In this document: positions 1-35,770 of the stretch, piece after piece
How positions within the stretch are numbered: the stretch's first letter is position 1
Layout of the letters: every line of letters starts with the position of its first letter
Source: Rickettsiales bacterium
GTDB lineage: Bacteria; Pseudomonadota; Alphaproteobacteria; Rickettsiales; UBA1997
Length of the DNA stretch: 35,770 nt
NCBI GenBank assembly: GCA_947496905.1
Contig: CANMEW010000001.1
Location: 1-35,770 of the forward strand
Direction: 5' to 3'
Program-made: the position numbers and the translations under genes
Notes under the pieces: generated by a model
What the model was told of the DNA's origin: nothing
Databases searched by the model: none
What the model saw: only the letters and a program-made list of their open reading frames with translations

Positions 1-184
1 AAAAAAATTGACCGAAAACGCAAGTTAAAAAATAAATCGTCAGAACGAAAAGGTAGTGAAAAATCGAGAATTTCCGGTAGGCAAAAAAGATGAGAAGCGC
101 TGCTGTGATGAAACCCAAGCAAGGAATGGCAGAAAGAAGATTGGTGATTTTTTCAAGAAGTAACACTGGGTCGAATTCTGTCAT
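1..184 (-). CDS. hypothetical membrane protein, N-terminal fragment running off the window edge
   Basis: The minus-strand frame is open from ATG 184-182 (ATGA overlap with the glyQ stop) down to base 1. My translation is [61 protein letters not shown], which is strongly hydrophobic. It is absent from the ORF track because there is no in-window stop. It is not GlyS-like. Confidence 0.35.
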
Positions 185-1038
185 GGTTTTGAAATAATTA
201 ATTCACACGAAGCCTTTACTAAAGCACGTATGCGAGAAATGTAGGAAGCTCGCTCATTGACGGAAATTGCGCCACGAGCATCAAGTAAGTTTAAAAAATG
301 ACTGGCTTTTAAAGCCTGTTCGTAGGCGGGGATTGGTAATTTTTTTTGCAGCAAATTTTGTGACTGCTGCTCCGCTTCAGCAAAATTTCTAAACAAAATT
401 TCGACGTTTGAATGTTCTAAAATGAAGGCGGAATTCTCGATTTCACTTTGCTTGAAGACGTCACCGTAGGAGATTTTTTCATCCCCCCCTTTGCCATTCC
501 AATTGATGTCAAAAACCGAATTAACCCCTTGGATGTGCATGGCGATGCGCTCAAGCCCGTAGGTAATTTCCCCAGCGATTAAATCGCATTCGATGCCACC
601 AATTTGCTGCATGTAGGTGAATTGTGAAATTTCCATGCCGTTGAACCAAACTTCCCAACCAAGTCCTGCAGCGCCAACAGAAGGGTTTTCCCAATCATCT
701 TCAACAAAACGAACATCATTACTTTTTGTGTTGAGCTCAATGAGATCAAGACTTTGCAAGTAAAGTTGCTTAATATTTTTTGGTGCCGGTTTGAGTAAAA
801 CTTGGAATTGGTAGTAGTGACTAAGGCGATTCGGATTGGCGGCATATCTAGCGTCAGTAGGTCTTCTGCTTGGTTGGACGTAAGCAACTTTCCACGGTTT
901 TTTACCAAGAACACGGAGAACTGTTGCTGGATGTAAAGTGCCAGCACCAACCTCAATGTCGATTGGCTGTAGGATTGCACAGCCTTGCGCCGCCCAAAAA
1001 GTCTGAAGGTCAAAAATAATTTGCTGGAAAGATTTCAT
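181..1038 (-). CDS. glyQ: glycine--tRNA ligase alpha subunit
   Basis: 285 aa. The N-terminus [37 protein letters not shown] and the overall length are typical of the GlyRS alpha chain. Confidence 0.95.
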
Positions 1039-1050
1039 TTTTTGCTCACT

Positions 1051-1089
1051 TAAAAATTTCTCAAAAAAATCTAATTTTTAGAGGCGCCC
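1051..1089 (-). repeat. solo half-copy (one arm) of the family A palindromic element
   Basis: taaaaatttctcaaaaaaatctaatttttagaggcgccc matches the terminal ~40 bp of the full copies, for example 35059-35098. It lies in the 52-bp glyQ/thrC spacer. Confidence 0.6.
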
Positions 1090-1090
1090 T

Positions 1091-2509
1091 CTAGACATTT
1101 TCAGAAATGAATTTTCTGACTGAATCAATGTTGTTATCGACTATTTTGAATTTTTCTGGCGCGACAAGAATGCCTTTTAAAAAAGTTGGTAGAGTTGGAG
1201 CTGGAACCTTGGTATCAAATACCGCATCAGAAAATTTTGCTGGATGAGCTGTGGCCAAAGAGATTACAAATTCGTCAGCGTAATTTTCGCTTTTGATGAA
1301 TTCTTGCGAAGCGTGTACGCCAATTGCACTGTGCGGGTCAAGGATCTCGCCAGTTTTTTCAAAAATTTCTTTGATAGTTTTTTTGGTCTCCTCGTCTGAA
1401 ACCGCGTAAGCATCAAATTCTTTTTGGATGTTTTTGAGAATGCACTCATCAACTTTTAGCTTACCATTACGCTCAAATTCTTTCATTAATTCCGGCAATT
1501 TTGCTTCCAATTTTTGCTCCTTGTGCGCGTGAAAAAGTAACCTCTCGAAATTGCTTGAAACTTGGATATTCATGCTTGGAGAGATGGTCTCAATCATGTC
1601 TGATCTACTGTAATTATTTTCTTTGAGGAAGCGAGTGAGGATGTCATTTGCATTGGTTGCAATGACGAGTTTGTTAATGTTTAAGCCCATTTTTTTTGCT
1701 AAAAATCCGGCGTAAATGTCGCCAAAATTTCCACTTGGAACTGTGAATGAAATTGGATTTTTTTCGTCAAATCCAACTCTTAGCGCGGCATAAAAATAAT
1801 AGACAATTTGCGCTAAAATACGGGCGAAATTAATCGAATTAATCGCGACCATTTTTTTACCTTTCAGAAAAGATTTTCCTGCCGCCTCTTCGACAAACAT
1901 TCTTTTTACCATGTCCTGGCAATCGTCGAAATTTCCTTCCACCGCAATGTTAAAAACATTGTCGGCGAGCACCGTGGTCATTTGTCTTCTCTGAACTTCC
2001 GAAACTTTTTGGTGAGGGTGAAGAATAAAAATTTGTGCATTTTTACAAGATTTACATCCCCGAATTGCAGCCGATCCAGTGTCGCCAGAAGTTGCTCCAA
2101 TGATTACGATTTTTTCGCCACGTTTTTGCAGAAAATAATCGAGTAAATTTCCTAAAAATTGCAGAGCGAAATCTTTGAAGGCGAGAGTTGGTCCGTGAAA
2201 AAGTTCCAACAAAAATTGATTGTGACTCAGCTGTTTTAGAGGTGCGATGGCTTGGTGAGAAAAATTCTTGTAAGATTTTTCAACGATTTTTTTGTAAGTT
2301 TCTGGATCGATTTCGCCGTCAATAAAATGTTTTGTGACCTCGAAAAACAATTCTTCGTAGGTCATTTTTTTCATCTTTGAAAAATCTTTTTCATTCAACC
2401 TTGGCAAAAATTCTGGAACGTACAAACCGCCATCAGTCGCCAATCCTTGCAAGACAACTTCTTCAAAAGAAAGAGTGGGAGCGTTAAGTCTAGTTGAGAT
2501 GAATTTCAT
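1091..2509 (-). CDS. thrC: threonine synthase
   Basis: 472 aa. It has the PLP-lysine motif HGPTLAFKDFALQ and the glycine-rich ATSGDTGSAA loop. Confidence 0.93.
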   Translation of the reverse strand: MKFISTRLNAPTLSFEEVVLQGLATDGGLYVPEFLPRLNEKDFSKMKKMTYEELFFEVTKHFIDGEIDPETYKKIVEKSYKNFSHQAIAPLKQLSHNQFLLELFHGPTLAFKDFALQFLGNLLDYFLQKRGEKIVIIGATSGDTGSAAIRGCKSCKNAQIFILHPHQKVSEVQRRQMTTVLADNVFNIAVEGNFDDCQDMVKRMFVEEAAGKSFLKGKKMVAINSINFARILAQIVYYFYAALRVGFDEKNPISFTVPSGNFGDIYAGFLAKKMGLNINKLVIATNANDILTRFLKENNYSRSDMIETISPSMNIQVSSNFERLLFHAHKEQKLEAKLPELMKEFERNGKLKVDECILKNIQKEFDAYAVSDEETKKTIKEIFEKTGEILDPHSAIGVHASQEFIKSENYADEFVISLATAHPAKFSDAVFDTKVPAPTLPTFLKGILVAPEKFKIVDNNIDSVRKFISENV

Positions 2510-2566
2510 TTTAGTACTTTGGGGAATGATTTGATTTTTTAAGGTGAGCTTAGAGCGTGTCTTTAT

Positions 2567-2706
2567 GGCGCCTCTAAAAATTAGATTTTTTCGAGAAATT
2601 TTTAGGCATCCAAATTTTTGAGCAGGAAAGCGTACTACTTGTACGTGCTCGCGAAAAAATTTGGTAACGAAGAAATTACCGAAAAAAGCAATTTTTAGAG
2701 GTGCCC
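2567..2706 (+). mobile_element. family A MITE-like palindromic element (subtype with the ggcatccaaattttt core)
   Basis: Termini are ggcgcctctaaaaatt ... aatttttagaggtgccc. It is near-identical to the reverse-oriented copy at 34958-35098 and has a central gtac...gtac palindrome. ORF 2661-2945 is an artefact of this repeat. Confidence 0.75.
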
Positions 2707-2804
2707 GGAAGGCAAAGAGTCGCTTTTTGCCTCATCTACTCGCAAGTTTATTGGTTTTAAAAAAAGAGAGAGTTGCAATCGCTTCGCTCTTGTCGCGACT
2801 ATTT

Positions 2805-2903
2805 TTCTCTCAGAAAATTAAACCTATTGCGAATGCACGGATTTATTCCGTGCGTAGCAATTCGATCAGCACCAAATTTGAACGAAGTTCGAATTTGATT
2901 AAA
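2805..2903 (+). repeat. family C double-hairpin element (RPE-like), intergenic copy
   Basis: The core 2829-2903 matches the reverse complement of 24063-24137 inside pyrF at 66 of 75 positions (manual alignment). It contains the hairpins gcacgga-tttat-tccgtgc and aaatttgaac-gaa-gttcgaattt. Confidence 0.7.
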
Positions 2904-2938
2904 GCGCGGGCAAGTTACTTCAATCAATCAACAAGTCA

Positions 2939-3436
2939 ATGTTAGGGCAGATGCAGCAAGGAGACAGGCCCGATTACCTTTACCGTAGCGGAGTAGGAAT
3001 TACTCTCATCAATCAGAAAAAAGAAATTTTTGTTGGCAAAAGAATCGACAATAATTCTGACGCTTGGCAAATGCCGCAAGGTGGCATTGATGCTGGAGAA
3101 AGTGAGGATGAGGCGATGTTTCGTGAACTCAAAGAGGAGACAGGAATTCCTAATTTCGGCGTTAAAGTTTTGCAGAAAAGTCAGAAATATCACTACTACA
3201 ATTTGCCTTACAATTTACAGAAAAAATTTTGGGGTGGAAAATATTTAGGACAGAAACAGCGGTGGTATTTGGCGGAATTTATTGGCGATGAAAATCTGAT
3301 CGACATCCATTCTGAAGACCCAGAATTTTCGCATTGGAAATGGATTTCTCGCGACACAATTCTCAGATCCATCGTGGCTTTTAAGCGTGATCTTTACGAA
3401 GAAATTCTAACAGAATTTTCCAGATTTTTTAAATAA
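2939..3436 (+). CDS. rppH: RNA pyrophosphohydrolase (Nudix hydrolase)
   Basis: Nudix box GGIDAGESEDEAMFRELKEETGI. The size and the WQMPQGG context are typical of RppH/NudH. Confidence 0.85.
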   Translation: MLGQMQQGDRPDYLYRSGVGITLINQKKEIFVGKRIDNNSDAWQMPQGGIDAGESEDEAMFRELKEETGIPNFGVKVLQKSQKYHYYNLPYNLQKKFWGGKYLGQKQRWYLAEFIGDENLIDIHSEDPEFSHWKWISRDTILRSIVAFKRDLYEEILTEFSRFFK

Positions 3437-3847
3437 ATGAAACCAGAAATAAATTTTTACCAAGTCGATGAGACCATAATTAAAGCACTTGCACCGCTAC
3501 TTTTAAAAATTTTGGAAGAGGGAAAAAAAGCGTTAATTTTTTGCAGCGATCAAGCACAAATAAAAGCGATTGACGATTCCTTGTGGAGTTACGGACGCAG
3601 TAAATTCATTCCGCATGTGACAATTTCTGACAAGGATTTTTCTTTCGAACGTCAGCAAATTTTAATTTCCAACAAAGAGGAAAATTCCAATCAGGCCGAT
3701 TACTTAGTTTTTTTAAGCGAACCCTCTGCAAACTTTATTTCCAGCTTCTCTCGCGTTTTTTATTTTTTCGAAGAAGGGAAATTTTCTGCCCAATCAAAGC
3801 CAACAAATTTTTACAAAAAAGAGGATGGGAAATGGGTAAAAGTTTGA
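3437..3847 (+). CDS. holC: DNA polymerase III chi subunit
   Basis: 136 aa. The N-terminus NFYQV...ALAPLLLKILEEGKKALIFC...LWSY resembles HolC. It lies immediately after rppH. Confidence 0.75.
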   Translation: MKPEINFYQVDETIIKALAPLLLKILEEGKKALIFCSDQAQIKAIDDSLWSYGRSKFIPHVTISDKDFSFERQQILISNKEENSNQADYLVFLSEPSANFISSFSRVFYFFEEGKFSAQSKPTNFYKKEDGKWVKV

Positions 3848-4983
3848 AAATAAATTTTCTCTTAAAGTCGGTTTTAATCACTGCCATTCTACTCCTCCAA
3901 GCCTGCCTGTTCTACCCAAAAATTACCATTAGCGGCAAAGGTAATTTACGATTGAAGCAAGTTGATTTTGAGTCGCTTGATGCGTGGAAGGAAGATGATC
4001 ACAAGAAAGCGCTGCAAGCCTTTATTCACTCTTGCAGTAAATTTTCTAAAATGGCGCAGAACCGCTTAATTGGCGGTCAAATTGGTGAGATCACAGTTGG
4101 CGATTTCCGCGATGTTTGCGAAATTGCTCAGGTGGTAAAAACCATGAGTGCGAAGCAAATCAAAAATTTCTTCGAAAATTGGTTTAAGCCATTCTTAGTT
4201 GAAACCAGAGCTGGCAAGAGCGGCGGGGTATTTACTGGCTATTACGAAGCATCGCTAAATGGCAGTAAAGTTAGGACTGAAAAATTCAAATATCCCATTT
4301 ACGCCAAACCAAATGATCTTGCCGCCGACCCTTATTTAAGTCGGAAAGAAATCGAGGATGGTGCGTTGAAGGACAAGCATCTTGAGCTGCTCTATGTTGA
4401 TGACAAAATTGATCTTTTTTTCATGCATATCCAAGGATCTGGTCGCGTAAAAATGCCAGACGGAGTTGAGCTGCGCGTCGCCTATGCCGGCAGGAATAAT
4501 CAACCATTTACAGCGGTTGCAAATTACATGCTTGATCACGGAATGCTTGAGCGCGGCAATCTCAACTCCGCTACGGTGAAGGAATGGATGAAAAATAATC
4601 TAGACAAAGCTGACGAAGTGATGAATGTGAACGCCGCCTACACATTCTTCAAAATTTCTGACGGTGAATATGTTGTTGGTGGACAAGGCGTGCCACTTAC
4701 GCAGGAGAGGTCTTTGGCAATTGACAGCGATGTCATTCCTTACGGGTTTCCGATGTGGGTTGAAACTAGCTTGAAAAAAAATGGCGTCTTGTTGAAGGAA
4801 AAATATTCCCACCTTTTTGTTGCTCAGGATACTGGCTCAGCAATCAAAGGAATTGTTCGCGGCGACATCTTTTTTGGATATGGTAAGGAGGCTGAAGAAA
4901 AGGCCTACTACATGGCCTCGCAAGGAAAATATTTCATCCTGCTACCAATCAATATTGTCGATAAAATAACCAACACGCGGTGA
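3832..4983 (+). CDS. mltA: membrane-bound lytic murein transglycosylase A
   Basis: 383 aa. It has a lipoprotein-type signal (LLLQAC) and the MltA/3D-domain motifs HIQGSGRV and DTGSAIKG..RGDIFFG. Confidence 0.85.
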   Translation: MGKSLKINFLLKSVLITAILLLQACLFYPKITISGKGNLRLKQVDFESLDAWKEDDHKKALQAFIHSCSKFSKMAQNRLIGGQIGEITVGDFRDVCEIAQVVKTMSAKQIKNFFENWFKPFLVETRAGKSGGVFTGYYEASLNGSKVRTEKFKYPIYAKPNDLAADPYLSRKEIEDGALKDKHLELLYVDDKIDLFFMHIQGSGRVKMPDGVELRVAYAGRNNQPFTAVANYMLDHGMLERGNLNSATVKEWMKNNLDKADEVMNVNAAYTFFKISDGEYVVGGQGVPLTQERSLAIDSDVIPYGFPMWVETSLKKNGVLLKEKYSHLFVAQDTGSAIKGIVRGDIFFGYGKEAEEKAYYMASQGKYFILLPINIVDKITNTR

Positions 4984-4986
4984 GGA

Positions 4987-5271
4987 ATGCTGTTAAAACT
5001 TTTGCTAAAAATTTGGCCATCTTTGGCGCCAATCATCCTCTACATTTTTTGGGTTTGGCTGGTAAAATTTTTGAAGAAAAAAAATCCAAAAAAAGATTGG
5101 ATTGATGCGGAGAAAGTTGTCGGTGAGAAATCAACGGCAGACCAAGTTGAAGATCAGAAATCAGAAGAAAAATTTGGTAAATTTTCACTGCAAAATCCTT
5201 GTTTCGTTGCCGTACTTTACGTCAGTTTAATTTTAGCAATCATCACTTTGTTGGTGACGGCTTTTTACTAG
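4987..5271 (+). CDS. hypothetical small membrane protein
   Basis: 94 aa with hydrophobic segments at both ends and a charged middle. It is tightly spaced after mltA. I recognise no family. Confidence 0.45.
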   Translation: MLLKLLLKIWPSLAPIILYIFWVWLVKFLKKKNPKKDWIDAEKVVGEKSTADQVEDQKSEEKFGKFSLQNPCFVAVLYVSLILAIITLLVTAFY

Positions 5272-5440
5272 TTGCATTTTTTTAGTAGGTTCCTAGAAAG
5301 CGCGCCCCGCCTACATCTTCAAGTCTCAAGTCCATTTTCATTTTTATCCCACAAATAGCTGCGTTTTGGTGCGCTAACTCAAATTTTTTTTGGTCGGCGT
5401 TTTGCGGCTTTTTGGTAAACAACCAAATATTTTTAATCAC

Positions 5441-6457
5441 ATGTCAAATACAGAACTCCCTACTTTCACCATCAAACAACTTCTAGAAGCTGGCGTCCAT
5501 TTCGGTCACAAGACCATGCGTCGCAATCCTAAAATGGCAAAATATGTCCATGCAAACCGCAATGGCATTAGCATCATTGACCTCACTAAAACCGCATATC
5601 TTCTCCAAAATTCACTGAAAACCGTAAAGGAAATTGCTAAAAATAACGGGCGCATTCTTTTCGTTGGAACTAAGAAACAAGCGATTGAGCCAATTGCCGA
5701 AGCGGCAAAAAGATGCGGCCAATATTACGTCAATTTCAGATGGCTTGGTGGTATGCTTACCAATTGGAAAACCATTTCAAAATCGATCAAAACTCTAAAG
5801 AAAATCGAAGAGCAACTTGCTGACACTGAAGTTGGTTACAGCAAAAAGGAAAAATTGGTTTTGGAAAGACAAAGGCTGAAGCTTGAACAAGCTTTGGGTG
5901 GCATCAAAAATATGGGTGGTTATCCAGATTTAGTTTTCGTCATCGATACTTTTAAAGAGTCTCTAGCAATTGCTGAAGCCAAGACGCTCAACATTCCAAT
6001 CATGGCAGTTCTTGATTCCAACTGCAATCCAACTGGCATTACCTTTCCAATTCCTGGCAATGACGATTCGGCAAAATCAATCAAACTTTACTGCAATTTA
6101 ATTTCTGACGCTGCCATTGCTGGCACCAAAGAAAACATGAAAATTGCTGGTGTGAACATGGCCAAATTCGATGGCGAAGAATTGCCTGCAAATATCCGTG
6201 ATTTGAGCAAGTCTGTCACTAAAGAAGCAGAAAAAAAATCAGCCAATAAAAGTGAAAAGTCTGGCGAGAAAAAAGCCGATGACGTCACAAAAGAAGCTCC
6301 AAAAAAGAAGGTAGTTGTAAAAAAAGTAGAAGAGAAAGTTGAAGAAAGATCCGAAGAAAAATCGGTAAAACCAGCTGCCAAAAAAGAGGAAGTGAAAAAA
6401 CCTGCGGTAAAAAAATCAGCAACAAAACCAGCTGCAAAAGCGACAACAAAAAAATAA
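5441..6457 (+). CDS. rpsB: 30S ribosomal protein S2 with a Lys/Glu/Ala-rich C-terminal extension
   Basis: Start chosen at ATG 5441 (MSNTELPTFTIKQLLEAGVHFGH, the S2 signature). The upstream part of the track ORF is not S2-like. The tail from about 6190 is low-complexity KKxxVKK/PAAK. Confidence 0.92.
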   Translation: MSNTELPTFTIKQLLEAGVHFGHKTMRRNPKMAKYVHANRNGISIIDLTKTAYLLQNSLKTVKEIAKNNGRILFVGTKKQAIEPIAEAAKRCGQYYVNFRWLGGMLTNWKTISKSIKTLKKIEEQLADTEVGYSKKEKLVLERQRLKLEQALGGIKNMGGYPDLVFVIDTFKESLAIAEAKTLNIPIMAVLDSNCNPTGITFPIPGNDDSAKSIKLYCNLISDAAIAGTKENMKIAGVNMAKFDGEELPANIRDLSKSVTKEAEKKSANKSEKSGEKKADDVTKEAPKKKVVVKKVEEKVEERSEEKSVKPAAKKEEVKKPAVKKSATKPAAKATTKK

Positions 6458-6478
6458 CCCCATTAAATTTTACAAATC

Positions 6479-7369
6479 ATGGCAGATCTATCTCTAATAA
6501 AAAAACTACGCGAAGCCACTGGATGCGGAATCTCCGACTGCAACAAGGCATTGGCTGAAAATGCTGACGACTTTGAGAAATCGGTTGATTGGCTACGTAA
6601 AAAAGGCCTTTCTTCAGCAGCAAAAAAAACCGGACGCATCACTTCCGAAGGTGCTGTTGCAGTGTTTGTTGCTGGTAACAAGGCTTCAATTGTGGAAGTA
6701 AATTCTGAAACTGACTTCGTTGCTCGTAATCAAAAATTCCAAGAATTCGTTGCTTCCGTTGCCAAGGAAGCAATCACATTTGGCGACGACATTGTAAAAT
6801 TTCAGGCCGCAAAAGACGAAGATGTAAAAACACAAATTGGTATTATTGGCGAAAATATTAACATTCGTCGTATTGCCAATGTGTCAGTTGCAAATGGCTC
6901 GATTGTAAGCTACATCCACAATGCCACCGCTCCAAATATTGGAAAAATTGCAGTTCTTGTTGCGCTTGAGTCTGCTGCATCAAAAGACAAGTTGGAAAAT
7001 TTTGGTAAGCAAATTGCGATGCACATCGCCGCTGCAAAACCAGAAGCTCTTTCAATTAATCTCGTCGATCCAAGCAGATTAGCGCGTGAGACCGATGTTC
7101 TAAAAGAACAAGCTCGCGCTTCAGGCAAGCCAGAAAGCATCATCGACAAAATGATCGAGGGCAGAATCAGAAAATATTACGAAGAGGTGGTTCTCTTGGA
7201 ACAGCTTTTTGTGATGGATGACAAGGTAAAAATTAAAGACCTAATCTCCACCTTCAGCAAAGAAAATGGCGAAACCAAAATTTCAGATTTCAAACTTTTT
7301 ATTCTAGGCGAAGGTATCGAGAAAAAAGAAAATGACTTTGCTGCTGAAGTGGCGGCAATGACAAAATAA
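6479..7369 (+). CDS. tsf: elongation factor Ts
   Basis: 296 aa. The N-terminal UBA-like LIKKLREATGCGISDCNKAL and TDFVARN motifs are present. It follows rpsB as in most bacteria. Confidence 0.95.
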   Translation: MADLSLIKKLREATGCGISDCNKALAENADDFEKSVDWLRKKGLSSAAKKTGRITSEGAVAVFVAGNKASIVEVNSETDFVARNQKFQEFVASVAKEAITFGDDIVKFQAAKDEDVKTQIGIIGENINIRRIANVSVANGSIVSYIHNATAPNIGKIAVLVALESAASKDKLENFGKQIAMHIAAAKPEALSINLVDPSRLARETDVLKEQARASGKPESIIDKMIEGRIRKYYEEVVLLEQLFVMDDKVKIKDLISTFSKENGETKISDFKLFILGEGIEKKENDFAAEVAAMTK

Positions 7370-7399
7370 AAAAATGCCTCGAAAGAGGCATTTTTTTTG
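7369..7399 (+). terminator. intrinsic terminator after tsf
   Basis: aaaaatgcctc-gaaa-gaggcattttttttg: a 7-bp GC-containing stem and GAAA loop followed by a T run, directly after the tsf stop. Confidence 0.7.
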
Positions 7400-7460
7400 C
7401 CATCTCAGAACTTCCTCCAAACCTCCAGAGTCTCTCCCACAAAATTTCCCAAATTGCAAT

Positions 7461-8183
7461 ATGCCCGACAAACCTGATCTTAAGTTTAAGCGCATTCTTT
7501 TCAAAGTTTCCGGTGAAGCGATGATGGGGGAGAAAGCCTTTGGTCATGACTCAGAGGCAATTAAAAAAATCTGCAACCAGGTAATTTCGGCTTACAAATT
7601 GGGCTGCGAAATTTGCATCGTTGTCGGCGGTGGAAATATTTTTCGCGGCGTTTCTGAAGCGGCAAAATCCATTGAAAGAGTCACTGCAGACTACATGGGA
7701 ATGCTTGCAACCTGCATCAATGGTTTGGCGCTGCAAAGTGCTCTTGAAAAAAATGGCGTCGACACTCGCATGCTTTCTGCAATCACCATGAATAGTGTTT
7801 GCGAGCCTTACATCAAGCGTCGCGCCGCACGCCACTTAGAAAAAGGTCGCGTCATTATTTTCTCTGCAGGTACCGGTAATCCATTTTTTACTACCGACAC
7901 CGCGGCAGTGCTGCGCGCTGTTGAGATGGGATGTGATGGAATTTTGAAGGGAACCCAAGTTGATGGCGTCTATTCTGCCGATCCTAAAATTGACAAAAAT
8001 GCCATTCGCTACGACGTGGTGAGCTACATCGATGTTCTTAAGCAAGACCTCAAGGTCATGGACCAAACCGCAATTACCCTCGCTAAAAGCAACAAATTGC
8101 CAATCGTGGTTTTCTCAATCAAAGAAGAAAACGCGCTGCAAGACGTGGTGTGCGGCAAGGGTAAATTCACAATCATTAATTAA
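7461..8183 (+). CDS. pyrH: UMP kinase
   Basis: Start chosen at ATG 7461 (MPDKPDLKFKRILFKVSGEA). Motifs VVGGGNIFRG and FSAGTGNPFFTTD are present. The track start at 7374 lies inside the tsf terminator. Confidence 0.92.
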   Translation: MPDKPDLKFKRILFKVSGEAMMGEKAFGHDSEAIKKICNQVISAYKLGCEICIVVGGGNIFRGVSEAAKSIERVTADYMGMLATCINGLALQSALEKNGVDTRMLSAITMNSVCEPYIKRRAARHLEKGRVIIFSAGTGNPFFTTDTAAVLRAVEMGCDGILKGTQVDGVYSADPKIDKNAIRYDVVSYIDVLKQDLKVMDQTAITLAKSNKLPIVVFSIKEENALQDVVCGKGKFTIIN

Positions 8184-8186
8184 TTT

Positions 8187-8738
8187 ATGATCAACGAACT
8201 ACTAGACAAAGCGCATAAAAAAATGGATGACACCATGCACTCATTGAAGAGGGACATGGACAGTATTTCAACCGGCAGAGCATCGCCATTACTACTCGAT
8301 CACGTCAAAGCCGAAGTCTACGGCAACCTCATGGCGCTGTCACAAATTTCTAGCATCTCCGTTCCGGAAGCTACTACTCTGTCTATTCAGGTTTGGGATC
8401 GTGAAAATGTTAAGGCTGTTGAGAAGGCGATCATCAATTCAAATCTTGGATTTAATCCTCTTGTTGATGGCACCACCATTCGCATCATGATTCCAAAACT
8501 AAGCGAAGAGCGCAGGAAGGACCTGGTAAAGCTAGCCAAAAAATATGGCGAAGACAAAAAAATTGCCATTCGCAATATTCGCCGCGACGTTCTCGATGAT
8601 TTCAAAAAAAATGAAAAAGAGCTCGGAAAGGATCAGGCTCACTCTTTCACGGACATCATCCAAAAAATTACCGACGATTTTATTAAAAAAATCGACGAGG
8701 TAGTCGCGGTAAAAGAAAAAGATTTGATGAAAGTCTAA
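8187..8738 (+). CDS. frr: ribosome recycling factor
   Basis: 183 aa. The sequence is typical RRF (...IRIMIPKLSEERRKDLVK...IRNIRRD). Confidence 0.95.
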   Translation: MINELLDKAHKKMDDTMHSLKRDMDSISTGRASPLLLDHVKAEVYGNLMALSQISSISVPEATTLSIQVWDRENVKAVEKAIINSNLGFNPLVDGTTIRIMIPKLSEERRKDLVKLAKKYGEDKKIAIRNIRRDVLDDFKKNEKELGKDQAHSFTDIIQKITDDFIKKIDEVVAVKEKDLMKV

Positions 8739-9478
8739 TGTTCTTTTTTACAAAGAAAAAAGTGGATGTGGCCAACGGCCTCATCATTCCTCAGCATGTT
8801 GCAATCATCATGGATGGCAATGCCAGATGGGCGCAGTCAAAAAATCTTCCGCTGAAAGTTGGTCACAAAATTGGCTCAGAAAATCTACAAAAAGTCGCTG
8901 AAAGTTGCATCGAGATCGGAATAAAATATCTCACAGTTTACGCCTTCTCCTCTGAAAATTGGGATCGACCGCAAGATGAAGTGAATTACCTAATGCAGCT
9001 GCTCGATGAATATCTCGAAAGAGAAGCAAAATCTTTGATGGAGAAGGATGTAAAAATTGTGATCTCCGGCAATCTGCAAAAAATTTCAGAACCCACAAAA
9101 TTAAAAATTCACAACATCCAAAATCTAACCAAACACAACAAAGCTTTATTTTTGAATGTCGCTTTTAGTTACGGATCAAGACAGGAAATTGTTGATGCGG
9201 CAAAAAAAATATCTGCCGGCGTGAAGGATGGAAAAATTAATTTGGATCAAATCAGCGAGGAGCTTTTCGCTCAAAATCTTTACCACGCAGAAATACCAGA
9301 CCCAGATTTAATCATTAGAACTGCTGGCGATTCAAGGCTCAGCAATTTTTTACTGTGGCAAGCGGCTTACGCAGAACTCTATTTTACAAAAACTTACTGG
9401 CCTAGCTTTGGTAAAAAAGATTTGCTCTTGGCAATCAATGATTTCAACAAAAGGGAACGAAAATATGGTAAAAGGTAA
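8738..9478 (+). CDS. uppS: undecaprenyl-diphosphate synthase
   Basis: Motifs HVAIIMDGNARWA and IRTAGDSRLSNFLLWQAAYAELYF. Confidence 0.93.
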   Translation: MFFFTKKKVDVANGLIIPQHVAIIMDGNARWAQSKNLPLKVGHKIGSENLQKVAESCIEIGIKYLTVYAFSSENWDRPQDEVNYLMQLLDEYLEREAKSLMEKDVKIVISGNLQKISEPTKLKIHNIQNLTKHNKALFLNVAFSYGSRQEIVDAAKKISAGVKDGKINLDQISEELFAQNLYHAEIPDPDLIIRTAGDSRLSNFLLWQAAYAELYFTKTYWPSFGKKDLLLAINDFNKRERKYGKR

Positions 9479-10217
9479 TCTTAAAAAAATTAAAAATTTT
9501 GCGGAAAAAATACTTTTTTTCGCCTCGAACTTGTTCAATAAATTGATCGCGCAGATTCATTTTCTTGATCCGAAAGAAAACACTAAGCAGCGTGTTGTCA
9601 CCTCTCTGACCCTCATCCCAATTGCGCTTTACGCAATTTTCTACTCCAAAAGTGTTTTCATTTTATTAGCAATCGCCATTGCAATTTTAATGACCGCTGA
9701 ATGGTTGGACATCATCAAAACCGCCAAGGATCAAAAAAAATGGCGCCTCATCGGACTCTTCTGCATCCTCATCCCAATCTACTCCGTCATTAAAATTCGT
9801 CTCCACAGCTCAGACATTTTATTTTGGATGTTTGCCGTAATCTGGTCGACAGACATCTTCGCGTTTTTCGCTGGCAAAACTTTGGGCGGGCCAAAACTCG
9901 CGCCACACATTAGTCCAAGCAAAACTTGGTCAGGACTTTGTGGCGGTGTCGCAGCTAGCATCCTCATTGGCTTCATGAGCTCATTCATGTTTAGCGGCGG
10001 AGTTTTATTTTTCGTAACCATCAGCGCATTACTAGCGGTGCTTGAACAAATTAGCGACTTACTCGAGTCGAAATTTAAAAGAATTTTTGGCGTGAAAGAT
10101 TCCGGCAACATCATCCCCGGACATGGCGGAGTGCTTGACCGCCTTGACGGAATGATGCTCGTCGCACCAGCCGTACTTTTTTTAATCACAGTTTTTTCGA
10201 GTAAATTCAGTGGATGA
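9465..10217 (+). CDS. cdsA: phosphatidate cytidylyltransferase
   Basis: In-frame ATG at 9465, overlapping the uppS end. It is a multi-pass membrane protein with the CdsA signature [27 protein letters not shown]. Confidence 0.85.
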
Positions 10218-10989
10218 TTTTTTTGAAATTGCAGGACGAAAATTTACTTCGCGCCTCTTAGTCGGCACTGGTAAATACAAAGATTTTCAAGAAACCGCTG
10301 CCGCGATTAATGCCAGCGGCGCTGAAATTGTTACCGTTGCAGTACGTCGCGTGAACATCGAAAAAAAATCTGAGCCCATGCTGCAAGATTTTCTCGACCC
10401 CGCAAAATACACTTACCTCCCCAACACTGCCGGATGTTTTACTGCCGCTGATGCCGTGCGCACATTGCGCCTAGCCCGCATGGCAGGGGGATGGAATTTA
10501 GTGAAGTTAGAAGTTCTGGCGGATGAAAAAACTCTCTACCCAAAAGTTGTTGAAACCATCAAGGCCGCGGAATTGCTGGTCAAAGACGGTTTTGATGTAA
10601 TGGTCTACACTTCTGACGACCCAATCATTGCCAAAGAACTCGAAGACATCGGCTGCTGTGCAATCATGCCGCTAGCGGCTCCAATAGGATCTGGTCTTGG
10701 AATTCAAAATCGCCTCAACATCGAATTCATTGTTGAGCAATCAAAAGTTCCGGTGCTGGTTGATGCCGGAGTCGGCACGGCATCTGATGCTGCAATCGCA
10801 ATGGAGCTTGGTTGCGACGGAGTGCTAATGAACACCGCAATTGCCAAAGCTAAAAATCCAATCCTCATGGCGCATGCCATGAAGCTTGCAATTGAAGCTG
10901 GTCGCGCTGCTTACCTCGCTGGTAGAATGGAAAGAAAAAAATTCGCCTCACCCTCATCTCCCGCCGCTGGAAAAATAAATCTCTCCTAA
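10210..10989 (+). CDS. thiG: thiazole synthase
   Basis: 259 aa. LLVGTGKY, the LVKLEVL Schiff-base lysine region and PIGSGLGI are typical of ThiG. The GTG start overlaps the cdsA end by 8 nt. Confidence 0.9.
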
Positions 10990-11209
10990 GGAGCCTCTGA
11001 AGCACCAAGTTTTTTAAAAAGTCTCGGCGCCGAGACTTTTTAAACTTTTTACTCAGTTCAGGACTGGCGCGGCTCTGTAAATTTAAATTCGCAAAAAACT
11101 AACAGAAACTCACCATTCAAAAAATGAGCCCTAGAGCTGCAAGGGTTCAACTTTTTAAAATCGTATTTTTTCTGCAGTGTTTTTTGCACTCAATACTGAC
11201 TTCAGAGCC
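10990..11209. mobile_element. long variant related to family A (same ggNgcctctgaa termini, different interior)
   Basis: ggagcctctgaag ... cttcagagcc inverted termini with TAA on both flanks (10987-10989, which is the thiG stop, and 11210-11212). The interior carries a terminator hairpin. Confidence 0.55.
11016..11042 (+). terminator. intrinsic terminator after thiG, located inside the repeat variant
   Basis: aaaaagtctcggcgccgagacttttt: a perfect GC-rich palindrome followed by a T run. Confidence 0.65.
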
Positions 11210-11263
11210 TAAGAACTTTAGAAAAATTCTGTCAAAACTCCAACCATTTTGCCATTCATCACC

Positions 11264-12838
11264 ATGAAAATAAGAAATCTCTCGCTCTCATTACTCTACA
11301 TTCTACTTATTTTTTCTAACTCAAATCAAGCGCTAGCGCAAAAAATTTCTGCTGGCGAAGCGACGCCTGCGGAAAAAATTTCCGTGCTGAAGCCGTCGGT
11401 AAAAGAAAAAAAGCCGGCTGAAGAAATTGTTAGCGCAATAAAAATTGAATCTGTTCCACCGAAGCAGCTAGCAATGACGGGCTTTGCCGACATTGTTGAA
11501 GAATTGCTGCCAGCAGTGGTAAATATTTCTGCCTTGCAAGAAGTTCAAACTGGCGGATCAACAATCGACCAAGTTTTGCTTGGTGAATTGCCAAAAACTC
11601 TGCCCTTCGAAGACTTCCGCAATCAGCTCGAAAACCAATTTCGCGGCGGGCAAGGGCAGAAGAAAAAAGTCTCCTCAATTGGTTCAGGATTTCTCATTTC
11701 CAAAGACGGCTTCATTGTTACCAACAGCCACGTCATTGAAGATGCAGATGAAATTACCGTGAGTCTTCATGACGGCTCGAAATACAAAGCTAAAACCATT
11801 GGCATCGACAAAAAAACCGATCTCGCCTTACTGAAAATTGACGCCGTTAAGGATTTAAAATTTGCAAAATTTGGCGACTCCAACAAAGCAAGAATAGGCG
11901 ATTGGCTCATTGTCATCGGTAACCCTTACGGGCTTGGTGGATCTGTCTCAGTAGGAATAGTTTCGGCACGCGGTCGCGACATTAACAACGGGCAAACTGA
12001 CGATTTCATTCAAACCGATGCCGCCATCAACAAAGGAAATTCCGGCGGTCCATTGTTCAATTCTAAGGGCGAAGTAATCGGCATCAGCACCGCAATTTTT
12101 TCACCATCTGGCGGTAATGTTGGAATTGGTTTTGCCACCACATCTGCAACTGCAATGCAAATTGTGAAGCAGTTGAAAGAGCAAGGTGAAGTTACTCGCG
12201 GATGGCTTGGCGTATCGGTTCAAGATGTTTCTGAAGAAATAGCGCAATCGATGAAAATGGAGAAAACCAAGGGTGCTTTTGTTGTCGACGTTACCAAAGG
12301 CGGGCCAGCGGAAAAGGCGGGAATTGTGCCAGCCGACATCATTGTAAAATTCAACGACGAAGAAATTTCTGAGATGAAAATTTTACCAAAAACAGTTTCA
12401 AAATATCCGGTTGGAAAAAGTGCAAAACTCGTGGTTTTGAGGCAGGGGAAATTTAGAATCATCAAGGTAATGGTTGAGAAAATGCGTGACGAGGATCCTA
12501 AAAAGCCAGAGGCGAAATCATTGGAAAAACAACAGACGCTTAAGCCGGCCACTCAGCTTCTAGGGCTTAGCCTCTCAGAGATTGCCAGCAAAGTTAGAAA
12601 GGGGAAAGTGGAGTCTGTAACGGAAGGTTTGCTGGTTGTAGATGTGAGTCTAAAATCAGAAGCGGCAGAAAAAAACATCATGGTTGGAGACGTTATTTTG
12701 TCTGCTAATCAGGTGCCGGTAAAAGCAATTAACGAACTAAAATCCATCATTGAAGAGACTTCCAAATCCACCAAAAAACTTTTCCTTTTTATAAAAAGAG
12801 GTGATGCCAATTACGGCGCCGTCATTGCGGTGAAGTAG
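11264..12838 (+). CDS. htrA: periplasmic serine endoprotease, HtrA/DegP family, two PDZ domains
   Basis: ATG 11264 gives the signal peptide MKIRNLSLSLLYILLIFSNSNQALA. The catalytic triad contexts TNSHVI, DLALLK and GNSGGPL are present. Confidence 0.9.
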   Translation: MKIRNLSLSLLYILLIFSNSNQALAQKISAGEATPAEKISVLKPSVKEKKPAEEIVSAIKIESVPPKQLAMTGFADIVEELLPAVVNISALQEVQTGGSTIDQVLLGELPKTLPFEDFRNQLENQFRGGQGQKKKVSSIGSGFLISKDGFIVTNSHVIEDADEITVSLHDGSKYKAKTIGIDKKTDLALLKIDAVKDLKFAKFGDSNKARIGDWLIVIGNPYGLGGSVSVGIVSARGRDINNGQTDDFIQTDAAINKGNSGGPLFNSKGEVIGISTAIFSPSGGNVGIGFATTSATAMQIVKQLKEQGEVTRGWLGVSVQDVSEEIAQSMKMEKTKGAFVVDVTKGGPAEKAGIVPADIIVKFNDEEISEMKILPKTVSKYPVGKSAKLVVLRQGKFRIIKVMVEKMRDEDPKKPEAKSLEKQQTLKPATQLLGLSLSEIASKVRKGKVESVTEGLLVVDVSLKSEAAEKNIMVGDVILSANQVPVKAINELKSIIEETSKSTKKLFLFIKRGDANYGAVIAVK

Positions 12839-13345
12839 GTGCACCCAGTCCTCAAAATCATTCTGCGTTTGGCAATAATTTTTGCGGTTATTTTTACCGT
12901 GATTCAGCCCTACAACTGGTTCTGCCAAATTGAGCGCAGCTGCGAGCCATTTTACTTTTCCTACTATTACCCGAAGAGAGAAGGCATCAAGCCAATCACC
13001 ATTCGTTTCGTAATTCAAAATTACCGCGAAGACCTAGATTTTACTGTAGATCAGCAAACTTTGGAAACAGTTTCGGGAAGAAAAAATACCGTAACCTACC
13101 ATGCTAAAAATCTGTCCAATCGCGTGATTCGCTTTCGTCCAAAATTACAAGTTAGAACAGAGTCATTCGCCAAATATTTAACTCGTTACGAATGCCCATG
13201 CTTCCACGAATACAAACTAAAAAAGGGCGAGGAAATAGAATTAAAAATGAAATTTATGGTTGATCTAAACGACTTAAAAAAAGAAAAAAATTTGAGTCTA
13301 GATAGGGGCGCAATTGTCGCAGAAATTCTGTACAAAATAAAATGA
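12839..13345 (+). CDS. ctaG: cytochrome c oxidase assembly protein CtaG/Cox11-like (divergent)
   Basis: 168 aa. It has an N-terminal TM helix, a WFCQ segment and a CPCF..Y.L..GEE motif resembling the Cox11 CFCF copper site. Confidence 0.5.
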   Translation: MHPVLKIILRLAIIFAVIFTVIQPYNWFCQIERSCEPFYFSYYYPKREGIKPITIRFVIQNYREDLDFTVDQQTLETVSGRKNTVTYHAKNLSNRVIRFRPKLQVRTESFAKYLTRYECPCFHEYKLKKGEEIELKMKFMVDLNDLKKEKNLSLDRGAIVAEILYKIK

Positions 13346-14331
13346 TTAACATCGGCAATATTCAGCTCCAAGACAATGTCCTACTAGCTCCAATGTCGGG
13401 AGTAACCGATCTACCATTCCGTCGTTTAGTGAAAAAATTTGGCGCTTCGTTGGTGATTTCAGAAATGATTGCCTCGCGCGCAATGATTCTGCAAACGCGC
13501 GAATCGATGAAAAAATGTCAGAAGGATGATTCGCAATTTCCAATGTCGGTACAGCTTGCAGGATGTGACCCTGAAGTAATGGCGGAGGCGGCAAAATTAA
13601 ATGAAGATTTGGGCGCTGACATCATTGACATCAATTTCGGATGTCCGGTGAAAAAAGTGGTGAATGGTCTTGCTGGGAGTGCTTTGATGAAAGACGAAGC
13701 TCTCGCAACTAAAATTATGGAAGCGGTGGTGAAGGCTGTAAAAATTCCCGTCACAATGAAAATGCGTTTGGGCTGGAATTACGAAAATCTGAACTCGCCA
13801 AGTTTGGCAAAAAAAGCCGAAGATGTCGGAATTAAAATGCTTACTGTGCATGGCCGCACACGTTGCCAAATGTACAATGGTAGCGCGAATTGGGAGCTAA
13901 TCTCGCGAGTAAAAGAGGCAGTAAAAATTCCGGTAATCGCCAATGGTGACATTAGAAATTCATCCGATGCAAAAAAAGCATTAGAGCTCTCGAAGGCAGA
14001 TGGAGTAATGATTGGGCGCGCTTGCTACGGAAGACCTTGGATAATTAACCAGATTAATGCCGAGTTGCGTGGAGAGGTGGTGGCAAGCGTGCCAACAATT
14101 GAGGAGCAGAAGGAAATTGTGCTAAACCATTTTAGCGAGATGATCGAGCATTATGGTGAGCAAGTTGCGATTCCTTTAGCGCGCAAACATATTGGCTGGT
14201 ACAGCGGAGGATTAAAAGGTTCAGCAGAATTTCGCGCTAGAATAAATGTGACTGGAAGTGATGCGGGTGGAGCAGACAGTGTGCGCAGCGTGATTAATCA
14301 ATTTTATGACTTGCAGACGAGTCAGGTTTAA
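13342..14331 (+). CDS. dusB: tRNA-dihydrouridine synthase
   Basis: 329 aa. The motifs LAPMSGVTDLPFRRL, DINFGCPVKKV and LTVHGRTR are Dus-family motifs. Confidence 0.82.
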   Translation: MINIGNIQLQDNVLLAPMSGVTDLPFRRLVKKFGASLVISEMIASRAMILQTRESMKKCQKDDSQFPMSVQLAGCDPEVMAEAAKLNEDLGADIIDINFGCPVKKVVNGLAGSALMKDEALATKIMEAVVKAVKIPVTMKMRLGWNYENLNSPSLAKKAEDVGIKMLTVHGRTRCQMYNGSANWELISRVKEAVKIPVIANGDIRNSSDAKKALELSKADGVMIGRACYGRPWIINQINAELRGEVVASVPTIEEQKEIVLNHFSEMIEHYGEQVAIPLARKHIGWYSGGLKGSAEFRARINVTGSDAGGADSVRSVINQFYDLQTSQV

Positions 14332-14481
14332 TTCGTGTAGTCGGGGACCACCACCGCGCAAACCCAGCGCGTGCACTCATATTCCCAGTGAAGGTTTTGT
14401 ATTCTGGCACACCCCCGACAAGCAGAATTTTTTACAAAAAAAATTCTTTGCAACTTCTATTCGTGAGATTCTGTACAAATT

Positions 14482-15198
14482 TTACGAAGTGAGATCCGCA
14501 CTACTTTTTTCAATCGCCTCTTCCAACTTCAGAATAAATTCTTGCTTAGAAAGACTCGGTTCAATTGGTGTTAAAAATTCCAAAGTGATTGTTCCCGACT
14601 TCTTCAGAATTTTATTTTTCTCCCAAAAAATTCCTGAATTTAATGCCACTGGCACAACCTTTACACCGCAAGAAAGGTAGAGTGCAGTTACTCCAGCTTG
14701 GTAAGGATATTTTTCTACGGAAGCGCCAACTGGCACCCGAGTGCCTTGTGGAAAAAGAATGATGTTTTGATTCCTGCCCAAATATTTTTTTGCCTGCTTG
14801 ATTAGATCTTTCAGCGCCGATGCTCCACCTTTCCGATCCACGCTGATCCCACTCATGATGTGCAAATACCAACCGTAAAATGGAATTCGCAGAAGCTCTT
14901 TTTTGAAGGCGTAAACCGGACGGTCAAAAACCAAATGCATGACGATTGTTTCCCACATCGACTGATGCTTGCAGGCAATGATGCAAGGCTCTTGCGGAAT
15001 GTTTTCCAACCCAATGATTCTGTGATTAATTTTGCACAATTTTCTGAGCATGAACAGTCCAACAATCGCCCAAATTTTTGCACCATGGTCAGCTATTTTT
15101 GCACTTCTGAAAATGAAGGCGGGGAAGTAAATGATGGGAATGATGGCGCCCCAAGCATTGATGAACAGCCAAAATAAAATTGATGAGATGATGTTCAT
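14482..15198 (-). CDS. plsC: 1-acyl-sn-glycerol-3-phosphate acyltransferase
   Basis: 238 aa. It has an N-terminal TM helix, the acyltransferase block KHQSMWE and the FPQGTR block. Confidence 0.82.
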   Translation of the reverse strand: MNIISSILFWLFINAWGAIIPIIYFPAFIFRSAKIADHGAKIWAIVGLFMLRKLCKINHRIIGLENIPQEPCIIACKHQSMWETIVMHLVFDRPVYAFKKELLRIPFYGWYLHIMSGISVDRKGGASALKDLIKQAKKYLGRNQNIILFPQGTRVPVGASVEKYPYQAGVTALYLSCGVKVVPVALNSGIFWEKNKILKKSGTITLEFLTPIEPSLSKQEFILKLEEAIEKSSADLTS

Positions 15199-15200
15199 TT

Positions 15201-16205
15201 CTAATTCGGTGTAGAGCCTGATTTACCGCGGAATAAATATTTTTTTTTGAGGAAAATAATTTGCAGCATTGCCGTAGCAACAATGGCAATGACCATCCAG
15301 CTAAAAGCATTGCTGTTGTCAACGCCGGGAACGCCTCCAATATTGACGCTGAAGATGCTGGTGAAAAAAGTTAGCGGGATAAAAATTGAAGCAACGAGTG
15401 ACAAGTTGTACATGCTTTTGTTCAACTTTTCAGTAAGTCCGTGAAAGAGTTCGTCATGCAGAATTTGTGAACGATCACGTACCTCATCGACCTCCTCAAT
15501 CATCAGAGTGATGTGATCTAGATGTTCTTGGAAATGCCTTTTTGCCCAATCGTCAATCCATTCATGATCGCAAATTCGTAGCTTGGCAATTGCCTCTCTT
15601 TGCGGGGAGAGGTAGCGTTTGAAGACGGTTGATTGCGTTCTGATTTTTAAAACTTCCTCACGAAAAACCACATTGTGAGTGGTCATGATTTTTTCTTCCA
15701 AATCATCAACTTTTTCACCGAGAGCGTAAAGGAATGGAGAGGTAACGGCAAGAATTTGGTAGAGAAGATTGTACAAAAATTCGCCGGAATTTTTGATTGT
15801 TTTTCCGGAATCAATTTGTGCACGAATGTCTGACACCGCCTTCATGTTGCGACGCTGCAACGTAATGATGCGGTATTTGTCAACCCACATGCGGATTGAA
15901 ACCATGTCTTCTGGTTCGGAACTTTGATTGAGATTAACGCCGCGCAAAATGATGAGAAGGCCATTGTCGAACTCCATGACCCGAGGGCGAGTCTCTTCGG
16001 CAATGAGGGCGTCAATGATTAGATGATCGAGATAGTTAACTTCGCGCTCTAACCACTTCTTGGTTGATTTGTTGTTGGCATCAAGGTGAACCCAAGCCAA
16101 GCCTTCATTCTTTAACTCTTCCGACACTTTCTGATTGTCCAATTTCACCGACTTACCGTCAGCGCCGAAAGAGTAGGAGAAAAGAATGTGGCTTGATGCG
16201 GTCAT
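15201..16205 (-). CDS. zntB: CorA-family divalent cation transporter, ZntB-like
   Basis: 334 aa. It has two C-terminal TM helices with FSVNIGGVPG, similar to the ZntB GVNxGGxPG loop. Confidence 0.72.
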   Translation of the reverse strand: MTASSHILFSYSFGADGKSVKLDNQKVSEELKNEGLAWVHLDANNKSTKKWLEREVNYLDHLIIDALIAEETRPRVMEFDNGLLIILRGVNLNQSSEPEDMVSIRMWVDKYRIITLQRRNMKAVSDIRAQIDSGKTIKNSGEFLYNLLYQILAVTSPFLYALGEKVDDLEEKIMTTHNVVFREEVLKIRTQSTVFKRYLSPQREAIAKLRICDHEWIDDWAKRHFQEHLDHITLMIEEVDEVRDRSQILHDELFHGLTEKLNKSMYNLSLVASIFIPLTFFTSIFSVNIGGVPGVDNSNAFSWMVIAIVATAMLQIIFLKKKYLFRGKSGSTPN

Positions 16206-16206
16206 T

Positions 16207-16764
16207 CTATTCAGATTTTGTGTTAAGTTTTTTTAGTGAGAAAATTGATTTTCCTGACGAAGAAAATCCTTTTTTTGCGTTAGAAATTATGATCATCGAT
16301 TGGTCATCAACTAGGTACATCCTGTCTTCATATTTCACCTCCCGTTTAACGTCATTTTCTTTTAGCGTTAAGGCATAAAGCATCTGAGCAGCATTGCCAA
16401 TTTGCTTACCTTGTCCCGGAGATGAAACGTCGTGCCCAATTGCCTCAAAAGTACCGTTTTCATTAAGCGTAACTAACCAAGTCCTGCTGTCCTTTTTGTC
16501 GCCAGCAAAAATGAAGTTTTGCTGGATGACGCCTTTATTTCCGTCCCACTTAGCGTTGATTTTCACCGTTTGAGTGCCAGTGATTTTTCCATCCTCGTCT
16601 TGAGTAATTGCGAAGCCCTCGATGTCGCCATTAAAGAATTTTTTGAAATCCATTTTTGCGCCATTGTCCAAGTAATCGATTGGAGCTGGTTTGTTCATTG
16701 ATGAGCAAGACACAATTAGTGAGGCGAGAATAATTGCGGAAGAAAAGCGAAGAAAAATTTTCAT
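16207..16764 (-). CDS. DUF3833-family lipoprotein
   Basis: Lipobox LIVSCSS. The FFNG..EGF...Q...GK pattern and the ~185 aa size match my memory of DUF3833. Confidence 0.6.
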   Translation of the reverse strand: MKIFLRFSSAIILASLIVSCSSMNKPAPIDYLDNGAKMDFKKFFNGDIEGFAITQDEDGKITGTQTVKINAKWDGNKGVIQQNFIFAGDKKDSRTWLVTLNENGTFEAIGHDVSSPGQGKQIGNAAQMLYALTLKENDVKREVKYEDRMYLVDDQSMIIISNAKKGFSSSGKSIFSLKKLNTKSE

Positions 16765-16955
16765 GGTTAGTTTGTTTAGTTGGTTGGAAGGGTTGAAAAG
16801 TGTGTTTTATGAAATTGTTGGGGATATAACGCGGAGCGGCTGCTGCTCTGTCAGAATTGTCAGATTTGGTTTCAGAATTTCTTCCTTCTTGACGCGACTC
16901 AGTTTCAGCTTCTTGCGATGCGGTTGCGGCGTCAGTTTGACTTACAGTTAACCCT

Positions 16956-17965
16956 CTAAATCCATCCGCTAGATATTCCTCCGCCGTAGATTGCACTCTT
17001 AGATTTTAATCTCTCATCTCTCATTTTGGAGAAGTCGTCCCCAGCATGGTAGGAAGAGCGAGTTAATGGACTTGAAGAAACCATTAGAAATCCTTTGCTG
17101 TAGGCCATTTTTTTGTAGAACTCGAATTCGTCTGGATGGACGTAGCGATCAACCGGAGCATGGCGCAATGTTGGGCGCAGATATTGTCCAATGGTCAGAA
17201 AGTCGATGTCAGCGCAGCGCATGTCATCCATCACCTGCAGAACTTGTTCCTTGGTTTCTCCAAGACCAACCATCAATCCAGATTTTGTAAACATCGTAGG
17301 GTCGATTTCTTTGACGCGCTTCAAAAGCCAGAGAGAATGAAAGTAACGAGCACCGGGACGAATTGTGGCGTAAAGCCCAGGTACGGCTCGATATTGTGAT
17401 TAAATACGTCTGGCTTCGCGGCAACGACTTTTTCTAACGCACCATTTTTACGCAGAAAATCTGGCGTTAAAATTTCGATTGTAGTTTGCGAAGACTTTCT
17501 ACGCACATTCTCGATGCATTTCACAAACTGATCTGCGCCACCATCAGCTAAGTCATCGCGATCAACAGAAGTAATTACGATGTGTTTCAGGCCAGAAACC
17601 TTTGCGACATCACCAACATTTTCTGGCTCGTGAGGATTTACCACATCTGGCTTGCCAGTCTCAATGTTGCAAAAAGAGCAGGCTCTTGTGCAGACGGAGC
17701 CTAGGATCATCACCGTTGCATGCTTTTGTGCCCAGCATTCGCCGATGTTTGGACATGCTGCTTCTTCGCAAACAGTGTGTAATTTTTTTGAGTTGAGAAG
17801 CTCTTTGGTTTCGTAATAGCCCTTGGAAACAGGCGCTTTAACACGGATCCAATCCGGTTTGCGCTCCATTTTTTCTTTAGGAAAATTTTCGGCAAAGCCC
17901 ATCGCGTCCTTGTTGTCGCGCTTAGCTATTTGCCCTGACTCTCTTTTTTCTTCGCGGGTTTGCAT
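16956..17965 (-). pseudogene. lipA: lipoyl synthase interrupted by a 1-nt frameshift
   Basis: ORF 17321-17965 carries [13 protein letters not shown] and the radical-SAM CTRACSFCN, then ends ...FNHNIE plus out-of-frame residues. ORF 16956-17324 carries the LipA C-terminus. Reading ATCGAG-(N)CCGTACCTGGG in the other frame gives (T)[29 protein letters not shown], which is contiguous LipA. Confidence 0.85.
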
Positions 17966-17968
17966 TAA

Positions 17969-18056
17969 TACCGAATCTGATTGAAGACACCGAACTAATC
18001 TTTGTCAGATTCGGCATGGGGTTCCCCACAACGTGGGGCGCGACTCATGTCGCGTA
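17969..18056 (-). repeat. family B multi-hairpin element
   Basis: Its reverse complement aligns with 32667-32763. Both carry the shared hairpins cgcgac-atga-gtcgcg, ccccac-gtt-gtgggg and ccgaatctga...tcagattcgg. It fills the lipA/phoU spacer. Confidence 0.65.
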
Positions 18057-18064
18057 GAAATAAT

Positions 18065-18724
18065 TTATTTCGTCTCTCCAGTGATCACATATTTTGTGAT
18101 TTCAGCGATGTTAGTTGAGTGGTCGGCGAGGCGCTCAAAACTTTTGGCGATGAATAAAATGTTAATAATTTTTTCTGTCTGCTCTTTGCTAAAACTTTCC
18201 CCTTCTAAGATACTGAAAAGCCCACTGTAGATTGAGTCTATTTGGTCATCGCGCTCTAACACTTCCTCCGCCATTACTGCATTTTGATCGTTAAAAGCGA
18301 CGACGGAATCGTGAACCATAACCTTCGACAATTGCACCATTTCTAGCAGAGATTTCTTTACGCTGTCATCGAAGGCTTTGTGTCCAATGCGGTTAACTTT
18401 TTTGATGATACTTTTCGCCTGATCTCCAACTCTTTCTAAATTTGAAGACACTTTCAACGCAGAAACAATGTAGCGCAGATCGACAGCCATCGGCTGACGC
18501 ATCGCAAGCATGGCGGTCACTTTGCGCTCAATCAAAAAATCTAATGAATTGATTTTGTAGTCGTGGCTCGTGATTTTTTCCAAATAATCATCGTGATGAT
18601 GGCGGATCATTTCAGCAACCATGTCGATTGAAACCGAGACCAAATCTCTCATTGTGTCGAGTGTTTCAGCAATTGATTGCAGATCTTTGTCGTAGGATTT
18701 TACGGTATGTTCTTTGAGGCTCAT
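18065..18724 (-). CDS. phoU: phosphate signalling complex protein PhoU
   Basis: 219 aa with two PhoU repeats (E..VD..Y and ERVGDQA / ERLADHS). Confidence 0.9.
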   Translation of the reverse strand: MSLKEHTVKSYDKDLQSIAETLDTMRDLVSVSIDMVAEMIRHHHDDYLEKITSHDYKINSLDFLIERKVTAMLAMRQPMAVDLRYIVSALKVSSNLERVGDQAKSIIKKVNRIGHKAFDDSVKKSLLEMVQLSKVMVHDSVVAFNDQNAVMAEEVLERDDQIDSIYSGLFSILEGESFSKEQTEKIINILFIAKSFERLADHSTNIAEITKYVITGETK

Positions 18725-18772
18725 TTTGAAGAAAATTTTGGTGAAAGAAGCGCGCTAAAATCAAGCAACTAA

Positions 18773-19128
18773 AGAGAGCCTCTAAAAATTAGAATTTTTC
18801 GAGGAGTTTGCAGTGACGGCGGAGCCGGAAAAATGCATCGCATTTTTAACTGACAAATGACGCAAGGCCGTAAGGCCTGAGTAATTTGCGACTTGTCGAT
18901 AAAAAATAAAATTTTCAAGTAAAACGGGAATGAGCGAAGCGAATCCTTAGGCATCCGAATTTTTGAGCAGGAAAGCGTACTACTTGTACGATTCGAGCAC
19001 AGGGATCGAGCTTAAGCTCGATGCCCGTTCTTACTAAAAATAGCTTCGCATTTTTTTAACGCTCGAACCTCGCGAGCAAATTTGTCTGACGACAAAATTA
19101 CCGGAAAAAGCAATTTTTAGAGGCACTC
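18773..19128 (+). mobile_element. family A element carrying two nested insertions
   Basis: Family A left arm (18773-18809), core (18947-18990) and right arm (19070-19128) are interrupted by ~138 bp (18810-18946) and ~79 bp (18991-19069). The second insert contains the perfect palindrome atcgagcttaagctcgat. Confidence 0.7.
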
Positions 19129-19144
19129 CAAACAATTAATCAAC

Positions 19145-20416
19145 ATGAAAAGAATTTTAGTAATTGGCTCTGGAGGCAGGGAGCATGCGGTCTGCGAACA
19201 ATTTAAAAAATCTTCGCAAGATGTAAAAATTTTTGCTATTCCGGGAAATGCCGGCATTGCTGAGCTCGCAGAAATTGTTGATTCAATCAAGCAAGATGAT
19301 CATCAAAAAATTATTGATTTCTGCAAGAGCGAGAAAATTGATTTTGTTTTTATTGGCCCTGAGCAGCCTTTAGTCGAAGGGCTTGTTGATGATTTAGAAA
19401 AAAATAAAATTCGAGCTTTTGGACCGTCGAAAAAAGCAGCGCAGCTTGAAGGTTCAAAAATTTTCATGAAAAAAATCGCCATCGAAAATTCAGTTCCAAC
19501 CGCAATTTACGAAAGTTTTTCTGACGAAAAAAGAGCGGCAGAATTTGCCAAAAAACTCGGGTTTCCTTGCGTCGTCAAAGCTGACGGATTGGCTGCAGGT
19601 AAGGGTGTGATCATCGCGCAAAATTTTGACGAGGCCACAAGCGCAATCAAAGAAATCTTGTCAGGCAAATTTGGTGAGGCCGGAAAAGAAATCATTGTCG
19701 AAGAATTTTTGGATGGTTTTGAAGCCAGCTATTTTGTTATTTGCGACGGTAAAAATTTTATCCCACTTGGCTTCGCTCATGATCACAAAAAAGTTGGCGA
19801 GAATGATGTTGGGCTCAATACTGGCGGCATGGGAACTTACGCACCTTCACCTTTTATTTCAGCTGCAGAGGAAGAAAAAATCATCGAAAAAATAATCAAG
19901 CCAACCTTGTGCGGCCTTGAGAAAGAGGGTGCGCCATTTCGCGGAATTTTATTTGCTGGACTGATGATTGGAAAAAATGGAGCGAAGCTTTTGGAGTTCA
20001 ACGCGCGCTTTGGTGACCCAGAAACGCAAGTAATTTTGCCAAGAATTAAATCCGACTTCGTTGCTTTAATCGAAGCTGCAATTGATGGAAATCTTAGCAA
20101 ATTCCAAATCGAGTTTGATGAAAAAAAGAAGTTAGTTTGTGTGGTGATCTGCGCTAATGGTTACCCAGAGAATTATCAGAAAGGCAGTGAAATCAAAGGC
20201 TTGGATGTGGCAGCAAAAATTTCTGACGTAAAAATTCTTCACGCCGGAACGGTAAAAAGCGGGGGAAGAATTTTAGTAAATGGTGGGCGCGTTTTGAATA
20301 TTGTCGCTTCCGCAGATTCTTTTAAATCTGCCCGCAGCAAGGCTTACCAAGCCGTTGATTTGATCGATTGGAAAGATGGATTTGCACGCAGAGACATCGC
20401 AAAAAAAGCAGAGTAG
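19145..20416 (+). CDS. purD: phosphoribosylamine--glycine ligase
   Basis: 423 aa. MKRILVIGSGGREHA, the ATP-grasp region and EFNARFGDPETQ are present. Confidence 0.95.
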   Translation: MKRILVIGSGGREHAVCEQFKKSSQDVKIFAIPGNAGIAELAEIVDSIKQDDHQKIIDFCKSEKIDFVFIGPEQPLVEGLVDDLEKNKIRAFGPSKKAAQLEGSKIFMKKIAIENSVPTAIYESFSDEKRAAEFAKKLGFPCVVKADGLAAGKGVIIAQNFDEATSAIKEILSGKFGEAGKEIIVEEFLDGFEASYFVICDGKNFIPLGFAHDHKKVGENDVGLNTGGMGTYAPSPFISAAEEEKIIEKIIKPTLCGLEKEGAPFRGILFAGLMIGKNGAKLLEFNARFGDPETQVILPRIKSDFVALIEAAIDGNLSKFQIEFDEKKKLVCVVICANGYPENYQKGSEIKGLDVAAKISDVKILHAGTVKSGGRILVNGGRVLNIVASADSFKSARSKAYQAVDLIDWKDGFARRDIAKKAE

Positions 20417-20423
20417 GTCACAC

Positions 20424-20481
20424 AAAAAAACCTCGGTCTCGAAATTCAAAATTTGAATTCTTCGACCGAGGTTTTGTTTTT
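20424..20481. terminator. bidirectional intrinsic terminator between the convergent purD and pilin-like genes
   Basis: aaaaaaacctcggtc ... gaccgaggttttgttttt: an 8-bp GC-rich stem flanked by an A run and a T run. Confidence 0.7.
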
Positions 20482-20505
20482 AAGTGAGTGAGAAAAGCTG
20501 CAGGC

Positions 20506-21478
20506 TTACTTTACTACCAGACCATATTTTTTACCAAGATAACTCATGACAGAGATTCGATCCGAGCTTTTAAGAACTACGTCAAACATGATTACTTCGG
20601 AGATATGCCCTCTGAATGATGAAAGTACACCAGCATTGGTGGCACCTCTACTAATCCAGAATTCTGTTGGTGAGAGCGCGTCAACCGTAAGAGAAGACGT
20701 AAGAGAAGCTCCAGCTTTGCCGTTAACATATTGAGTAATGGTGCTAAGAGTTGAAAAGCCGGAAGTTGTGACGCAGATAATTTGTGGTATTTTATTGGTG
20801 GTAGGGGAGTCGAAGATGAAAGTCGTCTCGTTCAAAACTTTAACTCCTGTTGCGGAGTAATATTTGAAAATACCAAACCCATCCGTCGCAGTAGTAGTAT
20901 CTCCGCCTCCGTTATTTATAATTCCTTCATTACCAATCGAAAAGTCATTGAACACCACAAAAATTGTTGAGGCATTATTCGTTACTGCCGGCACCGCGGC
21001 TATGACGTTTGTGTGTACAGTGGCGGTTGGAGCGGTGGTAGAGTAAAGTGAGGAAAGAATAAGTCTTCTAAAGGCCGTGCTATCAAAAAAACTTAATGTT
21101 GGTAACCCATTGATGCCATTATTTTTGTAGGTTATTCCAGCAGTTGTGTTATTTGCTGTTAGGGTTGCTGCCGTTGCAGTTTGTGCGATTGCAAAAAGTG
21201 GTGTGGTTGTTTGCGGGTTAATGTCGTTCCACACCGTGATTGGAAAATTATCTTCGGTTTCTGCGGATAAAAAACTCTCTTCCAACGATGTCTCTAGCCA
21301 AAGTGAAAGACCTTTAATGCTGTTAACCGGAGAAGATTTAGTCAGAGACCTTGGAAGCTAGCTTCATTTGACCAACCAACCTTCTACCTTGCGTTACGCC
21401 GGCAACTAAAATTCCGATGATTAAAATTACGATTGAGAGCTCGATTAGGGAGAAGGCTTTGTTTGTTTTAGTTTTCAT
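20506..21478 (-). pseudogene. prepilin-type N-terminal domain / LamG-like domain protein, frameshifted paralog of 26063-26965
   Basis: ATG 21478 gives MKTKTNKAFSLIELSIVILIIGILVAGVTQGRRLVGQMKLASKVSD-stop (21338-21340). The shifted frame continues SLTKSSPVNSIKGLSLWLETS... into ORF 20506-21285 and aligns with the intact paralog. Confidence 0.7.
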
Positions 21479-21513
21479 GTGGGGGAATTTTTTTATTACG
21501 CGGTTTACTGTTA

Positions 21514-21549
21514 TTCCTCTTGCTCAACCAGATGCGGGAGCAAGAGGAA
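21514..21549 (-). terminator. hairpin downstream of the repeat-protein gene
   Basis: ttcctcttgctc ... gagcaagaggaa, a 12-bp stem 10 nt after the stop at 21560. There is no clean U tract. Confidence 0.4.
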
Positions 21550-21559
21550 AATTTATTTA

Positions 21560-22144
21560 CTACTGCCGCACAGAGTTTGTCATGCCTTGATTACCAGCTG
21601 AAGGCTGATTCATTTTTTCACCGCGATTATCTTGCATCATTGACAGGTCAAATCCGGTGATCTTCTTCATCTCAGCGCGATGTCTTTCGATTTCTTTTTT
21701 AGCCAATTCTTTTTGCTGAGGTGACAGCTTCTCCATCATCTCATGATGTCTCTCCATCCTAGCCCTCTCTTCTGGCGAAGCATTTTTCATCTTCTCCATT
21801 CTCTGCTCTTTGCGCTCCTCTTTTTGCCCATTTTTTTCCTGCTTCATTTTCATCATTTTCTCGCGCTCTTCCGGACTCATATTCATCATTTTTTCGTGAT
21901 GCTCCATCATTTTTTTCTTCTCTTCCGGAGATGCATTTTGGTATTTCTCTTTGCGTTCCATCATTTTTTGTTTTTCTTCGGGAGAAGCATTTTTGAACTT
22001 CTCATTCCTCATTTCTTTTTTCTGATTTTTTGCATCAGTAGAAACTGAAGAGGTCGCTCCGGATGCTGGAGTTGTAGTATCTTGGGCATTAGCTGAAAGC
22101 GAACAAATTGTCGCAACGGCAAAGAGAGTTAGAAATTTTTTCAT
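21560..22144 (-). CDS. secreted Met/His/Glu/Lys-rich repeat protein (LTXXQ-like, Spy/CpxP/ZraP-style motifs)
   Basis: ATG 22144 gives the signal peptide MKKFLTLFAVATICSLSANA. Five units follow: NASPEEKQKMME, NASPEEKKKMME, NMSPEEREKMM, NASPEERARME and LSPQQKELAKKE. Confidence 0.55.
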   Translation of the reverse strand: MKKFLTLFAVATICSLSANAQDTTTPASGATSSVSTDAKNQKKEMRNEKFKNASPEEKQKMMERKEKYQNASPEEKKKMMEHHEKMMNMSPEEREKMMKMKQEKNGQKEERKEQRMEKMKNASPEERARMERHHEMMEKLSPQQKELAKKEIERHRAEMKKITGFDLSMMQDNRGEKMNQPSAGNQGMTNSVRQ

Positions 22145-22216
22145 GATTTTTATTTTTGTTTGAGGTTGTGGAGGAGGAAAGGTGGTGCAACGAAGATAAG
22201 AATAACTGAGCAAAAC

Positions 22217-23350
<1,134 letters not shown>

Positions 23351-23365
23351 TCAATTTTGTTTTTT

Positions 23366-23938
23366 ATGAAAAAATTTTTACCGTACTTCCCGCTGCTTTT
23401 TTTGGTAGGGTTGATTGGAATTTCGACTTACAATTTAAACAAAAAACAAAGCGCCGAACAGGAATTGCGGAACTCCGTTGATGATGATAAAAAAAACCTT
23501 CACTTCACTTCAGTAAAAATCGTCTTACCGGAATTTTCTTTACCCGATCTTCACAATGACAAACTAGATCTTTCTAGAAATGACTTTTTGGGGAAATATT
23601 CGATCATAAATTTTTTTGCTTCTTGGTGCACAACTTGCCGTGAAGAGCATGAAATTTTGATGCGCTTAAAAAGGGAGGGAATTGCTGATATGTACGGTGT
23701 AGCTTGGCATGACATCGATGATAACACCATGTCTTACCTTAAGAAAAATGGTGATCCTTTCATAAAAGTTGCAGCAGATAATCGTGGACTCTTTACCAAA
23801 ATAACCGGCATTGAAGCGGTTCCAGAAACTGTAATTGTTGATCCAGAAGGAGTCGTTGTAATGCGCTACCGCGGCAATTTGCAGGAATTCTCAATTGATG
23901 AAATTGCGCAATTCATCAAGAAGCATAAACATCGCTGA
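23366..23938 (+). CDS. ccmG: thiol:disulfide interchange protein (DsbE/CcmG, TlpA-like thioredoxin)
   Basis: ATG 23366 gives an N-terminal TM anchor. The thioredoxin motif FFASWCTTCREEH is present. It converges on pyrF with a 23-nt overlap. Confidence 0.78.
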   Translation: MKKFLPYFPLLFLVGLIGISTYNLNKKQSAEQELRNSVDDDKKNLHFTSVKIVLPEFSLPDLHNDKLDLSRNDFLGKYSIINFFASWCTTCREEHEILMRLKREGIADMYGVAWHDIDDNTMSYLKKNGDPFIKVAADNRGLFTKITGIEAVPETVIVDPEGVVVMRYRGNLQEFSIDEIAQFIKKHKHR

Positions 23939-24728
23939 TTAGATTCACAAATTTTTGAGTAGCTTCTTTTGGATGAGTATCGCGGGTGATTGGTCTACCG
24001 ACCACGAGGTGAGAGGCACCATTGGCAAGTGCAGTTTTGACATCGGTAACACGTTTTTGATCTTCAATCAAATTTGAACTTCGTTCAAATTTGGAGCCAA
24101 TCGAATTGCTGCGCACGGAATCAATCCGCGCATCCGCAATAGATTTATTTTCCTTAAAAAGCTCGGTGTCTTTACTCAGCCTGATTCCAGGCGTTACGAT
24201 GAGAAAATCTTTTCCGCAATTTTCTCTAATCTTCTTTGCCTCAAGAGCCGAGGCAACAACTCCATCAAGTCCAAATTCAAGAGCTAGTTTGGCCCTGCCA
24301 AGCACTAAATTTTCGAGTGTATTTCCCGCCTTAAAACCAACAGCTTCCACCGTTCTGTTAAAAATTTCTTGGTCGTAAGTGGTGAGAACGGTTACACCAA
24401 CAACCTTCATTCTACCCTTTGCCTGCGCCGCTGCTTGAATGATGTCTTCACTGATGGCGTGGATCGTAACCATGTCAACTTGATGCTGCGCCAGATTTTT
24501 AATTGCGCGCGAAACTGTGGTGGGGATGTCGTGAAATTTTAGATCAGCGAAAACTTTTTTGCCTTCATCCTTCAAAAATTTGATGAGGTCGAAGTAACCG
24601 CCGCTCATCATCAGCTCTAGTCCAACTTTGTAAAAAACCGCCTCATCGCCAATTGCCCTAACAAGATTCTTTGCCTCCTCAATAGTTGGAACATCGAGGG
24701 CAATGATTAATTTTTCTTTCGCATTCAT
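23916..24728 (-). CDS. pyrF: orotidine 5'-phosphate decarboxylase carrying an in-frame repeat insertion
   Basis: The motifs LIIALDV, DLKFHDIPTTV, TPGIR and VVGRPI are present. I prefer ATG 24728 over the track GTG 24743, which lies inside the flanking repeat. Confidence 0.9.
   Translation of the reverse strand: MNAKEKLIIALDVPTIEEAKNLVRAIGDEAVFYKVGLELMMSGGYFDLIKFLKDEGKKVFADLKFHDIPTTVSRAIKNLAQHQVDMVTIHAISEDIIQAAAQAKGRMKVVGVTVLTTYDQEIFNRTVEAVGFKAGNTLENLVLGRAKLALEFGLDGVVASALEAKKIRENCGKDFLIVTPGIRLSKDTELFKENKSIADARIDSVRSNSIGSKFERSSNLIEDQKRVTDVKTALANGASHLVVGRPITRDTHPKEATQKFVNLISDVYAS
24063..24158 (-). repeat. family C (RPE-like) element inserted in frame in pyrF
   Basis: 96 nt, 32 codons (FKENKSIADARIDSVRSNSIGSKFERSSNLIE) between the conserved GIR and DQKR motifs. 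It is 88 percent identical over 75 nt to the intergenic copy at 2829-2903. Confidence 0.75.
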
Positions 24729-24737
24729 GGCAATTAA

Positions 24738-24879
24738 GGGCACCTCTAAAAATTAGATTTTTTCGAGGAATTTTTAGGAAGAAAATTTGCGAGCAGGAAA
24801 GCGTACTCTGATGTACGTGCTCGCGAGCAAATTTATCTGACGATAAAATTACCGGAAAAAGCAATTTTTAGAGGCACCC
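24738..24879 (+). mobile_element. family A MITE-like palindromic element (reference copy)
   Basis: gggcacctctaaaaatt ... aatttttagaggcaccc with TTAA on both flanks (24734-24737 and 24880-24883). ORF 24679-24864 is an artefact of it. Confidence 0.8.
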
Positions 24880-25482
24880 TTAAAACTTTTTCTCTTCACC
24901 AGTTAGTAGGCGGATAAGATTTTCTTTGTGCTTGATTGTGATTAGGACGAATAGGAGGCAGCAGAAAATTATTTGGGAATTTGGGGCTTCGAAGTGGGAC
25001 GACAAAATGATCGAGGAAAAAATTGCGATTAGCGAAGAAATTGCAGAGATGCGAAATAGGACAAAGGAAATGATCCAAAAACAAACCATTAAAAATCCGG
25101 TGATTGGATCAAGCGCTGACAATACTGCAACTGCAGTTGCTACGCCTTTCCCACCTTTGAAATTTAGATAAATTGGGTAGATGTGACCAATTACCGCAAC
25201 AGCAGCGACAAAGACCAAAAATAAATGCAAATTGCCAACATCGTAAAAAGCAAATCTTGCCGCAATGATCATCGCCGCGCCTTTCAAGCCATCCAGAATT
25301 AAAGTGACGAAGCCGAGTTTTTTACCAACGACTCTCGCAACATTTGTGGCGCCAATATTTTTTGACCCCAATTCACGAATGTCTTTTTTTGCGAAGACTA
25401 TTGCCAAAATTAAGCCGAATGGAATCGCCGCAATCGCGTAGGTTAGGATGAGAAATAGGATTTGGTAAAGAAGGGTGATCAT
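24880..25482 (-). CDS. plsY: glycerol-3-phosphate acyltransferase PlsY
   Basis: 200 aa polytopic membrane protein with GSKNIGATNV and FKGGKGVAT. Confidence 0.93.
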   Translation of the reverse strand: MITLLYQILFLILTYAIAAIPFGLILAIVFAKKDIRELGSKNIGATNVARVVGKKLGFVTLILDGLKGAAMIIAARFAFYDVGNLHLFLVFVAAVAVIGHIYPIYLNFKGGKGVATAVAVLSALDPITGFLMVCFWIISFVLFRISAISSLIAIFSSIILSSHFEAPNSQIIFCCLLFVLITIKHKENLIRLLTGEEKKF

Positions 25483-25991
25483 TAACTGTTATCGGTGGGA
25501 GTTGTGTTTTTGTTTTTGCGAAAAGCATCGAGGGAAATGACTTTTGCCGATAAATCGATGGTTTCAGATTTGGCCGCACTATTCGCACCCCTTACTCCAT
25601 CAAGCCCCACAGACTCCAAAAAATCTCCAGCATTGTCGTAACTAACGCTAAATTTTAGCGCAAAATTCATCGAAGGATCTGCGAAGGCAGTGACTGCTTT
25701 GTAAGGCACCGCTAGTTTTTCATACTTACCATTAAAGCTCAAAGAGACTCTAAACAAATTCTGCTCAACCGCCAAACTTTTATATTGGTATTGAATAGCG
25801 ATGGTCATTTCTTCAGGAAATTTTTCGATCAGATGCTTTGGAATGGAAACTTCCGGGAACTTAGTCAAGAAGGTGACTAAAAAATAATGTTTTCCTGGTA
25901 GGCCGATCTTTTCGACTTTTTTCAGAGTTTCGTAAATCACTGATCTCATCGAGTTTTCGATGATCTCATCATATCCGATTAGATCTTGCAT
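25482..25991 (-). CDS. sspB: ClpXP adaptor SspB (alphaproteobacterial type)
   Basis: 169 aa. LPGKHYFLVTF...FPEEMTIAIQYQY...LSFNG...VPYKAVTAFADPSMNFALKF matches SspB-alpha. The C-terminal ISLDAFRK resembles the ClpX-binding tail. Confidence 0.8.
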   Translation of the reverse strand: MQDLIGYDEIIENSMRSVIYETLKKVEKIGLPGKHYFLVTFLTKFPEVSIPKHLIEKFPEEMTIAIQYQYKSLAVEQNLFRVSLSFNGKYEKLAVPYKAVTAFADPSMNFALKFSVSYDNAGDFLESVGLDGVRGANSAAKSETIDLSAKVISLDAFRKNKNTTPTDNS

Positions 25992-26062
25992 GAATGCGAA
26001 AAAAACAAATTAAGAAAATACAGAATCTGGCTAGCTGCTACCAACTGAAATTATATGAGCAG

Positions 26063-26965
26063 CTATTGGATGGCAATTCCATATTTCTTTCCTAGGTAGC
26101 CATTAACAGCTTTGATCTCTGACTTTTTTAAAGCTCGATCAAAAACAATTACTTCTGAAACTAACATCTCGTTTGACTGAATTACCATGCTCATTGGATG
26201 AGCATGGATCACAAGTCTATCGGCTCCTAAATTTAAGTTTGCTGCGCCACCAGATGATGCCACTCCAGCAGCTGGAACTGAGGTATTACTGTTATTGTAG
26301 ATCCAAACATTATTGGTTAAAGAATTATCAATCACCATGACAGTCGCGTAATTACTATTACCGATTAGTCCGCAAGGGTTGGTATAGCTGTCGTTAAAAT
26401 ATCCAGCAAAACCACACTGAGTATTATTCGTAGCAAACATTGCTTGTGCATTATTTAGTGTAGTATTGGTACCCTGTCCCATGAGTACCTGCGTACCAGA
26501 CATGGTGGTAGCTCTCCACACAATAACCATTGTGTAATCATCGTCGCCAGCGCCAATTGGCGTTGTTGTTGTTTGTAGAAAATCTGATGTACTCTCAAAT
26601 TTTATTGAGGGTAGTCCATTTATTCCGTTTGCGATGTAGACTGGTCGCGCCGCATCTGTTGATTGTGTAAGATTAATTTTATTGAGCGATTGCGGGTTAG
26701 AATCGGCCCAAGAAGAAATTTTATCTAAATCACTCGGATTGTTACCATTGGTAGCGCTTGTAACCGCAGTTTCCGAAGTGGTTTCTAGCCACAAAGTCAG
26801 ATTTGCCATCGATGCTACATCTGAACTTTTTGTAAGAGACCTGCCAGAGGAAAGTTTCATTTCTCCAACCAACCTGCTGCCTTGAGTTACTCCAGCAACT
26901 AAAATTCCAATTATTAAAATTACGATCGATAGCTCAATAAGTGAGAATGCTTTGTTTGTTTTCAT
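26063..26965 (-). CDS. prepilin-type N-terminal cleavage/methylation domain protein with C-terminal LamG-like (concanavalin A-like) domain
   Basis: MKTNKA|FSLIELSIVILIIGILVAG is a class III signal with Glu at +5 and Ala at -1. The C-terminal SEVIVFDRALKKSEIKAVNGYL resembles the terminal strand motif of LamG_3 domains. Confidence 0.75.
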   Translation of the reverse strand: MKTNKAFSLIELSIVILIIGILVAGVTQGSRLVGEMKLSSGRSLTKSSDVASMANLTLWLETTSETAVTSATNGNNPSDLDKISSWADSNPQSLNKINLTQSTDAARPVYIANGINGLPSIKFESTSDFLQTTTTPIGAGDDDYTMVIVWRATTMSGTQVLMGQGTNTTLNNAQAMFATNNTQCGFAGYFNDSYTNPCGLIGNSNYATVMVIDNSLTNNVWIYNNSNTSVPAAGVASSGGAANLNLGADRLVIHAHPMSMVIQSNEMLVSEVIVFDRALKKSEIKAVNGYLGKKYGIAIQ

Positions 26966-26995
26966 GATGTGTGATATGTAAATACAGATTCATTC

Positions 26996-27486
26996 GCGGG
27001 ACTTCCGGTGGTTTTTTTCTGTTGCCAGGAAAAAACCTAAACCCCGACAAAGTCACTTATGCTAAGCAGCTAAAGCCACTGGAGCAAATTCGAAATTGTC
27101 ATTAGCAAAGTTATCGTTTGCGTTTACTTTTTTTGAACGGATGCGATGAATTCATCCGAAGATGCATTCACGGCCGGCAGTTTCTCAACCGAGTAAAGTC
27201 AATCCCTTTAGCGCATGTCGAAAGCTATTCACCCCCATGTTAGGACTTTTTACAAAATTCGCTTCTGACAATAAGTGGATGGTGAATTGGCGCGCAGAGT
27301 CGGGGTGTATTTGACATACACGTAGACTCGAGCACCGAAACAACCGCGCAATTATTGTCAGAAGTTAGAATTTTGTAAAAAGTCCAATGGTGGAGGTGCT
27401 GGGTACCGCCCCCAGGTCCATGACGGTTATTGCGAAGAGAGTTTATCACCATGTCCTTCCGCCCTTGCGGGCGAAGGCGGCGCGCA
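26996..27486 (-). ncRNA. ssrA: two-piece (circularly permuted) tmRNA gene; outer boundaries approximate
   Basis: The acceptor piece ends ...CUGGG-GGCGGUA-CCCAG-CACCUCC-ACCA at 27388. The coding piece starts GGGGGUGAAUAGCUUUCGAC at 27236, and its first 7 nt pair with CACCUCC, including a G3:U wobble. A 151-nt spacer (27237-27387) forms a ~32-bp stem. The tag ORF ends in ALAA. Confidence 0.85.
27062..27121 (-). other. tmRNA tag reading frame ANDNFANDNFEFAPVALAA plus stop
   Basis: AAAAAAAGUAAAC precedes the resume codon GCA. The frame reads GCA AAC GAT AAC TTT GCT AAT GAC AAT TTC GAA TTT GCT CCA GTG GCT TTA GCT GCT TAG. Confidence 0.8.
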
Positions 27487-27573
27487 ACTTAGGTACGAAA
27501 ACAATTTTAACAAGTTATTGTTCCCAAGTTTTTTGTTTTTACTTTTTTACTCCCCAAAAAAATTTAGAAAAAA

Positions 27574-29175
27574 ATGTCCAAAACAATCCCTTCCTCCTGC
27601 GAATCAAATCCCACAAATCGAAAAAAAGTCATCATTCTTGGATCGGGTCCGAACCGCATTGGACAAGGCATCGAGTTTGACTACACTTGCGTTCACGCCG
27701 CATTCGCTTTTAAAGAAAATGACGTGGAAGCAATCATGGTGAATTGCAATCCAGAAACAGTTTCAACTGACTACGACACTTCTGATCGCCTTTATTTCGA
27801 GCCACTCACCGCTGAAGACACAATCGAGCTCATCAAAAAAGAAATGACCAATGGCGAATTGCTCGGCGTCAATGTGCAGTTCGGAGGTCAAACCCCACTT
27901 AGTCTCGCCAAATTTTTGCAAGACGAGGGTGTGCCAATCATCGGCACCTCACCAGACATGATCGACCTCGCTGAAGATCGCGATCGCTTCAAAAAATTAC
28001 TGCAAAAACTCGACCTAAACCAGCCACAAAATTACATCGCCTATTCCGCAAAACAGGTTCTTGAACAAGTTAATGAGGTCGGATTTCCGGTTGTTGTTCG
28101 ACCTTCCTACGTGCTTGGTGGGCGCGGCATGGCAATCGTTTACAATGAATCCTATTTGATGAAATATCTCGTTGAATATGCAGATGTTTTTGAAACCGGA
28201 CCATTGCTGCTCGATAAATTTTTAACCGATGCAATTGAGGTGGATGTGGACGCGCTGTGCGATGGAGAAGAAGTGTTCGTTGCTGGCATCATGCAACACA
28301 TTGAAGAAGCCGGCATCCATTCTGGAGATTCTGCCTGTTCAATTCCGCCTTATTCTCTTTCTCAAAAAATGATTGATGAGGTGAAGGTAGCTACGAAAAA
28401 ACTGGCGCTAGCCTTGAATGTGAAGGGCTTGATGAATGTTCAATATGCCATTCAAGATGAAAGGCTTTTTGTTTTAGAGGTGAATCCAAGGGCATCTCGT
28501 ACCGTGCCATTCGTGGCTAAAGCAACTGGCATCGCTGTGGCAAAAATCGCCTCGCTAATCATGATTGGGAAAAAACTTTCCGAGTTCAAATTGCAGGAAA
28601 AAAAGCTGAATTATTTTGCCGTCAAAGAAGTGGTTTTCCCATTCGCCCGCTTCAGCAATACTGACACAATTTTGGGACCAGAAATGAAATCGACTGGAGA
28701 AGTGATGGGGATCGACAAAACCTTCGCCCTAGCCTTCGCCAAAGCTCAAGTTGCAGCTGGAGTAAAACTCACCACCGATGGCTTAGTTTTTCTTTCCGTC
28801 AAAGATTCTGACAAAAAATATCTGCCAGAAATTTCCAGAAAATTAATTGAGATCGGATTTAAACTTGTTGCCACTCGCGGCACCGCAAAATTCCTCGCCG
28901 AAAATGACATCGCAGTTACAATCGTGAATAAAATTACCGAGGACAAACCTCACGTTGTTGACATGATCGATCGCAAGGAAATTTCCCTCGTCATCAACAC
29001 CACTGAGGGCGAGCAAGCCACGAAGGACAGCTTTTCAATTCGTCGCACTTCTTTGATGAGAGGCGTGAGCTACACCACCACAATCTCCGGAGCCAAAGCC
29101 TTGGTTGATGCCATCGAGGCCTACAAAAATAACGGCTGCAAATTTGAAGTCCGCGCTCTGCAAGATTTGGGATAA
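27574..29175 (+). CDS. carB: carbamoyl-phosphate synthase large subunit, C-terminal half only
   Basis: 533 aa. It starts [36 protein letters not shown], which corresponds to the start of the second ATP-grasp repeat of CarB. It continues through the MGS-like allosteric domain. No N-terminal half lies upstream. Confidence 0.9.
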
Positions 29176-29317
29176 AGGAACCTCTGAAAAACCATCTTTT
29201 CCGGAAATTTTTTCGTTACCAAATTTTTTCGCGAGCACGTACATCAAGGTACGCTTTCCTGCTCAAAAATTTGTTGCCTAAAAATTTCTCGAAAAATCTA
29301 GGTTTTTCAGAGGCTCC
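29176..29317 (-). mobile_element. family A MITE-like palindromic element (ctctgaaaa terminus variant)
   Basis: aggaacctctgaaaaacc ... tttttcagaggctcc. It is flanked by TAA 29173-29175 (the carB stop) and TAA 29318-29320. Confidence 0.8.
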
Positions 29318-29341
29318 TAAAATTTTCTTAGACCCAGATCC

Positions 29342-30733
29342 CTACTTCAAATTCTTCACAATCTCTTCGACGACTTTTTTAGCATCGCCGAAAATCATTA
29401 GCGTGTTGTCCTTGTAGAATAGCTCATTCTCAACTCCGGCGTAGCCCGCTGCCATTGAACGCTTCACAAAGAAAACAGTTTTTGCATGCTCAACATCCAA
29501 AATTGGCATGCCGTAAATTGGACTGTCCTTGTCAGTTTTTGCTGCTGGATTAGTGACGTCATTGGCACCAATCACGAAGGCGACATCGGTTGATTTGAAC
29601 TCGCCGTTAATGTCATCCAACTCGAAAACTTTTTCGTAATCGATGTTGGCTTCGGCGAGTAGAACATTCATGTGACCCGGCATTCTTCCCGCTACTGGAT
29701 GAATCGCGAATTTCACATTCACACCCGCTTCTTCTAGCAACTTCGTCATTTCCGCAACCGCATGCTGCGCACCTGCAACCGCCATTCCGTAACCAGGAAT
29801 AATTACCACAGAGGAAGCGCCTTTCATTAAATAAGCGGCATCTTCGGCATTACCTTGCTTGGTTGGTCTTTGCTCCTTCTCCTCCCCAGTAACCGCTTGA
29901 ACCTGATCGCCAAATCCAGAAAACATCACATTGAGAATTGAGCGATTCATCGCCTTGCACATGATGTAACTGAGGATTGCGCCAGATGCACCAACCAAGG
30001 CTCCAGCAATGATGAGAAGTGGATTATTGAGCGTGAAACCGATGCCACTTGCCGCCCATCCCGAATAGGAATTTAGCATGGAGACCACGACCGGCATGTC
30101 TGCACCACCAACGGGAGCAATCAGCATGAAGCCGATGAAGAAGGAAAGTAGCGTGAGTAGGATGAATAAAAATTTTGAACCAAAAATAAAAAATGCTAGC
30201 AGCACAATTCCCAAGCCAATCGCCACATATTTAGAAGATTTTTTTGGGTCTTTTTTGAAGATGATGAATTTTGATTTCATGTTGCCGTTGAGCTTGAGGA
30301 AGGCAACGATGGAGCCGGTGAAGGTGATGGCGCCGATTACTGCACCAATGCCCATTTCGATCAGGCTAGAGAATTTGATGTGATTATCTTCGACTAGATT
30401 GAAAGAATTTGGCGACCACAGAGCGCTTGCCGCGATTAGCACTGCAGCCAATCCAACCAAAGAGTGAAAGCCGGCAACAAGTTGTGGCATTGCGGTCATT
30501 TTAACTTTTCTGGCGATGTAGGCGCCAATCCCGCCGCCAATCGCGATTGCCACAATGATGGTAAAAACATTTTTAACCTGCGGCAAAAACAGCGTGGTTA
30601 GAATCGCTAAACCCATTCCCGCCATGCCAAAATAATTTCCGATGCGCGAAGTTTTTGGCGAGGAAAGTCCGTAGAGCGAAAGAATGAAGAGGGTGGCTGA
30701 AACTAGGTAGGAGAAGGCAATGAAGCTGTTCAT
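29342..30733 (-). CDS. pntB: NAD(P) transhydrogenase subunit beta
   Basis: 463 aa with an N-terminal polytopic membrane domain and a C-terminal NADP(H)-binding domain ([30 protein letters not shown]). Confidence 0.93.
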
Positions 30734-31045
30734 GATTTGAAGATTTTATTTGGTTTAGGATTTATTTTTAAACCCAGATCCGTCATTGGAAATTTTAGGA
30801 GAGTTTAGTTCTGGCTACAAAAGCTGAACCCGCGCCTAGGGCTGCTCTAAGACCACTCGCTTAGAGCCGCATGCGCTCAAGGCAGTTTTTTAAAAAATTA
30901 CTAATTCCATTTTTTGCAAATCAAACTCTGTAACGCCCTGAATTTAGGGCATCGAGCAAAAAGTCCAATTTTCTACGCGCCGTAGAAAATTCAAAAAACG
31001 CGCCAAAATTATGCAGCAAAAAACACCAAAATAATTCAGGGCTAA

Positions 31046-31192
31046 GGGCGCCTCTGAAAATTAGATTTTTTCGAGAAATTTTGAGGAAAAAAATTGCGCC
31101 GAGCGCAGAAAGCTTACTCTGATGTACGTGCCGTGCTGCGCAAATTTATCTGACGATAAAATTACCGAAAAAAGCAATTTTTAGAGACACCC
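31046..31192 (+). mobile_element. family A MITE-like palindromic element
   Basis: gggcgcctctgaaaatt ... aatttttagagacaccc. The flanks are cTAA (31042-31045) and TTAA (31193-31196). TTA at 31193-31195 is the queH stop codon on the minus strand. Confidence 0.8.
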
Positions 31193-31828
31193 TTAAGAGT
31201 AAAATTCTTCGCAGATTTTGATCTCGTCTCGACCATTTTTTACGCGCCGATTGTTGCTGTCTCTCAGACTAAAAATGCAACCGCAATATTCCTGTTTGTA
31301 GAATTCTTCGCGCTTGGCGATTTCGTACATTCTTGCGGCACCGCCAGACTTGCGCCAATTGTAGGTCCAATAGGTGATGTCATCGTAATTTTTTGCAGCA
31401 CGAATTCCGCATTCATTAATTTGATCCATATTTTTCCAACGCGAAATGCCGAGTGACGAAGTGATGATTTTAAAACCATTTTCAGCGGCGTAGAGTGCCG
31501 TGCGCTCAAAGCGCATGTCGAAACATTTAGTACAGCGCAATCCGCGCTCCGGCTCCAACTCCAAACCTTTGGCGCGCGCGAACCAATTTTGAACATCGTA
31601 ATCAGCATCGACGAAGGGAATTTCTAACTTTTCAGCAAAGCGAATATTTTCTTCTTTGCGAATTTCATATTCTTTTTTGGGATGGATATTTGGATTGTAG
31701 AAAAAAATCGTGACGTCAATTCCGGACTTTTTCATGCGCTCCATTAAGTCTCCTGCGCAAGGCGCACAGCAGCTATGCATGAGAACGCGATTGTCGGTGG
31801 CGTTGGATGGGAGTTGTAATTCCTGCAT
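31193..31828 (-). CDS. queH: epoxyqueuosine reductase QueH (DUF208)
   Basis: Start chosen at ATG 31828 (MQELQ...). The motifs HSCCAPC and CxxC...YCGC are typical of QueH. Confidence 0.82.
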
Positions 31829-31853
31829 AATTTTAACTGAATTTTTTGTAAAA

Positions 31854-32722
31854 ATGCCCGAATTGCCAGAGGTAGAGACGATCCGCAAAGGCTTGAAAAG
31901 TTTGAGTGGAAAGAAAATCGAGAGAATTTTTCGCTCAGAAAAAAATTACGAACTGCTTCAAACCTTGATTTACAAGGCTTAGACGGTGCAGAGATTTTGA
32001 AAATCACTAGAAGAGCTCGTTACTTAATTTTTCAATTCAGCAACGAAAAAAGTCTAATCATTCACTTGGGAATGAGCGGAAAACTCACGCTGAGCAAAAC
32101 CTTCAATCACCTAAAGCACGACCATTTTGCCTGCAAATTTAACGATGCTTCTTGGTTAATTTTTAACGATCCGCGACGTTTTGGATTCATTGACTTGGTC
32201 GAAACTAAAAATTTAGAAAATCATCAAATGCTGGAGAATCTCGGTCCCGAGCCGCTTTCGAAAGATTTTAATTTTGCTTACCTTCGACAAAAACTGCGTG
32301 GCAAAAAAATGAACATCAAGACCAGCATGATGGACAATAAAATTGTTGTTGGGGTCGGAAATATTTACATCAACGAGTCGTTGTTCGACTCAAAAATTTT
32401 ACCACTACGCGAAGCATCAAGCTTGGAAGATTTTGAAATTAAAGCGCTCATCACCTCAATCAAAAAAATCATAAAAAAAGCAATCGCCTTGGGAGGGTCA
32501 TCAATCTCAGATTACGTTAATGCCAAAGGAGATTCGGGGAATTTCCAAAACTGGTTTAAAGTCTACGGGCGCGCGGGGCAAAAATGTTTGCATTGTAAAA
32601 GTTCGATCGAAAGACTCATCCGGAGCGGCCGCTCGAGCTTCTTCTGCCCAACCTGTCCAAATTCTTTACGCCGCACGAGCGGCGCCCCACGTTGTGTGGA
32701 ACCCCATACCGAATCTGATTAA
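31854..32722 (+). pseudogene. mutM: formamidopyrimidine-DNA glycosylase with a frameshift in an A7 run
   Basis: [14 protein letters not shown]... (31854-31982) stops after 42 aa. The next frame reads [33 protein letters not shown]...HLGMSGKL and runs to the zinc finger CLHC...CPTC. One extra A in 31939-31945 would restore a single ORF. Confidence 0.85.
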
Positions 32723-32763
32723 TACGAAAAAAACAGTTCGGCGCCCTTCAATCAGATTCGGTA
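32667..32763 (+). repeat. family B multi-hairpin element overlapping the mutM 3' end
   Basis: It aligns with the reverse complement of 17969-18056. It contains the mutM stop (32720-32722) and encodes the last ~18 residues after the zinc finger. Confidence 0.65.
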
Positions 32764-32768
32764 CAATC

Positions 32769-33170
32769 ATGAAAAAAAACTTAGCGTTAATTCTGTCAGT
32801 TTTTCTGCTTTTTTCTTGTTCAGAAAATTTTTCTACAAAACCAAAAATTACTGAGGAGCAAGCCTCAAAAGAATTTGTGCAGGGTAGCGAAGATATTCCG
32901 CTTTTAGTAGGAATGGATAAAACTTCCGACGAAAGTTTGGGCTTCGATTCTGACTTAGGCAGCATTGCGTCCTCCAACTACTCAACCGAGATTGATCTCC
33001 AAAAAGTTAGAAATTTTTATTTAAAAACTTTGCCACAAATGGGTTGGAATCTAGTGCAAAATAACGAGGCAAAATCTGGCTTTAAGCGCGAGAAGGAAAA
33101 GTTAGAAATCGAATTCACGAAGCAGTCACCAAAAAATATTGTGAGATTTTTTACTTCCTCGGATCTGTAG
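32769..33170 (+). CDS. hypothetical lipoprotein
   Basis: ATG 32769 gives MKKNLALILSVFLLFSCSEN (lipobox LFSC). The track ORF start at 32520 overlaps mutM and the repeat. Confidence 0.6.
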   Translation: MKKNLALILSVFLLFSCSENFSTKPKITEEQASKEFVQGSEDIPLLVGMDKTSDESLGFDSDLGSIASSNYSTEIDLQKVRNFYLKTLPQMGWNLVQNNEAKSGFKREKEKLEIEFTKQSPKNIVRFFTSSDL

Positions 33171-33190
33171 GTGGTGATTCGAAATCTAGG

Positions 33191-33346
33191 CATTGTTAGC
33201 TAATTATTTCTTTCGGGATTTTTCGTTAATTTTTAGCGATTTTTTTACAAAATTTTGCCGATGCATTCTACATACCTCAAAAAATTTTGTGAAAAAATGA
33301 GCCAAAATTGACGGAAAAGAGCGGAGAAAATAATTAGCTAACAGTG
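33191..33346. repeat. long imperfect palindrome (about 65-bp arms), single copy in the window
   Basis: tgttagctaattatttc (33194-33210) pairs with gaaaataattagctaaca (33326-33343). The arms remain similar inward. The right arm contains the stop codon of the Fe-ADH gene. Confidence 0.55.
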
Positions 33347-34503
33347 TCTAAGCAAGTAAAGCGGTTTCGGATAAATTTTGCATTGGTCACGCAAGCAGCA
33401 TATTCAGCATTCGAAAGCCCTAATGACCTCGGAGAAGTTTTAATTTTGAAGTGTGAAAAAATCGCCTTTAGGCGCGATTCATCGAAATAAATTTTCTGCA
33501 AATCTTTTTGAATTTTTTTCCAATCCACCTCCGAAGGTGCGCTGATCTCAGCCTTCATTTCAAACTCTTTCCCGCATTGCAGCGCGATTTTTTTTCCAAA
33601 AAATTTTTCTAATTTTTTTAGCGAAAATTCGCATTTTTTAACAAGCGGTAGTGCGCAATTTTCCAACAGGTTTTTTTGCAACCTCGCTGAAGTTAATGTC
33701 GTCACTGCGATTTGCGCCCCGTGCAAAATTTCCCTGACAATTTTCGGATATTTCATTCCAATTGTGTGGGCAATTAGATGCTCCGATTGACTTGCTGGGT
33801 AAGAGCCTCCGGCAATTGTCATCCCCCTCCCAGAAAGTAATAAAATTTCAATTAATAGCTTGAGAAAAGCATCGTCGCGCAAAGAAAAATTCTGAAAATT
33901 TTTGGTGAAAAAATTCATTTTTTTTGCGAGTAGTAAGAAGGGTTTTTGATCGAATTCTGTGCCGCAAATTTTGTGGGATAAATACCAGTCAAACCAGCAG
34001 GAATAAAAACAAAGACTGTCACCAATGCCAGCCTTTGTAAGCGCCAATGGCGCTGATTGTAAAATTCCTAAATCACAAAAAATTACCAAAGGCAATGTGG
34101 CCGGAAGAGTTTTTTTGTGACCAGAAATTGTGATTGAAGCATTTTTGGATGCGTAGCCGTTCATCGATGCAGCTGAGGCGAAAATTACGTAAGGAATTTT
34201 TTTCTGCGCCGAGGTAAATTTACACAAATCATTGATGGTGCCGCTTCCAAGACCAATTAGCAGATCACATTTTTTTGTAGCAGCGGCAATTTTTTTTAGA
34301 TTTTTTTCGTCAGCATGCGGATTTTTTAGCAGTAAAATTTTGTCGATTTTTTTGATAAAATTTTCGTCAAAAAAACGCCGACAATTTTTCCAAATTTTTT
34401 CATCACTGACGAATAAAATTTTGCCATCCGCAAAGCCTAATTGAGCAATTAAGCTTTCTGCTTTCACCGCTAGAGCCGTCGCTATTTCTACATTTCCTGA
34501 CAT
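33334..34503 (-). CDS. iron-containing alcohol dehydrogenase family protein (Fe-ADH_2 / glycerol-1-phosphate dehydrogenase-like)
   Basis: 389 aa. The glycine-rich GLGSGTINDLCKF nucleotide-binding motif and the HxxxH-type region SEHLIAHTIG are present. The specific substrate cannot be inferred. Confidence 0.55.
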   Translation of the reverse strand: MSGNVEIATALAVKAESLIAQLGFADGKILFVSDEKIWKNCRRFFDENFIKKIDKILLLKNPHADEKNLKKIAAATKKCDLLIGLGSGTINDLCKFTSAQKKIPYVIFASAASMNGYASKNASITISGHKKTLPATLPLVIFCDLGILQSAPLALTKAGIGDSLCFYSCWFDWYLSHKICGTEFDQKPFLLLAKKMNFFTKNFQNFSLRDDAFLKLLIEILLLSGRGMTIAGGSYPASQSEHLIAHTIGMKYPKIVREILHGAQIAVTTLTSARLQKNLLENCALPLVKKCEFSLKKLEKFFGKKIALQCGKEFEMKAEISAPSEVDWKKIQKDLQKIYFDESRLKAIFSHFKIKTSPRSLGLSNAEYAACVTNAKFIRNRFTCLDTVS

Positions 34504-34612
34504 TAAAACTTGTGGGATAAAAATTGATTTTTATGTTGCCGCGCTCTTCTCGCGCTCCTCGTTGCCGCAGCTTCCTCTCATCAAAATTGCCAAATCAAAC
34601 TCAACTTAAGCA

Positions 34613-34957
34613 ATGGACAATCTTCAATTATTCCTACTAGTTCTTCAGATAATCATTGCCCTTGCTCTAATAATTTTAGTTCTGTTACAAAAATCAGACG
34701 GTGACATTTTGAGCGGCATTGGCGGCGGTTCAGGAGGCTTAAATTCTGCAATGTCTGGCAAGGCTGCGATGAATGCTTTAAGCAAAACCACAATGATTTT
34801 AAGCGGCCTTTTCATGCTTAACTGCCTAGTTCTCGCTTCAATTTCGAATGCCTCCAATAAAGCGATTAAAAAGGATTTAGAAAAAATTATCGAGCAACAA
34901 GAAAAAATCGAAGGCGCCACAACTCCAACCACTCCAGCCGTTCCCCCAGTAGAATAA
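34613..34957 (+). CDS. secG: preprotein translocase subunit SecG
   Basis: 114 aa. There are two TM helices separated by the glycine-rich loop LLQKSDGDILSGIGGGSGG. Confidence 0.88.
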   Translation: MDNLQLFLLVLQIIIALALIILVLLQKSDGDILSGIGGGSGGLNSAMSGKAAMNALSKTTMILSGLFMLNCLVLASISNASNKAIKKDLEKIIEQQEKIEGATTPTTPAVPPVE

Positions 34958-35098
34958 GGGTATCTCTAAAAATTGCTTTTTACGGAAATTTTGTCGTTAC
35001 CAAATTTTTTCGCGAGCACGTACAAGTAGTACGCTTTCCTGCTCAAAAATTCGGATGCCTAAAAATTTCTCGAAAAAATCTAATTTTTAGAGATACCC
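34958..35098 (-). mobile_element. family A MITE-like palindromic element
   Basis: gggtatctctaaaaatt ... aatttttagagataccc, with perfectly complementary 9-bp tips. It is flanked by ATAA on both sides (34954-34957, containing the secG stop, and 35099-35102). Confidence 0.8.
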
Positions 35099-35114
35099 AT
35101 AAACCTCTTTCAAC

Positions 35115-35770
35115 ATGACAAAAACAACCGCTCTAAACCAAGCGCATCGTAATCAAGGCGCCAAAATGGTGGAGTTCGCTGGCTACGACATGCCAGTTCA
35201 ATATTCCGATGGCATGCTTAAAGAGCATGAATGGACGCGCTCTGGCAATGTTGGAATTTTTGACGTCTCGCACATGGGGCAATTCATCGCTGAGGGCGTA
35301 GAGGTAGTAAAATTTTTATCCCACATCACTCCAACTGATTTTTCTCTCAGCACTCCTGCACTAGCTAAATACACTGTCCTCACTAATGCAGAAGGCGGAA
35401 TTATCGATGACCTAATCATTACTAAACTTACCGACACAAAATTCTTCATCGTGCTCAATGCCGGCTGCAAAAAAAAGGATATGGAGTGGATTCGCAAAAA
35501 TTTGCCCGCAGGAATTTCTTTTACAGAACTCTCTGATCGCTCACTAATTGCTGTTCAGGGCGGTAAGGCCGAAGAAGTTTTAAACAGATTTTTGACTGCA
35601 GGAAATTTAGCGCAATTGCCTTACATGAATCTCGGCACTTACAAGCTAAAAAATGGCGAGGAAGTTTTTATCAGCCGCACAGGATACACTGGTGAAGATG
35701 GTTTTGAGGTTTCGATCAAAAATTCTGCCGTGGAAAAATTTTGGCTAGATTTGTCAGCGCAATCTGAGGT
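35115..35770 (+). CDS. gcvT: glycine cleavage system aminomethyltransferase T, 5' partial
   Basis: It is not in the ORF track because there is no in-window stop. My translation from ATG 35115 is MTKTTALNQAHRNQGAKMVEFAGYDMPVQYSDGMLKEHEWTRSGNVGIFDVSHMGQF... and it stays open to the window end. Confidence 0.9.
   Translation, partial: MTKTTALNQAHRNQGAKMVEFAGYDMPVQYSDGMLKEHEWTRSGNVGIFDVSHMGQFIAEGVEVVKFLSHITPTDFSLSTPALAKYTVLTNAEGGIIDDLIITKLTDTKFFIVLNAGCKKKDMEWIRKNLPAGISFTELSDRSLIAVQGGKAEEVLNRFLTAGNLAQLPYMNLGTYKLKNGEEVFISRTGYTGEDGFEVSIKNSAVEKFWLDLSAQSE

Follow-up and report, generated by a model that had tools for sequence, protein, structure and literature searches.

Introduction

Rickettsia palindromic elements (RPEs) are palindromic repeats of 100–150 bp with an open frame, and many conserved genes contain one as an in-frame fusion (PMC2229807, PMC10969869, PMC3767692); the copies that lie inside genes measure 68–192 bp (PMC3767692 Table 1, PMC2229807). 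The RPE-bearing guanylate kinase (Gmk) of Rickettsia conorii is translated and active, with an altered affinity (PMC2229807, PMC10969869). Rickettsia was the first genus in which in-frame palindromic repeats were described in housekeeping genes; reports from Wolbachia followed, and a few other bacteria show such fusions occasionally (PMC2229807, PMC10969869). The protein-coding palindromic repeats of Wolbachia (Ogata, Suhre and Claverie 2005, via PMC2229807), compared here by description, represent the same phenomenon in a different host; thus, the behaviour is not confined to Rickettsia.

Here, we describe a 96-nt double-hairpin repeat that is inserted in frame in pyrF, the gene of orotidine 5'-phosphate decarboxylase (OMPDC), in a 35,770-nt stretch of DNA from a Rickettsiales bacterium (hereafter, the window). 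Three copies of the repeat are known, namely copy A in pyrF, copy B in a spacer of the same scaffold, and copy C in an unrelated open reading frame (ORF), P0121, on a separate contig. We consider it probable that a dispersed, non-autonomous repeat was inserted in frame in a loop of PyrF and that the enzyme tolerates it.

The pyrF element resembles the RPEs, RPE-1 to RPE-3 especially (Ogata et al. 2000, 2002, via PMC2229807, PMC10969869, and PMC3767692), in being a ~100-nt palindromic repeat that occurs both in spacers and in frame in housekeeping genes. Both kinds of element have one stop-free frame, encode a hydrophilic peptide of the surface-excursion type, leave the host genes intact, and reside in alphaproteobacterial hosts. 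The length of 96 nt is also that of an RPE, and the contiguous open frame is fused in frame in protein genes (pyrF and P0121). An RPE, however, has a ~12-bp terminal inverted repeat and forms one long stem-loop, whereas the pyrF element has neither and forms two separate hairpins. The RPEs are present in tens to hundreds of copies, whereas the pyrF element has three known copies, two in a 57-kb scaffold and one on a 3.1-kb contig; and, unlike the RPEs, it is inserted in what appears to be a catalytic mobile loop. De novo nucleotide synthesis is absent in Rickettsia. The RPE hosts are Rickettsia (or Wolbachia), but the host of the pyrF element, with a GC content of ~41% and de novo pyrimidine genes, is not Rickettsia. 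The original prediction that the insert behaves like an RPE is independently supported by the third copy, which has the same frame and orientation in an unrelated ORF. Compared with the RPEs by description, the element is RPE-like in behaviour, but there is no support for placing it in the RPE family, given the non-Rickettsia host and the lack of a terminal inverted repeat or an end-to-end stem.

The PyrF Protein and Its Genomic Setting

The pyrF gene (23916..24743, minus strand), assigned from Pfam, PDB, and Foldseek matches, encodes a product of 275 amino acid residues when read from a GTG at 24743; the public records begin at the ATG at 24728 and give 270 residues (P0001). The protein matches Pfam PF00215 (E 7e-48) in two stretches with the insert between them, and it matches the OMPDCs in the PDB with E-values down to 1e-41. 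Residues 9–193 of PyrF align with residues 2–185 of 27hh_A, and residues 228–268 align with residues 188–228, leaving 34 query residues between the two blocks vs. two in the crystal structure. PyrF shows the features by which an OMPDC is recognized, including the TIM-barrel fold, the D-x-K-x-x-D motif, the Lys/Asp network, PGIR, and the loop Gln of DQ.R. It keeps 54 of the 55 invariant residues of the family, among them D67, K69, D72, P185–R188, and D228–R231. At the 95%-conserved positions, it retains 85%, which is within the range of the sister clade, where the minimum is 82%. The gene contains no frameshift or stop. The PGIR codons (P185–R188; 24180..24191, minus strand), with whose Pro the mobile active-site loop begins, and the DQKR codons (D228–R231; 24051..24062, minus strand), which include the conserved loop Gln and lie one residue past the insert, are both intact and both correspond to invariant alignment columns.

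The window, which is alphaproteobacterial, contains a two-piece tmRNA of the alpha type and has a GC content of ~41%; the nearest named relatives are metagenome-assembled genomes (MAGs) labelled 'Rickettsiales bacterium'. The 57-kb scaffold that carries pyrF also carries carA, a carB-like gene, pyrH, and dcd; these neighbouring pyrimidine genes are intact, which indicates that pyrimidine metabolism is in use. The genes purD, thrC, hisA/F, and thiG are found on the same scaffold. The gene order sspB-plsY-pyrF is preserved and is common to the three nearest sister lineages, in which pyrF is without the insert. With its ankyrin-repeat and TrbC genes, the host resembles a relative of the host-associated Rickettsiales.

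Size, Boundaries, and Fixation of the Insert

We compared the spacing from PG[IV]R to DQ.R among the best 120 of 7,858 PyrF homologues (224–245 aa). It had been stated that the window PyrF has 39 residues between these motifs and characterised enzymes such as E. coli PyrF fewer than ten. The distance is indeed 39 residues in the window PyrF and 7 residues in 113 of the 120 homologues, and the others fall within 7–17, with longer loops of 8 (P0004), 11 (P0003), and 17 (P0118) residues. The excess of 32 residues in PyrF, equivalent to 96 nt, is exactly the length of the repeat. The insert was said to be in frame and stop-free with both flanking motifs intact, and the 32 codons agree with this in every respect. 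In the alignment of orthologues, none of the 119 nearest homologues carries the segment, as expected of a lineage-specific insert.

Copy A extends over 24066..24161 on the minus strand, and its in-frame translation, LFKENKSIADARIDSVRSNSIGSKFERSSNLI, corresponds to L195–I226 of PyrF (275-aa numbering). These boundaries are set by the third copy. They retain the 96-nt size given before but are shifted one codon upstream of the interval 24063–24158, and the register is uncertain by ~1 codon, since 24063–24158 is equally compatible when PyrF is considered by itself. In the three-way alignment, the common sequence runs from CTTTTT to AATTTGATT over 96 nt; the CTTTTT that copies A and C have on their left side may belong to either the target or the element. 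Once the element is removed, the native loop reads LSKDTE|EDQKR, with the canonical 7 residues. The exact boundaries, like the direction of transfer, are those that the sequences suggest, given that the nearest non-self PyrF is only 58% identical and that there is no close empty site.

The identical PyrF is present on five contigs from at least four assemblies (the 57-kb ENA scaffold, a second ENA assembly, the NCBI MAG GCA_964202855.1, and a Logan assembly), and the element is 100% identical in each of the five. An assembly artefact is ruled out by the identical insert that the five contigs share; an intein or an intron is ruled out by the size of 96 nt and the lack of a matching family. If the insert is translated, the peptide KFERSSNLIEDQK would mark it in the protein.

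Three Copies of the Repeat

Copy B (2805..2900, plus strand) is situated in the spacer between the divergent thrC and NUDIX (rppH-like) genes, which were both identified from Pfam, and points the same way as the downstream NUDIX gene (start at 2939 or 2951). The original prediction identified the 32 extra codons of pyrF as a copy of the repeat in this spacer, and the similarity holds in proper alignments. Within the window, 2812–2904 and 24062–24154 pair over 93 nt with 87% complementarity; the core 24063–24137 matches 2829–2903 at exactly the 66 of 75 positions first counted, and copies A and B are identical at 81 of 96 positions over the full element. A profile of the copies recovers each copy with E-values of ~1e-31 to 1e-35 (nhmmer), and the covariance-model scores are 123–134 bits. 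When 19-mers and 20-mers from either hairpin of the element were searched with three mismatches allowed, only the two sites of copies A and B were found in the window, against a chance expectation of 0.02–0.05.

Copy C was found by an exhaustive HMMER search of a 36-residue peptide against 1.84 billion representative proteins, in which the sole hit was P0121 (E 1e-7, 82% identity). P0121 is a 229-aa ORF that is unrelated to pyrF, has no Pfam domain, and is neighboured by an ankyrin-repeat gene and ispA; P0122 is a second member of its cluster. It occurs on contigs from the same sample set as the pyrF scaffold, and in NCBI. Inside this ORF, copy C (1773–1868 of the 3.1-kb contig L019) has the same orientation and frame as the pyrF copy, and its peptide LFEENKSIADARIHSVRSNSINTKFERSSNLI is encoded in the same reading frame as LFKENKSIADARIDSVRSNSIGSKFERSSNLI of copy A. 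At the DNA level, copy C is 88.5% identical to copy A and 85% identical to copy B. The shared samples, the GC content, and the element itself suggest that L019 belongs to the same genome as the pyrF scaffold. The abundant 160-nt repeat of the scaffold has no copy on L019, which is a short contig. A second, dense repeat family of the scaffold shows a 250-nt presence/absence difference between assemblies, which indicates that small repeats are mobile in this population.

Frame +0 is the sole frame of the six that is open in all three copies. In copy B, it is open inside a mechanical 94-codon ORF (2661–2945); this ORF begins within another repeat, and the gene calls of L015 do not include it. The encoded peptide is hydrophilic and rich in Ser, Asn, Arg, and Lys, with GRAVY values of −0.4 to −0.6. 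The three copies diverge by 12–16%, and the loop, the linker, and the ends account for most of the variation between them. Nearly every difference between the coding copies A and C is non-synonymous, and the conservation is therefore at the nucleotide level instead of the peptide level.

The search for additional copies yielded one in-frame copy, that in P0121, but nothing beyond it in the adjoining DNA. Copies A, B, and C were the only ones detected by nhmmer and the covariance model in the whole 57-kb scaffold and L019/L020, and no copy was detected by the same methods in 31 kb from the three nearest sister lineages. A scan of a genome-contig collection with the 19-mer CCAAATTTGAACGAAGTTC gave seven hits in unrelated phyla, all chance matches of 19–22 nt, and a scan of a metagenome-contig collection with ATTCCGTGCGNAGCAATTCGAT gave two hits, chance matches of 22–28 nt; the host genome is apparently absent from both collections. 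Two word-indexed peptide searches (four-frame concatenate; profile, single sequence) returned nothing, not even PyrF itself, and so carry no information on further copies. The element matched no Rfam family, either at the gathering threshold or at E ≤ 1, and was not matched in a distant blastn search of 72,556 plasmids. The exhaustive protein search did not list the cluster of PyrF itself. Clustering at 50% masks inserts in conserved proteins, and hence the single hit, like the total of three copies, is a lower bound.

The Insert Site in the Enzyme Structure

The AlphaFold2 model, based on 120 sequences, has a mean pLDDT of 83.6, with the barrel blocks mostly above 90. Residues 187–223 (270-aa numbering) have a pLDDT below 50 and include a tentative helix at 190–205. 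The structure model that was proposed for the insert position thus gives a confident barrel with the insert as a low-confidence excursion. In a Foldseek comparison, the model reached target-normalised TM-scores of 0.86–0.91 against the OMPDCs of B. subtilis, E. coli, C. jejuni, and others, with 0.86–0.88 for 1dbt.

In the yeast OMPDC, the phosphodianion gripper loop comprises P202–V220, and the closed active form is held by Q215, Y217, and R235, at which single substitutions cost 2.2–5.6 kcal/mol (PMC12874384). Pro and Gln are spaced 12 residues apart in the bacterial homologues and 13 apart in yeast; on this basis, the Gln of DQKR can probably be equated with Q215 of ScOMPDC, an equivalence of position and not of structural alignment. 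The insert, one residue before the Asp of DQKR, would by position lie in the mobile phosphodianion gripper loop, the catalytic lid. The site had been described as the variable loop next to the active site; it does lie next to the active site, but by position it would be the catalytic gripper loop and not merely a variable one.

Since the closure of this loop contributes strongly to catalysis, a loss or impairment of function is possible and would speak against tolerance. At the extreme, the insertion may have inactivated pyrF, leaving a young pseudogene whose frame is still open by chance in a host that salvages pyrimidines. Such an outcome would suit an insert that is placed, by position, in a catalytically important loop, that makes this loop more than twice as long as the longest in the 119 homologues, and that has no confident structure in the AlphaFold2 model; it would also suit a host that looks, from its ankyrin-repeat and TrbC genes, like a relative of the host-associated Rickettsiales, a group prone to gene loss. 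We nevertheless regard inactivation as unlikely. The gene without frameshift or stop still encodes 54 of the 55 invariant residues, the protein is identical in the five contigs, the adjacent pyrimidine genes are intact, and the sspB-plsY-pyrF order is preserved. In addition, if the divergence of 12–16% among the copies arose after the insertion, a neutral gene of 813 nt should presumably carry stops or indels by now. From the intact anchoring residues, the 54 of 55 invariants, and the nearby carA, carB-like gene, pyrH, and dcd, we infer that PyrF with its insert is still in use by the host. To judge from its sequence, the insert-bearing enzyme most likely remains active, perhaps with an altered substrate affinity by analogy with the RPE-bearing guanylate kinase of Rickettsia conorii.

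Hairpins and Ends of the Element

Copies A and B each fold as two hairpins (z-scores of −4.1 and −3.1). One stem has 18 pairs and is imperfect, the other has 11 pairs and is perfect; they form independent hairpins joined by a short linker. In copy A, hairpin 1 (24099..24145, minus strand) has the imperfect 18-pair stem and a 5-nt loop with GATTC in both the MFE and the consensus folds, and hairpin 2 (24069..24093, minus strand) has the 11-pair AT-rich stem and a GAA loop. In copy B, hairpin 1 is at 2821..2867 on the plus strand, with its core at 2826–2861 and two broken basal pairs, and hairpin 2 is at 2873..2897 on the plus strand. The consensus structure from RNAalifold contains 29 pairs. 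Several differences between the copies were said to preserve the stems; this applies to one compensatory change, a G-C pair of hairpin 1 in copies A and C that is A-U in copy B, and to two wobble-compatible changes, but not to the two basal pairs of copy B. The sense strand folds 4–7.5 kcal/mol better than the antisense strand in all three copies owing to G-U pairs. Three stem substitutions favour the sense strand and two favour the antisense strand, which is not significant; G-U pairs as proof of a sense-strand RNA structure were dropped because of this 3:2 split. With one compensatory pair and a 3:2 strand split, the evidence for selection on the hairpins is thin.

No terminal inverted repeat was found, as the first 20 nt agree with the reverse-complemented last 20 nt at only 3–6 of 20 positions, and no target-site duplication was found in the flanks, which read GAG|GAA, GAT|ATT, and TTT|AAA. 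No terminator-like or promoter-like signal was found in or beside the window copies A and B.

These data bear on the alternative that the element is kept by selection, either as a cis-acting RNA in which the double hairpin serves mRNA stability or processing, as in ERIC and Correia elements, or as a peptide co-opted as a regulatory lid. All three copies are sense-oriented relative to the enclosing or downstream gene and fold better in that sense, one pair is compensatory, and the variation clusters at the loop, the linker, and the ends. The three copies, however, share ancestry, so that their strand asymmetry amounts to about one observation; the stem substitutions are divided three to two; and neither an Rfam family nor a terminator-like or promoter-like signal accompanies the hairpins. 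Moreover, the almost exclusively non-synonymous differences between copies A and C reveal no visible constraint on the peptide, and the sister lineages do without the element. We consider this alternative very unlikely. Scarcely credible is the idea that the segment was born in pyrF as a lineage-specific loop extension and was later copied outward, because, even though three copies give no direction of transfer and the loop naturally reaches 8, 11, and 17 residues, in all three unrelated contexts the shared sequence is cut off abruptly at the same 96 nt and brings no pyrF flanks with it, a self-contained double palindrome is unexpected for a protein loop, and the gap in the orthologues is exactly one repeat long.

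Relationship to Other Repeat Families and Mode of Mobility

The two-arm-plus-linker architecture recalls the CIR elements of Caulobacter and Brucella. Like the pyrF element, CIR (the Caulobacter CcrM-associated intergenic repeat; Chen and Shapiro 2003, via PMC2229807) is alphaproteobacterial and has two stem-loop arms with a linker. Its terminal loop contains GANTC, a motif that copies A and C have in the loop of hairpin 1, as GATTC in different registers, and that copy B lacks. However, CIR has stops in six frames and is never intragenic (PMC2229807), whereas one frame of the pyrF element is open and two of its three copies are in ORFs. ERIC, the 107-bp Correia/NEMIS element, and QMITE1 make occasional in-frame fusions, as the pyrF element does (PMC2229807, PMC10969869), but they possess terminal inverted repeats and TA target duplications, and the pyrF element possesses neither. 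A classical, transposase-mobilised MITE is likewise marked by terminal inverted repeats and a target-site duplication, and the lack of both in the pyrF element argues against a classical cut-and-paste MITE.

REP/RAYT and the miniature elements derived from IS200/IS605 (Y1/HUH) have sub-terminal hairpins and a strand-asymmetric structure, and they lack both terminal inverted repeats and a target duplication. Their likeness to the pyrF element is one of resemblance only, as neither a Y1 transposase nor any other transposase gene was seen on the 57-kb scaffold and no conserved target tetranucleotide was established. A mechanism that recognizes hairpins would be compatible with an element that has neither terminal inverted repeats nor target duplications. 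It is conceivable, though improbable, that the repeat represents an undescribed class of coding-competent, hairpin-defined mobile repeats that are moved by a strand-specific Y1/HUH transposase acting on single-stranded DNA, and that PyrF is a working enzyme with a 39-residue lid. If such a class exists, pyrF would be a natural test of length tolerance in the best-studied closing loop of enzymology.

Discussion

The tolerated insertion of a dispersed repeat, which we favour, may be outlined as follows. A non-autonomous dispersed repeat of 96 nt, composed of two hairpins and a linker, would have spread to at least three sites of the genome. One of its six frames is free of stops and would encode a hydrophilic peptide; insertions that place this frame within a solvent-exposed loop would leave the host gene working and thereby survive. 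In pyrF, the element would have landed between LSKDTE and EDQKR, where the mobile loop that covers the substrate phosphate on closure has its tip. It would be transcribed and translated together with pyrF, lengthening the loop from 7 to 39 residues and leaving PGIR, DQKR, and the barrel untouched.

The lesson for annotation is that inserts of this kind interrupt Pfam matches and escape notice once proteins are clustered. The target is also unusual: by position, the insertion would make the gripper loop of OMPDC four times as long, and the closure of this loop is credited with much of the rate enhancement of the enzyme. The pyrF case extends the phenomenon of coding palindromic repeats to an uncultured and metabolically fuller Rickettsiales-like lineage and to an element of a different architecture. 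This suggests that in-frame coding repeats arise generally from small repeats that have an open frame and are not a peculiarity of Rickettsia.

Repeat families of the window

The window carries a second repeat family, with a unit of about 160 nt, which is far denser than the 96-nt double-hairpin repeat and whose ends form clear inverted repeats (GGGCRCCTCTAAAAATT ... AATTTTTAGAGGYGCCC). We located copies at 2554-2715, 24730-24887, 29168-29324, 31035-31201 and 34952-35111, together with partial copies at 1048-1095 and 18773-19128, the latter of which seems to have been interrupted by nested insertions. Every copy in the window is intergenic. One of them fills the spacer between plsY and pyrF; in the sister lineages these two genes abut, and no copy of the family was found in the 31 kb of contigs from the three nearest sister lineages. 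A mechanical 94-codon ORF with a TTG start (2661-2945, plus strand) crosses the copy of the 96-nt repeat in the thrC-NUDIX spacer, in the same element frame as that used in pyrF. This ORF is probably not a gene, because it starts within the ~160-nt repeat and no gene was called there in the second assembly (contig L015).

An alpha-type two-piece tmRNA lies at 27007-27517 on the minus strand and is 511 nt long, against 355 positions in the model. Its intervening loop holds an unaligned insertion of ~120 nt (about 27243-27366), and the arms of a 31-nt inverted repeat (27230-27260 / 27368-27398) enclose it. The tmRNA of Rickettsia is known to be invaded by RPEs. We compared the insertion with the 96-nt double-hairpin and ~160-nt families, and neither of them matches.

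Other genes and repeats

The carbamoyl-phosphate synthase large-subunit homologue (27574-29175, plus strand) has only 533 amino acids, about half the usual length. It groups, at a level of 90% or more, with proteins of 534 aa from MAGs labelled "Rickettsiales bacterium", and this points to a carB that is split or half-size in the lineage. A 110-nt direct repeat (21360-21469 and 26853-26962, 85% identity) is probably a paralogous N-terminus, since a pilin-like gene (N_methyl; 26063-26965) has its 5' end covered by the second copy. Several direct repeats (33, 54 and 57 nt; 21768-22031) lie within the minus-strand ORF at 21560-22213, which has no Pfam domain, and point to a repetitive protein.

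In the PyrF homologue P0118 (240 aa), the loop between PGIR and DQKR has 17 residues (IDKLSTISNSSDHKLHD) at the same position as the insert in the window, so other lineages tolerate shorter natural extensions at this site. On contig L019 (771-1355 and 1461-2150), the ORF that hosts the third copy of the 96-nt repeat (P0121/P0122) is without a known domain and adjoins an ankyrin-repeat protein, a neighbourhood typical of host-associated bacteria.

Polymorphism of small repeats

A third short repeat of 52 nt, a GC-rich palindrome (GGGGTTCCCCACAACGTGGGGCGCG), occurs at 18005-18056 and 32667-32718, the two copies being 87% complementary. It is also found within a block of 250 extra nucleotides in the thrC-NUDIX spacer of ENA scaffold_255 (L014, about 8083-8332), which consists of a ~160-nt family copy and a GGTATGGGGTTCCCCACAACGTGGGGCGCG-type repeat. 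The block is lacking in both the window (near 2716) and the second assembly. The window is therefore a sequence distinct from scaffold_255, and within the population small repeats are polymorphic in their presence or absence.

Follow-up and report, generated by a model that had tools for sequence, protein, structure and literature searches.

A probable family of palindromic MITEs inserted between housekeeping genes of a Rickettsiales genome

The Correia elements of Neisseria duplicate a TA dinucleotide (2 bp) upon insertion, possess outward-directed promoters together with an IHF site, and are subject to cleavage by RNase III. The RUP elements also duplicate TA, and an IS630-type enzyme is believed to mobilize them in trans. 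Here, we describe a family of short palindromic elements, designated family A, in a stretch of 35,770 nt from an alphaproteobacterial genome labelled Rickettsiales (contig CANMEW010000001.1 of assembly GCA_947496905.1), hereafter referred to as the window. The Correia elements (CREE/NEMIS) resemble family A in several respects, as they are ~100–150 bp long, bounded by terminal inverted repeats, densely distributed, mostly intergenic and without a known autonomous partner (PMC10969869 and general knowledge). They are also co-transcribed as long hairpins (PMC10969869 and general knowledge), as copies of family A inside operons would be. Family A differs from the Correia elements in its 4–5 bp target duplication, in the absence of a promoter consensus from our scans and in having no sequence similarity to them.

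Other described systems offer further points of comparison. The ERIC/IRU and RUP elements are imperfect palindromes of ~107–127 bp that are intergenic and transcribed with their neighbours (general knowledge; PMC10969869), but they occupy different hosts and have different sequences from family A. The Rickettsia palindromic elements (RPEs) are palindromic repeats of ~150 bp, of which several families have expanded in particular lineages (PMC10969869). Judged by description, RPEs and family A are alike in being palindromic and in belonging to an alphaproteobacterial lineage labelled Rickettsiales; however, RPEs often occupy protein-coding genes, in frame, and specify a conserved peptide, whereas the copies of family A are all intergenic. 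TIMEs (Tn3-derived MITEs) are at least 262 bp long with 38-bp Tn3-type repeats (PMC4133298), and the repeats of the Tn3 family begin with GGGG (PMC6506621). TIMEs resemble the present elements in their AT-rich targets, in the 5-bp duplications seen in the sister family described below and in the likeness of the family A outer terminus to the Tn21 repeat (PMC4133298, PMC6506621). The AT-rich duplication made by TIMEs is 5 bp, rarely 6 bp, in contrast to the 4 bp duplicated by family A, which is itself only ~140 bp long. Overall, family A works like the Correia, ERIC and RUP elements in its size, structure, density and in that no partner was found, and it differs from these and from the RPEs in the length of its duplication and in being confined to intergenic DNA, and from the Correia, ERIC and RUP elements also in sequence.

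A profile HMM built from five full copies and searched with nhmmer recovered the five full-length copies that had been listed by an earlier, sequence-only reading of the window, with E values of 1e-35 to 1e-42 (Table 1), and direct- and inverted-repeat searches agreed with the profile. One of these copies had been placed at 29176–29317; the copy is real but starts at 29177, base 29176 being part of the target duplication. The nested copy reported at 18773–19128 was recovered as three nhmmer fragments (18777–18831, 18942–18990 and 19069–19126), and two insertions unrelated to it, of 133 bp (18809–18941) and 78 bp (18991–19068), divide it. A solo arm reported at 1051–1089 was also recovered, with slightly wider bounds. 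Full copies are 139–147 bp long with a pairwise identity of 71–92 % and a mean column identity of 82 %, and the homology runs along the entire element rather than being confined to a motif. The proposal of two subtypes held up, as the copies at 2567 and 34958 are 92 % identical and those at 24738 and 31046 are 87 % identical. There are seven family A loci in the window and two more elsewhere on the same scaffold, one of the latter being partial, and a homologous family exists in related organisms. The sequence-only reading had put the combined coverage at about 1.3 kb, which is correct as a sum (1327 bp, 3.7 % of the window), although family A proper accounts for only ~0.9 kb. Its statement that the copies lack coding capacity was also borne out: the short ORFs at 2661–2945, 18769–18954 and 24679–24864 are present and cross copies, but only chance ORFs do so.

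Table 1. Coordinates of family A copies, of their flanking target sequences and of a separate element with related termini. The strand of family A is that reading GGGCRCCTCTAAAAATTAGATTTTTTCGAG ... GAGCAGGAAAGCGTAC-N5/6-GTACGTGCTCGCGA ... ACCGAAAAAAGCAATTTTTAGAGGYRCCC
Feature	Position	Strand	Evidence and details
Solo left arm of family A (profile positions 1–43)	1047–1089	−	nhmmer 26.7 bits, E 5e-6; between glyQ and thrC
Family A copy	2567–2706	+	nhmmer 141 bits; hairpin −57.3 kcal/mol, z −9.0; GGCGCC...GGTGCCC, canonical orientation
Separate 220-bp element	10990–11209	+	termini GGAGCCTCTGAAG...CTTCAGAGCC; TAA on both flanks
Nested family A copy, three pieces	18774–18808, 18942–18990, 19069–19128	+	sequence
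TTAA duplication of the copy at 24738, left copy	24734–24737	.	right copy 24880–24883, contains plsY stop codon
Family A copy	24738–24879	+	nhmmer 145 bits; between plsY stop codon and pyrF start codon
TAAA flanks of the copy at 29177	29173–29176 (contains stop codon of carB-like gene) and 29318–29321		sequence
Family A copy	29177–29317 (nhmmer 29178–29316)	−	129 bits; between convergent carB-like gene and pntB
Flanks of the copy at 31046	CTAA 31042–31045; TTAA 31193–31196, contains queH stop codon		sequence
Family A copy, diverged central core	31046–31192	+	nhmmer 122 bits
ATAA flanks of the copy at 34958	34954–34957 (contains secG stop codon) and 35099–35102		sequence
Family A copy	34958–35098	−	nhmmer 137 bits; between secG and gcvT

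Each full copy of family A has inverted arms of 17–33 nt at its ends, with inverted termini of ~17–20 bp that start with GG or GGG. Shared inverted termini had been described before and are indeed present, but the consensus given for them was too strict, as GGCGCC, GGGCACC, GGGTATC and GGAACC all occur. Similarly, the central palindrome had been described with a spacer of six nucleotides, which applies to two copies, whilst the spacer is 5 nt in two others; the core is diverged in the copy at 31046 and interrupted in the nested copy. The claim that did not survive concerned the 220-bp element, which had been taken for a long variant of family A. This element gave no nhmmer match and has only the related terminus (GGAGCCTCTGAAG / CTTCAGAGCC) in common with the family. 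It is unique in the window by blastn and lacks internal homology to family A; judged by its sequence, it is a different element with family-A-type ends, which may be moved by the same enzyme. The 220-bp element lies directly after a stop codon and contains a perfect 32-bp palindrome at 11013–11044.

The flanks of the copies provide evidence of insertion. Exact 4-bp duplications were found at three copies, namely TTAA (24738), TAAA (29177) and ATAA (34958), and two further copies showed matches at three of the four positions (CTAA/TTAA at 31046 and TAAA/CAAA at 18774). By our own estimate, rather than by a tool-computed test, an exact 4-nt match would arise by chance at a rate of ~0.007 in AT-rich flanks, and three out of five is far beyond chance. 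The flanks of the copy at 2567 do not show a target duplication, which we count against a transposition reading. Four of the duplications include the stop codon of a neighbouring gene (the carB-like gene, secG, plsY and queH). Duplication of the target thus preserves the stop codon, and the insertion leaves the upstream protein unaltered.

An empty site could be identified for the copy between plsY and pyrF. The gene order sspB-plsY-pyrF is conserved in ~28 relatives (loci L008–L035 and L107), in which the gap between plsY and pyrF is roughly 1–60 nt. In the window this gap is 151 nt and is made up of the 142-bp element and the second TTAA. When the element and one TTAA are removed, the junction reads ...AAG TTT TAA TTGCC ATG..., the layout seen in the relatives. 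The possibility that the terminal AGAGG of the element serves as the pyrF ribosome-binding site was rejected, as it lies 14 nt from the ATG.

Exact-protein look-ups revealed that the same uncultured bacterium has also been assembled as ERZ28614158 scaffold_255 and as GCA_964202855.1. Look-ups with SecG, PhoU, GlyQ and PlsY returned the same species only, with the copies in place in all cases. Comparison of these assemblies identified insertion polymorphism. At the exact right end of the copy at 2567, scaffold_255 carries 250 bp that neither the window nor a third assembly contains, and this block consists of a 106-nt unrelated repeat together with a family A copy close to the 29177 type. A 68-bp piece (18854–18921) inside the first insertion of the nested copy is absent from GCA_964202855.1. 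The window and scaffold_255 thus differ. With the insertions within the nested copy, the 68-bp piece makes three levels of nesting at one site. Contigs start or stop inside copies, as expected for a high-copy repeat. Inverted termini, target-site duplications, an empty site and presence/absence polymorphism together demonstrate transposition.

The genes that flank the copies are ordinary housekeeping genes (glyQ, thrC, phoU, purD, pyrF, plsY, the carB-like gene, pntB, queH and secG). As the sequence-only reading had stated, the copies lie between unrelated genes; all are intergenic, and they occur in either orientation. In a placement test of 34 correctly delimited distinct copies from both families (36 calls, two of which had inverted coordinates and were excluded), none was located inside an ORF of at least 110 aa. 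Orientation relative to the flanking genes was unbiased, with the left neighbour on the minus strand in 17 cases and the plus strand in eight, and the right neighbour on the plus strand in 11 and the minus strand in 12. A scan of the copies for consensus promoters and terminators found none except a single site in the diverged core of the copy at 31046, where a terminator-like hairpin is followed by a T run on the minus strand (31107–31095), downstream of queH.

Flanked by the copies at 29177 and 31046, the gene pntB (29342–30733) stands alone, with the carB-like gene and queH as its neighbours. In the closest relatives, whose PntB proteins are 87–89 % identical, the order is kpsF-like, pntB, efp, dapF, ccmH. 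Because the pntB neighbourhood differs from that of the closest relatives, the family A copies mark a rearrangement. Composite transposition of pntB by the two flanking copies was considered but discarded, as each of them carries a separate duplication and TAAA on one outer flank contrasts with TTAA on the other.

A scan of one genome per species gave no match to the exact central core of family A, so the species' representative lacks it. Among species representatives, the nearest are metagenome-assembled genomes from freshwater that are labelled Alphaproteobacteria or Rickettsiales and whose PlsY proteins are 51–76 % identical. When the core pattern was relaxed slightly, it matched 72 metagenome stretches, ~65 of which carry a homologous element of ~145 bp, and many of these matches lie at contig ends, as expected of an assembly-breaking repeat. 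This sister family, which also occurs once in a related genome (L022), can be aligned with family A from end to end; the interior is common to both families, and the termini differ (GGCGCTGTCGC(GT)AAATCAAG... in the sister family). Exact 5-bp AT-rich direct repeats flank the sister element at 18 of 29 distinct sites, with four of five bases matching at five more, and include CTAAT, TTTAT, TTAAT, AGAAT, ATAGT and ACAAG. A 4-bp duplication in family A and a 5-bp duplication in a homologous family is unusual for relatives, and we count it against a transposition reading.

The 26 closest related loci (L008–L033, 390 kb) contain a single profile match, so the expansions are lineage-specific. One of these loci (L008) contains an unrelated 105-bp element with sister-type ends, and two other loci (L130 and L141) contain solo family-A-type ends; both types of end therefore circulate in the clade. 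Viral contigs scanned with both terminus types gave no match, and a sensitive blastn search of plasmid records returned chance matches only. Rfam gave no match at gathering thresholds or at relaxed E values, and a sequence-string search of the literature with the terminus strings retrieved only IS26 papers and unrelated primers. The sequence-only reading had not recognized a named family, and these searches of Rfam, plasmid records and literature strings agree. The family is previously undescribed, whilst the kind of selfish DNA to which it would belong, the MITE, is well known.

Every full copy folds into one long hairpin, as had been predicted, with free energies of −43 to −62 kcal/mol and z scores of −4.2 to −9.7 against dinucleotide shuffles. 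An alignment of six family A and 22 sister copies yielded a consensus hairpin of 40 pairs, in which 98.1 % of cells were paired and both sides had changed in 19 of the 40 pairs. The covariation score was 0.302, compared with 0.123 in shuffles (none of 500 reached the observed value) and at most 0.071 for slid partners. The arms are kept complementary over their whole length by paired changes, which reach the outermost bases and differ there by subfamily (GGCGC, GGCAC, GAGTC, GAGAC and GGGTA). Such changes along the whole stem, termini included, are not predicted by simple end recognition by a transposase, and this too is counted against a transposition reading. The paired changes fit three causes that the data do not separate, namely a single-stranded or RNA hairpin under selection, enzyme variants coevolving with the elements, and template switching. 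That the whole-length hairpin, and not the ends alone, is the target of selection or of the transposition machinery seems to us decidedly improbable. If it were, the elements could move or be copied through a single-stranded fold-back intermediate, with an enzyme that still makes staggered cuts in the target, or the host could use the copies as double-stranded RNA punctuation in operons. Template switching during replication, which would correct near-palindromes, offers a neutral alternative of at least equal likelihood.

The question of parentage was approached through the termini. In ~1.9 Mb of loci we found no transposase gene flanked by matching ends, which again counts against a transposition reading. 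A search for an autonomous partner, covering termini paired at a distance of 0.25–12 kb and any ORF enclosed by inverted repeats in the manner of an IS, returned only housekeeping genes caught between two copies (such as thrC, pntB, katG-like and argS). The solo family-A-type terminus in L141 was discarded as the end of a transposase-bearing element, as it abuts genes for NEL/LRR effectors. Derivation from a Tn3-family transposon, in the manner of TIMEs, or from an IS6/IS26-like insertion sequence, with the corresponding enzyme as mover, is an alternative that we regard as unlikely, although the termini do provide leads in both directions. Within positions 3–17 of the Tn21 inverted repeat (GGGGGCACCTCAGAAAACGG..., PMC6506621), 14 of the 15 bases agree with the family A terminus GGGCACCTCTGAAAA, and the sister family resembles Tn3-family elements and TIMEs (PMC4133298) in its 5-bp AT-rich duplications. 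However, the termini begin with GG or GGG instead of GGGG, the TAAG expected at the inner edge of a 38-bp repeat is missing, and the target duplication of family A is 4 bp where that of Tn3-type elements is 5 bp. The sister terminus GGCACTGTCGCAAA, on the other hand, agrees with the 14-bp IS26 end GGCACTGTTGCAAA in all but one base (13 of 14). Target duplications in the IS6 family are 8 bp long, as against 5 bp for the sister family and 4 bp for family A. The two leads thus point to different transposon families, yet the two MITE families are homologous, and neither a Tn3-family nor an IS6 transposase was found in the loci searched. On the sequences compared, the resemblances to Tn21 and IS26 are leads, and membership of either family is not established.

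Two further explanations dispense with a conventional transposase. The elements could be palindromic units mobilized as single-stranded hairpins by a tyrosine (HUH) transposase, as in REP/RAYT or IS200/IS605-like systems, which would suit the compensatory changes that maintain the full-length hairpin and the conservation of the hairpin tip between two families with different outer termini. Tip conservation is, however, partly by construction, as the tip was in the pattern used to find sister copies. REP/RAYT and IS200/IS605 systems leave no target-site duplication, whereas here duplications of 4 and 5 bp are frequent and exact; moreover, the elements have true terminal inverted repeats, and no RAYT or TnpA gene was seen in the window or the examined loci, making this route very improbable. 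We give equally little credence to the copies being host regulatory or RNA modules (terminators, attenuators, RNA-stabilizing hairpins or a structured RNA family) whose spread is secondary. It is true that the hairpins are very stable on both strands, that the canonical strand is the more stable as RNA in four of five copies, that copies sit at gene ends and within operons, and that the core of the copy at 31046 provides its terminator-like site downstream of queH. Against a host module are the unbiased orientation, the lack of consensus promoters and terminators in the scanned copies apart from that one site, stems that are not followed by T runs, and the absence of an Rfam match. Target duplications and the empty site represent insertion events, and the single homologous copy in 390 kb of the 26 closest loci implies that no conserved host function requires the element.

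Our data are best accommodated by a model where family A is a MITE family that inserts at AT-rich, TAA-containing tetranucleotides and duplicates them, which we consider highly probable. The label 'MITE-like' given by the sequence-only reading suits dispersed elements that are short, noncoding, bounded by terminal inverted repeats and flanked by target duplications, and for which an empty site is available. A transposase acting in trans would make staggered cuts 4 bp apart, or 5 bp apart in the case of the sister family. The target is often the stop codon of the upstream gene, which the duplication retains, and copies within operons, such as that between plsY and pyrF, would be transcribed as long RNA hairpins that do not terminate transcription.

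Such a MITE family provides a clear natural example of a compact bacterial genome that tolerates a burst of selfish DNA. With TAA in the target, stop codons and tight operon junctions are hit, and restoration of the stop by the duplication leaves the upstream protein unchanged. The copies also have practical consequences, as they break metagenome assemblies and create spurious ORFs, and they could be masked during the annotation of freshwater alphaproteobacterial genomes. Insertion polymorphisms among the assemblies of one species are possible strain markers in lake time series. Lastly, paired changes along the whole hairpin, combined with differing termini, make these families a useful case for studying how symmetry is kept up in palindromic mobile elements.

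Several other repeats and features were observed alongside family A. The window encodes a two-piece (permuted) alphaproteobacterial tmRNA at 27007–27517 on the minus strand (140 bits), which spans 511 nt against a model of 355 positions and contains a long internal inverted repeat (27230–27260 with 27368–27398). An inverted repeat with 70-nt arms that are 77 % complementary lies at 33187–33350, between a hypothetical gene and a gene for an iron-containing alcohol dehydrogenase, and is possibly a further palindromic element. Positions 21360–21469 and 26853–26962 form a direct repeat of 110 nt (85 % identical); the second copy extends across the start of a prepilin-like (N_methyl) gene, and the pair may represent paralogous gene starts. 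In L141, from the organism that carries the sister family, genes for a NEL-type E3 ligase and a leucine-rich-repeat protein lie side by side (1697–3614), and proteins of these two kinds are typical of effectors aimed at eukaryotic hosts.

A short repeat family (GCGCCCCACGTTGTGGGGAACCCCATACCAAATCTGATTT...) is present in the window at 32682–32720 and 18005–18042, and in related loci (L163, 8228–8333 and 15281–15346; L152). On scaffold_255, one copy of this repeat adjoins the polymorphic copy of family A; in L152, a copy of the sister family is interrupted by a similar motif. A 20-nt inverted repeat, CCCTCGACTCCGCTCGGGGA, flanks efp on both sides in a related genome (L168, 11416–12399; L169, 1780–2763), which suggests yet another small repeat family in the clade.

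Follow-up and report, generated by a model that had tools for sequence, protein, structure and literature searches.

A predicted MITE family with IS5-type ends and 4-bp target-site duplications at stop codons of a compact alphaproteobacterial genome

Why should a dispersed repeat come to lie, several times within a few tens of kilobases, exactly on the stop codon of a gene? The question is raised by the 3′ end of carB (ORF 27574-29175) in a 35,770-nt stretch of DNA from a Rickettsiales bacterium (GCA_947496905.1, contig CANMEW010000001.1), which was analysed at its full length and is called here the window. The original prediction had described such repeats, under the name family A, as flanked by TAA-containing duplications of 3-4 bp, one of which coincides with the stop codon of the adjacent gene in five of seven full-size copies. 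The flank sequences and coordinates that it quoted were correct on re-reading. The window has 41% GC and a permuted alphaproteobacterial tmRNA at 27007-27517, and its sequence is present also in lake-metagenome assemblies and in the MAG GCA_964202855.1. Family A is a 141-147-bp repeat with six full copies (one of 355 bp) and one half copy in the window, a density of about one copy per 6 kb; the copies are multiple and dispersed, and none contains a transposase ORF.

The carB copy (29177-29317, minus strand) occupies the spacer between the convergent genes carB and pntB and belongs to a short-tip subfamily (GGAAC-CTCTGAAAAACC), in which the tip is one G shorter, as it is in L013 (CTTA-GGAACC...GGTTCC-CTTA). 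Its flanks had been read as TAA/TAA over 29173-29320; the duplication is there, only it is the 4-bp TAAA (29173-29176 and 29318-29321; TAAA-GGAACC...GGCTCC-TAAA), and its left copy includes the carB stop TAA (29173-29175). A plus-strand copy (24738-24879) separates plsY and pyrF, two co-directional minus-strand genes of an operon, between TTAA at 24734-24737 and TTAA at 24880-24883 (TTAA-GGGCACC...GGCACCC-TTAA), the plsY stop being the TTA at 24880-24882 on the minus strand. Within pyrF itself, a different, RPE-like repeat is found in frame (24062-24154). Downstream of queH, a plus-strand copy (31046-31192) is bordered by CTAA (31042-31045) and TTAA (31193-31196), which match at three of four positions, and the queH stop is the TTA at 31193-31195 on the minus strand. 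The minus-strand copy in the spacer of the co-directional pair secG/gcvT (34958-35098) has a perfect ATAA duplication (34954-34957 and 35099-35102), with the secG stop TAA at 34955-34957.

The two other full copies are located in divergent spacers. One (2566-2706, plus strand) lies between a thrC-like gene (1091-2509, minus strand) and a NUDIX gene, with unmatched flanks (TTTA/GGAA); the other (18774-19128, plus strand), between phoU and purD, reaches 355 bp through internal insertions and has flanks that match at three of four positions (TAAA/CAAA). The half copy (1051-1089, minus strand), made of one tip plus subterminal sequence, has an outer flank TCTA (1090-1093) that includes the minus-strand TAG stop (1091-1093) of the ORF 1091-2509. 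Finally, a 220-bp element (10990-11209, unstranded) follows the thiG stop TAA (10987-10989) and had been put forward as a further member with duplicated flanks. This element is a singleton in all sequences examined, its likeness to a family-A tip is limited to the first 12 bases (GGAGCCTCTGAA), and its flanks (CTAA/TAAG) are out of register and mismatch at 4 bp, so that its membership is unproven. With thiG not counted, the duplication contains the stop codon in four of six full copies (plsY, carB, queH and secG) instead of five of seven.

To define the flanks, we assembled 25 full copies: the six of the window, ten of a related MAG (CAMDJN01, hereafter the MsH MAG) and nine from metagenome contigs. 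A scan of one-genome-per-species contigs with the tip pattern gave 12 loci in CAMDJN01 and one in another MAG. A 20-mer search of metagenomes returned 37 matches that were mostly due to chance in AT-rich DNA, about one third of them having a family-type tip or more element similarity. Besides, one more copy, degenerate and 13 nt from a stop, was found in a further 10 kb of the scaffold to which the window belongs. Pairwise identity is 71-92% among the window copies and 97-99% among those of the MsH MAG, indicating that the former are old and that the latter are young and stem from a recent burst.

When the element boundary was placed at the conserved tip, identical 4-mers flanked 19 of the 25 copies, compared with a cross-pair background of 11% (binomial p=7e-14). 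The same register test rules out duplications of 2 bp (0/25), 5 bp (0/25) and 3 bp (2/25, below a cross-pair background of 14%), and with the last of these falls the short TNA-type duplication that had been suggested for some IS5-family subgroups. Read on either strand, the 19 perfect duplications are TAAA and TTAA (five each), ATAA (three) and CTAA, TGTA, TGAA, CTTA, TGAT and ACTA (one each). The flanks of family A are thus true target-site duplications of exactly four AT-rich bases, and TAA is neither fixed in them nor a required target. What stood of the initial description is the duplication itself; the 3-4 bp length and the constant TAA did not. One could also suppose that the TAA/TTA flanks belong to the element and prolong its terminal inverted repeat, or that they are a 3-bp TNA duplication. 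In the window alone, all flanks that match on both sides do contain TAA, and TTAA reads the same on both strands, but across the whole set the flanks are direct rather than inverted and they vary (TGTA/TGTA, TGAT/TGAT, TGAA/TGAA, CTTA/CTTA, ACTA/ACTA); together with the 3-bp and 4-bp registers, this has already refuted such a reading, to which we attach practically no probability.

The origin of the elements is indicated by their ends. Family A has terminal inverted repeats of the form GGG[CT][AG][CT]CTCT[AG]AAAATT, with an inverted pair of GGGNACCTCTAAAAATT ends, and the whole element is nearly palindromic. Its terminal 16-17 bp (GGGNACCTCTAAAAAT) are also the inverted repeats of intact IS5-family insertion sequences of about 1.25-1.45 kb in metagenomes (L050 and L062-L066), and they recur in the interrupted IS copy of L055. 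L050, a metagenome contig, holds a complete IS of about 1250 bp (TTAA-GGGAACCTCTAAAAATTAGATTTTTT...AATTTTTAGAGGTTCCC-ATAA) encoding a 342-aa transposase with the domains PF01609 (DDE_Tnp_1) and PF05598 (DUF772), which scores 263.7 bits with the IS5-family model NF033581 (cut-off of 140) and is 50% identical to annotated IS5-family transposases on plasmids. Contigs L062-L066 carry complete IS copies of about 1.45 kb with inverted GGGCACCTCTAAAAAT ends, a transposase of 354-355 aa and a GC content of 41-44%. The IS flanks are TTAA/TTAA in L066 and TTAA/TTTA in L063, those of L050 and L063 matching at three of four positions. The assignment of the source transposase to the IS5 family, as originally proposed, is therefore borne out by an intact IS with the same ends and by its domain content.

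A MITE and an IS of this kind meet in L055 (36.5% GC), where a transposase gene of IS5 type is split by a family-A element with a TAGT duplication; the right end of this IS reads ...TTTTTAGAGGTGCTC-TTAA. In-silico excision of the MITE together with one TAGT copy restored the frame, and the resulting junction GDPLVSLNEQINW aligns with GDPLKALNAVVDW of an intact homologue. The repaired protein, used as a query, retrieved many intact relatives at up to 88% identity; these came from a protein-similarity search in which the tip pattern played no part. A tblastn search gave no match to the transposase in the window or L001, and no transposase gene was seen in the roughly 54 kb of the window genome's scaffold that were covered; for this reason trans-mobilisation in the window genome is only inferred. 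As a side observation, the source metagenome assembly of L062 has an accession number close to that of L003, which also holds the window sequence.

How near is family A to IS5 itself? IS5 duplicates a tetranucleotide of 4 bp with the consensus Py-T-A-Pu (PMC5493358). Family A resembles IS5 and IS5-derived MITEs in its partner transposase with an N-terminal DUF772 domain followed by DDE_Tnp_1, in inverted repeats that start with GG, in short non-autonomous derivatives that share the terminal repeats only, and in the 4-bp target duplication, which involves tetranucleotides centred on T/A, CTAA and TTAA being two of them. It differs from IS5 in several respects. The partner transposase and E. coli InsH share only 27% identity (colinear, E=2e-32), the ends are GGGNACCTCTAAAAAT instead of GGAAGGTGCGAATAAG, and the hosts are uncultured alphaproteobacterial MAGs from lake metagenomes. 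In addition, the target is defined more loosely than Py-T-A-Pu and tends further towards A/T (TAAA, ATAA and TGTA, for example); the strict consensus is fitted by only six of the 19 perfect duplications (TTAA five times, CTAA once), the rest being one- or two-base variants. Judged from its sequence, family A is a previously undescribed MITE family with IS5-type ends. No match was found in the elements with Rfam (gathering and E-value thresholds; the sole match in the window is the tmRNA), none in a plasmid collection with a distant DNA search using the MITE as query, and in the searchable literature the tip motif occurs only as chance matches in unrelated papers. New in family A are thus the end sequence, the distance of the transposase from IS5, the looser target and the uncultured hosts, while the kind of element is already known.

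Other families of short intergenic repeats were considered. Correia elements of Neisseria and IS630-Tc1-type MITEs are alike in size (about 100-150 bp), inverted-repeat ends and density, and they are mostly gene-adjacent, co-transcribed and able to fold into hairpins. These elements duplicate the dinucleotide TA, and family A could be rejected as one of them on its 4-bp duplication and the empty 2-bp register. Rickettsia palindromic elements (RPEs) share with family A a compact alphaproteobacterial host, a palindromic structure and a length of about 100-150 bp. They are known for in-frame insertion within coding genes and, to our knowledge, have neither an identified transposase nor a duplication; family A differs from them by its intergenic location, its 4-bp duplication and its IS partner. 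REP/BIME elements are palindromes of 20-40 bp that have a conserved GTAG/CGTC head, make no duplication and are accompanied by an IS200-like gene for a REP-associated tyrosine transposase (RAYT) (PMC3733652). Measured against those features, family A was rejected as a REP/RAYT system on its 141-147 bp, its 4-bp duplication and its DDE-type partner.

The near-palindromic sequence, the alphaproteobacterial host with its permuted tmRNA, the ∼35-bp mini-hairpin derivatives that are common in the related MAG CAMDJN01 and the in-frame repeat of pyrF might nevertheless suggest that family A consists of REP/BIME- or RPE-like palindromes spread by a RAYT or by recombination, and not of transposons. The precise 4-bp duplications, the same ends as in an IS with a DDE transposase gene and the lack of any Rfam family match largely refute this possibility, which we hold to be very improbable. 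In Streptococcus pneumoniae, small repeat families such as BOX, RUP and SPRITE nest next to or into each other in intergenic DNA (PMC10969869). In a similar manner, family A is found next to another repeat family, whose ends are ATACCGAATCTGA, and inside an IS; it has no sequence relationship to the pneumococcal repeats, and the parent IS families are not the same.

If the elements are transposons, the association with stop codons has to be compared with what is expected from the available targets. We rebuilt the pre-insertion sequence of the window and counted all positions where an insertion leaves every gene intact. A stop codon falls inside the duplication at 1.7% of the permitted positions without weighting. 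When target preference was taken into account, either by a weight matrix from the non-window copies or by the rule 'contains TAA/TTA', the expectation rose to 7-11%, against which the observed 4/6 remains in excess (p=3e-4 to 2e-3), an enrichment that is overstated because this null counts promoter-bearing spacers as free targets. The window had been chosen for its stop pattern, and more weight must therefore be given to the independent copies. There, the stop lies inside the duplication in one of ten copies of the MsH MAG (4.8% expected, not significant) and in one of nine metagenome copies, i.e. in 2/19, about as expected. The tabulation and enrichment check that had been proposed, performed on the 25 copies, hence confirmed the pattern in the window and not in the independent copies. 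Proximity behaves differently from exact overlap. Indeed, a long ORF ends no more than 8 nt before seven of the 19 independent copies, compared with ∼8% expected (p=6e-4), and in two of these seven the duplication begins directly after the stop. Among the young copies of the MsH MAG, the proportion is 4/10 versus 8.4% (p=0.007); filtering may explain this, and a site preference could do so as well.

In its most probable form, our explanation is that family A is made of MITEs with IS5-family ends and 4-bp duplications, which have been retained on stop codons mainly by filtering in a compact genome; we consider this very likely. A transposase supplied in trans would bind the ends of family A and cleave AT-rich tetranucleotides such as TTAA, TAAA or ATAA with a 4-bp stagger, and repair of the gaps would duplicate the four bases. 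At a tetranucleotide with a TAA stop in it, the ORF would still be closed by whichever copy of the duplication is nearer the gene, and the insertion would be harmless. Over time, selection would purge the insertions in promoters and coding sequences, leaving old copies at the 3′ ends of genes and on stops. The initial claim that the ORF stays intact after insertion holds, as the duplication regenerates the stop codon. These TAA-containing 4-bp duplications provide a concrete case of a transposon landing on a stop codon without gene damage.

The spacers themselves point in the same direction. Before insertion, they were short at three of the four stop sites (about 5, 12 and 21 nt in plsY-pyrF, secG-gcvT and carB-pntB, respectively), and because of these lengths the stop-codon tetranucleotide was among the few tolerated targets. 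In the relatives L060 and L061, the order sspB-plsY-pyrF is kept, with a plsY-pyrF spacer of 11-12 nt, a single TAA at this junction and no element; pyrF is only 57-58% identical in these, the closest relatives available for the comparison, which makes it a view of the ancestral gene junction and not of a strict empty site. The relatives of pntB (L017-L022, 86-89% identical) were of no use for such a comparison, their gene order not being conserved and no family copy being present. Within the species, presence/absence variation was found once, as a block of 250 extra bases immediately past the right tip of the 2566-2706 copy in another assembly (L068). It has no clean 4-bp duplication, and we rejected it as a clean filled/empty pair, with one shared base at the two junctions and a composite structure of two repeat families.

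Between targeting of stops and purifying filtering, the two options first envisaged, filtering is favoured because exact overlap is low in young copies (1/10) and high in the old copies of the window (4/6), and at chance in the independent ones. A transposase that aims at stops should show the pattern in young copies at least as strongly as in old ones. We infer that the stop pattern is real in the window and results largely from target sequence, compaction and selection, a combination that we favour over targeting.

The competing view deserves attention, since it accommodates part of the same data. It holds that insertion is truly targeted to stops or 3′ ends, for instance through a preference of the transposase for AT-rich, easily melted DNA, or that the host retains the hairpins as mRNA-stabilising or terminating structures. 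IS5 hotspots reportedly depend on DNA destabilisation besides sequence (PMC5493358), which agrees with such a preference, as do the excess in the window and the proximity to stops in independent and even young copies. The 3′ end of queH is adjoined by an element tip both in the window and in the related MAG (L014), the two tips differing in subfamily and orientation. The hairpins are also predicted to be very stable: the RNA folds of the carB and plsY copies are long hairpins of -52.6 kcal/mol (z -6.9) and -56.9 kcal/mol (z -7.7), respectively. Against this view, exact overlap is at chance among independent copies, the enrichment in the window is inflated by the null as mentioned above, and copies are found as well in divergent promoter spacers (2566-2706 and 18774-19128) and within a transposase gene (L055). 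The reading of the elements as intrinsic terminators was rejected by a consensus scan of 24000-35770, which detected no GC stem with T-run at the element tips and, inside the elements, one small hairpin confined to the queH copy. Moreover, the copies of plsY-pyrF and secG-gcvT lie within co-directional pairs, a setting in which strong termination would do harm. Taken together, these points make targeting or host use an unlikely explanation. The stronger version, in which a real mechanistic preference for the bases at or just after stops is combined with the recruitment of hairpins as RNA structures in operons and at 3′ ends, seems to us similarly doubtful; if it were true, a selfish element would systematically reshape the 3′ ends of genes in a reduced alphaproteobacterial genome.

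Family A reveals no new kind of mobile element. It offers a high-density example of an IS5-type MITE with its autonomous partner identified, in an uncultured alphaproteobacterium from lake metagenomes, and a case in which old and young bursts differ in the location of their copies. There is also a practical gain for annotation: gene calls in MAGs can be improved by masking the elements, by knowing that they break assemblies and by knowing that some ORF ends fall in element tips. The queH gene of L014 is of this sort, as its ORF extends three codons into the element tip and ends on the TGA of the tip.

At the 3' end of queH in the related MAG (CAMDJN01), the open reading frame extends three codons into an element tip and stops at the TGA of CTCTGA (L014 848-868). 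The element therefore supplies the present C-terminus and the stop codon of this gene. The pyrF gene (23916-24728, minus strand) hosts at 24062-24154 one of the two copies of a 93-nt repeat that does not belong to family A (the other copy at 2812-2904, 87% identity). The reading frame is kept through the repeat, which adds to PyrF approximately 32 residues (…ELFKENKSIADARIDSVRSNSIGSKFERSSNLI…) missing in three homologues. In being an in-frame insertion, it resembles the Rickettsia palindromic elements, for which such insertions are known.

Within family A, positions 4-6 of the tip are variable and both ends of one copy often carry the same variant, such as GGGTAT...ATACCC in the secG copy (34958-35098) or GGGAAC...GTTCCC in the related MAG. 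This pairing suggests that the copies derive from different master elements, or that one end is corrected against the other. Mini-hairpins of ∼35 bp composed of only the two family-A tips (GGGAACCTCTAAAAATTAGATTTTTTTGAGGTTCCC) are frequent in the related MAG (L005-L015), for instance at L007 3041-3079, L008 2389-2427, L010 5274-5312, and L011 5996-6034. They may be internal-deletion derivatives; some of their 4-bp flanks match (TTCA/TTCA in L010), while the majority do not.

Family-A copies are also found in association with other repeats. Outside the window, a third repeat family (…TCAGATTCGGTATGGGGTTCCCCACAACGTGGGGCGCG…; window 18005-18056 and 32667-32718, L068 15250-15460) often directly adjoins short-tip family-A copies, as observed in the related MAG (L013 and L006) and in a 250-bp block of L068, another assembly of the same scaffold. 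This block (L068 8087-8335), which corresponds to window position ∼2706/2707 beside the family-A copy 2566-2706, combines one further family-A copy with a ∼105-bp repeat that has ATACCGAATCTGA ends; neither the window nor a third assembly (L069) contains it. Since its two junctions have just one base in common, the block is not a clean insertion, and it could stem from a deletion, from several successive insertions, or from a discrepancy between the assemblies.

At a larger scale, pntB (29342-30733) is found between carB and queH in the window genome, where it is bracketed by two family-A MITEs in opposite orientation (29177-29317 and 31046-31192). At six loci in relatives, pntB (86-88% identical) instead lies with a SIS/CBS-domain gene on one side and efp on the other. 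This different placement may reflect a rearrangement associated with the repeats. Finally, the lipoyl synthase gene (16956-17965) is listed as two open reading frames in the window (16956-17324 and 17321-17965), whereas a single call with a 336-residue product is found on scaffold_255 (L001); this discrepancy may be due to a frameshift or to an assembly difference.
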